NCBI RefSeq assembly: GCF_044704955.1
Contig: NC_091985.1
Span: 225,866,001 to 225,930,000 of the forward strand
DNA length: 64,000 nucleotides
DNA from: Pristiophorus japonicus
Lineage: Eukaryota
Reading direction: 5' to 3'
Made by a program: the position numbers and the translations under genes. Below the pieces are notes generated by a model. It did no database searches. It was given only the letters and a program-made list of their open reading frames with translations, and was not told the DNA's origin. Below are positions 1-64,000 of this stretch, piece after piece (position 1 is the first letter of the stretch; every line of letters starts with the position of its first letter).

Positions 1-2438
1 CGCACGGGGTCGCCTGGAGGAGGAATTCATAGAATGCATACGGGATTGTTTCTTAGAACAGTATGTTACAGAACCTACAAGGGAGAAAGCCATCTTAGAT
101 CTGGTCCTGTGTAATGAGACAGGAAAAATAAACGATCTCCTCGTAAAAGATCCTCTCGGAATGAGTGATCACAATATGGTTGAATTTGTAATACAGATTG
201 AGGATGAGGAAGTTGTGTCAGAAACGAGCGTACTATGCTTAAACAAAGGGGACTACAGTGGGATGAGGGCAGAGTTGGCTAAAGTAGACTGGAAACAAGG
301 ACTAAACGGTGGCACAATTGAGGAACAGTGGAGGACTTTTAAGGAGCTCTTTCATAGTGCGCAACAAAAATATATTCCAGTGAAAAAGAAGGGCAGCAAG
401 AGAAGGGATAACCAGCCGTGGATGACCAAGGAAATAAAGGAAAGTATCAAATCAAAGACCAATGCGTATAAGGTGGCCAAGGTTAGTGGGAAACTAGAGG
501 ATTGGGAAAATTTTAAGCAACAGCAAAGAATGACTAAAAAAGCAATAAAGAAAGGGAAGATAGATTACGAAGGTAAACTTGCGCAAAACATAAAAACAGA
601 TAGTAAAAGCTTTTACAGATATATAAAATGGAAAAGAGTGACTAAAGTAAATGTTGGTCCCTTAGAAGATGAAAAGGGGGATTTAATAATGGGAAATGTG
701 GAAATGGCTGAGACCTTAAACAATTATTTTGCTTCCGTCTTCACAGTGGAAGACACAAAAACCATGGCAGAAATTGCAGACACAGGAATGTGGGAAGGGA
801 GAACCTTGAGACAATCACTATCACTCGGAGGGTCGTGCTGGACAGGCTAATGGAACTCAAGGTAGACAAGTCCCCTGGTCCTGATGAAATGCATACCAGG
901 GTATTAAAAGAGATGGCGGAAGTTATAGCAGATGCATTCGTTATAATCTACCAAAATTCTCTGGACTCTGGGGAGGTACCAGCGGATTGGAAAGCAGCTA
1001 ATGTAATGCCTCTGTTTAAAAAAGGGGGCAGGCAAAAGGCAGGTAACTATAGGCCGGTTAGTTTAACATCTGTAGTGGGGAAAAAGCTTGAAACTATCAT
1101 TAAGGAAGAAATAGCGGGACATCTAGATAGGAATAGTGCAATCAAGCAGACGCAGCATGGATTCATGAAGGGGAAATCATGTTTAACTAATTTACTGGAA
1201 TTCTTTGAGGATATAACGAGCATGGTGGATAGAGGTGTACCGATGGATGTGGTGTATTTAGATTTCCAAAAGGCATTCGATAAGGTGCCACACAAAAGGT
1301 TACTGCAGAAGATAAAGGTACGCGGAGTCAAAGGAAATGTATTAGCATGGATAGAGAATTGGCTGGCGAACAGAAAGCAGAGAGTCGGGATAAATGGGTC
1401 CTTTTCCGGTTGGAAATCAGTGGTTAGTGGTGTGCCACAGGGATCAGTGCTGGGACCACAACTGTTTACAATATACATAGATGACCGAGAAGTGGGGACA
1501 GAGTGTACTGCAACAAAATTTGCAGATGACACTAAGATTAGTGGGAAAGCGGGTTGTGTAGAGGACTCAGAGAGGCTGCAAGGAGATTTAGATAGGTTAA
1601 GCGAATGGGCTAAGGTTTGGCAGATGGAATACAATGTCGGAAAGTGTGGGGAAAAAAAAACAGTAAAAGGGAATATTATTTGAATGGGGAGAAATTACAA
1701 CATGCTGTGGTGCAGAGGGACCTGGGGGTCCTTGTACATGAATCCCAAAAGGTTAGTTTGCAGGTACAGCAGGTAATTAGGAAGGCAAATGGAATGTTGG
1801 CCTTCATTGCGAGAGGGATGGAGTACAAAAGCAGGGAGGTCTTGCTGCAACTGTATAAGGTATTGGTGAGGCCACACCTGGAGTACTGCGTGCAGTTTTG
1901 GTCACCTTACTTAAAGAAGGATATACTAGCTTTGGAAGGGGTACAGAGACGATTCACTAGGCTGATTCCGGAGATGAAGGGATTACCTTATGATGATAGA
2001 TTGAGTAGACTGGGTCTTTACTCGTTGGAGTTCAGAAGGATGAGGGGTGATCTTATAGAAACATTTAAAATAATGAAAAGGATAGACAACATAGAGGCAG
2101 AGAGGTTGTTTCCACTGGTCAGGGAGACTAGAACTAGGTGGCACAGCCTCAAAATATGGAGGAGCCAATTTAAAACCGAGTTGAGAAAGAATTTCTTCTC
2201 CCAGAGGGTTGTGAATCTGTGGAATTCTCTGCCCAAGGAAGCAGTTGAGGCTAGCTCATTGAATGTTTTCAAGTCAAAGATAGATATATTTTTTAACCAA
2301 TAAGGGAATTAAGGGTTACGGGGAGAGGGCGGGTAAGTGGAGCTGAGTCCACGGCCAGATCAGCCATGATCTTATTGAATGGCGGAGCAGGCTCGAGGGG
2401 CTAGATGGCCTACTCCTGTTCCTAATTCTTATGTTCTT
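1..2438 (+). mobile_element. CR1-clade LINE (HER1-like), ORF2 from endonuclease C-terminus through RT, frameshifted, with 3' UTR; runs off the window start
   Basis: ORFs 161-850, 790-1683 and 1617-2303 join into CR1 ORF2 ([52 protein letters not shown]). The 3' end is a CTTATGTT-type tail. Confidence 0.95.
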
Positions 2439-2659
2439 AAAACCATCAGGTGATGAAGTTTAAAAAGACATTCCTGACCAGAGATTGCTGGGTGTTGACA
2501 CTCGGTACTCACTAGGATAGAATGTTCCATTCCCCGGTCACGGACACCCAGCACCTCGATGACAGCAGGAATTCACAGAACAATGGCAATATAACTTAGA
2601 GCAGATAAAGTTAAGTGGAGATGTGATAGAGGTATTCAGAATTATGAGGGGTTTTGATC

Positions 2660-3560
2660 ATTTTTATTTGTATAGCACCTTTAACGTAGTAAAACATTCC
2701 AAGATGCTTCACAGCAGTGTTACAAGTCAAAACAGCTAAGTTTGACACATAGAAAATAGGTGCAGGAGTAGGCCATTCGGCCCTTCGAGCCTGCACCGCC
2801 ATTCAAGGAGTTCATGGCTGAACATGGAACTTCAGTACCCCCTTCCTGCTTTCTCGCCATACCCCTTGATCCCCCCTAGTAGTAAGGACTACATCTAACT
2901 CCCTTTTGAATATATTTAGTGAATTGGCCTCAACAACTTTCTGTGGTAGAGAATTCCACAGGTTCACCACTCTCTGGGTGAAGAAGTTTCTCCTCATCTC
3001 GGTCCTAAATGGCTTACCCCTTATCCTTAAGGCTGTGACACCGAGCCACAAAAGAAGAAATTAAGGCAGGTGGCCAAAAGCTTGGTCAAAGAGGTAGGTT
3101 TTAAGGAGCATTTTAAAAGGAGGAAAGAGAGGTAGAGAGGCGGAGAGGGTTAGGGAGGGAATTCCAGAGTTCGGGGCCCAGGCAGCTGAAGCCATGGTGA
3201 CCGATGGTTGAGCAGTTATAATGAGGGATGTTCAAGAGGGCAGAATTTGAGGAGCGCAGACATCTTATGGGATTGTGAGGCTGAAAAAGATTACAGAGAT
3301 AGGGAGGGGCCAGGCCATCGAGTGATTTGTAAACAAGAATGAGAATTTTGAAATCGAGGCATTTAACCGGGAGCCGATGTAGGTCAGAAAGCGCAGGGGT
3401 GATGGGTGATCAATTAGGACATGGGCAACCGAGTTTTGGATGACCTCAAGTTTACGCAGTGTAGAATGAGAGAGACCAGCCAGGAGTGCGTTGGAGTAGT
3501 CAAGTCCAGCGGTAACAAAGGCCTGAATGAGGGTTCCAGCAGCAGATATTGAGCAAACAA
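2660..3560 (-). mobile_element. L2-clade LINE 3' fragment, interrupted by a CR1 3' fragment (~2747-3035, minus)
   Basis: Tail reads ...GGTGCTATACAAATAAA on the minus strand and is homologous to 11775-12118. The inner piece has the CR1 C-terminus (FFTQRVVNLWNSLP) and a CTATGT tail. Confidence 0.65.
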
Positions 3561-3774
3561 GGAGAAATTGTTGTCACTGACAGGAGGGTCAGTAACAGGA
3601 GGACACAGATTTGGGATAATTGGTAAAATAATCCAGAGGGGGAATGAGGAGACAGTTTTATACTCTGCAAAAGTTTTGTGATCTGGAATGCACTGCCTGA
3701 ATGGGTGGTGGAAGCAGATTCAATAGTCACTTTCACAAGGCAATTGGATATATTGTTGAAAGCAGAAATGTTTT

Positions 3775-4078
3775 GGACTAGGGGGCACAGCCTCAAAATA
3801 CGGGGGAGCCAATTTAAAACCGAGTTGAGAAGGAATTTCTTCTCCCAGAGGGTTGTGAATCTGTGGAATTCTCTGCCCAAGGAAGCAGTTGAGGCTAGCT
3901 CATTGAATGTATTCAAGTGACAGATAGATAGATTTTTAACCAATAAGGGAATTAAGGGTTACGGGGAGCGGGCGGGTAAGTGGAGCTGAGTCCACGGCCA
4001 GATCAGCCATGATCTTGTTAAATGGCGGAGCAGGCTCGAGGGGCTAGATGGCCTACTCCTGTTCCTAATTCTTATGTT
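3775..4078 (+). mobile_element. 5'-truncated CR1 3' end, same subfamily as 1-2438
   Basis: Near-identical to 2130-2436 (TRGHSLKIRGSQFKTELRRNFFSQRVV). Confidence 0.9.
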
Positions 4079-4241
4079 GTGTGTGGAAAGAGCAGGGGAG
4101 TGGGACTAATTGCGTGGCCAGCAGCAGAATGTGCCGAAAGCCATTCTACTGTGCTCTATGATTCCGTAACATCAGCTTCTCTCTGTACGCTAATCCAGCC
4201 CAGTTATTGGGGGCTCTTAAAACTAACAAGCCCCAGTTGCC

Positions 4242-4873
4242 TGTATTAACATGGTCCATTCCTGGATGTGATTAAAGGCATCGGAATCAGTCGGATTGAA
4301 CCACCGCAGTCAAAACATGCACGCTCTGGTGTGTCAGCGGGTGGGATACACCAGGGAGTCCCTTCCCATACACTGAGATTGACTCTCATGATCAGGAGTC
4401 CCAGGGTATCAGGTACCAGATAATCAAGCTCACAAGAACACAAGTTGTCTTTCAAGGCTTTATTAAAAGCGCTCCGTGACACAGATCGGGTGATAATTCC
4501 CTCAGTCTGGAGAATAGAAGTACAGTGGATTCACGCGTGATCTTCTCGAGTCTGTTCCATCTGACAACGGCTTAAGTGGCCTGTTCGTATACACAAGCTT
4601 GGTTACCGCTCAGGAAATGAGATCGTTTGGACCCATCTGTTGACCGCCTCCTGAACACCTGCTAATTGGGGGAATTTAGTCCATCTGTGACCAGACTAAA
4701 ACCACAAGCCCGTCTGGTTATCACACCAATAACCGTGAGGTTATTGTTAGATTCACACCCAGACGTTGGGCCTTTACTTGCCTGGCACTTCATTCCATAA
4801 CACGGGTCCAGGGGCTCAGTAATGGTTCATTCATCAGACAGAGACAAAGTACAACACACTGGTCAGCTTAACA
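4242..4873 (-). mobile_element. LTR-like element, probable solo LTR; left boundary uncertain
   Basis: Begins TGTTAAGC on the minus strand, with TATA-like and AATAAA motifs. A diverged copy lies at 35589-36018 (+). No TSD found. Confidence 0.55.
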
Positions 4874-5298
4874 GAATCTCATCATATTTATGGGGCCATA
4901 AATATAAGATGGTCACTAATAAATCCAGTAGGGAATTCTGGAGAAATGTCTCTACGCAGAGTGGTGAGAACGTGAAACTTGTCACCGCAAGGAGTAGTTG
5001 AGGTGAAAAGCATTGATCCACTTAAGGGGAAACCATGTGGGGGAAAAAGGAATGGGAAGAAATGCTGACAGGGTTAACTGAAGTAGAGTGAAAGGAGGCG
5101 CGTGTGGAACATAAACACCGGCGTGGACCAGTTGGGTCGAATGGCCTGTGTCTGTGCTGTACATTCTATGTAACACCATGAACAGTCAAACAAAGGGAGT
5201 CATCAGTACAACAGTCTTAAAGATTAAACAGCAGTACAAGAAATCATCATTCATCCGTTCTATGTTCATGTTGCCCCAGTTTTCTGCAGGGCCTTCTG

Positions 5299-6762
5299 CT
5301 ACAGAACAGTGTGAACCCGCTGGTGTGATAGCAGGTCGGAGGACCGACCGAATCCCTTCCCACACTCGGAGCAGGTGAACGGTCTCTCCCCAGTGTGCAC
5401 TCGCTGGTGTCCCTTCAGACCCCCGGAGCTTCTGAAGCTCGTCCCACAGTCAGAACACTTGAAGGGTCTCTCGTCAGTGTGGATTCTCTGGTGTGTCAGC
5501 AGGTTGGATGACTGAGTGAATCCCTTCCCACACACAGAGCAGGTGAAGGGTCTCTCCCCGGTGTGCACTCGCTGGTGTCCCTTCAGATCACCGAAGCGTT
5601 TAAAGCTCAACCCACAAACAGAACATGTAAACGGCCTCTCGTCAGTGTGAACTCGCTGGTGTGTCAGCAGGTTGGAGGAGCAAGCAAATCCTTTCCCACA
5701 CACGGAGCAGGTGAACTTTCTCTCCCCAGTGTGAACAAGCTGGTGTCCCTTCAGATCCCGGGAGCTTCTGAAGCTCATCCCACAGTCAGAACACTTGAAG
5801 GGTCTCTCATCAGTGTGAACTCGCTGGTGTGTCAGCAGGTTGGATGACTGAGTGAATCCCTTCCCACACACAGAGCAGGTGAACGGCCTCTTCCCAGTGT
5901 GAACTCGCTGGTGGGTCAGCAGGGTGGATGAATCACTGAATCCCTTCCCACACTCGGAGCAGGTGAACGGCCTCTCCCCAGTGTGAACCCGCTGGTGGGT
6001 CAGCAGGCGGGATGAACAAGTGAATCCCTTCCCGCACTCGGAGCAACTGAACGGCCTCTCCCCAGTGTGAACTCGCTGGTGTCTAATCAGCTCCTGGGAA
6101 CTTTTAAAGCTCTTCCCACAGTCAGAACATTTAAACGGCCTCTCATCAGTGTGAACCCGCTGGTGTGTCAGCAGATTGGAGGAGCAAGCAAATCCTTTCC
6201 CACACACGGAGCAGGTGAACGGCCTCTCCCTAGTGTGCACTCGCTGGTGTCCCTTCAGATCCACAGAGCTTTTAAAGCTCTTCCCACAGTCAGAACATGT
6301 AAACGGTCTCTCGTCAGTGTGAGTTCTCTGGTGTGTGCGTAGGTTAGATGACTGACTGAAACCCTTCCCACATAAGGAGCAGGTGAATGGCTTCTCCCCA
6401 GTGTGAGCTCGCTGATGTGTCCGCAGGCTGGATGAATCACTGAATCCCTTCCCACACTCAGAGCAGATGAATGGCCTCTCCCCAGTGTGCGCTCGCTGGT
6501 GGGTCCGCAGGTTGGATTTCTGAGTGAATCCCTTCCCACACACGGAGCAGGTGAACGGACTGTCCCTGGTCTGACTGCGCCGATGAACTTCCGACACAGA
6601 CGGGGAACTGAATCCCTTCCCGCCGGCCCCACCGTTACCCGGTGTCTCCCCGGTGTGACGGTGCACGTGTCTCGCCGGGTCGGGCGATCGGCTGAATCCG
6701 GGCCCACACACGGAGCACGTGTGCGGTTTGTCCGCGCTGCGATCGCTGCCCTCTCCTTCCAT
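5299..6762 (-). CDS. Tandem C2H2 zinc-finger protein, 487 aa, no KRAB/SCAN/BTB domain visible
   Basis: Uninterrupted ORF from ATG 6762 (the track starts it at TTG 6768). It has 1 N-terminal finger, 1 degenerate finger and 15 contiguous C-X2-C-X12-H-X3-H fingers with TGERP/TDERP linkers. Splice acceptor TTTTACAG at ~6875. Confidence 0.9.
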
Positions 6763-7227
6763 GTGCAAAGGCCGATGGTATTCCGGCCCTGATGAATCGA
6801 GCGACTCTTGTCAGACTCTTGACGTGATGTTTGGGTCTGAGCTTCCCGTCTGCAAATGCTCCACTTCTGACGCCCTGTAAAACGAGTTTAGAAAGGGGTA
6901 AGAGGGAGAATGTTGTCTCATGTTCCCCTTTTCCCAGCCCAGGGGCAGTGAAGCTGATTTTCAGGCCCAACTACTGCACAGGTTGGTTGAAAGGACCAAC
7001 CGTAATGGCGTCTGCAATACCCGCAAAGCCCCCGCGCTCCAACCGCCGCACTAAGTTGTCGCTGACACCGCGCATGCGTCACATGGCCCCGCCCTCTCCT
7101 GCTCCACAGACACCCGGCTCCACCGGTCCGCACTGCGCATGCTCAGGACACACACCCTGGGTCCTGTCAATCATCCCTGCGCCTGCGCACTGGGCCCAAG
7201 CTACAGGCTCTCGCACAGGGCTTTCTT

Positions 7228-7740
7228 TGCGACCCCGAGCTTCCGGTCACCTGTCACTTTAATTCTCTGCCGCATTCCCACTCTGACCTCTCTGTCCTTG
7301 GCCTCTTGCACTGATCCAATGAAGCTTGATGTCAGCTGGAGGAACGGCACCTCATCTTTCAATGGAGGTACTCCCCAGCCTTCGGGACTCAACATCGAGC
7401 TCAACAAGTTCCAATAATGACCTCTGCCTCAATTTTTTCCTGACGGCACCTGTTGACGACTCTGCCATTCCCATTTCCAACATTTAATTCCTCCCGCCTT
7501 CCAACCCATCGCAGCATTTCCAGCATGACAAATAGAAAACGCTGGAAATGCTCAGCAGGCCAAGCACCCGCTGTGGAGAGCGAAACAGAGTTAATGGTTC
7601 AGCTCTGTGACCTTTCATCAGAACTGGAAAACGTTAAGAGATGTAACAGATTTCAACCAGGCACAGAGGCAGGGAAAGAGGGGAGGGGAGGAAAGAACAA
7701 AAGGTACGGTCTGTGATCGGGTGAAAGGCAGGAGCGGTTA
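7228..7740. mobile_element. Penelope-like element fragments: GIY-YIG C-terminus (+) and terminal-repeat piece (-)
   Basis: Homologous to 9640-10055. Translates to ELPVTCHFNS and QPSGLNIELNKF. Confidence 0.6.
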
Positions 7741-7744
7741 AATG

Positions 7745-8770
7745 CTTTTTAATCTCTCTCCTAGCTCCCTAAAAGCTGCCTATAGGACCTCATCCCTCTT
7801 TCTGCCTATGTCATTGGTACCAATATTCATAGCTAGGGGATTTGAGTGTAGGAGCAGGGAGGTCTTACTGCAGTTGTACAGGGCCTCGGTGAGACCGCAC
7901 CTGGAATATTGTGTTCAGTTTTGATCTCCTAATCTGAGGAAGGACGTTCTTGCTATTGAGGGAGTGCAGCGAAGGTTCACCAGACTGATTCCTGGGATGG
8001 CTCGACTGACATACGAGGAGAGACTGGATCAACTGGGCCTTTATACACTGGAGTTTAGAAGGATGACAGAGGATCTCATAGAAACGTATAAGATTCTGAT
8101 GGGACTGGACAGGTTAGATGCAGGAAGAATGTTCCCGCTGTTGGGGAAGTCCAGAACCAGGGGATACAGTCTTAGGATAAGGGGTAGGCCACTTAGGACT
8201 GAGATGAGGAGAAACTTCTTCACTCAGAGAGTTGTTGATTCCAGTTCATTGGATATATTCAAGAGGGAGTTAGATATGGCCCTTACGGCTAAAGGGATCA
8301 AGGGGTATGGAGAGAAAGCAGGAAAGGGGTACTGAGGTGAATGATCAGCCATGATCTTATTGAATGGTGGTGCAGGCTCGAAGGGCCGAATGGCCTACTC
8401 CTGCACCTATTTTCTATGTTTAATATGGTCCACGACTTCTAGCCTATATGGTTCACCCTGCCCCCTCAGAATGTTCTGCAGCCACTCAGTGACCATGACA
8501 CCAGGGAGACAACATACCATCCTGGAGTCAGATCTGTGGCTGCAGAAACACCTGCATGCTCCCCCAACTATCGAATCCCCTACCACTATTGCTCTCCCAG
8601 TCTTTACCCCCCCCTCCCCCCAAACACCGCCCCCTCGTACAGCTGAGCCATCCGTGGTAGCGCGGACTTGGTTCTGGCTGCACTCCCCTGAAGAACAGAA
8701 TACTGGTCGGAGAGCGAGATGGACTCCTGCACTACCTGACTAGTTCTCCTTTTCTGTCTGGCAGTCACTC
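7745..8770 (-). mobile_element. CR1 ORF1 (SGNH esterase) fragment, split by a CR1 3' insertion at ~7828-8420 (+) flanked by AATAT duplication
   Basis: Homologous to 23430-23870 (GDSIV, IGTNDIG). The insert carries the RT C-terminus and a CTATGTTT tail, with AATAT on both sides. Confidence 0.8.
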
Positions 8771-9143
8771 ATTTCCACTCCAGGGACTACAACATATAAA
8801 TCTATGTTGACACTCCAGAGCAATGCTGCACGGTCGGAGGTGCTTTTTTTCGGACGAGACATTAAACTTTCAGGTGGACGTAAAAAGATCCATGGCACTA
8901 TTTCGAAGAAGAGCAGGGGAGTTATCCCCAGTGTTCTGGCCAATATTTATCTCTCAATCAACATAACAAAAACAGATTATCTGGCTATTATCACATTGAT
9001 TGTGGGAGCTTGCTGTGCGCAAATTGGCTGCCACATTTCCCACATTACAACAGTGACTACACTTCAAAAGTACTTAATTGGATGTAAAGCGCTTTGAGAT
9101 ATCCGGTGATCGTGAAAGGCGTTATATAAGTCTTTATTTTTTT
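8765..9143 (+). mobile_element. Deu-domain SINE (SacSINE1-like)
   Basis: Core GATTATCTGG.TATTATCACATTG.TG..TGTGGGAGCTTGCTGTGCGCAAATTGGCTGCC and tail AAAGCGCTTTGAG...GTGAAAGGCG.TATATAA. A second copy lies at 57812-58163. Confidence 0.75.
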
Positions 9144-9159
9144 CTGACTACGCACCTTC

Positions 9160-10055
9160 AATACTGTGCTCCCGATATAACTTTTTTCCTCAACCGAGGA
9201 TTCCCATCTACCGTGGTGAACATGGCCCTCAATCTTGTCCATTCCATATCCCGCCCCTTCCCCCTCCCTCCCAGAACCATGACAGGGTTACCCTCGTTCT
9301 CACCTTTCACCCCATCAGCCTCCACATTCTCGGCCATTTCCGTCACTCCCAGTGTGATCCCACCACCAAACACATCTTCCCCTCCCCTCCCCGCATTCCG
9401 AAGGGACCACTCCATCCACGACACCCTGGTCCACTCCTCAGCACCTTCCCGTGCAAGCGCAGGAGATGCAACACCTGCCCTTTCACCTCCTCCCTTTCCA
9501 CCATCCAGGGCCCCAAACACTCCTTCCAGGTGAAACAACAATTTCGTTATACTGTATTCACTGCTCACGATGGAGAGACCAAATGCAGATTGAGCGATCG
9601 CTTTGCGAAACGACTCCCTTCAGTCCGTAAGGATGACTCCGAGCTTCCGGTCATGTGTCACTTTAATTCTCAGCCCGACTCTTACCTCGGTATCCTACAC
9701 TGTTCCTCGCGCTTACGTGGAGTTTCACTGGAACACTTTGCAGCCTTCCGGACTCAACATCGAGTTCAACAATTTCACACCATAACCTCTGCCCCTATTG
9801 TTTCACATGGCAGCTGTTGGTGATTCGTCCATTCCCATTTGAATATTTAAGCACTCCTGCCTTCCACCGGATCACAGGCCGTCCCTTTTGTTCTTTCCTC
9901 CCCCCCCCCCCACCTTTCCCTACTTCTGCACCTGGTTAAAATCTGTTACAGCTCTAACTTTTCCAGTTCTGACCAAGGATTCCAGACCTGAAACATTAAT
10001 TCTGTTTCTCTATCCACAGAGACTGCCTGACCTGCTGAGCATTTTCTGTGTTTAA
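9160..10055 (+). mobile_element. Penelope-like retroelement 3' part (GIY-YIG endonuclease remnant and terminal repeat)
   Basis: GETKCRLSDRFAKRLPSVR, ELPVMCHFNS and LQPSGLNIEFNNF are typical of PLE GIY-YIG C-termini. Confidence 0.7.
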
Positions 10056-10128
10056 TGCTGAAATTACTGTCACAGGGTGGAGGATAGGGAGAGATTAAAT
10101 GCTGCAAATTGGAATGGCAGAATCACCA

Positions 10129-10377
10129 ACTGGGCCCTGTCGATCATCCTCCACTGCGCCTGCGCACTGGGCCCTGTCGATCATCCTCCACTGCGCCTGC
10201 GCACTGGGCCCTGTCGATCATCTGCGCCTGCGCACTGGGCCCTGTCGATCATCCACCACTGCGCCTGCGCACTAGGGCCTGTCTAACGTCCTCCACTGCG
10301 CCTGCGCACTGGGTCCTGTCAATTATCCTCCACTGCGCACTGAGCCCCGTCAATCACCCGCCACTGCGCTTGCGCAC
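10129..10377. repeat. ~37-bp tandem repeat, 7 units, carrying NRF1-type TGCGCCTGCGCA motifs
   Basis: Unit ACTGGGCCCTGTCGATCATCCTCCACTGCGCCTGCGC read directly from the sequence. Confidence 0.9.
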
Positions 10378-10519
10378 AGACCCCTGAGCTGCAGGTTGCC
10401 GCGCGGGGCTTTCTGAGTAAAGTCGGTGTTAGTTAAGAGCCACAACCAGTGAGGGGAAAGTGAGTTTTCCCCGAGATCCGATTAAGGTCGGGGGGGGAGA
10501 GAGAGAGAGAATAAAGGGA

Positions 10520-11000
10520 AATCCAAACCTGAGATTCCGTCCATCCGGGCTCCGCGCGGAGCTGGTTCAGTTTGGCGGAGCGCTCGAGGGACACGTGACC
10601 CAGGCCCACAGCCTGATTGACGGGAGCTTCCGACCAATGGGAGGAGAGCGGGGCGGGGCGGGGGCGTTTCTAACCAATGGGAAAAGGGCGGGGCGCGGCT
10701 GGGAGTTTCCGAACAATGGGGAGCGAGCGGGGCGGGGCTGGAGGAGTTTCCGACCAATGGGGAAAGAGCAGGGCGGGGCTGGAGGTGTTTACGAACAATG
10801 GGGAGCGAGCGGGGCGGGAGGAGTTTCCGACCAATGGGGAAAGAGCGGGGCGGGGCTGGAGGTATTTCCGAACAATGGGGAGCGAGCGGGGCGGGGCTGG
10901 AGGCCCTTCCGACCAATGGGGAGCGAGAGCGCGGGAACAGTGGGCGACGCGCCCTGGAACGTGATAGCGTCATGAAAGTTGCAGCGGTCATGACGTCTAT
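10520..11000 (-). promoter_or_regulatory. CpG-rich promoter and first exon of the 5299-6762 zinc-finger gene, with 8 x ~40-bp CCAAT/GC-box repeat
   Basis: GGGCGGGG and CCAAT/ACAAT in each unit (10630-10940). E-box CACGTGAC at ~10592. Putative donor CAG|GTTTGG at ~10527. Homologous to 33600-33870, which lies just upstream of the paralogue. Confidence 0.7.
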
Positions 11001-11532
11001 GCATCTTGTTTCTCCTGTGTGAGGGAAGCTGGGGGTCAAGGTTGACTGACATTCTGTGCTGACCCTTGACCTCCCTCGCTGCTGCTCCCCAGTGCAGACC
11101 AGGAAAGGTTGCACATTCCAGCTGCACACTGCGGGGGCAGTCATCTGATTCCAGCCTGGGCTGCTGTTGGGGAGACTGCAGTTAACTTCAGTGCCCTTTG
11201 CTCCTGATCACTGTCCAGTCACGCCAGCAGCAAAGTCCAAGTCTGCAAAGCAAGCTTTTATTTGGACTGTGATTTCCCCCAAGGCTGCCAACGGTCACTG
11301 CAAACCCTCACACACTGGTCCTTCGGAGGGCCACTAGAAGGCAACCAATGATTGTGTGCAACCCCTCACAATAGAGGATCTGTTGATAGGGTGGGAGGAG
11401 GGTCGTGTGGAGTATAAACCCCGACATGGACCAGTTGAGCTGAATGGCCTGTTTCTGTGCTGTACATTCTATGTAATACCATGAAAAGTCAAATCAAGGA
11501 AATCAGCAACAACAAAAACAAAAGCTTGTATT

Positions 11533-12118
11533 TACCCAGAGAGTGGTGAACCTGTGGAATTCTCTACCACAGAAAGTTGTTGAGGCCAATTCACTAAATA
11601 TATTCAAAAAGGAGTTAGATGTAGTCTTTACTACTAGGGGGATCAAGGGGTATGGCGAGAAAGCAGGAATGGGATACTGAAGTTGCATGTTCAGCCATGA
11701 ACTCATTGAATGGCGGTGCAGGCTCGAAGGGCCGACTGGCCTACTCCTGCACCTATTTTCTATGTTTCTATGTTATATAGCGTTGTTAACATGTAAAACA
11801 TCCCAAGGCATTTCACAGGAGTATTATCGAACAAAAACTACACACCAAGCCACATAAGGAGATATTAGGACAGGTGACCAAAAGCTTGGTCAAAGACGTA
11901 GGTTTTAAGGAGCGTGTTAAAAGGAGGAATGAGCGGTTGAGAAGTTTAGGGAGCGGGTTCCGGAGTTTGGGGCCCTGCTCAAGAATGCAGAATTAGAGGA
12001 GTGCAGATATCTCGGGGGTTGTGGAACTGGAGGACATTACAGAGATAGTGAGGGGTGAGGTTGAGAATTTTGAAATCGAGGCGTTGCTTAACCAGGAAGC
12101 GTGTAGGTCAGCGAGCAC
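11533..12118. mobile_element. CR1 3' end (+, 11533-11773) abutting an L2-clade fragment (-, 11775-12118), both inside a zinc-finger 3' UTR
   Basis: CR1 tail CTATGTTTCTATG. The flanks rejoin into sequence homologous to 5100-5300. Confidence 0.75.
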
Positions 12119-12212
12119 AACAGTTTGAAAGAGATTAAACAGCAGTACAACATTTATAAAACATTCATCCATTCTACAATCATGGTGCCCCAGCGATCTG
12201 CAGGCCCCTGCG

Positions 12213-12668
12213 CTATAGAACAGTGTGACCTCGCTGATGTCTCAGCAGGGTGGATGACAGAGCAAATCCTTTCCCACACATGGAATAGACAAAGGGCCTA
12301 ACCTCAGCATGATAGGTTCCTGTGTCTGCTAAAGCTCTTCCCTCAGTCAGAACACTTGCAGGATCTCTCATCAGTGTTCGCAGGTTGAACGAATCACTGA
12401 AACCCTTCCCAAACACTGAACGTCTTTCTCTGGTGTGAAATCACTGGTGTCTCTTCAGCTGCCAGAAGCTTTTAAAGCGCTTCCCACAGTCGGAACATCA
12501 TGACGGCCACTCGCCAGTATGATCAAGCTGATGCACCCACAGGTTGGGTGAATGCACGAATCTCTCTCAGGGCAGGTAAATGGACTCTCCCCAATTTGAA
12601 CTCACTGGTGCTTCAGCAGGTGGGATGTATGAGCGAATCCCTTCTCACACACGGAACAAGCGAGCGGC
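12213..12668 (-). pseudogene. Decayed 3' end of a C2H2 zinc-finger gene (same HTVL-stop subfamily as 5299-6762)
   Basis: CGKGFALSSTLLRHQRGHTVL-stop, frameshifted fingers upstream, and a 3' UTR homologous to 5150-5300. Confidence 0.85.
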
Positions 12669-12671
12669 CTC

Positions 12672-12875
12672 GTAACCTCATGGCCCGGCATATCCCTCAC
12701 TCTATCACTACCATCAAGCCAGGGACCAACCCTGATTCAATGAGGAGTGTAGAAGAGCATGCCAGGAGCAGCACCAGGCAGACCTAAAAATGAGGTGCCA
12801 ACCTGGTGAAGCTACAACACAGGACTACATGCATGTTAAACAGTGGCAGCAGCATGCTATAGACAGAGCTAAGCA
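12672..12875 (+). mobile_element. Non-LTR retrotransposon ORF2 internal fragment
   Basis: NLMARHIPHSITTIKPG..P..FNEECRRACQEQHQ, resembling an endonuclease-RT linker. Confidence 0.5.
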
Positions 12876-14697
12876 TAGGAAAATACAACATAAGAATTAG
12901 GAGCAGGAATAGAAGGACAACTACTAAAAATGGTTATAAGGAAAATAAAATGAGAAGTGATGTGCTTTTTAACCTCTCACACTATTTATATACAAAGTAC
13001 ATCTCGAATTTTCAACAGCAAGCTGCAATACTGTATCACTTATTGGAATATGATTGTTTGAGTAAATAAGAGTTTAGCTAATGAACTACCTGCATTTATT
13101 TTATAAATAGTATTTTCTTACTTTAAACAAAACCTTCGAAGTTTTCTTTTGCCTTTTGCTTTTTGTTGTGTGTTTTTAGTCTTTAGGTCCCGGCACACAA
13201 CCAATGCATTCTCAGCTGAGAGAAAAGGTGGTCCACTTGCTCCCAGATCTCTGGCTGTGACCTGTGGTGTCTCACCCTCCACATTTGCTGCCTTGTGGAA
13301 ACAGGCTAATTTTCTGTTGACCCCCTCCTTCTTCCTGACAGTCCAGTGGAGATTCAGGACTTTTTGTGTGAGGGACAATGGGCACAAACCCACATCCCAC
13401 CATTCTTTGCTGCCATTTGTTGAACTGGCAGCTCTGCCAGTCTCCGTTAATTATTTATTACTTCAGGTTTGTGAAGCAGAAACAGTGTCCACAAAGAGCT
13501 ACTTGTGCTTCAAAAGACTCGAACCGCTCTACCAAACAGCCATGTAGAAATTCAGTACAACAGATAATCGATCGATCAATCATTTTGTTCATTTAGTGAT
13601 GGAAAATTTTACTATTTCACACCACACTTTGTGTATTTAAGATAGTATCTGACTTTATATTTATAAATTATTAGGCGGGTAGAAGTGGTGTGATGCTCAA
13701 CCCCAAGAGTGGGACGGTTTCAAATTTACCAATTTAACACTTTGTTCTCGCTAACGTGAGCGGTCCCTTTAAATCTGCTGCATGGTATCTCTCCCAGCGT
13801 TGGGAGGTGAGCGGTCCCTTTAAATCTCTGTGCAGTGTCTCTTCCAGCAGTGAGAGCTGGTGAGCGGCCTGCGTGGGAATTCACGATTGGTGCACGACCG
13901 TGTGGCTGCCCACCTTAGGGAGAACATTGGAGTGTGGCCCTCAACAGCTCAGCAAAATTTGTTAAGTGGTCCTCCAGCCCAAATAATTGCCCACCCCGGC
14001 CCGAAACCATCTTTAACGGTCTTCTGCCTCCTGACGTATCTGGAAAAGCTTTTGCAATTACAGATATTACCATAATTGAGCACAATCTTCTTTACCAAAG
14101 ATCTCTTAGCTTCTCCAATGGCTGCTTTTGTCTCCCTCAATTGGGGCTGATATTTCTCTCTCTTCTTTTGTAAACTGAATTCATCTTGATTGGAACTGGA
14201 TTCAATGTGAAACAGTTTGGGGAGTCAGGCATCATTCACCCCTAGACCTACGCTGGCCAGTAAAACCCCAGATGGTTCCCTAGTATAGAATCATAGAATG
14301 GTTACAGCACAGAAGGAGGCTATTCGGCCCATCAAGCCCGTGCCGGGTATCTACAAAAGCACTATCCCCGGAACCGTGCAAATTTTTTTTCTTCAGTTAC
14401 TTATCCAATTCCCTTTTGAAATCCGAGATTGAGTCTGCCTCCACCACCCTTTCTGGCAGTGCATTCCAGATCTTAACCAATAAGGCTTCCTCTGGTACCT
14501 CGCCATATATTTGTCAGGAGACCAAAACCCAGCTTTCTTACAGTCCACTCCTGGAGGCACCGTTCCTTGAGCCTACAACCTTCAGCAGGGTCAGTGGTGG
14601 GGTTCCACAGCAGGAGTGAACCCAACTGTCAGAGTGAACATGGTTCAGTCCCGATATGATTAACAGCAGCAATAACAGCAGAATCCAACCCCTGCAG

Positions 14698-15417
14698 TCA
14701 CTTGTGAACTCACTGGTGTCTCAGCAGGTTGTACAGATCAGTGAATCGCTTCACACACACGGAGCAGGTGAATGGCCAATCCCCAGTGAGAGTGCATTGG
14801 TGTTTCAGCCGATCCTTTTTGCTTTTAAAGCTCTTCCCACAGTTAGAACATTTAAAAGATCTCTTATCAGTGTGAACAAGTTGATGTTCAGTGAGGCTGG
14901 ATGAATCCCTTCCCACACGCGGAGCAAGAGAATGGCCTCTCCTCAGGGTGAAGTTGTTAGTGTGTCTGAAGGGGGGATGACCGAGTGAATCGCTTCCCAC
15001 ACTCGGAGCAGGTGAATGGTCTCTCCCCAGTGTGAACTCGTTGGTGTTTTAGCAGAACCGTTCTGCTTTTAAATCTCTTCTCACAGTCAGAACATTTGAA
15101 AGGTCTCACATTGGTGTGAACAAGTTGGTGTCTCAGTAGTGGATCGAATTTGTGAATCCCGTCCCACACACGGAGCAGATGAATGGCCTCTCCCCAGTGT
15201 GAACTTGCTGGTGTGTCAGCAGGGTGGTTGAATTTGTGAATCCCTTCCCACAGCCCGAGCAGGTGAACGGCCTCTCCCCAGAATGAAGTCGCCGGTGTGT
15301 CAGCAAATTGTTTTTATTTTTAAAACTATTCTCGCAGTCAGAACATGTAAAAGGTCTCATGTTAGTGTGAACAAGCTGGTGTCTCAGTAACTGGGATGAA
15401 CAAGTAAATCCCTTCCC
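14698..15417 (-). pseudogene. C2H2 zinc-finger pseudogene (~8 fingers, frameshifts), 5' end replaced by a CR1 fragment (~15420-15945)
   Basis: Fingers spread over three frames (ORFs 15133-15360, 14957-15169, 14710-15000). The 3' UTR matches 56600-56640. Confidence 0.85.
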
Positions 15418-15959
15418 TATTAGTCACTATCTTGTATTTATGGCTCCTAATTTTGGATCCTCCCACAAGTGGAAATATTTATTCTACATTTACTCACTCC
15501 AACCCATTCATAATTTTTAAGACTTCTATCGGGTCATCTCTAAGTCTTCTGTTTTCTCAGGAAGTCCCAACTTGTTCAATCTTTTCCGACAACTGTAATC
15601 GCTCAGTTCTTGAACCATCCTTGTACAAAAAAGATTTACTTTCTCCAGTCCCTCTGTGGGAAGTGTGGCTTGACCAGGTCCTATACAAGCTCAACATAAC
15701 TTCACTACTTTTGAATTCTATACACTTAGAAATAAATACCACTGTTTTCTTAACATTTTTAATTGCTTTACTGATCTGCGATACTGCTTTCAAATGATTT
15801 GTTCACCTGTATCCCCAGATCCCTTTGTTTCTTTATCCCTTTCAGTTTGTTATTTTCTAAGGTGTATTTCTGTTTTTCGAACCAAAGTGCATCGCCTCAC
15901 ATTTATCTATCTTAAAGTTCATTTGCCACTTAACTGCCCAGTCTGTTACCCAGAACGCA

Positions 15960-16270
15960 CCGGGCATGGGGACAGGCCCAATCAATGCTGTAGGGGCCTT
16001 GTGCGCAGGCGCGGGGTGAGTCCTGCGCGTGTGCGGTGCCGCCACTGGGCGATGCAGACGGAGGGCGGAGAGAAGATCTCACGGCGGGGAGGCTTTATAA
16101 ACACCCGGTGCGGGCCTCAGGCCCCGAACAAGAACCTGCGGCTCCGGCCTTTCCCGGAGCGGGGGGCAGCTGCGGGGCTTTCTCCCGGTGACAGGCCCCG
16201 GGAGGGCGGGGCCTCATCTTGGGAGGCTGAGGGGGCAGCAGGGCGCATGCGCGGCCTTTCCCTGGGCCAG
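15960..16270. promoter_or_regulatory. CpG-rich promoter-like segment upstream of the 16345-17220 zinc-finger exon
   Basis: NRF1-type TGCGCAGGCGC (~16002) and GCGCATGCGC (~16243), TTTATAAA (~16094), GGGCGGGG (~16204). Confidence 0.55.
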
Positions 16271-16344
16271 GAACCAGGAGGAGAGAATGTTGTGAATTTC
16301 TCTCCTGGACTCACAGTCAGGGCTTTTGTAAACTGCTGTTCCAG

Positions 16345-17220
16345 GCTGTGAGAGAAGGGGGGCAGCATTTACAGGCCGCAAACTCACACCCAACATCACA
16401 TCCAGGTCTGACACACTCACTCCATTCATCAGGGACCCAATATCATCGGCCTTTCAATGTGGAAGGAGAAATGTTTGTCTGTTCTGTCTGTGGGAAAAGA
16501 TTTCAAACATCAGTGTGACTGGAAAAGCACCGAGACACACACACCCGAGTGAGAGTGTTCCAGTGCACTGACTGTGGGAAGAGCTTTAACCAGTTACACA
16601 GCCTGAAAAAACATCGCACCATTCACAGCGGGGAGAAACCGTACACGTGTTCTGTGTGTGTGCACCAGGCTTCAACTGATCGTTTAATCTGGAGAGACAC
16701 AAGGACACCCGCACCACGGAGAAACCGTGGGAATGTGGGGACTGTGGGAAGGGATTCAATTACCCGTGTGCTGGAAACTCATCAACGTAACCACACTGTG
16801 GAGAGGCCGTTCCCCTGCTCCGTGTGTGGGATGGGATTCACTCTGTTGTCCAGCCTCAGTTACACCAGCATGTTCACACTGACGAGAGACGTTTTAAATG
16901 CTCTGACTGTGGGAAATGCTTTTAAAATCTCTGCAGATTTAATTAAACATCAGCTTGTTCACACTGATGAACGACTGTTCAGTTGCTCTCACTGCGAGAA
17001 GAGCTTCAGACAGTCATCTCACTTCATTCAACACCAGCGAGTTCACACCGGAGAGAAGCCGTTCATCTGCTCTGTGTGTGAGAAAGGATTTACTTCTGCA
17101 TCCAACCTTCGGACACACCAGTGAGTTCACACTGGGGAGAGGATATTCACCTGCTCCATGTGTGGGAAGGGATTCAGTCGATCATCTCACCTGCTGAGAC
17201 ACCAGCAAGTTCATGAGTGA
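16345..17220 (+). pseudogene. C2H2 zinc-finger pseudogene (frameshifts and in-frame stops)
   Basis: Acceptor TTCCAG at ~16344. About 9 finger units, TGA stops and frame changes. Paralogous to 56641-57690. Confidence 0.85.
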
Positions 17221-17356
17221 CTGCAGAGGTTTGATTCTGGTGTTAATCACATCCTGTGTTTGTGCCGATGTTAAAAACCCCGATAACTGGGCTGGAGTTT
17301 AAGTTTCCGAATATCTTTCTAACCAGTTTTGGTGTAAACACACACTGTGTTGTGTT

Positions 17357-20300
17357 CATAGAATCATAGAAGTTTACAGCACGGAAGGAGGCCATTTTGG
17401 CCCATCGTGTCCGCGCCAGCCGACAAAAGGCTATCCAGCCTAATCCCACTTTCCAGCTCGAGGTCCGTAACCCTGCAGCTTACGGCACTTCAAGTGCACA
17501 TCCAAGTACTTTTTTAATGTGGTGAGGGTTTAGAAACATAGAAAATAGGTGCAGGAGTAGGCCATTCGGCCCTTCGAGCCTGCACCACCATTCAATATGA
17601 TCATGGCTGATCATGCAACTTCAGTACCCCATTCCTGCTTTCTCTCCACACCCCTTGATCCCTTTAGCTGTAAAGGCCACATCTAACTCCCTTTTGAATA
17701 TATCTAATGAACTGGCCTCAACAACTTTCTGTGGTAGAGAATTTGCCTCTACCACCCTTTCAGGCAGTGAGTTCCAGACCACAACCCTCTGCGTAAAGAA
17801 ATTTCCCCTCAAATCCCCTCTAAACCTTCTACCTTTAATTTTATGCCCCCTGGTTGTTGACCCCTCTGCTAAGGGAAATTGGCCCTTTCTATCCACTATA
17901 TCTAGGCCCCTCATAATTTTATACACCTCAATGAGGTCTCCCCTCTGCCTCCTCTGTTCCAAGGAAAACAAACCCAGCCTATCCAATCTGTGCTCATAGC
18001 TAAGATTCTCCACTCCTGGCAACATCTTCGTAAATCTCCTCTGTACCCTCTCCAGTGCAATCACATCCTTCCTGTAATGCGGTGACCAGAACTGCACGCA
18101 GTACTCCAGCTGTGGCCTAACCAGTGTTTTATACAGTTCAAGCATAACCCACCTGCTCTTATATTCCATGCCTCGGCTAATAAAGGCAAGCATTCCGTAT
18201 GTCTTCTTAACCACCTTATCTACCTGGCCTGCTGCCTTCAGGGATCTGTGGACATGCATTCCAAGGTCCCTTTGTTCCTCTACACTTATCAGTGTCCTAC
18301 CATTTAATATGTATTCCCTTTCCTTGTTAGTTCTCCCCAAATACATTACCTCACATTTCTCTGGATTGAAATTTATTTGCCACTGTTCTGCCCACCTGAC
18401 CAGTTGATTGATATCTTCCTGCAGTCCGCAGCTTTCTTCTTCATTTTCAACCACACAGCTTATTTTTGTATCATCTGCAAACTTCTTAATCATATCTAGA
18501 TCATTGATGTATACCACAAAAAGCAAGGGACCTAGCACTGAGCCCTACGGAACCCCACTGGAAATGTCCTTCTAGTCACAAAAACACCTGGCAATCATTA
18601 CCCTTTGCTTCCTGCCTCTGAGCCAATTTTGGATCCAACTTGCCACTTTTCCCTGGATCCCATGGGCTTTTACTTTCGTGACCAGTCTGCCATGTAGGAC
18701 CTATCGAAAGCTTTGCTAAAATCCATATACACTACATCATACGCACTGCACTCATTGACCCTCCTGGTTACCTCCTCGAAAAATTCAATCAAGTTCAATC
18801 TTCGCATAACAAATCCGTGCTGACTGTCCCTGATTAACCCGTGTCTTTCTAAATGTAGATTTATCCTGTCCTTCAGGATTTTTTCTAATACTTTTCCCAC
18901 AACTGAGGTTAGGCTGACTGGCATGTAATTACTTGGTCTATCCCTTTCTCCCTTCTTAAACAAAGGTGCCACATTTGCAGTCCTCCAGTTCTCTGGTACC
19001 ACACCTGAAGCCAGAGAAGATTGGAAAATGATGGTCAAAGCCTCTGTATTTCCTCTTTTGCTTCGCTTAACAGCCTGGGGTAGATTTCATCAGAGCCTGG
19101 GGACTTATCCAATTTCAAAGCTGCTAAACCCCTTAATCCCGCCTCTCTCACTATGTTTATTTCATCTAATATTTCACACTCTTCCTCCCCGATAGCAGTG
19201 TCTGCATCGCCCCTCTTTTGTAAAAACAGACGCAAAATATTTATTATGAACTATACCCAAATCTTCAGCCTCCACACACAGATTATCTTCACGGTCTCTA
19301 ATAGGCCCTACCCTTTCTTTAGTCATGCTCTTACTCTTAATATATTCATAAAAGATCTTTGGGTTTTCCTTGAATTTACTTGCCAAGAATTTTTCATGCT
19401 CTCTCTTTGCTTTCCTAATATCCCTATCTCACCCCTGGACTTTCTATACACCTCGAGAGATTCTGCAATATTTAGCCCTCGGTTTCTGTCATAAGCTTCC
19501 CTTTTTTTAATCCTACCCTGTATGTCCCTAGACATCCAAGGGGCTCTAGATTTGTCAGTCCCACCCTTTTTCTTTAAGGGCACATATTTGGCCTGAACCC
19601 TCCGGATCTCCTCCCACTGCTCTGACACTGATTTACCATCAAATAGCTGTTTCCAGTCCACTGTGGCTAAATCACTTCACAGCTCGCTGGGTCAAAATCC
19701 TGGAACTCCCTCCCTAACGGTACTGTTGGACTTTTCATAGAAACATAGAAAACAGGTGCAGGAGTAGGCCATTCAGCCCATCGAGCCTGCACCGCCATTC
19801 AATGAGTTCATGGCTGAACATGCAACTTCAGTACCCCATTCCTACTTTCGCGCCATACCCCTTGATCCCCCTAGTAGTAAGGACTACATCTAACTCCTTT
19901 TTGTATATATTTAGTGAATTGGCCTCACAACTTTCTGTGGTAGAGAATTCCACAGGTTCACCATTTTCTGGGTGAAGAAGTTTCTCCTCATCTCGGTCCT
20001 AAATGGCTTACCCCTTATCCTTAGACTGTGACCCCTGGTTCTGGACTTCCCCAACATTGGGAACATTCTTCCTGCATCTAACCTGTCTAAACCTGTCAGA
20101 ATTTTAAACGTTTCTATGAGATCCCCTCTCATTCTTCTGAATTCCAGTGAATACATGCCCAGTTGATCCAGTCTTTCTTGATATGTCAGTCCCGCCATCC
20201 CGGGAATCAGTCTGGTGAATCTTCGCTGCACTCCCTCAATAGCAAGAATGTCCTTCCTCAAGTTAGGAGACCAAAACTGTACACAGTACTCCAGGTGTGG

Positions 20301-23300
20301 CCTCACCAAGGCCCTGTACAACTGTAGCAACACCTCCCTGCCTCTGCACTCAAATCCCCTCGTTATGAAGGCCAACATGCCATTTGCTTTCTTAACTGCC
20401 TGCTGTACCTGCATGCCAACCTTCAATGGCTGATGTACCATGACACCCAGGTCTCGTTGCACCTCCCCTTTTCCTAATCTGTCATCATTCAGATAATAGT
20501 TTGTCTCTCTGTTTTTACCACCAAAGTGGATAACCTCACATTTATCCACATTATACTTCATCTGGCATGCATTTGCCCACTCACCTAACCTATCCAAGTC
20601 ACTCTGCAGCCTCATAGCATTCTCCTTGCAGCTCACACTGCCACCCAACTTAGTGTCATCTGCAAATTTGGAGATACTACATTTAATCCCCTCGTCTAAA
20701 TCATTAATGTACAATGTAAACAGCTGGGGCCCCAGCACAGAACCTTGCGGTACCCCACTAGTCACTGCCTGCCATTCTGAAAAGTACCCATTTATTCCTA
20801 CTCTTTGCTTCCTGTCTGACAACCAGTTCTCAATCCACGTCAGCACACTACCCCCAATCCCATGTGCTTTAACTTTGCACATTAATCTCTTGTGTGGGAC
20901 CTTGTCGAAAGCCTTCTGAAAGTCCCAATACACCACATCAACTGGTTCTCCCTTGTCCACTCTACTGGAAACATCCTCAAAAAATTCCAGAAGATTTGTC
21001 AAGCATGATTTCCCTTTCACAAATCCATGCTGACTTGGACCTATCATGTCACCTCTTTCCAAATGCGCTGCTATGACATCCTTAATAATTGATTCCATCA
21101 TTTTACCCACTACCGATGTCAGGCTGACCGGTCTATAATGCCCTGTTTTCTCTCTCCCTCCTTTTTTAAAAAGTGGGGTTACATTGTCTACCCTCCACTC
21201 CATAGGAACTGATCCAGAGTCTATGGAATGTTGGAAAATGACTGTCAATGCATCCGCTATTTCCAAGGCCACCTCTTTTAGTACTCTGGGATGCAGACCA
21301 TCAGGCCCTGGGGATTTATCGGCCTTCAATCCCATCAATTTCCCCAACACAATTTCCCGACTAATAAGGATTTCCCTCAGTTTCTCCTTCTTACTAGACC
21401 CTCTGACCTCTTTTATATCCGGAAGGTTGTTTGTGTCCTCCTCAGTGAATACCGAACCAAAGTACTTGTTCAATTGGTCTGCCATTTCTTTGTTCCCCGT
21501 TATGACTTCCCCTGATTCTGACTGCAGGGGACCTATGTTTGTCTTTACTAACCTTTTTTTCTTTACATATCTAAAGAAGCTTTTGCAGTCCGTCTTAATG
21601 TTCCCTGCAAGCTTCCTCTCGTACTCTATTTTCCCTGCCCTAATCAAACCCTTTGTCCTCCTCTGCTGAGTTCTAAATTTCTCCCAGACCCCAGGTTCGC
21701 TGCTATTTCTGGCCAATTTGTATGCCACTTCCTTGGCTTTAATACTATCCCTGATTTCCCTTGATAGCCACGGTTGAGCCACCTTCCCTTTTTTATTTTT
21801 ACGCCAGACAAGGATGTACAATTGTTGTAGTTCATCCATGCGGTCTCTAAATGTCTTCCATTGCCCATCCACTGTCAACCCCTTAAGTATCATTCGCCAA
21901 TCTATCCTAGCCAATTCACGCCTTATACCTTCAAAGATCCCTTCTTTAAGTTCTGGACCATGGTCTCTGAATAACTGTTTCATTCTCCATCCTAATGTAG
22001 AATTCCACCATATTAATATCACTCTTCCCCAAGGGGCCTCGCACAACGAGATTGCTAATTAATCCTCTCTCATTATACAACACCCATTCTAAGATGGCCT
22101 CCCCCTAGTTGGTTCCTTGACATATTGGTCTAGAAAACCATCCCTATGCACTCCAGGAAATCCTCCTCCACCGTATTGCTTCCAGTTTGGTTAGCCCAAT
22201 CTATATGCATATTCAAGTCACCCATGATAACTACTGCACCTTTATTGCATGCACCCCTAATTTCCTGTTTGATGCCCTCCCCAACATCACTACTACTGTT
22301 TGGAGGTCTGTACACAACTCCCACGAACGTTTTTTGCCCTTTTTCCGCAATTTAGAACTTTTATTCCTGGTCTATCCTTGTCCTTTTCCATAACTACCTT
22401 AAATCTAAATGAATTATGGTCATAAGCACCTAAATGCTCTCCCACTGATACCCCTTTCACCTGCCCAACTTCATTCTCAAAAACTAAATCCAGAACTGCC
22501 CCATCCCGTGTTGGGCTTGTTACATGCTGGCTAAAAAAGTTCCCTTGAATGCATTTTAGGAATTCCACACCCTCTATACTCTTCACGTTAATTTTGTCCC
22601 AGTTAATATTCGGATAATTGAAGTCCCCTGCTATTACAGCCCTATAGTTTTTGCACTTCTCAGAAATTTGCCTACATATTTGCTCCTCTATCTCCCTCTC
22701 ACTGTTTGGGGATCTATAGTACATGCCCAGCAGTGTGATCGGCCCTTTTTTGTTTTGCAGTTTGGCCCATTTGGCCTCGTTTGATGATCCCGCTAACATA
22801 CCATCCCTCCTCACAGCTATAATAGTTTCGTTAATCAATACTGTGATTCCCCCCTTCCCTTTTTACCCCCCCTCCCTTTTTACCCCCCTCTCCATCCTGT
22901 CTGAAAATCCTGTAACCAGAAATGTTAAGCTGTCCCTCTTTTAGCCAAGCCTCTGCAATAGCTATATCATACTCCCAAATGTCTACCTGTGCTCTCAGTT
23001 CATCTGCCTTATTTTCTATACTCATTGCATTGAAATATATTCCTTTTAGTATAGCCAGACCTCCTTGTTACCTACTTTCTAGCCCTTGTTTCCTCTGTCT
23101 TTCAAATTCACTTTCTACATTTTTGCTTTCCAATTCCAACTTTACTCCCCTCCCTACTGAATCTATTCTCAGGTTCCGATCCCCCTGTCAAGCTAGCAAC
23201 CCCCCACCCCCCCCCCCCCACGAGGATATTGGTCTTAGCTCTGTTGAAGTGCAACCCGTCCGGCTTGTACAGGTCCCACCTCCCCCAGAAGCGGTCCCAA

Positions 23301-23870
23301 TGCCTCTGGAATCTAAAGCCCTCCCTCCTGCACCATCTCTCCAGCCATGCATTCATCTGCTCGAGCCTCCTATTTCTGTACTCACTAGTTCGTGGCACCG
23401 GGAGTAATCCGGAGGTTACTAACTTTTGAGGTCCTGCTTTTTAATCTCCTAGCTCCCTAAGCTCTGCCTGCAGGACCTCATCCCTCTTCATACCTATGTC
23501 ATTGGTCCCGATATAAACCACAATCTCTGACTGTTCACCCTCTCCTCCCAGAATTCCCTGCAGCCGCTCGGGTGACATCCTTGACCCTGGCACCAGGGAG
23601 GCAACATACCATCCTGGAGTCATGTCTGCGGCTGCAGAAACGCCTGTCTGCTCCTCTGACTATTGAATCCCCTACCACTATAGCTCTTCCATTCTTCTTC
23701 CTGCCCCCCCCCAATGCAGCTGAGCCACCCGTGGTGCCGTGGACTTGGCTCTGGCTACACTCCCCAGAGGCACCATTGCCCCCACCAGTACTCAGAAGAG
23801 AATACTGGTTGGAGAGTGAGATGGACTCAGGGGACTCCTGCACCACCTGCCTAGTCCTCCTCTTCTGTCT
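17357..23870 (-). mobile_element. Near full-length decayed CR1 LINE with SGNH-esterase ORF1, endonuclease and RT; hosts younger CR1 inserts at ~17531-17743 and ~19736-22338
   Basis: ORF1 motifs VVGDSIVRG, CCLPGARVKD, IGTNDIG and DGLHFN (23108-23846). Endonuclease motifs GDFNYPNINW and DHN (22340-23050). RT at 17745-19660. CTATGATT tail at 17357. Confidence 0.9.
19736..22338 (-). mobile_element. Young 5'-truncated CR1 LINE with a long open RT frame
   Basis: 711-aa ORF 19911-22046 with all RT motifs (FADD). CTATGTTT tail. Very similar to 51507-53320. Confidence 0.95.
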
Positions 23871-25074
23871 GGTTTTTAATTTTTGTAAGATAGGAGACTA
23901 ATTGATGTCCTGTTACCAGCTGTTCCATTTTTGGGCCTTTCTCCTTTCTTACTCAAAATTATTTCAGTTCTTATATCTTCGATTACACTCATGGACAAGT
24001 CCCAGCTCCCCATACCTTCCAGAGGATCCAGGGAAGGTGTCGCTTTTGGTGTAAATTTATTTATATGGACTTACAGAAGGCATTTGATAAAGTCCCATAC
24101 AAGAGACTGTTAAGCCCATGGAACTTATGACAAATTATTGATCTGGTTAGGAAATTGACTGAGCAGCAGGAGACAGAGAATAGGGATTATAGGCAGGTAC
24201 TCAAATGGGCAGAATGTGATTAGTGGTGTCCCGCAGGGATCTGAGTTGGGGCCTCAACTATTCACAGTATTTATTAACGACTTAGATGATGGTGTAGAAA
24301 GTCATATATCCAAATTTTCCTATGGCACATTGCTTTATAGGCAGTGCTGATGAAAGCATAAAATTACAAAGGGATATTACATAGGATATACGACACAGAA
24401 ACAGGTCATTCAGCCCAACCAATATACTATTCGCTTCAACCACTCCCAGCGGCAGCGAGTTCCACATTCTCACCACTCTCTCGGTAAAGAAATTTCTTCT
24501 GAATTCCCTATTTGATTTCTTGGTGACTATCTTATATTGGTGGCTTCGGGTTATGCTCTTCTCCACAAGTGGAAACATTCTATCTGTGTGCACTCTATCA
24601 AAGTCTTTCATAATTTTAAAGACCTCTATTAGGTCACACCTCAACCTTTTTTTTCCAAGAGAAAAGAGACCCAGCCTGTTAATCCTTTCCTGATATGTAT
24701 ACCCTCGCATTTCTGGTATCATTCTTGTAAATCTTCTCTGCACCCTCTCCAGTGCCTCTATATGCTTTTTATAATATAGCGACCAGAACTGTACGCAGTA
24801 CGCTAACTGTGGTCGAACCAAGGTTCGATACAGGTTTAGCATAACTTCCCTACTTTTCAATTCTATACCTCTAGAAATAAACCCTAGTGCTTGGTTTGCT
24901 TTGCTCACGGCCTTGCTAACCTGTGGCACAACCTTTAGTAATTTGTGTATTTGTACTCGGAAATCCCTTTGTTCCTCTACCCCACCTAGACTCGCACCCT
25001 CCAAGTAATAAGTGACCTCCCTATCCTTCTTACAAACAGTAATACCTCACATTTATCTGTGTTGAACTTCATTT

Positions 25075-26027
25075 ACATAAGAACATAAGAAATAGGAGCA
25101 GGAATAGGCCATAAGGCCCTTCGAGCCTGCTCCGCCATTCAATAAGATCACGGCTGATCTGATCATGGACTCAGCTCCACTTCCCCGCCCGCTCCCCATA
25201 ACCCCTCATCCCCCCATCGCTCAAGAAACTGTCTATTTCGGTCTTAAATTTATTTAATGTCCCAGCTTCCACAGCTCTCTGAGGCAGCGGATTCCATAGA
25301 TTCACAACTCTCTGAGAGAAGAAATTTCTCCTCATCTCTGCTCTAAATGGGCGGCCCCATATTCTAAGAACATGCCCTCTAGTTCTAGTCTTCCCCATCA
25401 GTGGAAACATCCTCTCTGCATCCACCTTGTCAAGCCCCCTCATAATCTTATACATTTCTATAAGATCACCTCTCATTCTTCTGAATTCCAATGAGTAGAG
25501 GCCCAACCTACTCAACCTTTCCTCATAAGTCAACCTCCTTATCCCCGGAATCAACCTAGTGAACCTTCACTGAACTGTCTCCAAAACAAATATATCCTTT
25601 CGTAAATATGGAAACCAAAACTGCACGCAGTATTCCAGGTGTGGCCTCACCAATACCCTGTACAGCTGTAACAAGACTTCCTTGTTTTTATACTCCATCC
25701 CCTTTGCAATAAAGGCCAAGATTCCATTGGCCTTCCTGATCATGTTCTGTACCTACATACTATCCTTTTGTGTTTCATGCACAAGTATCCCAGGTCCCAC
25801 TGTACCGCAGCACTTTGCAATCTTTCTCCATTTAAATAATAACTTGTTCTTTGATTTTTTCTGCCAAAGTGCATGACCTCACACTTTCCAACATTATACT
25901 CCATCTGCCAAATTCTTGCCCACTCACTTAGCCTATCTATGCCCTCCTCACGCATTGCCCTTCCTCCCATCTTTGTATCGTCAGCAAATTTGGCTACATT
26001 ACACTCAGTCCCCTCTTCCAAGTAGTT
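25075..26027 (-). mobile_element. 5'-truncated CR1 (CTTATGTT-tail subfamily)
   Basis: FADDTKMGG through the C-terminus ERAGKWS-stop. Tail CTTATGTTCTTATG. Confidence 0.9.
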
Positions 26028-26287
26028 GTCAATTATATGCCCATTCTCCAAGTTTATTGATGTCCTTCGTGCTGCAGTCCTCCTCAATATTGACGAGCCC
26101 CCCCCCCCCCCACCCCGCCAATTTGGTGTCATCTGCAAATTTAGAAATTGTGTTTTTGATTCCAAAGTCTAAATCGTTAATATACATTGTGAACAACAGT
26201 GGTCCCAGCACTGATCCTTGTGGAACAGCACTACCCAGCTTCTGCCACTGTGAATAGCTACCCTTTAGACCTACTCCCTGCTTTACT

Positions 26288-29200
26288 AACATACAAAAAT
26301 ACGAACAATGACGGACAGGTAAAGACTATCTGGTCCATCAAGCCTGATCCACACAATTGTGGTACTTTGTGTACCACAACATATACACTCCACACCACCC
26401 GAAACTATGTGATCACCTGGGAAAGGCAAAAAAAAAAATTAAAAACCCAGGCCAATTTGGGGGAATAAAAATCTGGGAAATTCCTCTCTGACCCATCTAG
26501 GTGATCAAAACTAGTCCAGGAAATCACGTAATTCCCGGCAGTACCTACCTTCTGTAAGAGATGATCTCCGCCGCAGACAGAAACAAATCCAGCTTTTGCC
26601 TGAAGAAATTCAGTGGGTCTGCATCCACCACATGAAATAGCAGCTTGTTCCAGAGGTCTGCTATTTTCTGTGAAAAGAATCACCTCCTGACATCTAACCT
26701 AGATCTAGCCCTGTAACAACTTAAATTTGTGCCCCCTGGTCTTGCCTAACTTATTTAATGGAAATAAACTGTCAGCTGGAACACTGTCTATTCCCTTCAT
26801 TATCTTATAAACCTCAATCATATCCCCCCAAAGTCTAGGCTGCTCTAAGGTAAAGAGTCCCAACTCTTTTATTATATCTTGATAACTAAGAAGCTTTAGA
26901 CTTGGAATTAGTCTCGTGACCTTCTTCTGCACCCTTTCCTGAGCCTCAATATCACTCACCGTGTGAGGCGACCAAAACTGGACACAGTATTCCAAGTGTG
27001 GCCTGACTAAGGTCTTGTACAAGGACAAAGCAGTACGCCTCGTCTTATACTCCATTGTCCTATGGATACACCCCAACACCCTATTTGCTCCAGCTATCGC
27101 TGCACGGCATTGCTTGTGTACCTTTAAGGATGTATGCACTAGAATGCCCAAATCTCTTTCTATCTCCACCATCTTTAATACCTTTCCCTGGAGAGAGTAT
27201 GAATGTTGAGCATTTGCCCTGCCCACATGTTTAACACTGCACTTATCTAAGTTATACATTATTTTCCAGTCTTGAGCCCAGTATCCCAACACATTAAGAT
27301 CTGCCTGAATCAGACGAGCCTCTTCTACAGTTCTAGCACTTGCACAGATCTTGGTATCATCTGCAAATTGTACCGCCAACTTCTGAATCCAGATCATTAT
27401 TAAATTAGTAAAAAGCAACGGTCCCAACACTGATCCCTGTGGGACACCACTGGTAACCAGTCTCCAAAAAGATCCAGATCCATCTATAAATACTCTTTGC
27501 CTGCATCCCTGCAAGCCAGTTCTGAATCCAGCTCAATATATTTCCACTAATACCAGAGGCTCCGATCTTATAGAGAAGCCTCTTTGTGCAGTACCTTGTC
27601 AAAAGCTTTTTGGAAATCTGAGTAGATAATGTCTACTGGGCTTCCCTCATCCACCAACTTTGTATATTTTTCAAAAAATACAATTAGATCTGTGAGAGAT
27701 TACCTCTTTTTTTGATGACGGCATGTTGGGTGTCCCTAATATGTTCTTCTCTATCCAAGTATTCATATATTGCATCCCTTATGATTCTTTCAAGCATCTT
27801 ACCAATTACTGATGTTATACTGATGGGCTTATAGTTACCCGGGTCTGCCTTGTCACCTTTTTAAAAAATGGAGACTACATTAGCCTGCTTCCTATCTGTA
27901 GGAACCATTCCAGAGTGCAGTGAGCTATTAAAAATACAGGCCAGGGGCTCGCACAGTACATGTCCCATCTCCCGGAGGATCCTTGGGTGGATATCGTCCG
28001 GCCCTGCTGCTCTATCTATTTTTAAGTTCTTAATTCTTTCTAAAACAATATGCTTATCTATGTTAATGTTACTGATAAAACTAGTATTATTAAATTATAA
28101 TATTCGAGCATTGTCTTCAAAGTGAAGACTGATGCAAAGTACTAATTTAATATTTCCATCATACTCAGTGAGTCATTTGTAACCTCTTCTTGTACACCCT
28201 TCAGGGGCCCAGTGCAGTCTTTGATCGTTCCCTGATTCTTTGCATAACTAAAAAAAACTCTTTCCATTACTGCCACAGTTGTCTACAATCCTTTTTTCCA
28301 TTAGCCTTTTTGCTGATCTAATAGCAGCCTTAGTTTTCTTTAGTAGTACTTTGTATTCAACCCTGTTTATTTGAGTGTTAAATGTCTTTAATTTATAGAA
28401 ACATTTCTGTTCACATCTTATTTGTCTTTGTACATAGCCTGTTAGCCACCTGGGCTTTTTCTTACCATATTTCCTTCTTTTGATTTTGAGTGCATGTTTG
28501 TTTTCCACATTTCTAAACATATTCTTAAAAACTTTCCATTTATATTCCACATCGGTCGCATCACCACCGAGGAGGGTTAGTCAACTTACCCGTCCCAAAT
28601 CATTTGCCATTTTGGAGGAGTTTGCTCTTCTGAAAGCAGGTATGAGTTGCAGGTTCTCAGTACCTTTAGTTCTACTAGCCAGTTGGAACTGTATAATGTT
28701 GTGATCACTGTTGCCCAGATGTTCCCCCATACGGAGTCCTGATATGAGGTCAGGCTCACTACTCAACGCCAGATCCAAATATATGATTTCCCCCAGTTAC
28801 TTCATTAACATGTTGAGTCAGGAAACAGTTTTGTATATTTTCAATACATTTTTCAGCTGCACTTCCCACCACAGCAGCAGGTAAACCACGGTACCATTGA
28901 ATGCCAGAAAAATTAAAATCACCCACCAAACAAAGGTGGCATTTTATATTAAAAGTATCAATGATATTTTTCCATAATAACTCATCACGTTCAAGTGTCT
29001 GACCCGGGAGCCTATAACAATTACCGATAATGAATCACCGCCCGTGAGCTTGGTCCACTTGAACCCAGATAGCTTCAGCTGTACCTGATGAGGCAATATC
29101 TCGAGCTGTTAAATTCTTATGGATAAAAATAGCAACCCCACCTCCCCTTTGACCAACTTATCCTTTCTGAAACCCTTGTAGCCCTTTAGGTGAATTTCTG

Positions 29201-30064
29201 TGCCATCATTGTCATCTAGCTATGTCTCAGAAATACACAATATAATGTCTAAATTCTCCAACACAGCACAGGATTGCAATTCTAACAATGTGCTTCTAAC
29301 GCCCCTTGCATTTACATGAAAGCAACTTAAAGGTCTCCCATCTATTTCTTAAAGTTATTAATTTTTGTTTGCTTCCAACCTGATTCATGTTCACGCTTAG
29401 CATCTATGTAAATATCATGTGCAGTAAGGCTAACTTTGAACTTATCTACACTGGCCCCTAGCTGAGTTTGTTTAAATGCTTTCTGAAAGCATACTTAACA
29501 CCCTATGCCAGCCTTTTTGCTCTCAGGAAGTTTAGATGGAGGCCGTCCCTCCTAAACAACTGACCTTGTCCAGCGAACGCCTCCCAATTATCGATGAAGT
29601 GAAGCTTTTTGCAGAGGTCTCAAAGCCAGATGTTGAATCCCACGATTCGGCTAATCATTCACTCTCCATCGATCTGGACATGACTGGTAATAGCCTGGAG
29701 ACTACTAACCTTTGCACCCCTTTGCTGAAGGGCATTAATGTGGCTTTTGTAGGAATCCTACAAAACAAGTGGACTTCTATCCATAATATCGTTCGTTCCA
29801 ATATGTAAACCTACTACAGTATCTTTACACTCATCTTTCATCAGTTCATCCACAAGATCAGCCACCTTGGTCCCTGGAAAACAGAAGACTGTTCTCGACT
29901 GAACCTTACCTCTACATAGGGTTTTTTCTGTGTCCCTGATGATAGAGTCCCCAATGGGGATTGCCCGTTGTCTCTTGCTCTTCCTTGGCTGTTCAAACAA
30001 CGTCCTCCTGGACTTTGAAGCCTTCCCCTTACCTCTTCCAAGATGCTGATATGAGCAATGAGGT
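26288..30064 (-). mobile_element. Divergent AT-rich CR1 LINE with esterase ORF1 remnant, endonuclease and RT
   Basis: IGDSIIRD, FPGTKV and HIGTND (29758-30050). LGNSDHN (28700). GVPQGSVLGP, FADD and RPHLEYC (26705-27514). Distinct long 3' UTR. Confidence 0.85.
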
Positions 30065-31324
30065 TCGGTGTCTTGAAGCCAGCTAACTATCCATTCTGCT
30101 ACTTGTCCCCCAACCTCGTATTCTCTGATCTTGTTCATCAGTCTATTAAGGGATACCTTACAGAAGAATCCTTATGAAAATCCAGACAAAACCACATCTA
30201 CTGCATTACTATTGTCTACTTTCTGTTACCTCTTTAAAAAAAAATCAAAAATGAGGTTGGTCAAGCAAGATTTTCCTTTTTGAAATCCATGTTGACTATT
30301 CATTACTATATTTTTGGTTTATAGATGTTCTTCTATTTTCTCCTTTAGTAGGGATTCCATTATTTTTCCTACCACTGATGTTAAGCTGACTGGTCTAGAA
30401 TTCCCTTGACATATTCTGTCCCCCTTCTTAAATATAGGTATTATGTTAGCTATATGCCAGTCCTCTGGCATATTTTTCTAACGAATGATTAAATATGTGT
30501 AGTAATGACTCTGATATCTCTTCCCTAGATTCTTTTGAAATGCGTGGATGCAATCCATCCAGACCAGGGGTTTTATCCTCTGAGTTTGATTTGTTTATTT
30601 AATAGATCCCCTCTTTTATTTTAAATGCACTTATCTCATTACTAATCTCATCACCACCTAATCATGTCCACCTATTTTATCTCCTTGGTAAATACTGAAG
30701 CAAAATAATTATTTAATATTTCTGTCATCTATCATTACCGATGGTATTATCCTGTCTATCCCTGAATGGCCCTCTTCCCACCCCAACCTTCCTTTTTATT
30801 GATGTGCCTGTAAAATATTTTACTATTTTGTTTTATGTTCCTTGATCATTTAACTTCATAGTTCCTCTTTGCCTTCCGAATTGTTTTTTTTGAGTTTTCT
30901 CCTAATCTTTTCGTATTCTCCCTCCTCATGCACTCCCCTGCTGTCTATGTACTTAATGTGTGCCTCTTTCCTTACCCTCAATTATTCCCGTATGACTTTA
31001 TTCATCCATGGAGTCTCATTAGTGTTTAGTATGTTCTTTCCTTTTAGCAGAATATATTGTTCCTGCACTCTGTTGAACACCGTTTTAAATGTTTCCCATT
31101 GCTACATTGTTTTTTTTGCCAATATTGTTGCCTGTTTTATTTTCCCAAGTTCTATTCTCAGCCCCTCAAAATCATACTTATGAAAGCGTATTATATTATG
31201 GTCACTTGCCTAGAGGTTCCCCTACTTTTACTTCTCTTATCTGCTCTACTAGATCTAATAGTGAATCATCCTATGTAGTACTTTTTACATATTGGGTTAG
31301 AAAGGAGTCCTGTGGACAATGTAT

Positions 31325-31949
31325 TGTTGTAGGCATTAGGCACCTGCTGAATATATCAAAACACTAGGCATTAGGCACCTGCTGAATATATCTAAACTCA
31401 TATAAGTTTACAGTGGCCACATATAAAATGGCTGCCCAAGCATGATGGGTACTCAGTTAGTCAAGTAATGAACTGGGGCTGACCGAGCAATGATCTAGTG
31501 AGGCCTACTACCAGGAATGCCTTGGATACAAGGTAATTATAACGAACCATTATAGTACACTGGTATAATCAGTGACTTCACACAGCCGAGTCCCGAGGAA
31601 CAGTGATAAGGGGGAACCTGCCTCACATAACAAGGTCATTAATCAGTCCGAGCTGACAAAAACCGAACATACAGCCCCTGAGATATCAGGAGAATTCTAT
31701 TGGGTTAAATAAACCTATATGTAATCTATAACCGGTATGATTGGATTGTGCCCAGCCGAAGTGGGCTGAGTAACTGTAAAGAACTATTGTAAAACATATA
31801 AATATCGATGAGTTTCTTTGTTCGTCAGAGAGAAGTGCCTGGATCCAGTCCTGAAGCTTCCTCCCCGCTAGCGAAAATAAAGGTCGCATTGGCGTTGGAA
31901 CCGACTCTGAGTGTTGAGTGATTCTTCCGAGAAAACATTCACTCTAACA
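31325..31949 (+). mobile_element. Solo LTR, 625 bp, with 4-bp TSD
   Basis: Termini TGTT...AACA. GTAT at 31321-31324 and 31950-31953. TATAAA at ~31797 and AATAAA at ~31876. Confidence 0.85.
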
Positions 31950-32661
31950 GTATGAACTCCATTCCTTATCCCCTTTACCTACCTCTTCTGTCCAATTAAT
32001 ATTAGGGTAGTTGGAATCTCCTATGATTCTTATTCTATGTTTTTTACTCATTTCCCTAATTTGTCTGCATCTTACTTTCTCCACCTCCCTTCCATTGGCA
32101 GGTGGTCTGTGGACTACACCTGTTAGTGTGATGATCCTTTATTATCTTTTATCTCTGTCCAGATGGATTATATTTTTGTCTTGCTGACAGCTGTGTCACT
32201 TTTTTCGACTCCATCTCCTTGTATTTATATTGGAAAATGTCGCTGCCCTATCTAGGGAATTCTGGAAGATCAAACGGAAGACACAAATTATTGGTAAACT
32301 CCTCGAGTCTGTAATATGGGAAAAGTTCATTCTAAACTTGCAAAACAAGGAGAATCGCTATCCCTTTAACTACCACAAACCCCTGTGTGGAGGAGAGGGG
32401 GAGATACAGGGGGAGGAACTGTCACACCCTGTCCAAAAGCAAAATACTGCGGATGCTGGAATCTGGAACAAAAACAGAAAATGCTGGAAATCTCAGGTCA
32501 GGCAGCATCTGTGGAGAGGAAGCTCTCTGTGCTTCCTCGCCACAGATGCTGCCTGACCTGCTGAGATTTCCAGCATTTTCTGTTTTTATTCTAGAGACTC
32601 TGTCCCTTTTTATTGATGAATTTAACAGTCCGTATTAAAATCTTAGCCAGTGGGTTGAGAC

Positions 32662-33500
32662 AATCATCATAGGCAGTCCCTCAAAATCGACAAAGACTTG
32701 CTTCCACTCCAAAAGTGAGTTCTTAGGTGACTGAACAGTCCAATATGGGAACCACAGTCTCTGTCACGGGTGGGACAGACAGATGTTGAAGGAAAGGGAG
32801 GGTGGGACTAATTTGCCGCACGCTCCTTCCGCTGCCTTTTCCTGTTTTCTGCATGCTCTCGGCGACGAGACTCGAGGTGCTCAGCCCCTTCCCGGATGCA
32901 CTTCCTCCACTTAGGGCGGTCTTTGGCCAGGGACTCCCAGGTGACGGTGTGGATGTTGCATTTTATCAAGGAGGCTTTGAGGGTGTCCTTGAAACGTTTC
33001 CTCTGCCCACCTGGGGCTCACTTGCCGTGTTGGAGTTCCGAGTAGAGCGCTTGCTTTGGGAGTCTTGTGTCAGGCATGCAAACAATGTGGCCCGCCCAAC
33101 AGAGCTGGTCGAGTGTGGTCAGTGCTTCGATGCTGGGGACGTTGGCCTGATCGAGGACACTAACATTGGTGCATCTGTCCTCCCAGGGGATTTGCAGGAT
33201 CTTGCGGAGACATTGTTGGTATTTCTCCAGCAACTTGAGGTGTCTACTGTACATGGTCCACGTCTCTGAGCCATACAGGAGGGTGGGTATTACTACAGCC
33301 CTGTACACCTTGAGCTTGGTGGCAGATTTGAGGGCCTGATCTTCGAAAGCTCTTTTCCTCAGGCGGCCGAAGGCTGCGCTGGCGCACTGGAGGCAATGTT
33401 GAACCTCGTCGTCGATGTCTGCCCTTGCTGCTCCCGAGGCATGGAAAGTGGTCCACGTTGTCCAGGGCCACGCTGTGGATCTTGATGACTGGGGGGGGGG
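32662..33500 (-). mobile_element. RTE-clade LINE 3' fragment
   Basis: ASAAFGRLRKR, LLYGSETWT and RLPKQALYSEL. Tail GCCTATGATGAT. Confidence 0.85.
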
Positions 33501-33599
33501 GGTCTTGTGTCCAATAAGGGCAATAAAGGCCCACAGCCTCCTCTGGCCCCAGGCCCTGAACAAGGGACTGCACAAAGTCGCGCCCTGCGGGTCACCCAA

Positions 33600-33810
33600 T
33601 CAGCCGATGCAAGCTCCGCCCCTCAGGCTCCCCGATTGATTGGAGGACCCGCCGCCGACTCGCCCCTCCAGCCCCGCCCCACTCGCTCCCCATTGGTCAG
33701 AAGCTCGCGTCAATCAGACCGTGGGCCTGGGTCACATGTCCTTCAAGGGCGCTCTGCCAATCTGTGGAAATTAGGCTCGGGGCCCAGATGGGCAGACTCT
33801 CAGGTTTGGA
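33600..33810 (+). promoter_or_regulatory. Promoter and first exon of the 34173 zinc-finger paralogue (unamplified CCAAT/GC-box module)
   Basis: CCCCGCCCC, ATTGG, GTCACATG and donor CAG|GTTTGG. Reverse-complement homologue of 10520-10660. Confidence 0.65.
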
Positions 33811-34172
33811 TTTCCCTTTATTCTCTCCCCCTCTGATCTCACTTTCCCTCACTGATTGCGGCTGCTAACCAATTTAGCGCAGCAGGTGGGGCGCTTTCTG
33901 GAGCGCGGGGGTTTGTAGGTATTGCAGCCGCCATTGCTGTTGATCCTTTCAACCAATCTGTGCAGCAGCTGGGGCCTGAAAATCAGCTTCACTGACCCAG
34001 GGCTGAGAAAGGGCGACATGAGGCAACATTCTCTCTCTTATCCTTTTTCTAAACTCCTTTTACAGGGTGTTAGAAGTGGAGCATTTACAGACGGGAAGCT
34101 CAGACCAAACATCCCGTCATGATCCGACAGTCGATCGATTCATGAAGACCTGAATACCATCGGCCTTTGCAC

Positions 34173-35175
34173 ATGGAAGGAGAGAGCAGCAATCGCAGCG
34201 CGGACAAACCGCACATGTGTTCCGTGTGTGGGCATGGATTCAGCCGATCGCCCGACCCGGCGAGACACGTGCACCGTCACACCGGGGAGACACCGGGTAA
34301 CGATGGGGCCGGCGGGAAGGGAATCAGTTCCCCGTCTGTGTCGGAAGTTCATCGGCGCAGTCAGACCAGGGACAGTCCGTTCACCTGCTCCGTGTGTGGG
34401 AAGGGATTTGTTTATCCATCCCGTCTGCAGACACACCAGCAAATTCACACTGACGAGAGGCCGTTTAACTGTTCCGACTGTGGGAAGAGCTTTAAAGGCT
34501 CTCGGGAGCTGAAGCAGCACCAGCGCCTCCACACTGGTGAGAGGCTGTTCACTTGCTCCGTGTGTGGGAAGGGGTTCACTGTGTCCTCCACCTTGCTGGT
34601 ACACCAGCAAATTCACACTGATGAGAGGCCGTTTATATGTTCTGACTTTGGGAAGAGCTTTAAAAGCTCCGTGGGTCTGAAGAGACACCAGTGAGTTCAC
34701 ACTGGGGAGAGGCTGTTCACATGTTCTGTGTGTGGGAAGAGTGTTAAGGGCCCTAATAGTCTGATACACCAGTGCTATCACACTGCAGTTGGGCCAAAGC
34801 CTCCCTGATAAAGTGCGACATCCCCACTGACACCTGGGAGTCCCTGGCCATAGACCACCCTAAGTGGAGGAAGTGCATTTGGGAGGGCGGTGAGCTCGTC
34901 GAGTATCGTCACCGAGAGCATGCAGAAAATAAGTGCAGACAGCGGAAGGAGCGTGCGGCAAACCAGTCCCACCCTCCCTTTCCCTCAACGACTATCTGTC
35001 CCACCTGTGACAGAGACTGTGGTTCTTGTATTGGATTGTACAGCCACCTAAGAACTCATGCTAAGAGTGGAAGCAGGTCTTCCTCGATTCCGAGGGACTG
35101 CCTATGATGATGGTGTGGAAAGGTATTCACTAATTCATCCCACCTGTTGAGTCACCAACGAGTTCACCCTGTGCA
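34173..35175 (+). pseudogene. C2H2 zinc-finger paralogue of 5299-6762; premature TGA at 34692 and RTE fragment inserted at ~34773-35112
   Basis: N-terminus nearly identical to the intact gene. Finger sequence continues past the stop and resumes after the RTE tail. Confidence 0.85.
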
Positions 35176-35588
35176 AGGGTGCTGCTGGTAGCTGGGGCAA
35201 CGTGAACAAGGAAAATGTTTTTTAAATTTTGCTCATTAATCTTTCAAACTGTTGAGCTGATGGCTCCCTTCATTTGACCTTTCATGGTATTACATGAAAT
35301 GTACAGCACAGAAACAGGCCATTCAGCCAAACTGGTCCAAGCCGGGGTTTATGCTCCACATGAGCCTTCACCCACCCTACTTCATAAAACCCAATCATCA
35401 TATCCTTCTATTCTTTTTACAGTCTTGTGGCTTCCCCATAAATACATCTATGCTAGTCGCTTCAACTAGTCTTTGTGGTAGTGAGTTCCACATCCTCACC
35501 ACTCTCTGGGCAAAGAGGTTTCTCCTGAATTCCCTACTGGATTTGTTAGTGACTATTTTATATTTATGGCCCGATAAATAGGAGCTTC

Positions 35589-36018
35589 TGTTAAGCTGAG
35601 CAGTATGTTGTTGTACTTGTTCTGATGAATGAAACATTACTAGAGCCCTTGTACCTGTGTTATCGGCTAAAGTGCCAGACATGTAAAGGCACAGCGTCTG
35701 GGTGTGAATCTAATAATACCTTTTGATGTGATAACCAGTCAGGCTTGAGGTTACAGTCTGGTCACAGCTGAACGAAATTCCCCGAATTAGCAGGAGTTCA
35801 GGAGGCAGTCAACAGATGGGTCCAAACAATCCCATTTCCTGAGCGGTAACCAAGCTTGTGTATAAGAACAGGCCACTTAAGCCAGTCAGTTGGAACAGAC
35901 TCGAGAAGATGGCACACGAATCCACTGTACTTTCGTTCTTCGATTGAGGGAATTATCACCCGATCTGTGTTATGCCACGCTCTTAATAAACCCTGGAAAG
36001 AAAATGTTTCTGTGAGCT
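35589..36018 (+). mobile_element. LTR-like element, paralogous copy of 4242-4873
   Basis: Starts TGTTAAGCTGA. Shares CCTGAGCGGTAACCAAGCTTGTGTATA and GAGGGAATTATCACCCGATCTGTGT with the other copy. Confidence 0.55.
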
Positions 36019-36163
36019 TTTAAAATTTGTTCATGGGATGAGGCACGGCCAGCATTTATTGCCCATCCCTAATTGCCCTCGAGAAGTTGGTGAGCAGCAA
36101 ATTTATATTTGAATAAGCTTGTGTGGTGAAACTGCTGTCCCTCTGGCTCTTTGAAAAGCCGCT

Positions 36164-36368
36164 TACTGTGGCCCCTCTCCCAGATTCCAGCTCTCTGCAT
36201 GCTGTGGCACCTCCCAGATTCCAGCCCCAGCTCTGTGCTTGCTGTGGCTCCTCTCCCAGATTCCAACCCCAGCTCTGGGCTCACTGTGGCCCCTCTCCCA
36301 GATTCCAACCCCAGCTCTGGGCTCACTGTGGCCCCTCTCCCAGATTCCAACCCCAGCTCTGGGCTCAC
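36164..36368. repeat. 42-bp minisatellite, ~5 units
   Basis: Unit CACTGTGGCCCCTCTCCCAGATTCCAACCCCAGCTCTGGGCT. Confidence 0.9.
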
Positions 36369-36573
36369 TCAGTTGTTCTCACCTGGGGACTGCATGTCAC
36401 AATCGGCCCCAGCGTGCCTGAGCTCGGCACTAGGCCCCGCCCCCTTGCTGCGCTGCTATTGGTTGGAGGATTCGTTGCCAGCCCATCCCACCCACCTCCA
36501 CCAGGGCTCTTCCTATTGGTCTGAGCTCCCATCAGTCAGGCCAGACAACGAGATCACATGCTGTTGTTCGTCT

Positions 36574-37211
36574 TGTAAGAGAAAATTGGCATTAGGGGTA
36601 TAAGCGAAATAAGGTTTAAAGTGCCGGCTTTTACATTGGCTCAGCAAAAGGGGCAGCTGGTCTGTGGCTGACCTCACATTCTAACATACTCCAGCACCAA
36701 GGACCCAGAGGTCTATGATTCAACATTGATGTATAATTGATGTACCAAAACAGATAACATTAAGGTACGTCCAGTCCGACAAGATAAGACTCTGTGAAAA
36801 GACTCTAAACAGACTTTTAGGCGCTACGTACGATCAGCAAATACTAACCCAATGAGGTCATCCCAGTTAAGGTCTAAAAGTTGCCTTGAGATCTTGGTCT
36901 GTCAATCCAAAATATTACTGATAAGGTAACCCAATTAGAGATCGAAGGAGGTCGTACCGGGGGGGGGGGGGGGGCGAAGGGATCTATGAAATGTACAAAT
37001 GATGTACAATTTTGCTATTCAGGGAATATCTCCAGTCACAGGTGGCTGTGATGCGAAGTGTTCCCGGACGTCCGTAATTAAAGATCGTTATACCTTGCCA
37101 TCCGTCTCCGTCTAATACTTCGAGGGCTGCTACATGGGTTGGGACGAGCGTCGACCCTTTATATCAAAGGGCCCGCTCGTGGGAAGAGAAATCTTCCCAT
37201 TTTCCCCTTCA
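36574..37211 (+). repeat. 5' LTR (638 bp)
   Basis: TGTAAGAG...CCCTTCA, a direct repeat of 46636-47271. Roughly 30 substitutions by manual count (~5%). Confidence 0.95.
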
Positions 37212-37214
37212 ATT

Positions 37215-37232
37215 TGGCGCTGCGAGCCGAGT
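37215..37232 (+). promoter_or_regulatory. Primer-binding site, tRNA-Ser-like; major splice donor GG|GTGAGT follows at ~37273
   Basis: TGGCGCTGCGAGC begins 4 nt after the LTR. It is within one mismatch of the complement of vertebrate tRNA-Ser 3' ends over 13 nt (recalled, not searched). Confidence 0.6.
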
Positions 37233-37669
37233 ACAAGAACTTCCCGAATGGAGCAATGATCCAGCTGTTGGGGTGAGTATGTTTAATTTACCACCTTCGA
37301 GTTAGAGCTGAAGCATTGTAAACCGGGAGGGAAGGACATCTGTGCAAAGAACTATCTGTAGCGGGTCCCGGAGGGACAGAGACAAAGGACAGGGACAATC
37401 TAGGGGTGGGAGGGGGAATAAAAGGCATAATCTGAGACGCGCGAGTGTAGGAAGCACGACAGGGCGAGGGTACGATGCAAGGGAAGACATATGGACGAGA
37501 CCTATTGACCCATGTGGTACGAGCGCACGGTGCAGGGAGGAGACATATTGACCTGGAAGCATGGCAGTACGGCTGTACGACGCCAAGGGGAGACATATAG
37601 ACGACGTCCTGCATCCCAAGCACGAATTAAAGGGAATGCCCAAGATCCCTACGCCTTCCCCAGAATAAG

Positions 37670-39161
37670 ATGGGTAACCCAGCTAGTAAAAAGGCGAATA
37701 AAACCAATGAGGGAGCAGAAATCCAGGCCAGCAAAAAAGAAGAAGAATGTAACTGGGGACCAAAAGGGTCTCTAGTAAATTTGCTGGGCAAAAAATACGC
37801 AACATTAATGGAAGAAATGAAACGGAAAGGGTGGCAGCCCACGGATACCCCGATAGACAGAAAAAATGGTGGAATAGTCAGACCAAACACAAGGTTGAAA
37901 TGGCCCAAGTAATTATCCTTACCTGTTACCAGGAACAGGTAAAAGAAATAGATACCCATACTGAATTGATTCAGGAATTAAAAACTAAAATAACGGAATT
38001 AGAAAAGGCTGCAAAGGAGAATGGACAAACCCTACAGTGCACATCAGCAACACCCGACCCAAAAATAACCCCCCCAAATATACCCCTCCCTGAAAGAGAT
38101 ACAGGCAGGGGAGCCCCAAGATAATAACGGGACCCAGGAAGGGCCCCCAACATATGACAGGTACGTACAGGCAGCTCCCGTACTTACTACCACTCTCCCT
38201 GCACACGGGCAACAACCCGGTCATGTCACCATACAGGAAGTTCCCCTCACCCCACATGAGAGGCAGACACTGCTAAAAGATTTACCCACCCCCAAACCAA
38301 ATAGCAGAAATACAGAATTCCGGCAAAAGGTTGAGGAAATGTTCGATGCACGTAATCTAACCCCGGGAGACGTACACGGTCTGGTGAAGGCCAAAACCGG
38401 TAATGTAAACTGGCAAAGGGCTACCCAAGCCGTGCAAAACGGGGACTGGATGATGATGGGAAACCCGATGCACAGCAGATACTAGACCTCAAGCAGGGGA
38501 TGGATGAATGTTGGGGACCAATAAGAACTAATTGGAGCAAGATATTAAAAGTAATCCAAAAACCAAACGAGGGAATATGGAGAGCGGAAATGGCTTGAGT
38601 ACAAGGACTACTCCGGTGCTAACAACCCCGATAAAGAGGACGCGGCATTTTTAGAAATGTTTAAGGATGGACTGAGGGAGGAGCATCAAAAAATAACTAA
38701 GCTGGGATTCAAGATAGGAGATGATTATGATGAAATCTTAGAATGGGCACAAAACGTGGAGGAATTAAAGGCCGAGCAAAAGGAAAAGGTAGCCAAGATA
38801 GTGGCGGCAGCATTAGTGACAGGAGAAAAGGAAGATAGGGGGGGATCTCTGCGAAGCCCCCTTGACGTGTTACACATGTCATCAGTGCGGGCATTTTAGC
38901 AGAGATTGCCCGCAAAGGGAGGCTGAAAAAGGGACGGATAGACCCAGGTGCCGTAATTGCAACAAACTGGGACACATAGCAAAAAGATGCTGGGCAGGAA
39001 AGGGCCCCCAGCAAACCAGAAAATAGACAGGGACGCCCATCACGCGTGAGGAACTGATGTTTGTCGGAGAATTTCCAACACTGCCAGCCCCATCCCCTAT
39101 GGAGCCCACACCCTCTAACGAGGAGCTCATCAACTTACTTAAATTGGCCAGTACCCGCTAG
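37670..39161 (+). pseudogene. gag: Proviral gag (frameshifted)
   Basis: Starts MGNPAS (MGxxxS myristoylation pattern). Capsid-like MFKDGLREE. Two CCHC knuckles CYTCHQCGHFSRDC and CRNCNKLGHIAKRC (38867-38990). TAG at 39159-39161. Confidence 0.8.
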
Positions 39162-40090
39162 GGGTTACCGGCCCCCGAGGGAAGGTTGGGACGGCCAACG
39201 CTAGATGCCCGTATGTTTATTAGTGCAGTTTTAGTGGGCCGGCAGTGCAACATGCTCGTGGACACGGGAGCGTCAGTATCCATAACTAATCTAGACCTCC
39301 CTTACAAGAATCAGGGTTAATATTCAAGGGATAGGAGGAGAATCCAAAAAAGTGACATTAAGTGAAGTAGTACTATTAGAGATACAGGGATTAATGATAC
39401 CCACCAAATTTTGGTGTGCCCTAACCTGGAATGCACCATACTAGGGATAGACACCCTGAGGGTACTTATAGACCCCCAGCGTAATCGGATAATATGGAGA
39501 GAGAAACATCAGACCCAACAGAAGTTCGATTGTCCGGGACATCATGGGCAGTGGTGGACAACAATGGACAAGTCAGGAAAAGGGGACCCTTAGAGGGAAA
39601 CCTATCGGCTCAGGTAGAGGAATTGGTAGCCCTCACCGAAACATTAAAACTAGCAGCAGGGAAAAGGGTCAACATATACACCGATAGCCGTTACGCCTTT
39701 GGGGTGGTACATGATTATATGACTGCTTGGAAGAGGCGGGGGTACGTGACACCGGGAGGGGGACCCATTAGACATGAAGAGATAGTTAATGAATTGGTAG
39801 AATCATCCCTCCTTCCTCAGGAATGTGCAGTCATAAAAATTAAAGCACATCTAAAAATCACGGACAGGCACCAGCAGGAAAATGCCTGGGCAGACAAAGC
39901 TGCCAAATAGGCAGCTGAATTAGATATGACTAGTAACGCCCTGATTGGCTCATGTATTACCCAAACGGAGGAAGTAAACATACTCAAGGTAGAGGGAGAA
40001 TCCACCCCGCAAGAAACAGAAGGGTGGGAACAAAACGGAGCTAAAAGGGGGGGGGCTGATGGAGTTTGGAGGAAAAATGAAAATGTAGTG
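39162..40090 (+). pseudogene. pol: Proviral protease followed almost directly by RNase H (RT missing) and pre-integrase linker
   Basis: LVDTGAS (D at 39261) and ILGIDTL, then WAVV, SAQVEELVAL, IYTDSRYAF, IKIKAH and NAWADKAAK. Confidence 0.85.
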
Positions 40091-42826
40091 GGCGGCAAAA
40101 ATCTGGACGCTCCGCTAAGCTTGGCGGAGCTGACCGGTGCCCTCGACCAGCTCTCGAGGGGAAAAGCCCCGGGGCTGGACGGGCTGACCGTGGAGTTCCA
40201 CAGGGCGTTCTGGGACGTCTTGGGGGTGACTACGCGCGGGTCCTGGGGGAAAGTCTGGCGACCAGGGAGATGCCCCTCTCTTGGCGCAGGGCAGTCATCG
40301 TCCTGCTGCCTAAGAAAGGCGATCTCCGCCTACTTAAGAACGGGGGCCCGGTCTCCCTCCTCAGCACAGATTACAAAATCTTCACCAGGGTCATGTCTGC
40401 TCGCCTTGGCGCCGTGCTGGACCACATGATCCACCCCGACCAGTCCTACACGTTCCCGGGCCGGACAATCCACGATAACATCCATCTGGTCCGGGACCTG
40501 ATCCACCATTCCCAGGAGGCTGGTCTGTCGGTCACCTTCCTATCCCTAGACCAAGAGAAGACGTTCGACAGGGTGGATCATGAATATCTGTTCGGAACTC
40601 TGCGCGCTTTTGGGTTCGGGACGCATTTTATCGCCTGGATCCGACTTTTGTATGCCGCCGCGGAGTGTCTGATTAAGGTTAACGGGTCCTTGACGGCGCC
40701 CCTTCGCTTTGGGAAAGGGGTGCGCCATGGATGCCCCATGTCCGGCCAGTTATATGCCATCTGCGTGGAGCCTTTCCTGCGCCTCTTGCGGACGAGGTTG
40801 ATGGGACTGGCTCTGCAAGGGCCAGGCGTGGAGGTCGTCCTCTCGGTTTACGCTGATGACGTGCTCCTCATGGTCGAGGATCCCGTTGACCTGCGGAGGA
40901 TGCGTGAGTGCCAGGAGATTTACTCGGCTGCATCCTCCGCCAGGATCAACTGGGAGAAATGTTCCGGACTCCTGGTGGGTCAATGGCGGGTGGACTCCCT
41001 GCCAGAGGAGCTCAGGCCTTTTTCCTGGAGCACGACCCATCTCCTCTATCTGGGAGTCTACCTTAGCTCCGACGAGGAAGCCTGGCCGGCGAACTGGCAA
41101 GAGCTGAAGGCCAAGGTCGCCGCTCGCCTAGGGCGCTGGACAGGACTGCTCCGAGTGCTGTCCTACAGGGGTCGAGTGCAAGTCATAAACCAGCTGGTGG
41201 CCGCTATGCTGTGGTACCAGCTGGTCACTTTGACCCCTCCCCCTGCATTTTCCGCCAAGATACAGAAGAAGCTGGTGGACTTCTTCTGGAACAACAGGAA
41301 GCACTGGGTCTCTGCCGCGGTCTTGAGTCTCCCGCTTAGGGAGGGCGGTCAGTCGTTGGTGTGCGTCAGCACCCAGCTAGCGACTTTCCGTCTTCAGACC
41401 CTGCAGAGATACCTTCACGTTGAGCCCCCTCCTAGGTGGCGTGCGCTGGTGACGTATTTCTTCTGCCAGCAGTACAGCCTCAATTATGACATGCAGCTCC
41501 TGTTTGTGAACTTGGGGGGCATCAGGATCGCCATCCAGGGGCTGCCTGTCTTTTACCAGGAACTCATCAGGGTCTGGAACAAAGTCTCCACCAAGCGCAG
41601 CTCTCCGCCGGCTGGAGTGGCGGCTGTCCTGCAGGAGCCGCTGCTCGGGAATCCGTACCTCCACGACCGAGGTTTCAGGTGGCAGTCGGACGAGAGGGCT
41701 GTGGCTGGTGAGGTGACCAGGGTCAGGGACCTGCTCGATGGCGGAGGAGCGGGCTGGATGGCGCCAGACATGCTGGCACGGCGCCTAAACTGGGCCGACG
41801 TCCGGCGCACGGCCGATGCCATCGAGTCGCTAAAAACAGCTCTGGGCCCTGACTCCGTTAGGTGTGTCGAGGAGGCTCAAGCATGCAGGGAGATCCCTCG
41901 TCCGGACAGAATTCTTCATCGGCGCCAAGCCCCGGAACCTCCCTTGGGAGCTGCCGCCTCACAACTTGAGCAACCTCAGGGAAATCCCCTCCGTGCCTTT
42001 CAGTTCTACGCAGAGGGGTTTCCTGTATGGGCTGCTCCTGCACACTCTCCACCTTGCCATCCTCGCCTGCCGTCCGGACACGCCATGGCGTACCATCTTG
42101 CCGTCCGGAGGAGACGGGGGTCCCCGATGGAGTGCACTCTACACGAGAGTCCTCCCACTATTTATTGGGGACTTGGCCTGGAGGGTGGTGCACGGAGCAG
42201 TCCCGTGCAACAAATTTTTAAGCCGGTTCACGAGCTGCCAGGCCGCCTGCAATTTCTGCGGTCTGGAGGAGTCCGTGTTCCATGTTTTTATGGAATGTGC
42301 AAGGTTGCAGCCCTTATTCCACTATTTGAAGGGGCTGCTCCTCAAATTCTGGTTGCACTTCAGTCCCACACTCCTGATCTTTGGACACCCTCTGCAGAGG
42401 GGAGCAGGTAGGTCCGAGGGCCTCCTCGTAGGACCTCCTGGGCACGGCCAAGGGCGCCATCAGCCGGTCCAGGCAGCAGGCAGTCGAGGGGGTCGTTCAG
42501 CCCGACTGCCTGCCTCTCTTCCGCCCGCGGTTACATCTGAGCCAGGGTGTTCCTGGAGATGGAGCACGCGGTGTCCACCGGTACGCTCGCGGCCTTCCGC
42601 GAGAGTTGGGCGCCGGAGGGACTGGAGTGCATCATCACCCCCGGCAACCAAATTTTAATTTGCTTTTATATGTTTAAAGTTTATTTGGTTTATTGTGCCG
42701 GGTTTTAGTGTCCCTTCCCTTTTAGCCAGAGGGCACTTGTATAATTTGTGGTTTTAGTGCCCCCCCCCCCAAAAAAAAACAAGGGGCACTTGATTTAATG
42801 TTTAATTGTCTTCAACCCAAAAGAGT
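40091..42826 (+). mobile_element. 5'-truncated Tx1-like (L1 group) LINE inserted in proviral pol
   Basis: KAPGLDGLTVEF, PVSLLSTDYKIF, SLDQEKTFDRVDH and YADD, plus C-terminal CNFCGLEESVFHVFMEC. GC-rich relative to the provirus. T-rich 3' UTR. Boundaries approximate. Confidence 0.9.
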
Positions 42827-43847
42827 TGTAATGGCCCCGGAATGTATCCAACAGAACCTACTGAGTCTCTACCACAGATACACACATACCGGTAAGACCG
42901 GCATGATGAACTCCGTGTCACGCTATTGGTGGTGGAAAGGAATGGGTAGAGGCATAGAAAACCATTGTAGGAAATGTATAACATGCGCTAAATACAACCC
43001 GGGGAAAAAGATAAAGGTCCGGCTGGGACACCAAACTCGCCCAAAGGGACCCTGGGAAGCCTTACAAATAGACTTTACTGGGCCACTGCCTAGCCAAAGG
43101 AGAAAAATGTACTGTCTGGTAATAATAGACCAATTTACAAAATGGGTAGAAGCCTTCGCCACTAGAAACTGCACCGCTGATACAGTAGCTAAGATCCTGG
43201 CCGGGGAAATTATACCCATGCCACTACAGTTGGACTCAGACCAGGGTACACACTTTACGGGAAAAATCATGAAGCAAGCTTGTGCCCTGTTAGGGATTAA
43301 ACAAAAATTCTACATCCCATACCACCCTGAGTCTCCCGGATTGGTAGAGCGAATGAATAGGACCTTAAAAATAGCACTGGCTAAGGCAATCGAGGAGACC
43401 GGACAGGGGTGGGTTGAGTTACTACCACGAATCATAATGAAATTAAGAGTTACCCCTAACCAGACTGACCCGCTTTGAACTAATGACAGGAAGAGCCATG
43501 AAGCTGCCAGAAGTGCTGTTACTGGAAGTGATGACGTAGGGCCCTACAAGGATAAGATACGGAGGTTCGTGATAGAACTCTGTAAACAATCACATGAATT
43601 ACGAGCACAAGCCAGAGACCAACAAATTATTAGGAATGTAGAAAGGGACACGAAGGAACAAAGGGGTCAGGTACCTCAAATAGGGAGCTGGGTCATGGTA
43701 AAGATAAATCCTGAAAGACCCGAATTCTCACCAAAATGGACCGGACCCCACCAGGTGATTATGGTTAGTGACACATGCGCTTGCATAGACATGGGAGGTG
43801 ATGGCAAATGGAAACACTGGACCCAGTTGAAACGATTTGGATCCTAA
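42827..43847 (+). pseudogene. pol: Proviral integrase (disrupted near 43478)
   Basis: H-X3-H and C-X2-C zinc motif. DDE triad in LQIDFTG, LDSDQGTHF and LVERMNRTLK. C-terminal PKWTGPHQV...WKHWTQLK. Confidence 0.92.
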
Positions 43848-43919
43848 CCAACCGGTGGCCACCGGAAAACGTTGCATTTTACAGGATCCTATCCCTCCTT
43901 GGAGCCGGAACATCCACTG

Positions 43920-46493
43920 ATGAAGAAAGTAGCGGACCTCAAGGCCTATATTATAAGACGTCGTAAAACATTAGCTGTGATCCCGATTCAAAAACACTAA
44001 TGTTGGTAGTCGGCATAGCGTTATATTTTAATTGTAGCATTGGACTAATGGGCATAACACAACTTAACAGAGATTTCAACCAACAGTGTGGGTGGACCAA
44101 TAACAAGGGAATAACATTAGCAGTAAATGAGACCGCAGTGTGCTTCGTGTTAGAAGAACGAGGAAGTTGCACTCATAGGGAGGGGATACAGGTACGGTGT
44201 GCACCCGTCTTCACTCAATTCTTGGGAAGGCCACACAGGGATACCAGGTGGAAGAGATGTCCGGCCTCCCCGTGTGTGGGTACGGACTAGTGGTGTTGGG
44301 ACATCCTTGTCCGAGATAGACCCCCTACCGCTGCCCCGACAACCACACTGGGGACAACTCTTCACAGCACAACCACGCAAGCCCCCCCCCCCCCATATGC
44401 CCGTCCATAAAGACTGGAGCCAAAGGGGGGCTAGTAATAAAGGAATCTAAGGAAAGGATATATTTTGGGGTGCGTCAGCGATTACTTACGGTAGTCCTAA
44501 ACCTAACAGATATCATCCTTCCTAGCTTCTGTGGGAATGAAACTATAAGTTTCCCGGGATGGTGGGACTGACCTATCAAGAAAGACTGGATCAACTGGGC
44601 TTGTATTCACTGGAGTTCAGAAGAATGAGAGGGGACCTCATAGAAACGTTTAAAATTCTGATGGGTTTAGACAGGTTAGATGCAGGAAGAATGTTCCCAA
44701 TGTTGGGGAAGTCCAGAACCAGGGGTCAGTCTAAGGATAAGGGGTAAGCCATTTCGGACCGAGATGAGGAGAAACTTCTTCACCCAGAGAGTGGTGAACC
44801 TGTGGAATTCTCTACCACAGAATGTAGTGGAGGCCAATTCACTAAATATATTCAAAAGGGAGTTAGATGAAGTCCTTACTACTAGTGGGATCAAGGGGTA
44901 TAGTGAGAAAACAGGAAGGGGGTACTGAAGTTGCATGTTCAGCCATGAACTCATTGAATGGCGGTGCAGGTTAGAAGGGCCGAATGACCTATTCCTGCAC
45001 CTATTTTTCTATGTTTCTAAGTCTATACCAGAAGCTGACGCAACGAATCCTCTACCCTGAGATTTAATGTCAGAAAGGGAATAGATCAAAGTCGAACAAA
45101 AAGGGGAATACTGGAAACACTAGGCTCGGGTTATGCGGCGGGGGTTGCAACATTGAATTCCAAAGACCTGTATGCAATAGACGACCTGTTTAACACCTTA
45201 ATGCAAATCTTAAGGGGTTTATTGGGGAGGGAAATAGATAGCTAAGCCCTACAAGCGCTGTTGGGAAATGGCGCGGAAGGGGAACTGTTAGGAGTGGCCC
45301 ACACATTACAGGAACATGCCAAGATCATAAATTTTATCCACGTAATGGGGGAACGACCTAAGTAAATGATTACAAGCTGAGATAATTTGCTCTGGGTATG
45401 GGGCCTGGATACTGAGTGAGGTACAACATAACCTGCAGCAACTCCAGAATGGGTACATACCAGATTGGATGCCGAACGACATATTTAATAATTGGATTCT
45501 AGACAAAAACATGAACAACACATGCGAGGTACGAAGGAATAGTCACACATGGGTGCCAAAATGTAGATGTATTACTGGACATGTGAATATGATCGGATTC
45601 GTGTTATCAATACCACAGTATAACGTAACAAAGGGAGACCCCTTATACCAAACCGACAATATCGGTGAAGTAAGAAACCGAACACGGTTGCGTTACCATC
45701 AACCTCCAGACGGGTGATTAAAATTAACAATAGTACCAAAGGCATTGACATAACCGACTGCTATAAAAATAACCAAGTGGTTTTATGTCAAGGTACGCCA
45801 AGAATGACGGATGATGATTGCGGATTCCACCAAACAAACGGATGCATGCTGAGTATCACTCCTCTCGAACGCGATTCCGAAACAATCGCTGCTCCACAAG
45901 GGAATGGAGATTGGTGCGTGAACACAGGAGCAGCCAACCCGACGATTAAGACCAGGGGAGGAGTCACCCCCTGTGTCATCACCAACCCCAACTTGTGTTT
46001 CAGGCCCATGGGAAAAATAGACATAAATGGATACCACAAACATCCCGAGACAACGGAAATTATTCACGGAACGGTCACGGATACCCTCCGAGAAGGGTAC
46101 AAGGAGGCGGTATGGGAACCGCAAGGAAAACAGATACCCGAGTTAAGTGAGGAACAACTACAATTGGTGCAAGGAATCCAAAACCAAAGACGACAGTATA
46201 TCCGACTGATGGAAGAATCAGACAACCTACAAAGAGACACTAACGCGATGCTGGCCGACCAGCCTTGGTACTCAAAACTGTGGAACATTGGACTTAATAT
46301 TCAGATCCACCCATGGATAAGGATTATATCACACGTACTTGTAGTAATACAGGGCCTGGTCCTGATGGTACTGGTAGGGTTAACCTGTGCACGAATTAAA
46401 CAGGGCAAACGACACATTAGGGCACGCACTATGATTAAGACAATATGGGACGAAAATTTTAACAGTCCTGCAGGAAGGACTTACCTTATATAG
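43920..46493 (+). pseudogene. env: Proviral envelope glycoprotein, paramyxo/pneumovirus F-like; interrupted by a CR1 fragment
   Basis: Acceptor TTTTACAG at ~43883 and hydrophobic signal LMLVVGIALYF. Furin site RTKR (45093-45104) followed by GILETLGSGYAAGVATLNS. Cys-rich ectodomain, heptad region and TM IISHVLVVIQGLVLMVLVGLTC. Confidence 0.85.
44551..45017 (+). mobile_element. CR1 3' fragment inserted in env, TAAGT duplicated
   Basis: PGMVGLTYQERLDQLGLYSLEFRR through a CTATGTTTC tail. TAAGT on both sides. Confidence 0.9.
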
Positions 46494-46635
46494 CCCTGCG
46501 GAGAAGTCACAGGAGGTCCTGAAGTTTGGGAGACGGCCACCCAGGCGAACGGACATATCTGGAACTTGCCCACAGGGAAGTAGTTTCCGGGGAATATGGC
46601 CTACTTGGCATATAGCCAGGGGCCAAAGCGGGAAT

Positions 46636-47271
46636 TGTAAGAGAAAATTGGCATTCGGGATATAAGCGAAATAAGGTTTAAAGTGCCGGCTTCTACATTG
46701 GCTCAGCAAAAGGGGCAGAAGGTCTGTGGCTCACCTCACATTCTAACATATTCCAGCACCAAGGACCCAGAGGCCTCTGATTCAACACTGATGTACAATT
46801 GATGTACCAAAACATCAGATAACATTAAGGTACGTCCAGTCCGACAAGATAAGACTCTGTGAAAAGACTCTAAACAGACTTTTAGGCGCTACGTACAATC
46901 AGCAAATTCTAACCCAATGAGGTCATCCCAGTTAAAGTCTAAAAGTTGCCTCGAGTCCTTGGTCTGTCAATCCAAAATATTACTGATAAGGTAACCCAAT
47001 TAGAGATCGAGGGAGGTCATACCCGGGGGGGGGGCGAAGGGATCTATGAAATGTACAAATGATGTACAATTTTGCTATTCAGAGAACAACTCCACTCACA
47101 GGTGGCTGTGATGCGAAGTGTTCCCGGACGTCCGTAATTAAAGATCGTTATACCTTGCCATCCGTCTCCGTCTAATACTTCGAGGGCTGCTATGCAGGTT
47201 AGGACGAGCGTCGACCCTTTATATCCAAGGGCCCGCTGGTGGGAGGAGAAACCTTCCCATTTTCCCCTTCA
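46636..47271 (+). repeat. 3' LTR (636 bp)
   Basis: Direct repeat of 36574-37211, preceded by a purine-rich tract. Confidence 0.95.
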
Positions 47272-48638
47272 GCCTCGGCCCCAGGTGTTGGGCGCGGCTG
47301 AATCCGCTCCCGCCGACTCCCGGGTTTGGATTTTACTTTAGTCTCTCTCTCTCTCTCTCTCCCTCGTCCCCACTCCCTGCACTGTTTCTCCGCCCAACCT
47401 CAAGCTCACTCGGTGCCGCAAACTCACTTTCCGCCGGTGATTCGGCCTCCCGACCCAGGAGGCCCCTCGCCGTTGTCCTGCCGACCCCGAGCCCAGCGCG
47501 CAGCAGAGGTCTGATTGTTGGTCTGGATACTGCTGCCTGAGCACGCGCGGGGCCCAGCAGGTCCCCTCCATATTTAAAGGGACATTGTCTCTGTTGCTGT
47601 GATTAAAGGGACAGTGACATTGTGCTGGACTTTGATTTCAATGCAGAGAGGAGGGAGAGCGGGTTTTGGAGGAACAAAAAGGCAAGATCCAAAATTGTCT
47701 ATTCTGAATTTCTCTCCTGCACTTACAGGAACTAATGATGTGACCGTATTACAAGGGGAGGATTTGAAGGAGGGAAGCTCAAAGCAATCATCACGTTTAG
47801 ATCTGGGGAGGCACAAGTGCAGTCACACTGAGGAGAGACCATGGAAAGGTGGGGACTGTGGGAAGAGATTCAGTCACCCTTCCAAGCTGGAAAGATAGCA
47901 ATACAGTGACACTGGAAAATGTCTGTTTAACTGCTCCGTGTGCAGGAAGGGATTTAGTCAGTCAGGACATCTGCTGAGACACCAGCGTCGACACACCGGG
48001 GAGAGACCGCTTGCCTGCTCACTGTGGGAAGAGTATTAAACAGTCTACCAACCTGTTGTCAAACGAGCGGGTTCACTCCAGTGAGAGACCTTTTCAGTGC
48101 TCTCACTGCGAGAAGAGTTTTAAAAGCTCCAGCGACCTGGTGCAGCACCAGCGCTTTCACACTAAGGAGAGGCCGTTGACCTGCTCCAAACGTGGGAAGG
48201 GATTGAGCCATTCTTACACTCTGTCTGGACCAGCGAATTCAACACTGACAAGAGACCCTTTAAATGTCCCGACTGCGAGAAGAGCTTTAAAAGCACCGAG
48301 GACCTGAGGGAGCAGCAGCAAGTTCACACCTGGGAGAGGCTGTTCAGCTGCTCAGTGTGTGGTAAGGGATTCGCTCTTGCATCTTCTCTTGGTGTACACA
48401 TGCTTGTCCACACTGATGAGAGGCCATTTAAACGTTCCACTATGAGAAGAGCTTTAAAAAGTCCAAGCACCTGAAGATTCGCACCACGGAGAAACCGTTC
48501 AGAAGCTTTCACTGCGGCAAGACCTTTACACAATCACCCACCTTTCTGCAACTTGAGCACATCCACAACGGGTAGAGGCGGTTCCCCTGCTCAATGTGTG
48601 AGCCTGACCCGCCGAGACACCAGCGAGTTCACAGGTGA
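47272..48638 (+). pseudogene. C2H2 zinc-finger pseudogene (exon 1 remnant, intron, decayed finger exon from ~47730)
   Basis: Donor-like CGG|GTTTGGAT at ~47324 as in the paralogues. Acceptor CTTACAG at ~47728. Frameshifted fingers (FQCSHCEKSFKSSSDLVQHQRFH). Confidence 0.8.
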
Positions 48639-49629
48639 GCACAGTCTTTCTTTGCACGACGGGAAGTGTCAGAGGGAGGAGCTAAGTGTTGCCACAGCAT
48701 GGACAGAGACAGATTTAAGCTAAAAGACAGAATGCTTGAAGTTTGGAATGATAATACCCCAAGTCAGGAGATGACCCTTTACCTAGATAAGGGAGGTGGT
48801 TTCTAAGAGACCCACATACCTAAACACTGGGTAACACTCGAACCTGCTTAGGCAGTAGACTTGTTGGCAACAAGGTTCCGACTGCATGAAAAGCTCTAAA
48901 AGCTCCAAGGACCATTGACGAGAGCTGGTTCAAATGCTCTCGTTGCAGGAAGAGGTTTACGTCATCATCCAGGCTTCTGAAACACGTGCCCATCCACACC
49001 AGGGTGAAGCAGGTCCCATGTTCATTGAGTCAACAGCGATTCACGGGTCAGTCTGACCTGCTAGAATCATCCAATCACAGAAACTTACAGCACCGAAGGA
49101 GGCCACTTGGCCCATCGTGCCTGTACTGGCTCTTGGGCAGAGCACTGCTGCTTCCCACCAACGTTCCCTTTAAGCTGTGCGACCGCACAGCGCTCCGGGG
49201 ATTCCCCCGCAGCCGGTTTGCCAGCATTTCAATGCAAAGCCCTGCATGCGCGGTATTATGAATGGCCTGCCAAAATAAATCCGAGGGAACAGTGCCCCGT
49301 GGGCCTCCCACGTTCTACCTTCCGTGAGCCCATGCAAGTCTCTTCTCGCACCAAGTTCCGTTCACCCATCACCCAGTTAAGCATGGCTTCGATTTTAAAA
49401 TTCTCATTGTTTTCAAATCCCGCCATGGCCTTGCCCCTTCCCGAAAACCCAGCGAGAGCCTCGCCCGTCCCTATCTCTGTAATCTCCTGCACCGCAAAAA
49501 ACAATCTTCCCTCATTTTTTTTTCGCATGGTCCCTTTAAATTTGTTGCTTTTACCAGCGGCAACAGCTGGTGAGCGGCCTACTGGGACTTCCCAATCGAT
49601 GCGCAGCTACTCAGCGCAGGGGGAACATG

Positions 49630-50277
49630 GCTCCCAGGGCAGGTACAGCACGGGGTTAGATACAGAGTAAAACTCCCTCTACACTGTCCCATCAAACACT
49701 CCCAGGGCAAGTACAGCACAGAGTTAGATACAGAATAAAGCTCCCTCTGTACTGTCCCATCAAACACTCCCAGGGCAAGTACAGCATGGAGTTAGATACA
49801 GAGTAAAGCTCCCTCTACACTGTCCCATCAAACACTCCCAGGGCAGGTACAGCACGGGGTTAGATACAGAGTAAAGTTCTCTCTACACTGTCCCATCAAA
49901 CACTTCCAGGGCAAGTACAGCATGGAGTTAGATACAGAGTAATTCTTCCTCTGCACTGTCCCATCAAACACTCCCAGGGCAGGTACAGCATGGGTTAGAT
50001 ACAGAGTAATGCTCCCTCTACACTGTCCCATTAAACATACACAGGGCAGGTACAGCACGGGTTAGACACAGAGTAATGCTCCCTCTACACTGTCCCATCA
50101 AACACTCCCAGGGCAGATAGAGCACGGGTTAGATACAGAGTAAATCTCCCTCCACACTGTCCCATCAAACACTCCCAGGGCAGGTACAGCATGGATTACA
50201 TACAGATTATAGCTCCCTCTACACTGTCCCCAACAAACACTCTCAGGGCAGATACAACACGGGTTAGATACAGTGTA
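49630..50277. repeat. ~65-bp tandem repeat, ~10 units
   Basis: Unit CTCCCAGGGCAGGTACAGCACGGGTTAGATACAGAGTAAAGCTCCCTCTACACTGTCCCATCAAACA. A remnant resumes at ~53570-53590. Confidence 0.92.
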
Positions 50278-53200
50278 GCGGATTGGAAAACCGCAAATGT
50301 AACGCTCCCTATAAAAAAAGGAGGCAGATAAACACCCGGAAACTATAGACCAGTTAGCCTAACATCTGTTGTTGGGAAAATGCTGGAGTACATTATTAAG
50401 GAAGCAGTAGCAGGACATTTGGAAAAGCATAATTCAATCAAGCAGAGTCAGCACGGTTTTATGAAAGGGAAATCATGTTTGACAAATTTGCTGGAGTTCT
50501 TTGAGGATGTAACGATCAGGGTGGATAAGGGGGAACCAGTGGATGTGGTGTATTTGGATTTCCAGAAGGCATTTGATAAGGTACCACATGAAAGGTTACT
50601 GCACAAGATAAAAGTTTGCTGGTTGGAGGTAATATATTAGCATGGATAGAGGATTGTCTAACTAACAGAAAATAGAGAGTCGGGATAAATGGTTCATTCA
50701 TTGGTTGGCAACCAGTAACTAGTGGGGTGCTGCAGGGATCGGTGCTGGGGCCTCAACTATTTACAATCTATATTAATGACTTGGATGAAGGGACCGAGTG
50801 TAATGTAGCCAAGTTTGCTGATGATACAAAGATGGGTGGGAAAGCAAATTGTGAGGAGGACACAAAAAATCTGCAAAGGGATATAGACAGGCTAAGTGAG
50901 TGGGCAAAAATTTGGCAGATGGAGTATAATGTGGGAAAATATAAGGTTATCCACTTTGGCAGAAAAAACAGAAAAGCAAATTATAATTTAAATGGAGAAA
51001 AATTGCAAAGTGCTGCAGTACAGAGACCTGGGGGTCCTTGTGCATGAAACACAAAAAGTTAGTATGCAGGTACAGCAAGTAATCAGGAAGGCAAATGGAA
51101 TGTTGCCCTTTGTCACAAGGGGGGATGGAGTATAAAAGCAGAGAAGTCCTGCTACAACTATACAGGGTATTGGTGAGGCCACACCTGGAGTATTGCGTAC
51201 AGTTTTGTCTCCGTATTTAAAGGAGGATATACTTGCATTGGAGGCAGTTCAGAGAAGGTTCACTTGGTTGATTCCGGAGATGAGGGGGTTGACTTATGAA
51301 GATAGGTTGAATAGGTTGGGCCTATACACATTGGAGTTCAGAAGAATGGGAGGTGATCTTATCAAAACATAAAAGATAATGAGGGGGGGCTCGAAAAGGT
51401 GGATGCAGAGAGGATATTTCCACTCATAAGGGAAACTAAAACTAGGGGACATAGTCTCAGAAGAAGGGGCCGCCCATTTAAAACTGAGTTGTAAAGGGAT
51501 TTCTTCTGCAGTCAGAATCAGGTCCCCTGCAGTCAGAATCAGGGGAAGTCATAACGGGGAACAAAGAAATGGCAGACCAATTGAACAAGTACTTTGGTTC
51601 AGTATTCACTAAGGAGGACACAAACAACCTTCCGGATATAAAAGTGGTCAGAGAGTCTAGTAAGGAGGAGGAACTGAGGGAAATCTTTATTAGTCGGGAA
51701 ATTGTGTTGGGGAAATTGATGGGATTGAAGGCCGATAAATCCCCAGGGCCTGATGGACTGCATCCCAGAGTACTTAAGGAGGTGGCCTTGGAAATAGCGG
51801 ATACATTGACAGTCATTTTCCAACATTCCATTGACTCTGGATCAGTTCCTATCGAGTGGAGGGTAGCCAATGTAACCCCACTTTTTAAAAAAAGAGGGAG
51901 AGAGAAAGCAGGGAATTATAGACCGGTCAGCCTGACCTCAGTAGTGGGTAAAATGATGGAATCAATTATTAAGGATGTCATAGCAGCGCATTTGGAAAAT
52001 GGTGACATGATAGGTCCAAGTCAGCATGGATTTGTGAAAGGGAGATCATGCTTGACAAATCTTCTGGAATTTTTTGAGGATGTTTCCAATAAAGTGGACA
52101 AAGGAGTACCAGTTGATGTGGTATATTTGGACTTTCAGAAGGCTTTCGACAAGGTCCCACACAGGAGATTAATGTGCAAAGTTAAAGCACATGGGATTGG
52201 GGGTAGTGTGCTGACGTGGATTGAGAACTGGTTGTCAGACAGGAAGCAAAGAGTAGGAGTAAATGGGTACTTTTCAGAATGGCAGGCAGTGACTAGTGGG
52301 GTACCGCAGGGTTCTGTGCTGGGGCCCCAGTTGTTTACATTGTACATTAATGATTTAGACGAGGGGATTAAATGTAGTATCTCCAAATTTGCGGATGACA
52401 CTAAGTTGGGTGGCAGTGTGAGCTGCGAGGAGGATGCTATGAGGCTGCAGAGTGACTTGGATAGGTTAGGTGAGTGGGCAAATGCGTGGCAGATGAAGTA
52501 TAATGTGGATAAATGTGAGGTTATCCACTTTGGTGGTAAAAACAGAGAGACAGACTATTATCTGAATGGTGACAGATTAGGAAAAGGGAAGGTGCAACGA
52601 GACCTGGGTGTCATGGTACATCAGTCATTGAAGGTTGGCATGCAGGTACAGCAGGCGGTTAAGAAAGCAAATGGCATGTTGGCCTTCATAGCGAGGGGAT
52701 TTGAGTACAGGGGCAGGGAGGTGTTGCTACAGTTGTACAGGGCCTTGGTGAGGCCACACCTGGAGTATTGTGTACAGTTTTGGTCTCCTAACTTGAGGAA
52801 GGACATTCTTGTTATTGAGGGAGTGCAGCGAAGATTCACCAGACTGATTCCCGGGATGGTGGGACTGACCTATCAAGGAAGACTGGATCAACTGGGCTTG
52901 TATTCACTGGAGTTTAGAAGAGTGAGAGGGGACCTCATAGAAACGTTTAAAATTCTGACGGGTTTGGACAGGTTGGATGCAGGAAGAATGTTCCCAATGT
53001 TGGGGAAGTCCAGAACCAGAGGTCACAGTCGAAGGATAAGGGGTAAGCCATTTAGGACCGAGATAAGGAGAAACCTCTTCACCCAGAGAGTGGTGAAGCT
53101 GTGGAATTCTCTACCACAGAAAGTAGTTGAGGCCAATTCACTAAATATATTCAAAAGGGAGTTAGATGAAGTCCTTACTACTCGGGGGATCAAGGGGTAT

Positions 53201-53567
53201 GGCGTGAAAGCAGGAAGGGGGTACTGAAGTTGCATGTTCAGCCATGAACTCATTGAATGGCGGTGCAGGCTAGAAGGGCTAAATGGCCTGCTCCTGCACC
53301 TATTTTCTATGTTTCTATGTTTCTCCCAGAGGGTTGTAAATCTATGGAATTCTCCGCCCCAGAGAGTTGTGGAGGCTGGGTCATTGAATATATTTAAGGT
53401 GGAAATAGACAAATTTCTGAGTGATAAGGGAATAAAGGGTTATGGGGAGCGGGCAGGGAAGTGGAGCTGAGCCCATGATCAGATCAGCCCAGCCATGATC
53501 TTATTAAATGGCGGAGCAGGCTCGAGGGGCCAAGTGGCCTATGCCTGTTCCTATTTCTTATGTTCTT
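50278..53567 (+). mobile_element. 5'-truncated CR1 inserted in the 65-bp repeat (GTGTA duplicated), itself split by a younger CR1
   Basis: RT motifs at 50380-51500. The 3' end resumes at ~53320 (FSQRVVNLWNS) and ends in a CTTATGTT tail. Confidence 0.85.
51507..53320 (+). mobile_element. Young 5'-truncated CR1 with uninterrupted RT and C-terminus
   Basis: 552-aa ORF 51569-53227. CTATGTTT tail. Short duplication CTGCAGTCAGAATCAGG at the 5' junction. Confidence 0.95.
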
Positions 53568-53590
53568 GTGTAATCTGTCCCCATCAAATA

Positions 53591-56500
53591 TCATCATCAT
53601 AGGCAGTCTCTCGGAGTCGAGGATGACTTGCTTCCACATTAAAAATGAGTTCTCAGATGACTGATCAGTCCAATGCGGGAGCGACAGTCTCTGTCGCAGG
53701 TTGGACAGCTGGTAGTTGAAAGTACGTTGGTTGAAGTACCGGTTTGTTGAAGTGCTTGGGTTGTCGTGCGCTCCTTCCGCCGTATACATTTGGTCTCCAC
53801 TTGCTCCCGGCGAAGAGACTCGAAGTGTTCGCCGCCCTCACGGATTATTCTCTTCCACTTTGAGCGGTCTTGGGCCAGGGATTCCCAGGTGTCGGAGGGG
53901 ATGTTGAACTTCTTCAAGGAGGCCTTGAGGGTGTCCTTGAAGCGTTTCCTCTGCCCCCCCCCCTGGGGCTCGCTTGCCTTTCGGAGCGCCGAGTAGAGCG
54001 TTTGCTTTGCGAGTCTCGTATCTGACATACGGCGGATGTGGCCCGTCCATCGGAGCTCATCGAGCGTTGTCAATGCTTCGATGTTGAGGATGTTGCCCTG
54101 CGCAATATCACTGACGTTGGTGCGCCTATCTTGCCAATGCATTTGCAGGATCTTACTGAGGCAGCGTCGATGGTATTTCTCCAGTGCTTTGATGTGCTTG
54201 CTGTATATAGTCCATATCTCGGAAGCACACGAGGGCAGGTATCACTACTACTGTGTAGACCATGAGCTTTGTGCCGGTTTTAAGGGTCTGGTCTTCAAAC
54301 ACTCTGTTCCTTAGGCGACTAAAGGCTCAATGGCACACTGAAATGGTGTTGGACCTCATCATCGATGTCTGCCCTTGTTGACAGTAGGGCTCCCGAGGTA
54401 TGGAAAATGGTCCACGTAGTCCAAGGCCTCGTCATGGATTTTGATAATCGGGGGGGCAGTGCTGTGTGGCGGGGGCAGGTTGATAGAGCACCTTTGTTTT
54501 ACAGACGTTTAGTGTAAGGCCTATGCTCTCGGACGCTACGTTGAACGTGTTGACGCTGGTTTGGAGTTCGTCCTCTGACTGAGCGCAGACGCAAGCGTCA
54601 TCTGCATATTGCAATTCGATGACAGAGGATGGCACGACCTTGGATCTGGTCTGAAGGCGATGGAGATTGAAGAGTTTCCAGTTTGTTCTGTAGATTATCT
54701 CCGCTCCAGCGGGAAGTTTGCTGACGGTGAGAAGTGGTATTGCAGCAAGGAAGATCGAGAAGAGCGTCGGTGCAATGACACAGCCCTGCTTCGTACACGA
54801 ATTGGGTCTGTGGTGGATCCATTGGTCAGGATCACAGCTTGCATGTTATCATGAAGCATGCGGAGGATGGTGATAAATTTTTGAGGACAGCCGAATTTGA
54901 AGAGTACACTCGATAATCCCTCACAGTCGACAGCATCAAAGGCCTTTGTCAGGTCATAGAAGGTCATGTATAGAGGTTGGTGATGTTCACTGCATTTCTC
55001 TTGAATTTGTCGCGCAGTGAAGATAAGGTCCATTTTGCCCCTTAGTGGGCGGAATTTGCATTGCAACTCTCCTCTTTGGGAGCAGCTCTTCTGCCACCGG
55101 GAGAAGGAGGATTCTTGCAATAACGTTCCCTGTGGTAGACAGCAGGGAAATTCCTCCGTAGTTACCGCAATCGGACTTCTCCTTTCTTGAAGATGGTCAC
55201 GATGACGGCGTCTCTGTAATCCCCTGGCATGCTCTCCTCCTTCCAAATAAGAGAAATTACCTCCTATATTCGCGCCAATAGTGCTTCTCCGCCATGTTTT
55301 AGTGCTTCGGTGGGTATTCCATTCGCCCCGAGGCCTTGTTGTTCCTCAGTTGTCGAATGGCCTTTTCAACCTCATGTCGGGTTGGGGTTGTACTGAGATG
55401 GTGGCACGTAGCATGCTGCGGGATGGAGTCGAGTACACTCACATCGAAGACAGAGTGAGGTCTTCAGAGTGCTCCTTCCGGCGAGCACTGACTGCCTCTC
55501 TGTCCTTGATGAGAACTTCTCCGTTCTTCGACCGCAATGGGCTAGGACCTTGGGTAGTAGGTGGTCTTTACTGCACTGAAGAATCCACGCACGTCGTGAT
55601 TGTCGGCTGGTTGCTGGATCTCCTGCACTTTCTCCACCCACCATCTGGTTTTTAGATCGTGAGTTTTTTGGACCTCGGCCTTCAAACGTCTGTAAATCTG
55701 CTTTCTTGAACGAGAGTTGTGTTGCTGTTTCCAGTTCAAGAATGCCTTGTGCTTGCAGGTTATTAACTCCTGGATCTCCTGGTCATTCTCGTCGAACCAG
55801 TCTTGGTGGTTCCCGGTTGAGTGACCGAGCGTCTCCTCACAGGTCTTAATTATGGAGGCCTTGAGGGCAGAACAGGCACCATGAGCACCCTGCGACTCTG
55901 GATCACTTTGAGTCGCCAGGTTGGTAGTGAGGCGCTGGCTGAATAGGGCTTTCTTAGCATGGTCTCCGAGCGCTCCAGTGTTGATTTTCCTGTGGCATTG
56001 TTTCTGTTGCCGCCGCTGTTCTTGGACAACATCGATGGACAACACCGAGCGGATTAGGCCGTGGTCCATCCAGCAGTCGTCAGCTCCCATCATGGCACGG
56101 GTGATGCGCACGTCCTTGTGGCCCCTTGCTCGGACGATAATGTAGCCCACCCCATGGAGGTGGCGTTCTTCTTCTGGTTTACCTCTCCAGAAGAACCTTG
56201 TTCCCTGAGCTGGCCTTCCCCTTCCGGGTCTCACTTACGGCTCCAACAAGGAGTGCCCTCTGAATTCCAGGGAGCGAGGTTTTGTGGGAAGGAGGACGGT
56301 GCACAGTGGGAGTATATTTGTGTTTATATGTATGTACTAGGCTAATGCAGCAGAGCCTGGTCTCCAGTCACCTTGGATCCCCTTGCCACTGGACCAAGAC
56401 CTTGCTCTGCCAAGCCCGTGTGGTAGCTGGTGTGCAACGGCCACCCCATGTTAAAATAACTCACGCACAGCATCTTCCACCGCTTAAAATGAAGTTCGGG

Positions 56501-56598
56501 ACCCTCGAACGTCGGGACCCTCATGGGCAATCCCAACAGCAACAGACCGGAAGGTTGTACTGCCATCGTTGCCTGGGAACTTAGACACTATGACGTAT
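53591..56598 (-). mobile_element. Near full-length decayed RTE-clade LINE with an inverted 5' segment (~56240-56598 on +)
   Basis: Minus strand: FFWRGKP, MDHGLI, DWFDEND, DLTKAFD, YADD, SHLRTH and a TATGATGAT tail. Plus strand 56489-56598 encodes the endonuclease N-terminus (MKFGT..., RPEGCTAIVAWELRHYDV). Confidence 0.85.
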
Positions 56599-56640
56599 GT
56601 GATTCACAGCAGCAATAACAGCAGAATCCAACCCCTGCCA

Positions 56641-57315
56641 TCACACGTGAACTCGCTGGTGTGTCAGCAGGTGGGATGACTGAGTGAATCCCTTCCCACA
56701 CACGGAGCAGGTGAATGGCCTATGCCCGGTGTGAATGCGTTGGTGTTTCAGCAGATATCTTGTACGTTTAAAGCTCTTCTCACAGTCAGAACATTTAAAC
56801 GGTCTCGTATCAGTATGAACAAGTTGGTGTGAAGCGAGGTTGGTTAACTGAGTGAATCCCTTCCCACACACACAGCAGTTGAATGGTCTCTCCCCAGTGT
56901 GAATTCTCTGGTGTGTCAGCAGGTCGGATGTCCGAGTGAATCCCTTCTCACACACACAGCAGGTGAACGGTCTCTCCCCAGTGTGAGTGCGTTGGTGTGT
57001 CAGCAGATCCCTTGTGCGTTTAAAGCTCTTCTCACAGTCAGAACATTTAAAAGGTCTCGTATCAGTGTGAACAAGTTGGTGTTCAGTGAGGATGGATGAC
57101 TGCCCGAATCTCATCCCGCAATGAGAGCAACTGAATGGCCTCTCCCCTGTGTGAACTCGCTGGTGTGTCAGAAGGTGGGATGACTGACTGAATCCCTTCC
57201 CACACACGGAGCAGGTGAATGGCCTCTCCCCGCTGTGACTGCGTCGATGAGTTTCCAGCTGGGACGGGTAATTGAATCCCTTCCCACAGTCCCCACATTT
57301 CCACGGTTTCTCCGT
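56641..57315 (-). CDS. Open 8-finger C2H2 zinc-finger frame (224 aa if started at ACG); decayed fingers upstream to ~57690; coding status uncertain
   Basis: No stop from [14 protein letters not shown] to HQRVHV-stop. No in-frame ATG before finger 3. In-frame TGA at ~57352. Confidence 0.6.
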
Positions 57316-57811
57316 GGTGCGGGTGTTCTTGTGTCTCTCCAGGTTGGACGATCAGTTGAAGCCTGGTCCACACACACAACACGTGTATGGTTTCTCCCCG
57401 CTGTGAATGTTGCGATGTTTTTTCAGGCTGTGTAACTGGTTAAAGCTCTTTCCACAGTCAGTGCACTGGAACACTCCCTCTTGGGTGTGTGTGTGTCTCG
57501 ATGCTTTTCCAGTCACACTGATGTTTAAAATCTTTTCCCAGAGACGGAACAGACAAACATTTCTCCTTCCACATTCAAAGGCCGATGATATTTAGGTCCT
57601 GATGAATGAAGTGAGTGTCAGATCTTGACATGATGTTTCACTTGAGTTTCCCCATCTGTAAATCCTCCCCTTCGAATAGCCTGTAAAAGGAGGTTACAGA
57701 ACTCATCACTGTAAGTACAGGACAGAAATTCAGAACAGACAATTCTAGTTGCTATGAAACATTCTTTCCTCTCTTGTTCCCCCAATGCTGTGGTCCAATC
57801 AAACTAAACTC

Positions 57812-58163
57812 AGCTAGTGGCTCAGTTCGGAGCACTGTTCCCTCTGAGTCAGAAGGTTGCTGGTTCAAGTCCCAAGCCAGAGACTTGAGCACAAAAGGGA
57901 GTGCTGCACTGTCGGAGGTGCCATCTTTCGGATGTTGTCCCTGGTGTCCTGACCAATATTTATCCCTCAACCAACATTACAAAAAGAGATTATCTGGTCA
58001 TTATCACATTGCTGTTTGTGGGAGCGTGCTGTGCTCAAAATGACTGCTTCGTTTCCGACATTACAACAGTGACTACGCTTCAAATTTACTTCATTGGCTG
58101 TAAAGCGCTTGGCCTATCCTGTGGTCGTGAAAGGTGCTATATAAATGCAAGTCTTTATTTTGT
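57812..58163 (+). mobile_element. tRNA-headed Deu-domain SINE (SacSINE1-like)
   Basis: A box TGGCTCAGTTCGG, B box GGTTCAAGTCC, Deu core and tail GTGAAAGGTGCTATATAAATGCAAG. Confidence 0.8.
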
Positions 58164-58179
58164 CTAAAAGAATCGAAAA

Positions 58180-58540
58180 TAAGCAACAAAAGCAAAGTGC
58201 CCCTTCCCAACTAAACCAGAACGTTGCTATCTGTGTCTGAGACGCTCTGTACCCCGAGGTTCCTGCCGGTCGTCAAAGGTATCAAATATACCGAAGGACA
58301 CCGCGTGCTCCCTCCCCAGGGCTACCCAGGCATGGACAAGATTGTGGAAGAGAGGCAGGCAGCCAGAGTGACCCTCCCCCTCCCCCCACGCCCCCGCCCC
58401 GGGCTCCGCCCACCCCGGACCTAGAAATTGCTGTTTTCGCCGGGCCCAAGAGCAGGTCCTGGAGCAGATCCTTCGACTTACCCACCCCCCTCTCTACACT
58501 GGGCGGCCAAAGATTAGGAGCATGGGGCTAAAATGTAACT
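58180..58540 (-). mobile_element. Tx1-like 3' remnant
   Basis: LLLGPAKTAISRS resembles 42420-42470. Confidence 0.45.
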
Positions 58541-58544
58541 CTTC

Positions 58545-60138
58545 CATTTCTGGTGTCAACCGTGTAAATCTTCTCTGCACCCTCTCCGGTGTCTCTATAT
58601 TACTTTTATAATATGCCGACCAGAACTGTATGGTCGAACCAAGGTTCGATACAGGTTTAGCATTACCTCACTACTTTTCAATTCTATACCTCTAGAAATA
58701 AACTCTAGTGCTTGGTTTGCTTTTTTTTATGGCCTTGCCAACCTGTGTCACAACTTTTAACGGCTTGTGCATTTGTACTCCGAGATCCCTTTGCTCCTCT
58801 ACCCCACCCAGACTCGCACCCACCAAGTAACGTGACCTCCTTACTCGTCCTATCAAAATGTAATAGCTCACATTTTCCTGTCTCGAATGTCATTTGCCAA
58901 TTACATGCCCATTCTGCAAGTTTATTAATGTCCTCTTGTAATTTTGTTGCAGTCCTCCTTAGGATTGAGAAAGTTACCGGTGAATCTGCTTCCACGACCC
59001 TTTCAGGCAGTGCGTTCCAGGACATAACAACTCACTGCTGCATTTTATTCTCTCCTGTAGCATCTGGTTCATTTCATAGAAACATAGAAATTTACAACAC
59101 AGGAGGCCATTTCGGCCCATCGTGTCTGCACCGGCCGAGAAAGAGCTACCCAGACTAATCCCACTTTCCAGCTCTTGGTCCGTAGCCTTGCAGGTTACGG
59201 CCCTTCAAGTGCAGATCCAAGCACTTCTTAAATGTGGTGAGGGTTTCTGCCTCTACCACCCTTTCAGGCAGTGAGTTCCAGACCCCCACAACCCTCTGGG
59301 TGAAGAAATTTCCCCTCATAACTCCTCTAAACCTCCCCCCCAATTACTTTAAATCTATGCCCCTGGTTGTTGACTCCTCTGCCAAGGGAAACAGGTCCTT
59401 CCTATCCACTTTAACCAGGCCCCTCATAATTTTATACACCTCAATCAGGTCTCCCCTCAGCCTCCTCTGTTCCAAAGAAAACAAACCCAGCCTACCAACC
59501 TTTCCTCATAAATCTCTACTGCGATCACATCTTTCCTGTAACGTGGTGACCAGAACTGCATGCAGTACTCTAACTGTGGCCTAACTAGTGTTTTATACAG
59601 TTCAAGCATAATCTCCCTGCTCTTGTATTCTATGCCTTGGCTAATAAAGGCAACAATTCCATCAGTCTTCTTAAAACACCTTACCTACTTACATAGAAAC
59701 ATAGAAAATAGGTGCAGGAGGAGGCCATTCGGCCCTTCGAGCCTGCACCGCCATTCAATGAGCTCATGGCTGAACATGCAACTTCAGTACCCCATTCCTG
59801 CTTTCTTGCCATACCCCTTGATCCCCCTAGTAATAAGGACTACATCTATAGAAACATAGACTGTGGACATGCACTCCAAGGTCCCTGTGTTCCTCTACAC
59901 TTATCAGTGTCCTGCCAGTTGATGTGTATTCCCTTGCCTTGTTAGCCCTCCCCAAATGCATTACCTCACACTTCTCTGGATTGAATTCCATTTGCCACTG
60001 TTCTGCCCACCTGACCAGTTCATTGATATCTTCCTGCAGTCTGCAGCTTTCTTCTTCATTATCAACCACACAGCCGATTTTAGTATCAACTGCAAACTTC
60101 TTGATCATATCCCCTACATTCAAGTCTAAATCAATGAT
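58545..60138 (-). mobile_element. Stack of CR1 3' fragments (~58545-59050, ~59074-60138, inner tail ~59692-59858)
   Basis: FAVDTKIGCVV, WQMEFNPEKCEV and FFTQRVVGVWNSLP. CTATG-type tails. Confidence 0.8.
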
Positions 60139-62035
60139 ATAAGAACATAAGAAATAGGAGCAGGATTAGGCCATTTGGTCCCTCGAGCCTGCTCCACCAT
60201 TCAATAAGATCATGGCTGATCTGGTCTTGGGCTCAGCTTCATTTCCCTGCCTGTTCCCCATAACTCTTCATTCCCTTATCGTTCAAGTATCTGTCTATCT
60301 TCACTTTAAATATATTCAATGACCCAGCCTCCACAGCTCTCGGGGGGCAGAGAATTCCACAGCTTGACAAGCCTCAGAAGAAATTCCTCCTCATCTCAGT
60401 TTTAAATGGGTGACCCCTTATTCTGAAACTATGCCCCCAAGTTCGAGATTCCCCCACGAGGGGAAACATAGTCTCTGCATCTACCTTGTCGAGCCCCCTC
60501 AGTATCTTGTATGTTTCAGTAAGATCACCTTTCATTTCTTCTAAACTCCAAAGAGTATAGGCCCAACCTACTCAACCTTTCCTCATAAGTCAACCCCCTT
60601 CATCTCAGGTATCAACCGAGTAAACTTTCTGTGAACAGCCTCCAATGCAAGCATATCCTTCCTTAAATAAGGAGACCAAAACTGTACGCAGTACTCTAGG
60701 TGTGGCCTCACCGTTACCCTGTATTTCCCTGCTTTTATATTCTATCCCCTTTCAATAAAGGCCAACATTCCAGTTGCCTTCCTCATTACCTGCTGTACCT
60801 GCATACTAACTTTTTGTGTTTCATGCACAAGGACTCCCAGGTCTCTCTGTACTGCAGCACTTTGCAATTTTTCTCCATTTAAATTATAATTTGCTTTTCT
60901 ATTATTTCTGCCAAAGTGGATAACCTCACATTTTCCCACATTATACTCCAACTGCCAAATTTTTGCCCGCTCACTTAGCCTGTCTATATCCCTTTGCAGA
61001 TTTTGAGTGTCCTCCTCACAATTTGCTTACCTTTGTATCATCAGCAAACTTGGCTACACTCAATCCCTTCATCCAAGTCATTAATATAGATTGTAAATAG
61101 TTGAGGACTAGCACCGATCCCTGCGGCAACCCACTAGTCACTGTTTGCCAACCGGAAAATGACCCATTTATCCCAACCCTCTGTTTTCTGTTAGTTAGCC
61201 AATCCTCTATCCATACTAGTATATTACCTCCAACCCCGTGAGCTTTTATCTTGTGCAGTAACCTTTTATGTGGCACCTTAATGAATGCTTTCTGGAAATT
61301 CAAATACACCACATCCACTGGTTCCCCCTTATCCACCCTGCTCGTTACATCCTCAAAGAACTCCAGCAAATTTGTCAAACATGATTTCCCTTTCATAAAA
61401 CCATGTTAACTCTGCTTGACTCAATTATGCTTTTCCAAATGTCCCGCTTCTGCTTCCTTAATAATGGACCCCAGCATTTTCCCAACGACAGATATTCGGC
61501 TAACTGGTCTACAGTTTCCTGCTTTTTGTCAGCCTCCTTTTTTTAAATTGGGAGGGTTACATTTGCGGTTGTTCAATCCGCTGGGACCGCCCCAGAATCG
61601 AGGGCATTTTGATAGATTACACCCAATGCATCCACTATCTCTGCAGCCACTCCTCTTAAGACCCAAGGATGTAAGCCATCAGGTCCAAGGGACTTGTCCG
61701 CCTTTAGTCCCATTATTTTACCGAGTAGGACTCCATTAGTGATAGTGATTGTATTGAGTTCCTCTCTCCCTTTCGCCCTTGCTTATCAACTATTGCGATG
61801 TTTTTAGTGTCTTCTACCGTGAAGACCGATATAAAATAGTTGTTCAACCTCTCTGCCATTTCCCGAGTCTCCATTATTAATTCCCAAGTCTCATCCTCCA
61901 GGGGACCAACATTTACTTTAGCCACTGTTTCCCTTTTTATGTACCTGTAGAAACTTTTACTATTTGTTTTTATATTTCGTGCGAGTTTACTTTCATAATC
62001 TATCTTCGCTCTCAATCATTTTTTTAGTCGTTCTC
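60139..62035 (-). mobile_element. 5'-truncated, frameshifted CR1 (CTTATGTT-tail subfamily)
   Basis: ORFs 61713-62015, 61016-61396 and 60742-60951 carry RT motifs. Confidence 0.9.
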
Positions 62036-62055
62036 ACTGTGTCCATCCTCGCCAG

Positions 62056-64000
62056 GTAACACACAGTCTGATCTCACCGGGCCCCCGGGTTACACACTGT
62101 CTGATCTCACTGGGCCCGCGGGTTACACACTGTCTGATCTCACTGGGCCCGCGGGTTACACACTGTCTGATCTCACTAGGCCCCAGGTTACACACTGTCT
62201 GATCTCACTGGGCCCCTGGGACACACACTGTCTGATCTCACTGGGCCCCCGGATTACACACTGTCTGATCTCACAGGGCCTCCGGGTTACACACTGCCTG
62301 TTCTCACTGGGCCCCCGGGTTACACACTGTCTGATCTCACTGGGCCCCCGGGTTACACACTGTCTGATCTCTCTGGGCCCCCGGGTAACACACTGTCTGA
62401 TCTCACTGGGCCCCGGGTTACACACTGTCTGATCTCACTGGGCCCCCGGGTTACACACCGTCTGATCTCACTGGGCCCCGGGTTACACACTGTCTGATCT
62501 CACTGGGCCCCCGGGTTACACACTGTCTGATCTCACTGGGCCCACCCCCGGGTTACACACTGTCTGATCTCAGGCGGCCCCTGGGTTACAACTGTCTGAT
62601 CTCACTGCGCCGCCGGGTTACACACTGTCTGATCTCACTCGGCCCCCCAGGTTACACTCTGTCTGATCTCACTCGGCCCCCCGGGTTACACTCTGTCTGA
62701 TCTCACTGTGCCCCCGGGTTACACACTGTCTGGTCTCACTGGGCCCCAGGGTTACACACTGTCTGATCTCACTGGGACCCCGGGTTACACACTGTCTGAT
62801 CTCACTGGGCCCCCGGGTGACACAATGTCTGATTTCACTGGGCCCCCGAGTTACACACTGTCTGATCTCACCAGGCCTCCGGGTTACACACTGTCTGATC
62901 TCAATGCGCCCCCGGGTGACACACTGTCTGTTCTCACTGGGCCCCCAGGTTACACACTGTCTGTTCTCACTGGACCCCCGGGTTACACGCTGTCTGATCT
63001 CACTGGGCCCCCGGGTTAAACACTGTCTGATCTCACTGGGCCCCTGGGTTACACGCTGTCTGATCTCACTGGGCCCCCGGGTTAAGCACTGTCTGATCAC
63101 ACTGGGACCCCGGGTTACATACTGTCTGATCTCACTGGGCCCCCGGGTTACACACTGTCTGATCTCACTGGGCCCCCGGGTTACATCCTGTCTGATCTCA
63201 CTGGGCCCCCGGGTTAAACACTGTCTGATCTCACTGGGCCCCCGGGTTACACACTGTCTCACTGAGCCCATCGTCCCCGGGTTACACAGTGTCTGATCTT
63301 ACTGGGCCCCCGGGTTACACACTGTCTGATCTCACTGGGACCCCAGGTTACACACTGTCTGATCTCACCGGGCCCCCAGGTTACACGCTGTCTGATCTCA
63401 CTGGGCCCCCGGGTTACACACTGTCTGAGCTCACTGGGCGCCCGAGTTACACACTGTCTGATCTCACTGGGCCCCCGGGTTACGCACTGTCTGATCTCAC
63501 TGGGCCCATCCTCCCCGGGTCACACACTGTCTGATCTCACTGGGACCCGCGGTTACACACTGTCTGAGCTCACTGGGCGCCCGAGTTACACACTGTCTGA
63601 TCTCACTGGGACCCCAGGTTACACACTGTCTGATCTCACCGGGCCCCCAGGTTACACGCTGTCTGATCTCACTGGGACCCCGGGTTACACACTGTCTGAT
63701 CTCACCGGGCCCCCGGGTTACACACTGTCTGATCTTACTGGGCCCCCGAGTTACACACTGTCTGATCTCACTGGGACCCCGGGTTACACACTGTCTGATC
63801 TCACCGGGCCCCCGGGTTACACACTGTCTGATCTCACTGGGCCCCCGGGTTACACACTGTCTGATCTCACTGGCCCCTGGGTTAGACAATGCCTGATCTC
63901 ACTGGGCCCCCGGGTTACACACTGCCTGATCTCACTGGGCCCCTGGATTACACACTGTCTGAACTCACTGGGCCCCCGGGTTACACACTGTCTGAACTCA
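62056..64000. repeat. 33-bp satellite array, ~58 units, continuing past the window end
   Basis: Unit CACTGTCTGATCTCACTGGGCCCCCGGGTTACA. Confidence 0.97.

Follow-up and report, generated by a model that had tools for sequence, protein, structure and literature searches.

A decayed provirus of Pristiophorus japonicus, outside the lokiretroviruses, with an envelope protein of predicted paramyxovirus F fold

Introduction

Does an envelope protein (Env) resembling the fusion (F) protein of paramyxoviruses and pneumoviruses make an endogenous retrovirus (ERV) a lokiretrovirus? Lokiretroviruses are defined by their reverse transcriptase (RT) and are sister to all other retroviruses; the available part of Wang and Han (PMC7947760) lists no cartilaginous host for them, and leaves open four scenarios for the origin of their F-like Env. 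A sequence-only reading of a provirus in Pristiophorus japonicus had placed it in or near this group on the strength of its env gene, and had suggested that the lokiretroviral host range might thereby extend to cartilaginous fishes. The stretch of DNA analysed here, which we call the window, comprises 64,000 nt (NC_091985.1 of assembly GCF_044704955.1, positions 225,866,001-225,930,000, forward strand).

Results

Anatomy and decay of the window copy

Positions 36574-47271 of the window are a dead provirus, the germ-line copy of a retrovirus (Table 1). Its LTRs are 95% alike (603 matches, 29 mismatches; K2P 0.054), and at the substitution rates of 2.2e-9 and 2.2e-10 used for dating in PMC4422223 the copy is about 12-120 million years old, a loose range. 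Comparison of the flanks by eye found no clean target-site duplication. The primer-binding site (PBS) matches at 18/18 positions in several sister copies; the complementary tRNA 3' end was counted 73 times across the genome, and ARAGORN called a Ser(TGA) tRNA at two of four loci with such an end. Both zinc knuckles of gag are recognised by Pfam (zf-CCHC, 2 stretches, E 3.5e-10). The pol gap of about 500 codons has removed RT, the tether and the start of RNase H (RH), and is absent from sister stretches that cover the same region. Two LINE insertions are present, one in integrase (IN), at both ends of which (40087..42827) the matches of sister Pol break off and restart, and the CR1 in env, which is 93-97% identical to a CR1 at 52.8-53.3 kb of the window.

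Table 1. Features of the provirus, in window coordinates
Feature	Position	Strand	Remarks
5' LTR	36574..37211	+	TG...CA, 638 bp; aligned to 3' LTR
Primer-binding site, tRNA-Ser(TGA) type	37215..37232	+	16/18 in window copy (by eye)
Putative leader exon, short, ATG-led, hydrophobic, with donor-like site	37256..37278	+	Predicted from sequence and phase
gag, frameshifted	37670..39161	+	Two CCHC zinc knuckles at ~38865-38990; amber stop at end, in frame with pro
Protease, broken	39162..39545	+	~500-codon gap directly 3'
RNase H remainder and integrase start	39539..40086	+	Pfam RNase_H E 3.4e-17
Non-LTR retrotransposon (LINE with RT) inside integrase	40087..42827	+	Pfam RVT_1 E 2.5e-33, 776-aa frame
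Integrase (H2C2, core, C-terminal domain), one stop	42828..43847	+	Pfam rve, Integrase_H2C2, weak MLVIN_C
env 5' part	43885..44400	+	Hydrophobic run, Cys-rich N-terminal domain, Thr-rich linker; acceptor-like site ends 43884
F2-like segment (strand, Cys, helix)	44410..45104	+	Ends in furin site RTKR; broken by CR1 and a frameshift near 45055
CR1 3' fragment within env	44551..45016	+	Short flanking duplication
F1-like subunit	45105..46493	+	Fusion peptide, HR1, Cys-rich beta domains, HR2, TM, short tail
Polypurine tract	46619..46635	+	Sequence
3' LTR	46636..47271	+	Aligned to 5' LTR

The env peptides quoted in the sequence-only reading were all found in the window. The GGLVIK...GNETIS stretch stops at about 44550, the CR1 occupies 44551 to about 45016, and the LYQKLTQRILYP stretch picks up beyond it; sister copies span both sides in one frame. 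RTKR lies at 45093-45104, with the Gly-rich peptide behind it; next come the Cys-rich block and the second heptad, and env closes with a TM at about 46320-46390 and some 34 residues of tail. Env ends about 140 bp 5' of the 3' LTR, and there is no 3' accessory ORF. The post-cleavage subunit, put at about 460 codons, has 458 aa in a sister copy, and the sister Env has neither CX6CC, as had been said, nor CxxC. Other details were corrected. The start proposed at 43920 is an ATG out of the env frame, which itself has no start codon; the F2 is not short, with a pre-cleavage subunit of about 250 aa in which a Cys-rich domain of about 155 aa and a Thr-rich linker stand ahead of the F2-like part; and env carries, in addition to the CR1, some four frameshifts and three stop codons in frame (stops near 43965, 44289 and 45244; frameshifts near 44380-44410, 45350 and 45705 in addition to the one in Table 1). 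As a locus, the provirus is an ordinary dead copy, and its interest lies in the wider inference about Env.

The family in the genome and in other hosts

At least 141 matches to the C-terminal piece of env lie in the genome (5.9 Gb; 141 of 15,200 candidates scored), and a full HMMER search found 34 homologs of Env among 1.84 billion representatives, because of which we do not regard the env frame as a product of chance. A word-based protein search with Env gave no match. Hosts were looked up for 20 of the 34 homologs (16 cartilaginous fishes, 3 frogs), and the Env family is diverse across sharks, a skate and frogs. The closest named relatives of Pol are from Mustelus and Heterodontus, with RT identity of 60% to the Mustelus-cluster Pol.

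Sister copies were taken as 20 stretches around env matches, picked because their open frames were long or because they were close to the window copy; no stretch among them has all three of gag, pol and env open. For ten copies that belong to one subfamily, the LTR pairs differ by K2P 0.010-0.034; for four that are closer to the window copy, by 0.045-0.072. Among 13 bounded copies, judged by eye, target duplications are of 5 bp in eight, 5 bp with one mismatch in one and 4 bp in two, with none in the remaining two, which include the window copy.

The start of env

In both open sister frames the first Met of the env frame is at residue 257. An acceptor-like site followed by a hydrophobic run is present in 19 of 21 stretches, and 11 of the 16 stretches that include the region just 3' of the PBS have an ATG 17 nt before a donor-like site there; of the exceptions, one has a spacing of 19 nt and four have altered donors. 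The phase of donor and acceptor is identical. The reference for snakehead retrovirus (SnRV) has the same arrangement of leader and env in the same phase, and its env frame is likewise start-less. These features predict that a leader exon spliced to env supplies the start and the first part of the Env signal peptide.

Placement of pol

RT, the marker by which lokiretroviruses are defined, is absent from the window copy, and RT data are those of sister copies, with sister copy L028 as the query. Among the references, foamy viruses (L134-L137) and gamma-type viruses (L115, L119) were labelled in the analysis, as was the walleye epsilonretrovirus (L125), by its cyclin ORF, and the length of the walleye record matches WDSV. 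The two Loki-type references (L049, L051) owe their label, which is inferred, to a PFG motif, sub-threshold Fusion_gly matches of their Envs and tree position. The SnRV reference (L111) has 10,688 nt, as SnRV does, and RT motifs that match the SnRV line in the part of the PMC7947760 supplement available.

The careful RT tree (LG+G4) used 43 of 55 rows, after removal of near-duplicates and of two delta-like and two gypsy rows, and recovered the published order of gypsy, then Loki, then all others. L028 was placed with the non-Loki retroviruses (100/99), apart from class I (100/98), foamy viruses and ERV-L. Joining its RT to Loki was rejected by the AU test with four Loki-type rows (p=0.0009) and with two (p=0.0013), and quick mixture-model trees, one with 14 short or redundant rows dropped, agreed on the exclusion of Loki. 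The RT motif of L028 is PQG, while the Loki consensus and the Loki-type contigs have PFG. RNase H clusters with RH of class I type (83/93), not with Loki or SnRV, and integrase with fish ERVs (87/92), outside the Loki IN clade (100/99) and without SnRV, in a set that did not include CGIN1. When Loki RT was searched against the genome, the best matches had 37-38% identity and PQG (three of 150 scored; 150 of 160,815 candidates scored). The placement in or near the lokiretroviruses thus fails on RT, RNase H, integrase and motif alike, and with the sister-copy RT outside the Loki clade the extension of the host range falls too. There is no extension to claim because the provirus is not a lokiretrovirus, and SnRV-related ERVs had already been described in a cartilaginous fish in the part of PMC4422223 available. 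The sequence-only reading had itself said what would count against it, which, recast as a pol outside Loki beside an F-like env, is essentially what was found.

RT identity of L028 is 45% to SnRV and 35-39% to Loki-type, walleye, gamma and foamy RTs, and its best PDB match is MLV RT (332 bits, against 187 for foamy). A broad SnRV-like group including L028 was not rejected by the AU test (p=0.33), was not recovered in the tree and was named after the tree had been seen. An extended protein search with Pol did not return SnRV, and a viral scan with a single Pol gave no match. The tether is present in sister Pol (Pfam RT_RNaseH_2) and lost in the window copy. Comparison of these sequences suggests that the provirus lineage is an unclassified fish/shark RT group outside the lokiretroviruses, and one that is likely related to SnRV.

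It is a plausible, if on balance doubtful, alternative that this is a lineage of its own, neither of the SnRV clade nor of class I, with a mosaic pol that includes a class I-type RNase H. The RT group (91/92), like the integrase group, forms without SnRV, RNase H sits with class I-type RH, and the family has two zinc knuckles and a Ser PBS; against this, the deep nodes of the trees are weak, the AU test does not reject the SnRV-like group, and both the leader exon and Env are common to the provirus family and SnRV. We note that such a lineage would fit the preferred reading, a relative of SnRV, on mechanism, and would differ from it in naming only.

Other assignments were rejected. A class I (gamma/epsilon) ERV disagrees with an RT outside class I (AU p=0.0004, the groups here and for foamy being named after the tree was seen), with the lack of CX6CC and of a TLV_coat match, and with target duplications mostly of 5 bp (8 of 13 bounded copies) where class I ERVs have 4 bp (PMC4299795, table 1). 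A foamy virus disagrees with the AU test (p=0.027), the lack of a Foamy_virus_ENV match and two zinc knuckles in Gag. ERV4, which is described in the part of PMC4299795 available as having a Gag without zinc finger and no equivalent of GPY/F, was set aside on two CCHC knuckles and a weak MLVIN_C match, with trees that held no ERV4 reference.

Relatives of the envelope protein

By hmmsearch, the family profile scored 69 and 62 bits against the Loki-type Envs, 20 against SnRV, 17 against walleye, 1 or less against foamy and below 0 against gamma Envs; no shuffle in 100 scored as high as SnRV, and one in 100 equalled the real walleye score. HHalign gave 98% for the Loki-type, 94% for the SnRV and 96% for the walleye Env, as against 5% for a foamy (L137) and 4% for a gamma Env, with scores of 113, 68 and 82 where shuffles reached at most 24, and at most 23 for SnRV (5, 15 and 15 shuffles, respectively). 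The walleye link rests on HHalign, since a shuffle equalled it in hmmsearch; its alignment of 341 columns begins with the F2-like part and extends across the Cys-rich block. On these profile comparisons the provirus Env is homologous to both the Loki-type and the SnRV Env. The best-scoring Envs outside the family are of Loki type, in keeping with the sequence-only reading, which went astray in taking an F-like Env for a lokiretroviral marker: such an Env is not specific to Loki, because the family profile also matches SnRV and walleye Envs and the foamy Env is F-like too (PMC11468914, as far as available).

A model of the SnRV Env core gave F in Foldseek (E 4e-6), while in VIA coiled coils dominated, with a foamy Env at Z 7.4; the model is not independent support, as its alignment was shared with the provirus Env. 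The branching order of the Env tree is weakly resolved. One member of the RT group of the provirus (L045) has a gamma-type Env with CX6CC, from which it follows that Env swaps occur, in a direction that cannot be read.

Given such swaps, the provirus might be a recombinant in which a non-Loki gag-pol acquired env from some F-bearing virus, be it a lokiretrovirus or not, with the F-like Env lateral rather than ancestral. We consider this rather unlikely. The Env does score nearer to the Loki-type Env than to that of SnRV; however, identity to the Loki Env is only about 19%, the Env family is deeply diverse across its shark, skate and frog hosts, and the SnRV and walleye Envs share its layout, down to a Cys in a helix that is missing from the aligned Loki-type Env.

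Predicted fold of the envelope protein

The fold was modelled with AlphaFold (AF2), from 33 alignment rows, on sister copy L022, the naturally open frame of which (730 aa) stands in for the window gene. The model has a pLDDT of 53.7 and a pTM of 0.37, with core blocks at 70-83 and the N-terminal 190 residues below 50. Its top Foldseek matches in the PDB, where 88 chains were found at E<=0.001, were RSV F, hPIV3 F, NDV F and henipavirus F (E 1e-10). In VIA, over 48,161 chains, the top nine were all F (Z 8.7-10.3; for RSV F, Z 9.1, rmsd 5.5 and 277 aligned), followed by two foamy Env chains (Z 7.9 and 7.7) and two more F rows (6.6 and 6.3), with coiled coils beneath them at Z 6.0 or less. In ESM Atlas features, Fusion_gly ranked first (0.94, 211 shared features). 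These results are in agreement with the claim that the Env is F-like and not of gamma type. TM-scores against F are 0.2-0.3 of the query because domains are placed differently, and the fold is therefore predicted, not proved. On this model Env is predicted to have the paramyxovirus/pneumovirus F fold, including F domains I-III with the strand and helix of the N-terminal subunit in the core.

A Pfam match to Fusion_gly, to which the sequence-only reading had looked, was found in none of 6 window pieces, 2 sister Envs and 32 homologs. TLV_coat and Foamy_virus_ENV likewise had no Pfam match in window pieces or sister Envs, and PDB sequence searches with Env gave none. A weak Baculo_F match (E 0.0011) was found in one of the 32 homologs; a reading as an errantivirus or baculovirus Env was rejected. 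The top structural match in BFVD was A0A384ZVF2 (928 aa), which we guess to be the Env of a toad ERV. The N-terminal Cys-rich domain, at pLDDT below 35 in the model, had no fold match and no ESM Atlas match.

That the resemblance to F is an artefact of long helices in a low-confidence model is very improbable: the overall pLDDT, the lack of Pfam and PDB sequence matches and the coiled coils that VIA mostly returned for the SnRV model speak for it, but the F matches take in the beta-rich core (model residues 196-609) and score above coiled-coil rows, the structure-free ESM Atlas agrees, and a sequence bridge leads to the Loki-type Envs, which themselves have Fusion_gly matches.

Discussion

Most probably, the window holds a dead copy from an unclassified lineage of fish/shark retroviruses, likely related to SnRV and outside the lokiretroviruses, with an Env of predicted F fold. 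The F-like Env here belongs to a retrovirus that is not Loki and whose kind had been reported from cartilaginous fishes before. We hardly credit that the provirus is a lokiretrovirus or an immediate sister, extending Loki to hosts absent from its listed range: its F-like Env, with best outside scores of Loki type, and the tether of sister copies would suit this, but all three pol domains stand apart, the motif and the genome matches to Loki RT are of PQG type, and the provirus Env has an extra N-terminal domain and no start codon of its own where the Loki-type Env carries its own signal peptide directly 5' of the F2-like part.

The points for the SnRV-related reading are the F fold matches, the non-Loki RT, the 45% RT identity to SnRV and the common leader phase. 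The points against it are the modest model confidence, the lack of a Fusion_gly match, an RT clade with SnRV that was not recovered, RNase H with class I-type RH, two knuckles against one, and a Loki-type Env score above that of SnRV Env.

Such a virus would have obtained its signal peptide by splicing a short leader exon to env, and furin would have cleaved after RTKR. The new N-terminal fusion peptide, with HR1 and HR2, would then have driven fusion as in F, and on the model the F2-like strand and helix would be built into the fusion core. The extra N-terminal Cys-rich domain, borne on a Thr-rich stalk, would likely have served receptor binding, which in paramyxoviruses is the job of a separate attachment protein. 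The family would have expanded in two or more waves, probably through reinfection, with the window copy decaying afterwards.

The wider inference is that the F-type Env spans Loki, foamy and SnRV-like lineages, and probably epsilon lineages too. Related Envs in two fish retroviruses suggest that entry proteins of this type are likely to occur in more retroviruses than those for which they have been described. It is quite conceivable, if a little short of an even chance, that an F-type fusogen is ancestral in Retroviridae, kept in Loki, foamy viruses, SnRV, the shark/frog family and walleye epsilonretroviruses, and later replaced more than once by the short gamma/beta-type Env. If so, the orthoretroviruses would have more than one class of Env, and the epsilon Env long set apart as 'distinct' would be homologous to F, preceded by a receptor-binding domain that varies. 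That an F-like Env occurs among retroviruses that are neither Loki nor foamy by RT, and is shared with SnRV and apparently with an epsilonretrovirus, favours scenarios in which this Env is old in retroviruses, and such scenarios can be tested by plotting Env types onto a Pol tree. An 'F-like env' is also no basis for calling an element a lokiretrovirus.

In the published titles and abstracts covered, with subscription literature outside that scope, no F-like Env was found for SnRV-like or epsilon retroviruses, and in the available part of PMC12583693 no F-like protein of epsilon viruses or SnRV is named. A survey of anamniote Envs from 2022 (PMC9044940), outside the literature covered, may bear on the novelty of the SnRV/epsilon link. 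In the parts available, the epsilon Env is termed structurally distinct (PMC3758190), and the foamy Env is F-like while the orthoretrovirus Env is set in a subclass separate from F (PMC11468914). The walleye epsilonretrovirus Env appears to align to the family profile as above; it differs in accompanying a class I Pol and in a frame of 1,229 aa. F of paramyxoviruses and pneumoviruses and the foamy Env share with the provirus Env a predicted core fold, a furin site and a long Cys-rich C-terminal subunit, at 9-14% identity and in contrast to it lack the extra domain ahead of the F2-like part; the leader peptide and inserted RBD of foamy Env are in turn absent from the provirus Env.

Lokiretroviruses resemble the provirus family in their F-like Env, which is homologous and likewise comprises an RxKR site, a fusion peptide, a coiled coil and a TM, and in a tether plus RH; they differ from it in RT, RH and IN, in the RT motif, and in the N-terminal extra domain and predicted spliced signal peptide of the provirus family. 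SnRV is the named virus with the highest RT identity, and has a homologous Env core, an amber gag-pol junction and, 5' of gag, a leader exon that shares its phase with an env lacking a start codon; both lie outside class I, class II, foamy viruses and Loki. They differ in zinc knuckles (two in the provirus family, one in SnRV), in Env length (about 720 against about 1,130 aa), and in an accessory 3' ORF and long Env tail of SnRV, perhaps not clade-wide, that the provirus family lacks; nor was RT monophyly recovered, and RH and IN group without SnRV. The SnRV clade is placed in Orthoretrovirinae in the available part of PMC12193657 and corresponds to clade Huo of PMC6001957. For the elephant shark, SnRV-related and epsilon-related ERVs are reported in the available part of Han 2015 (PMC4422223), and by that description, on which the comparison is made, CmiERV lineage I resembles the present family in being a chondrichthyan ERV that carries env and whose Pol clusters with that of SnRV.

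Env exchange among related elements

An Env swap is seen within the RT group of the provirus, the unclassified fish and shark group near snakehead retrovirus (SnRV): the fish endogenous retrovirus L045 has its RT in this group and carries a gamma-type Env with CX6CC. The Env of a walleye epsilonretrovirus matches the profile of the shark and frog Env family (HHalign 96%, score 82; shuffle maximum 24). The N-terminal domains differ among the homologous Envs P0131, P0145, P0147 and that of L111, the record taken as SnRV (UniRef gives one the name Ig-like), and this difference suggests an exchangeable receptor-binding module ahead of a constant F-like core. Bamboo shark, Bombina and Pelodytes each have a full-length ORF of the Env family (P0131, P0145 and P0147) that carries a host-protein annotation; in Bombina there are three near-identical copies.

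Other retroviral sequences in the shark genome

Two P. japonicus fragments full of stops, L150 and L151, match only lokiretrovirus-type Env, at 27-35%. The only pol in the roughly 18 kb upstream of them is of the gypsy-like kind. They may be ancient remains of a Loki-like env. A second retroviral RT family in this genome, non-class I (L147-L149), shows 46% to the provirus-family RT and has the PQG motif in two of three members.

Provirus ends and surroundings

Unlike most bounded sister copies, which have a target duplication, the window copy has no clean one at its ends. The duplication may have decayed, or two copies may have recombined, so the LTR date of the window copy is uncertain. Zinc-finger arrays flank the provirus, and a tandem repeat also occurs in the window.

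Coordinates of Env genes and window features
Feature	Location	Detail
Walleye epsilonretrovirus Env	L125:5962-9648	cyclin ORF downstream
Gamma-type Env	L045:4089-5825	
Provirus ends compared	window 36569-36573 vs 47272-47276	
C2H2 zinc-finger arrays	window 34.1-34.8 kb and 47.8-48.9 kb	84-bp repeats
Tandem repeat	window 49563-50262	unit 67-68 bp, at least 8 copies
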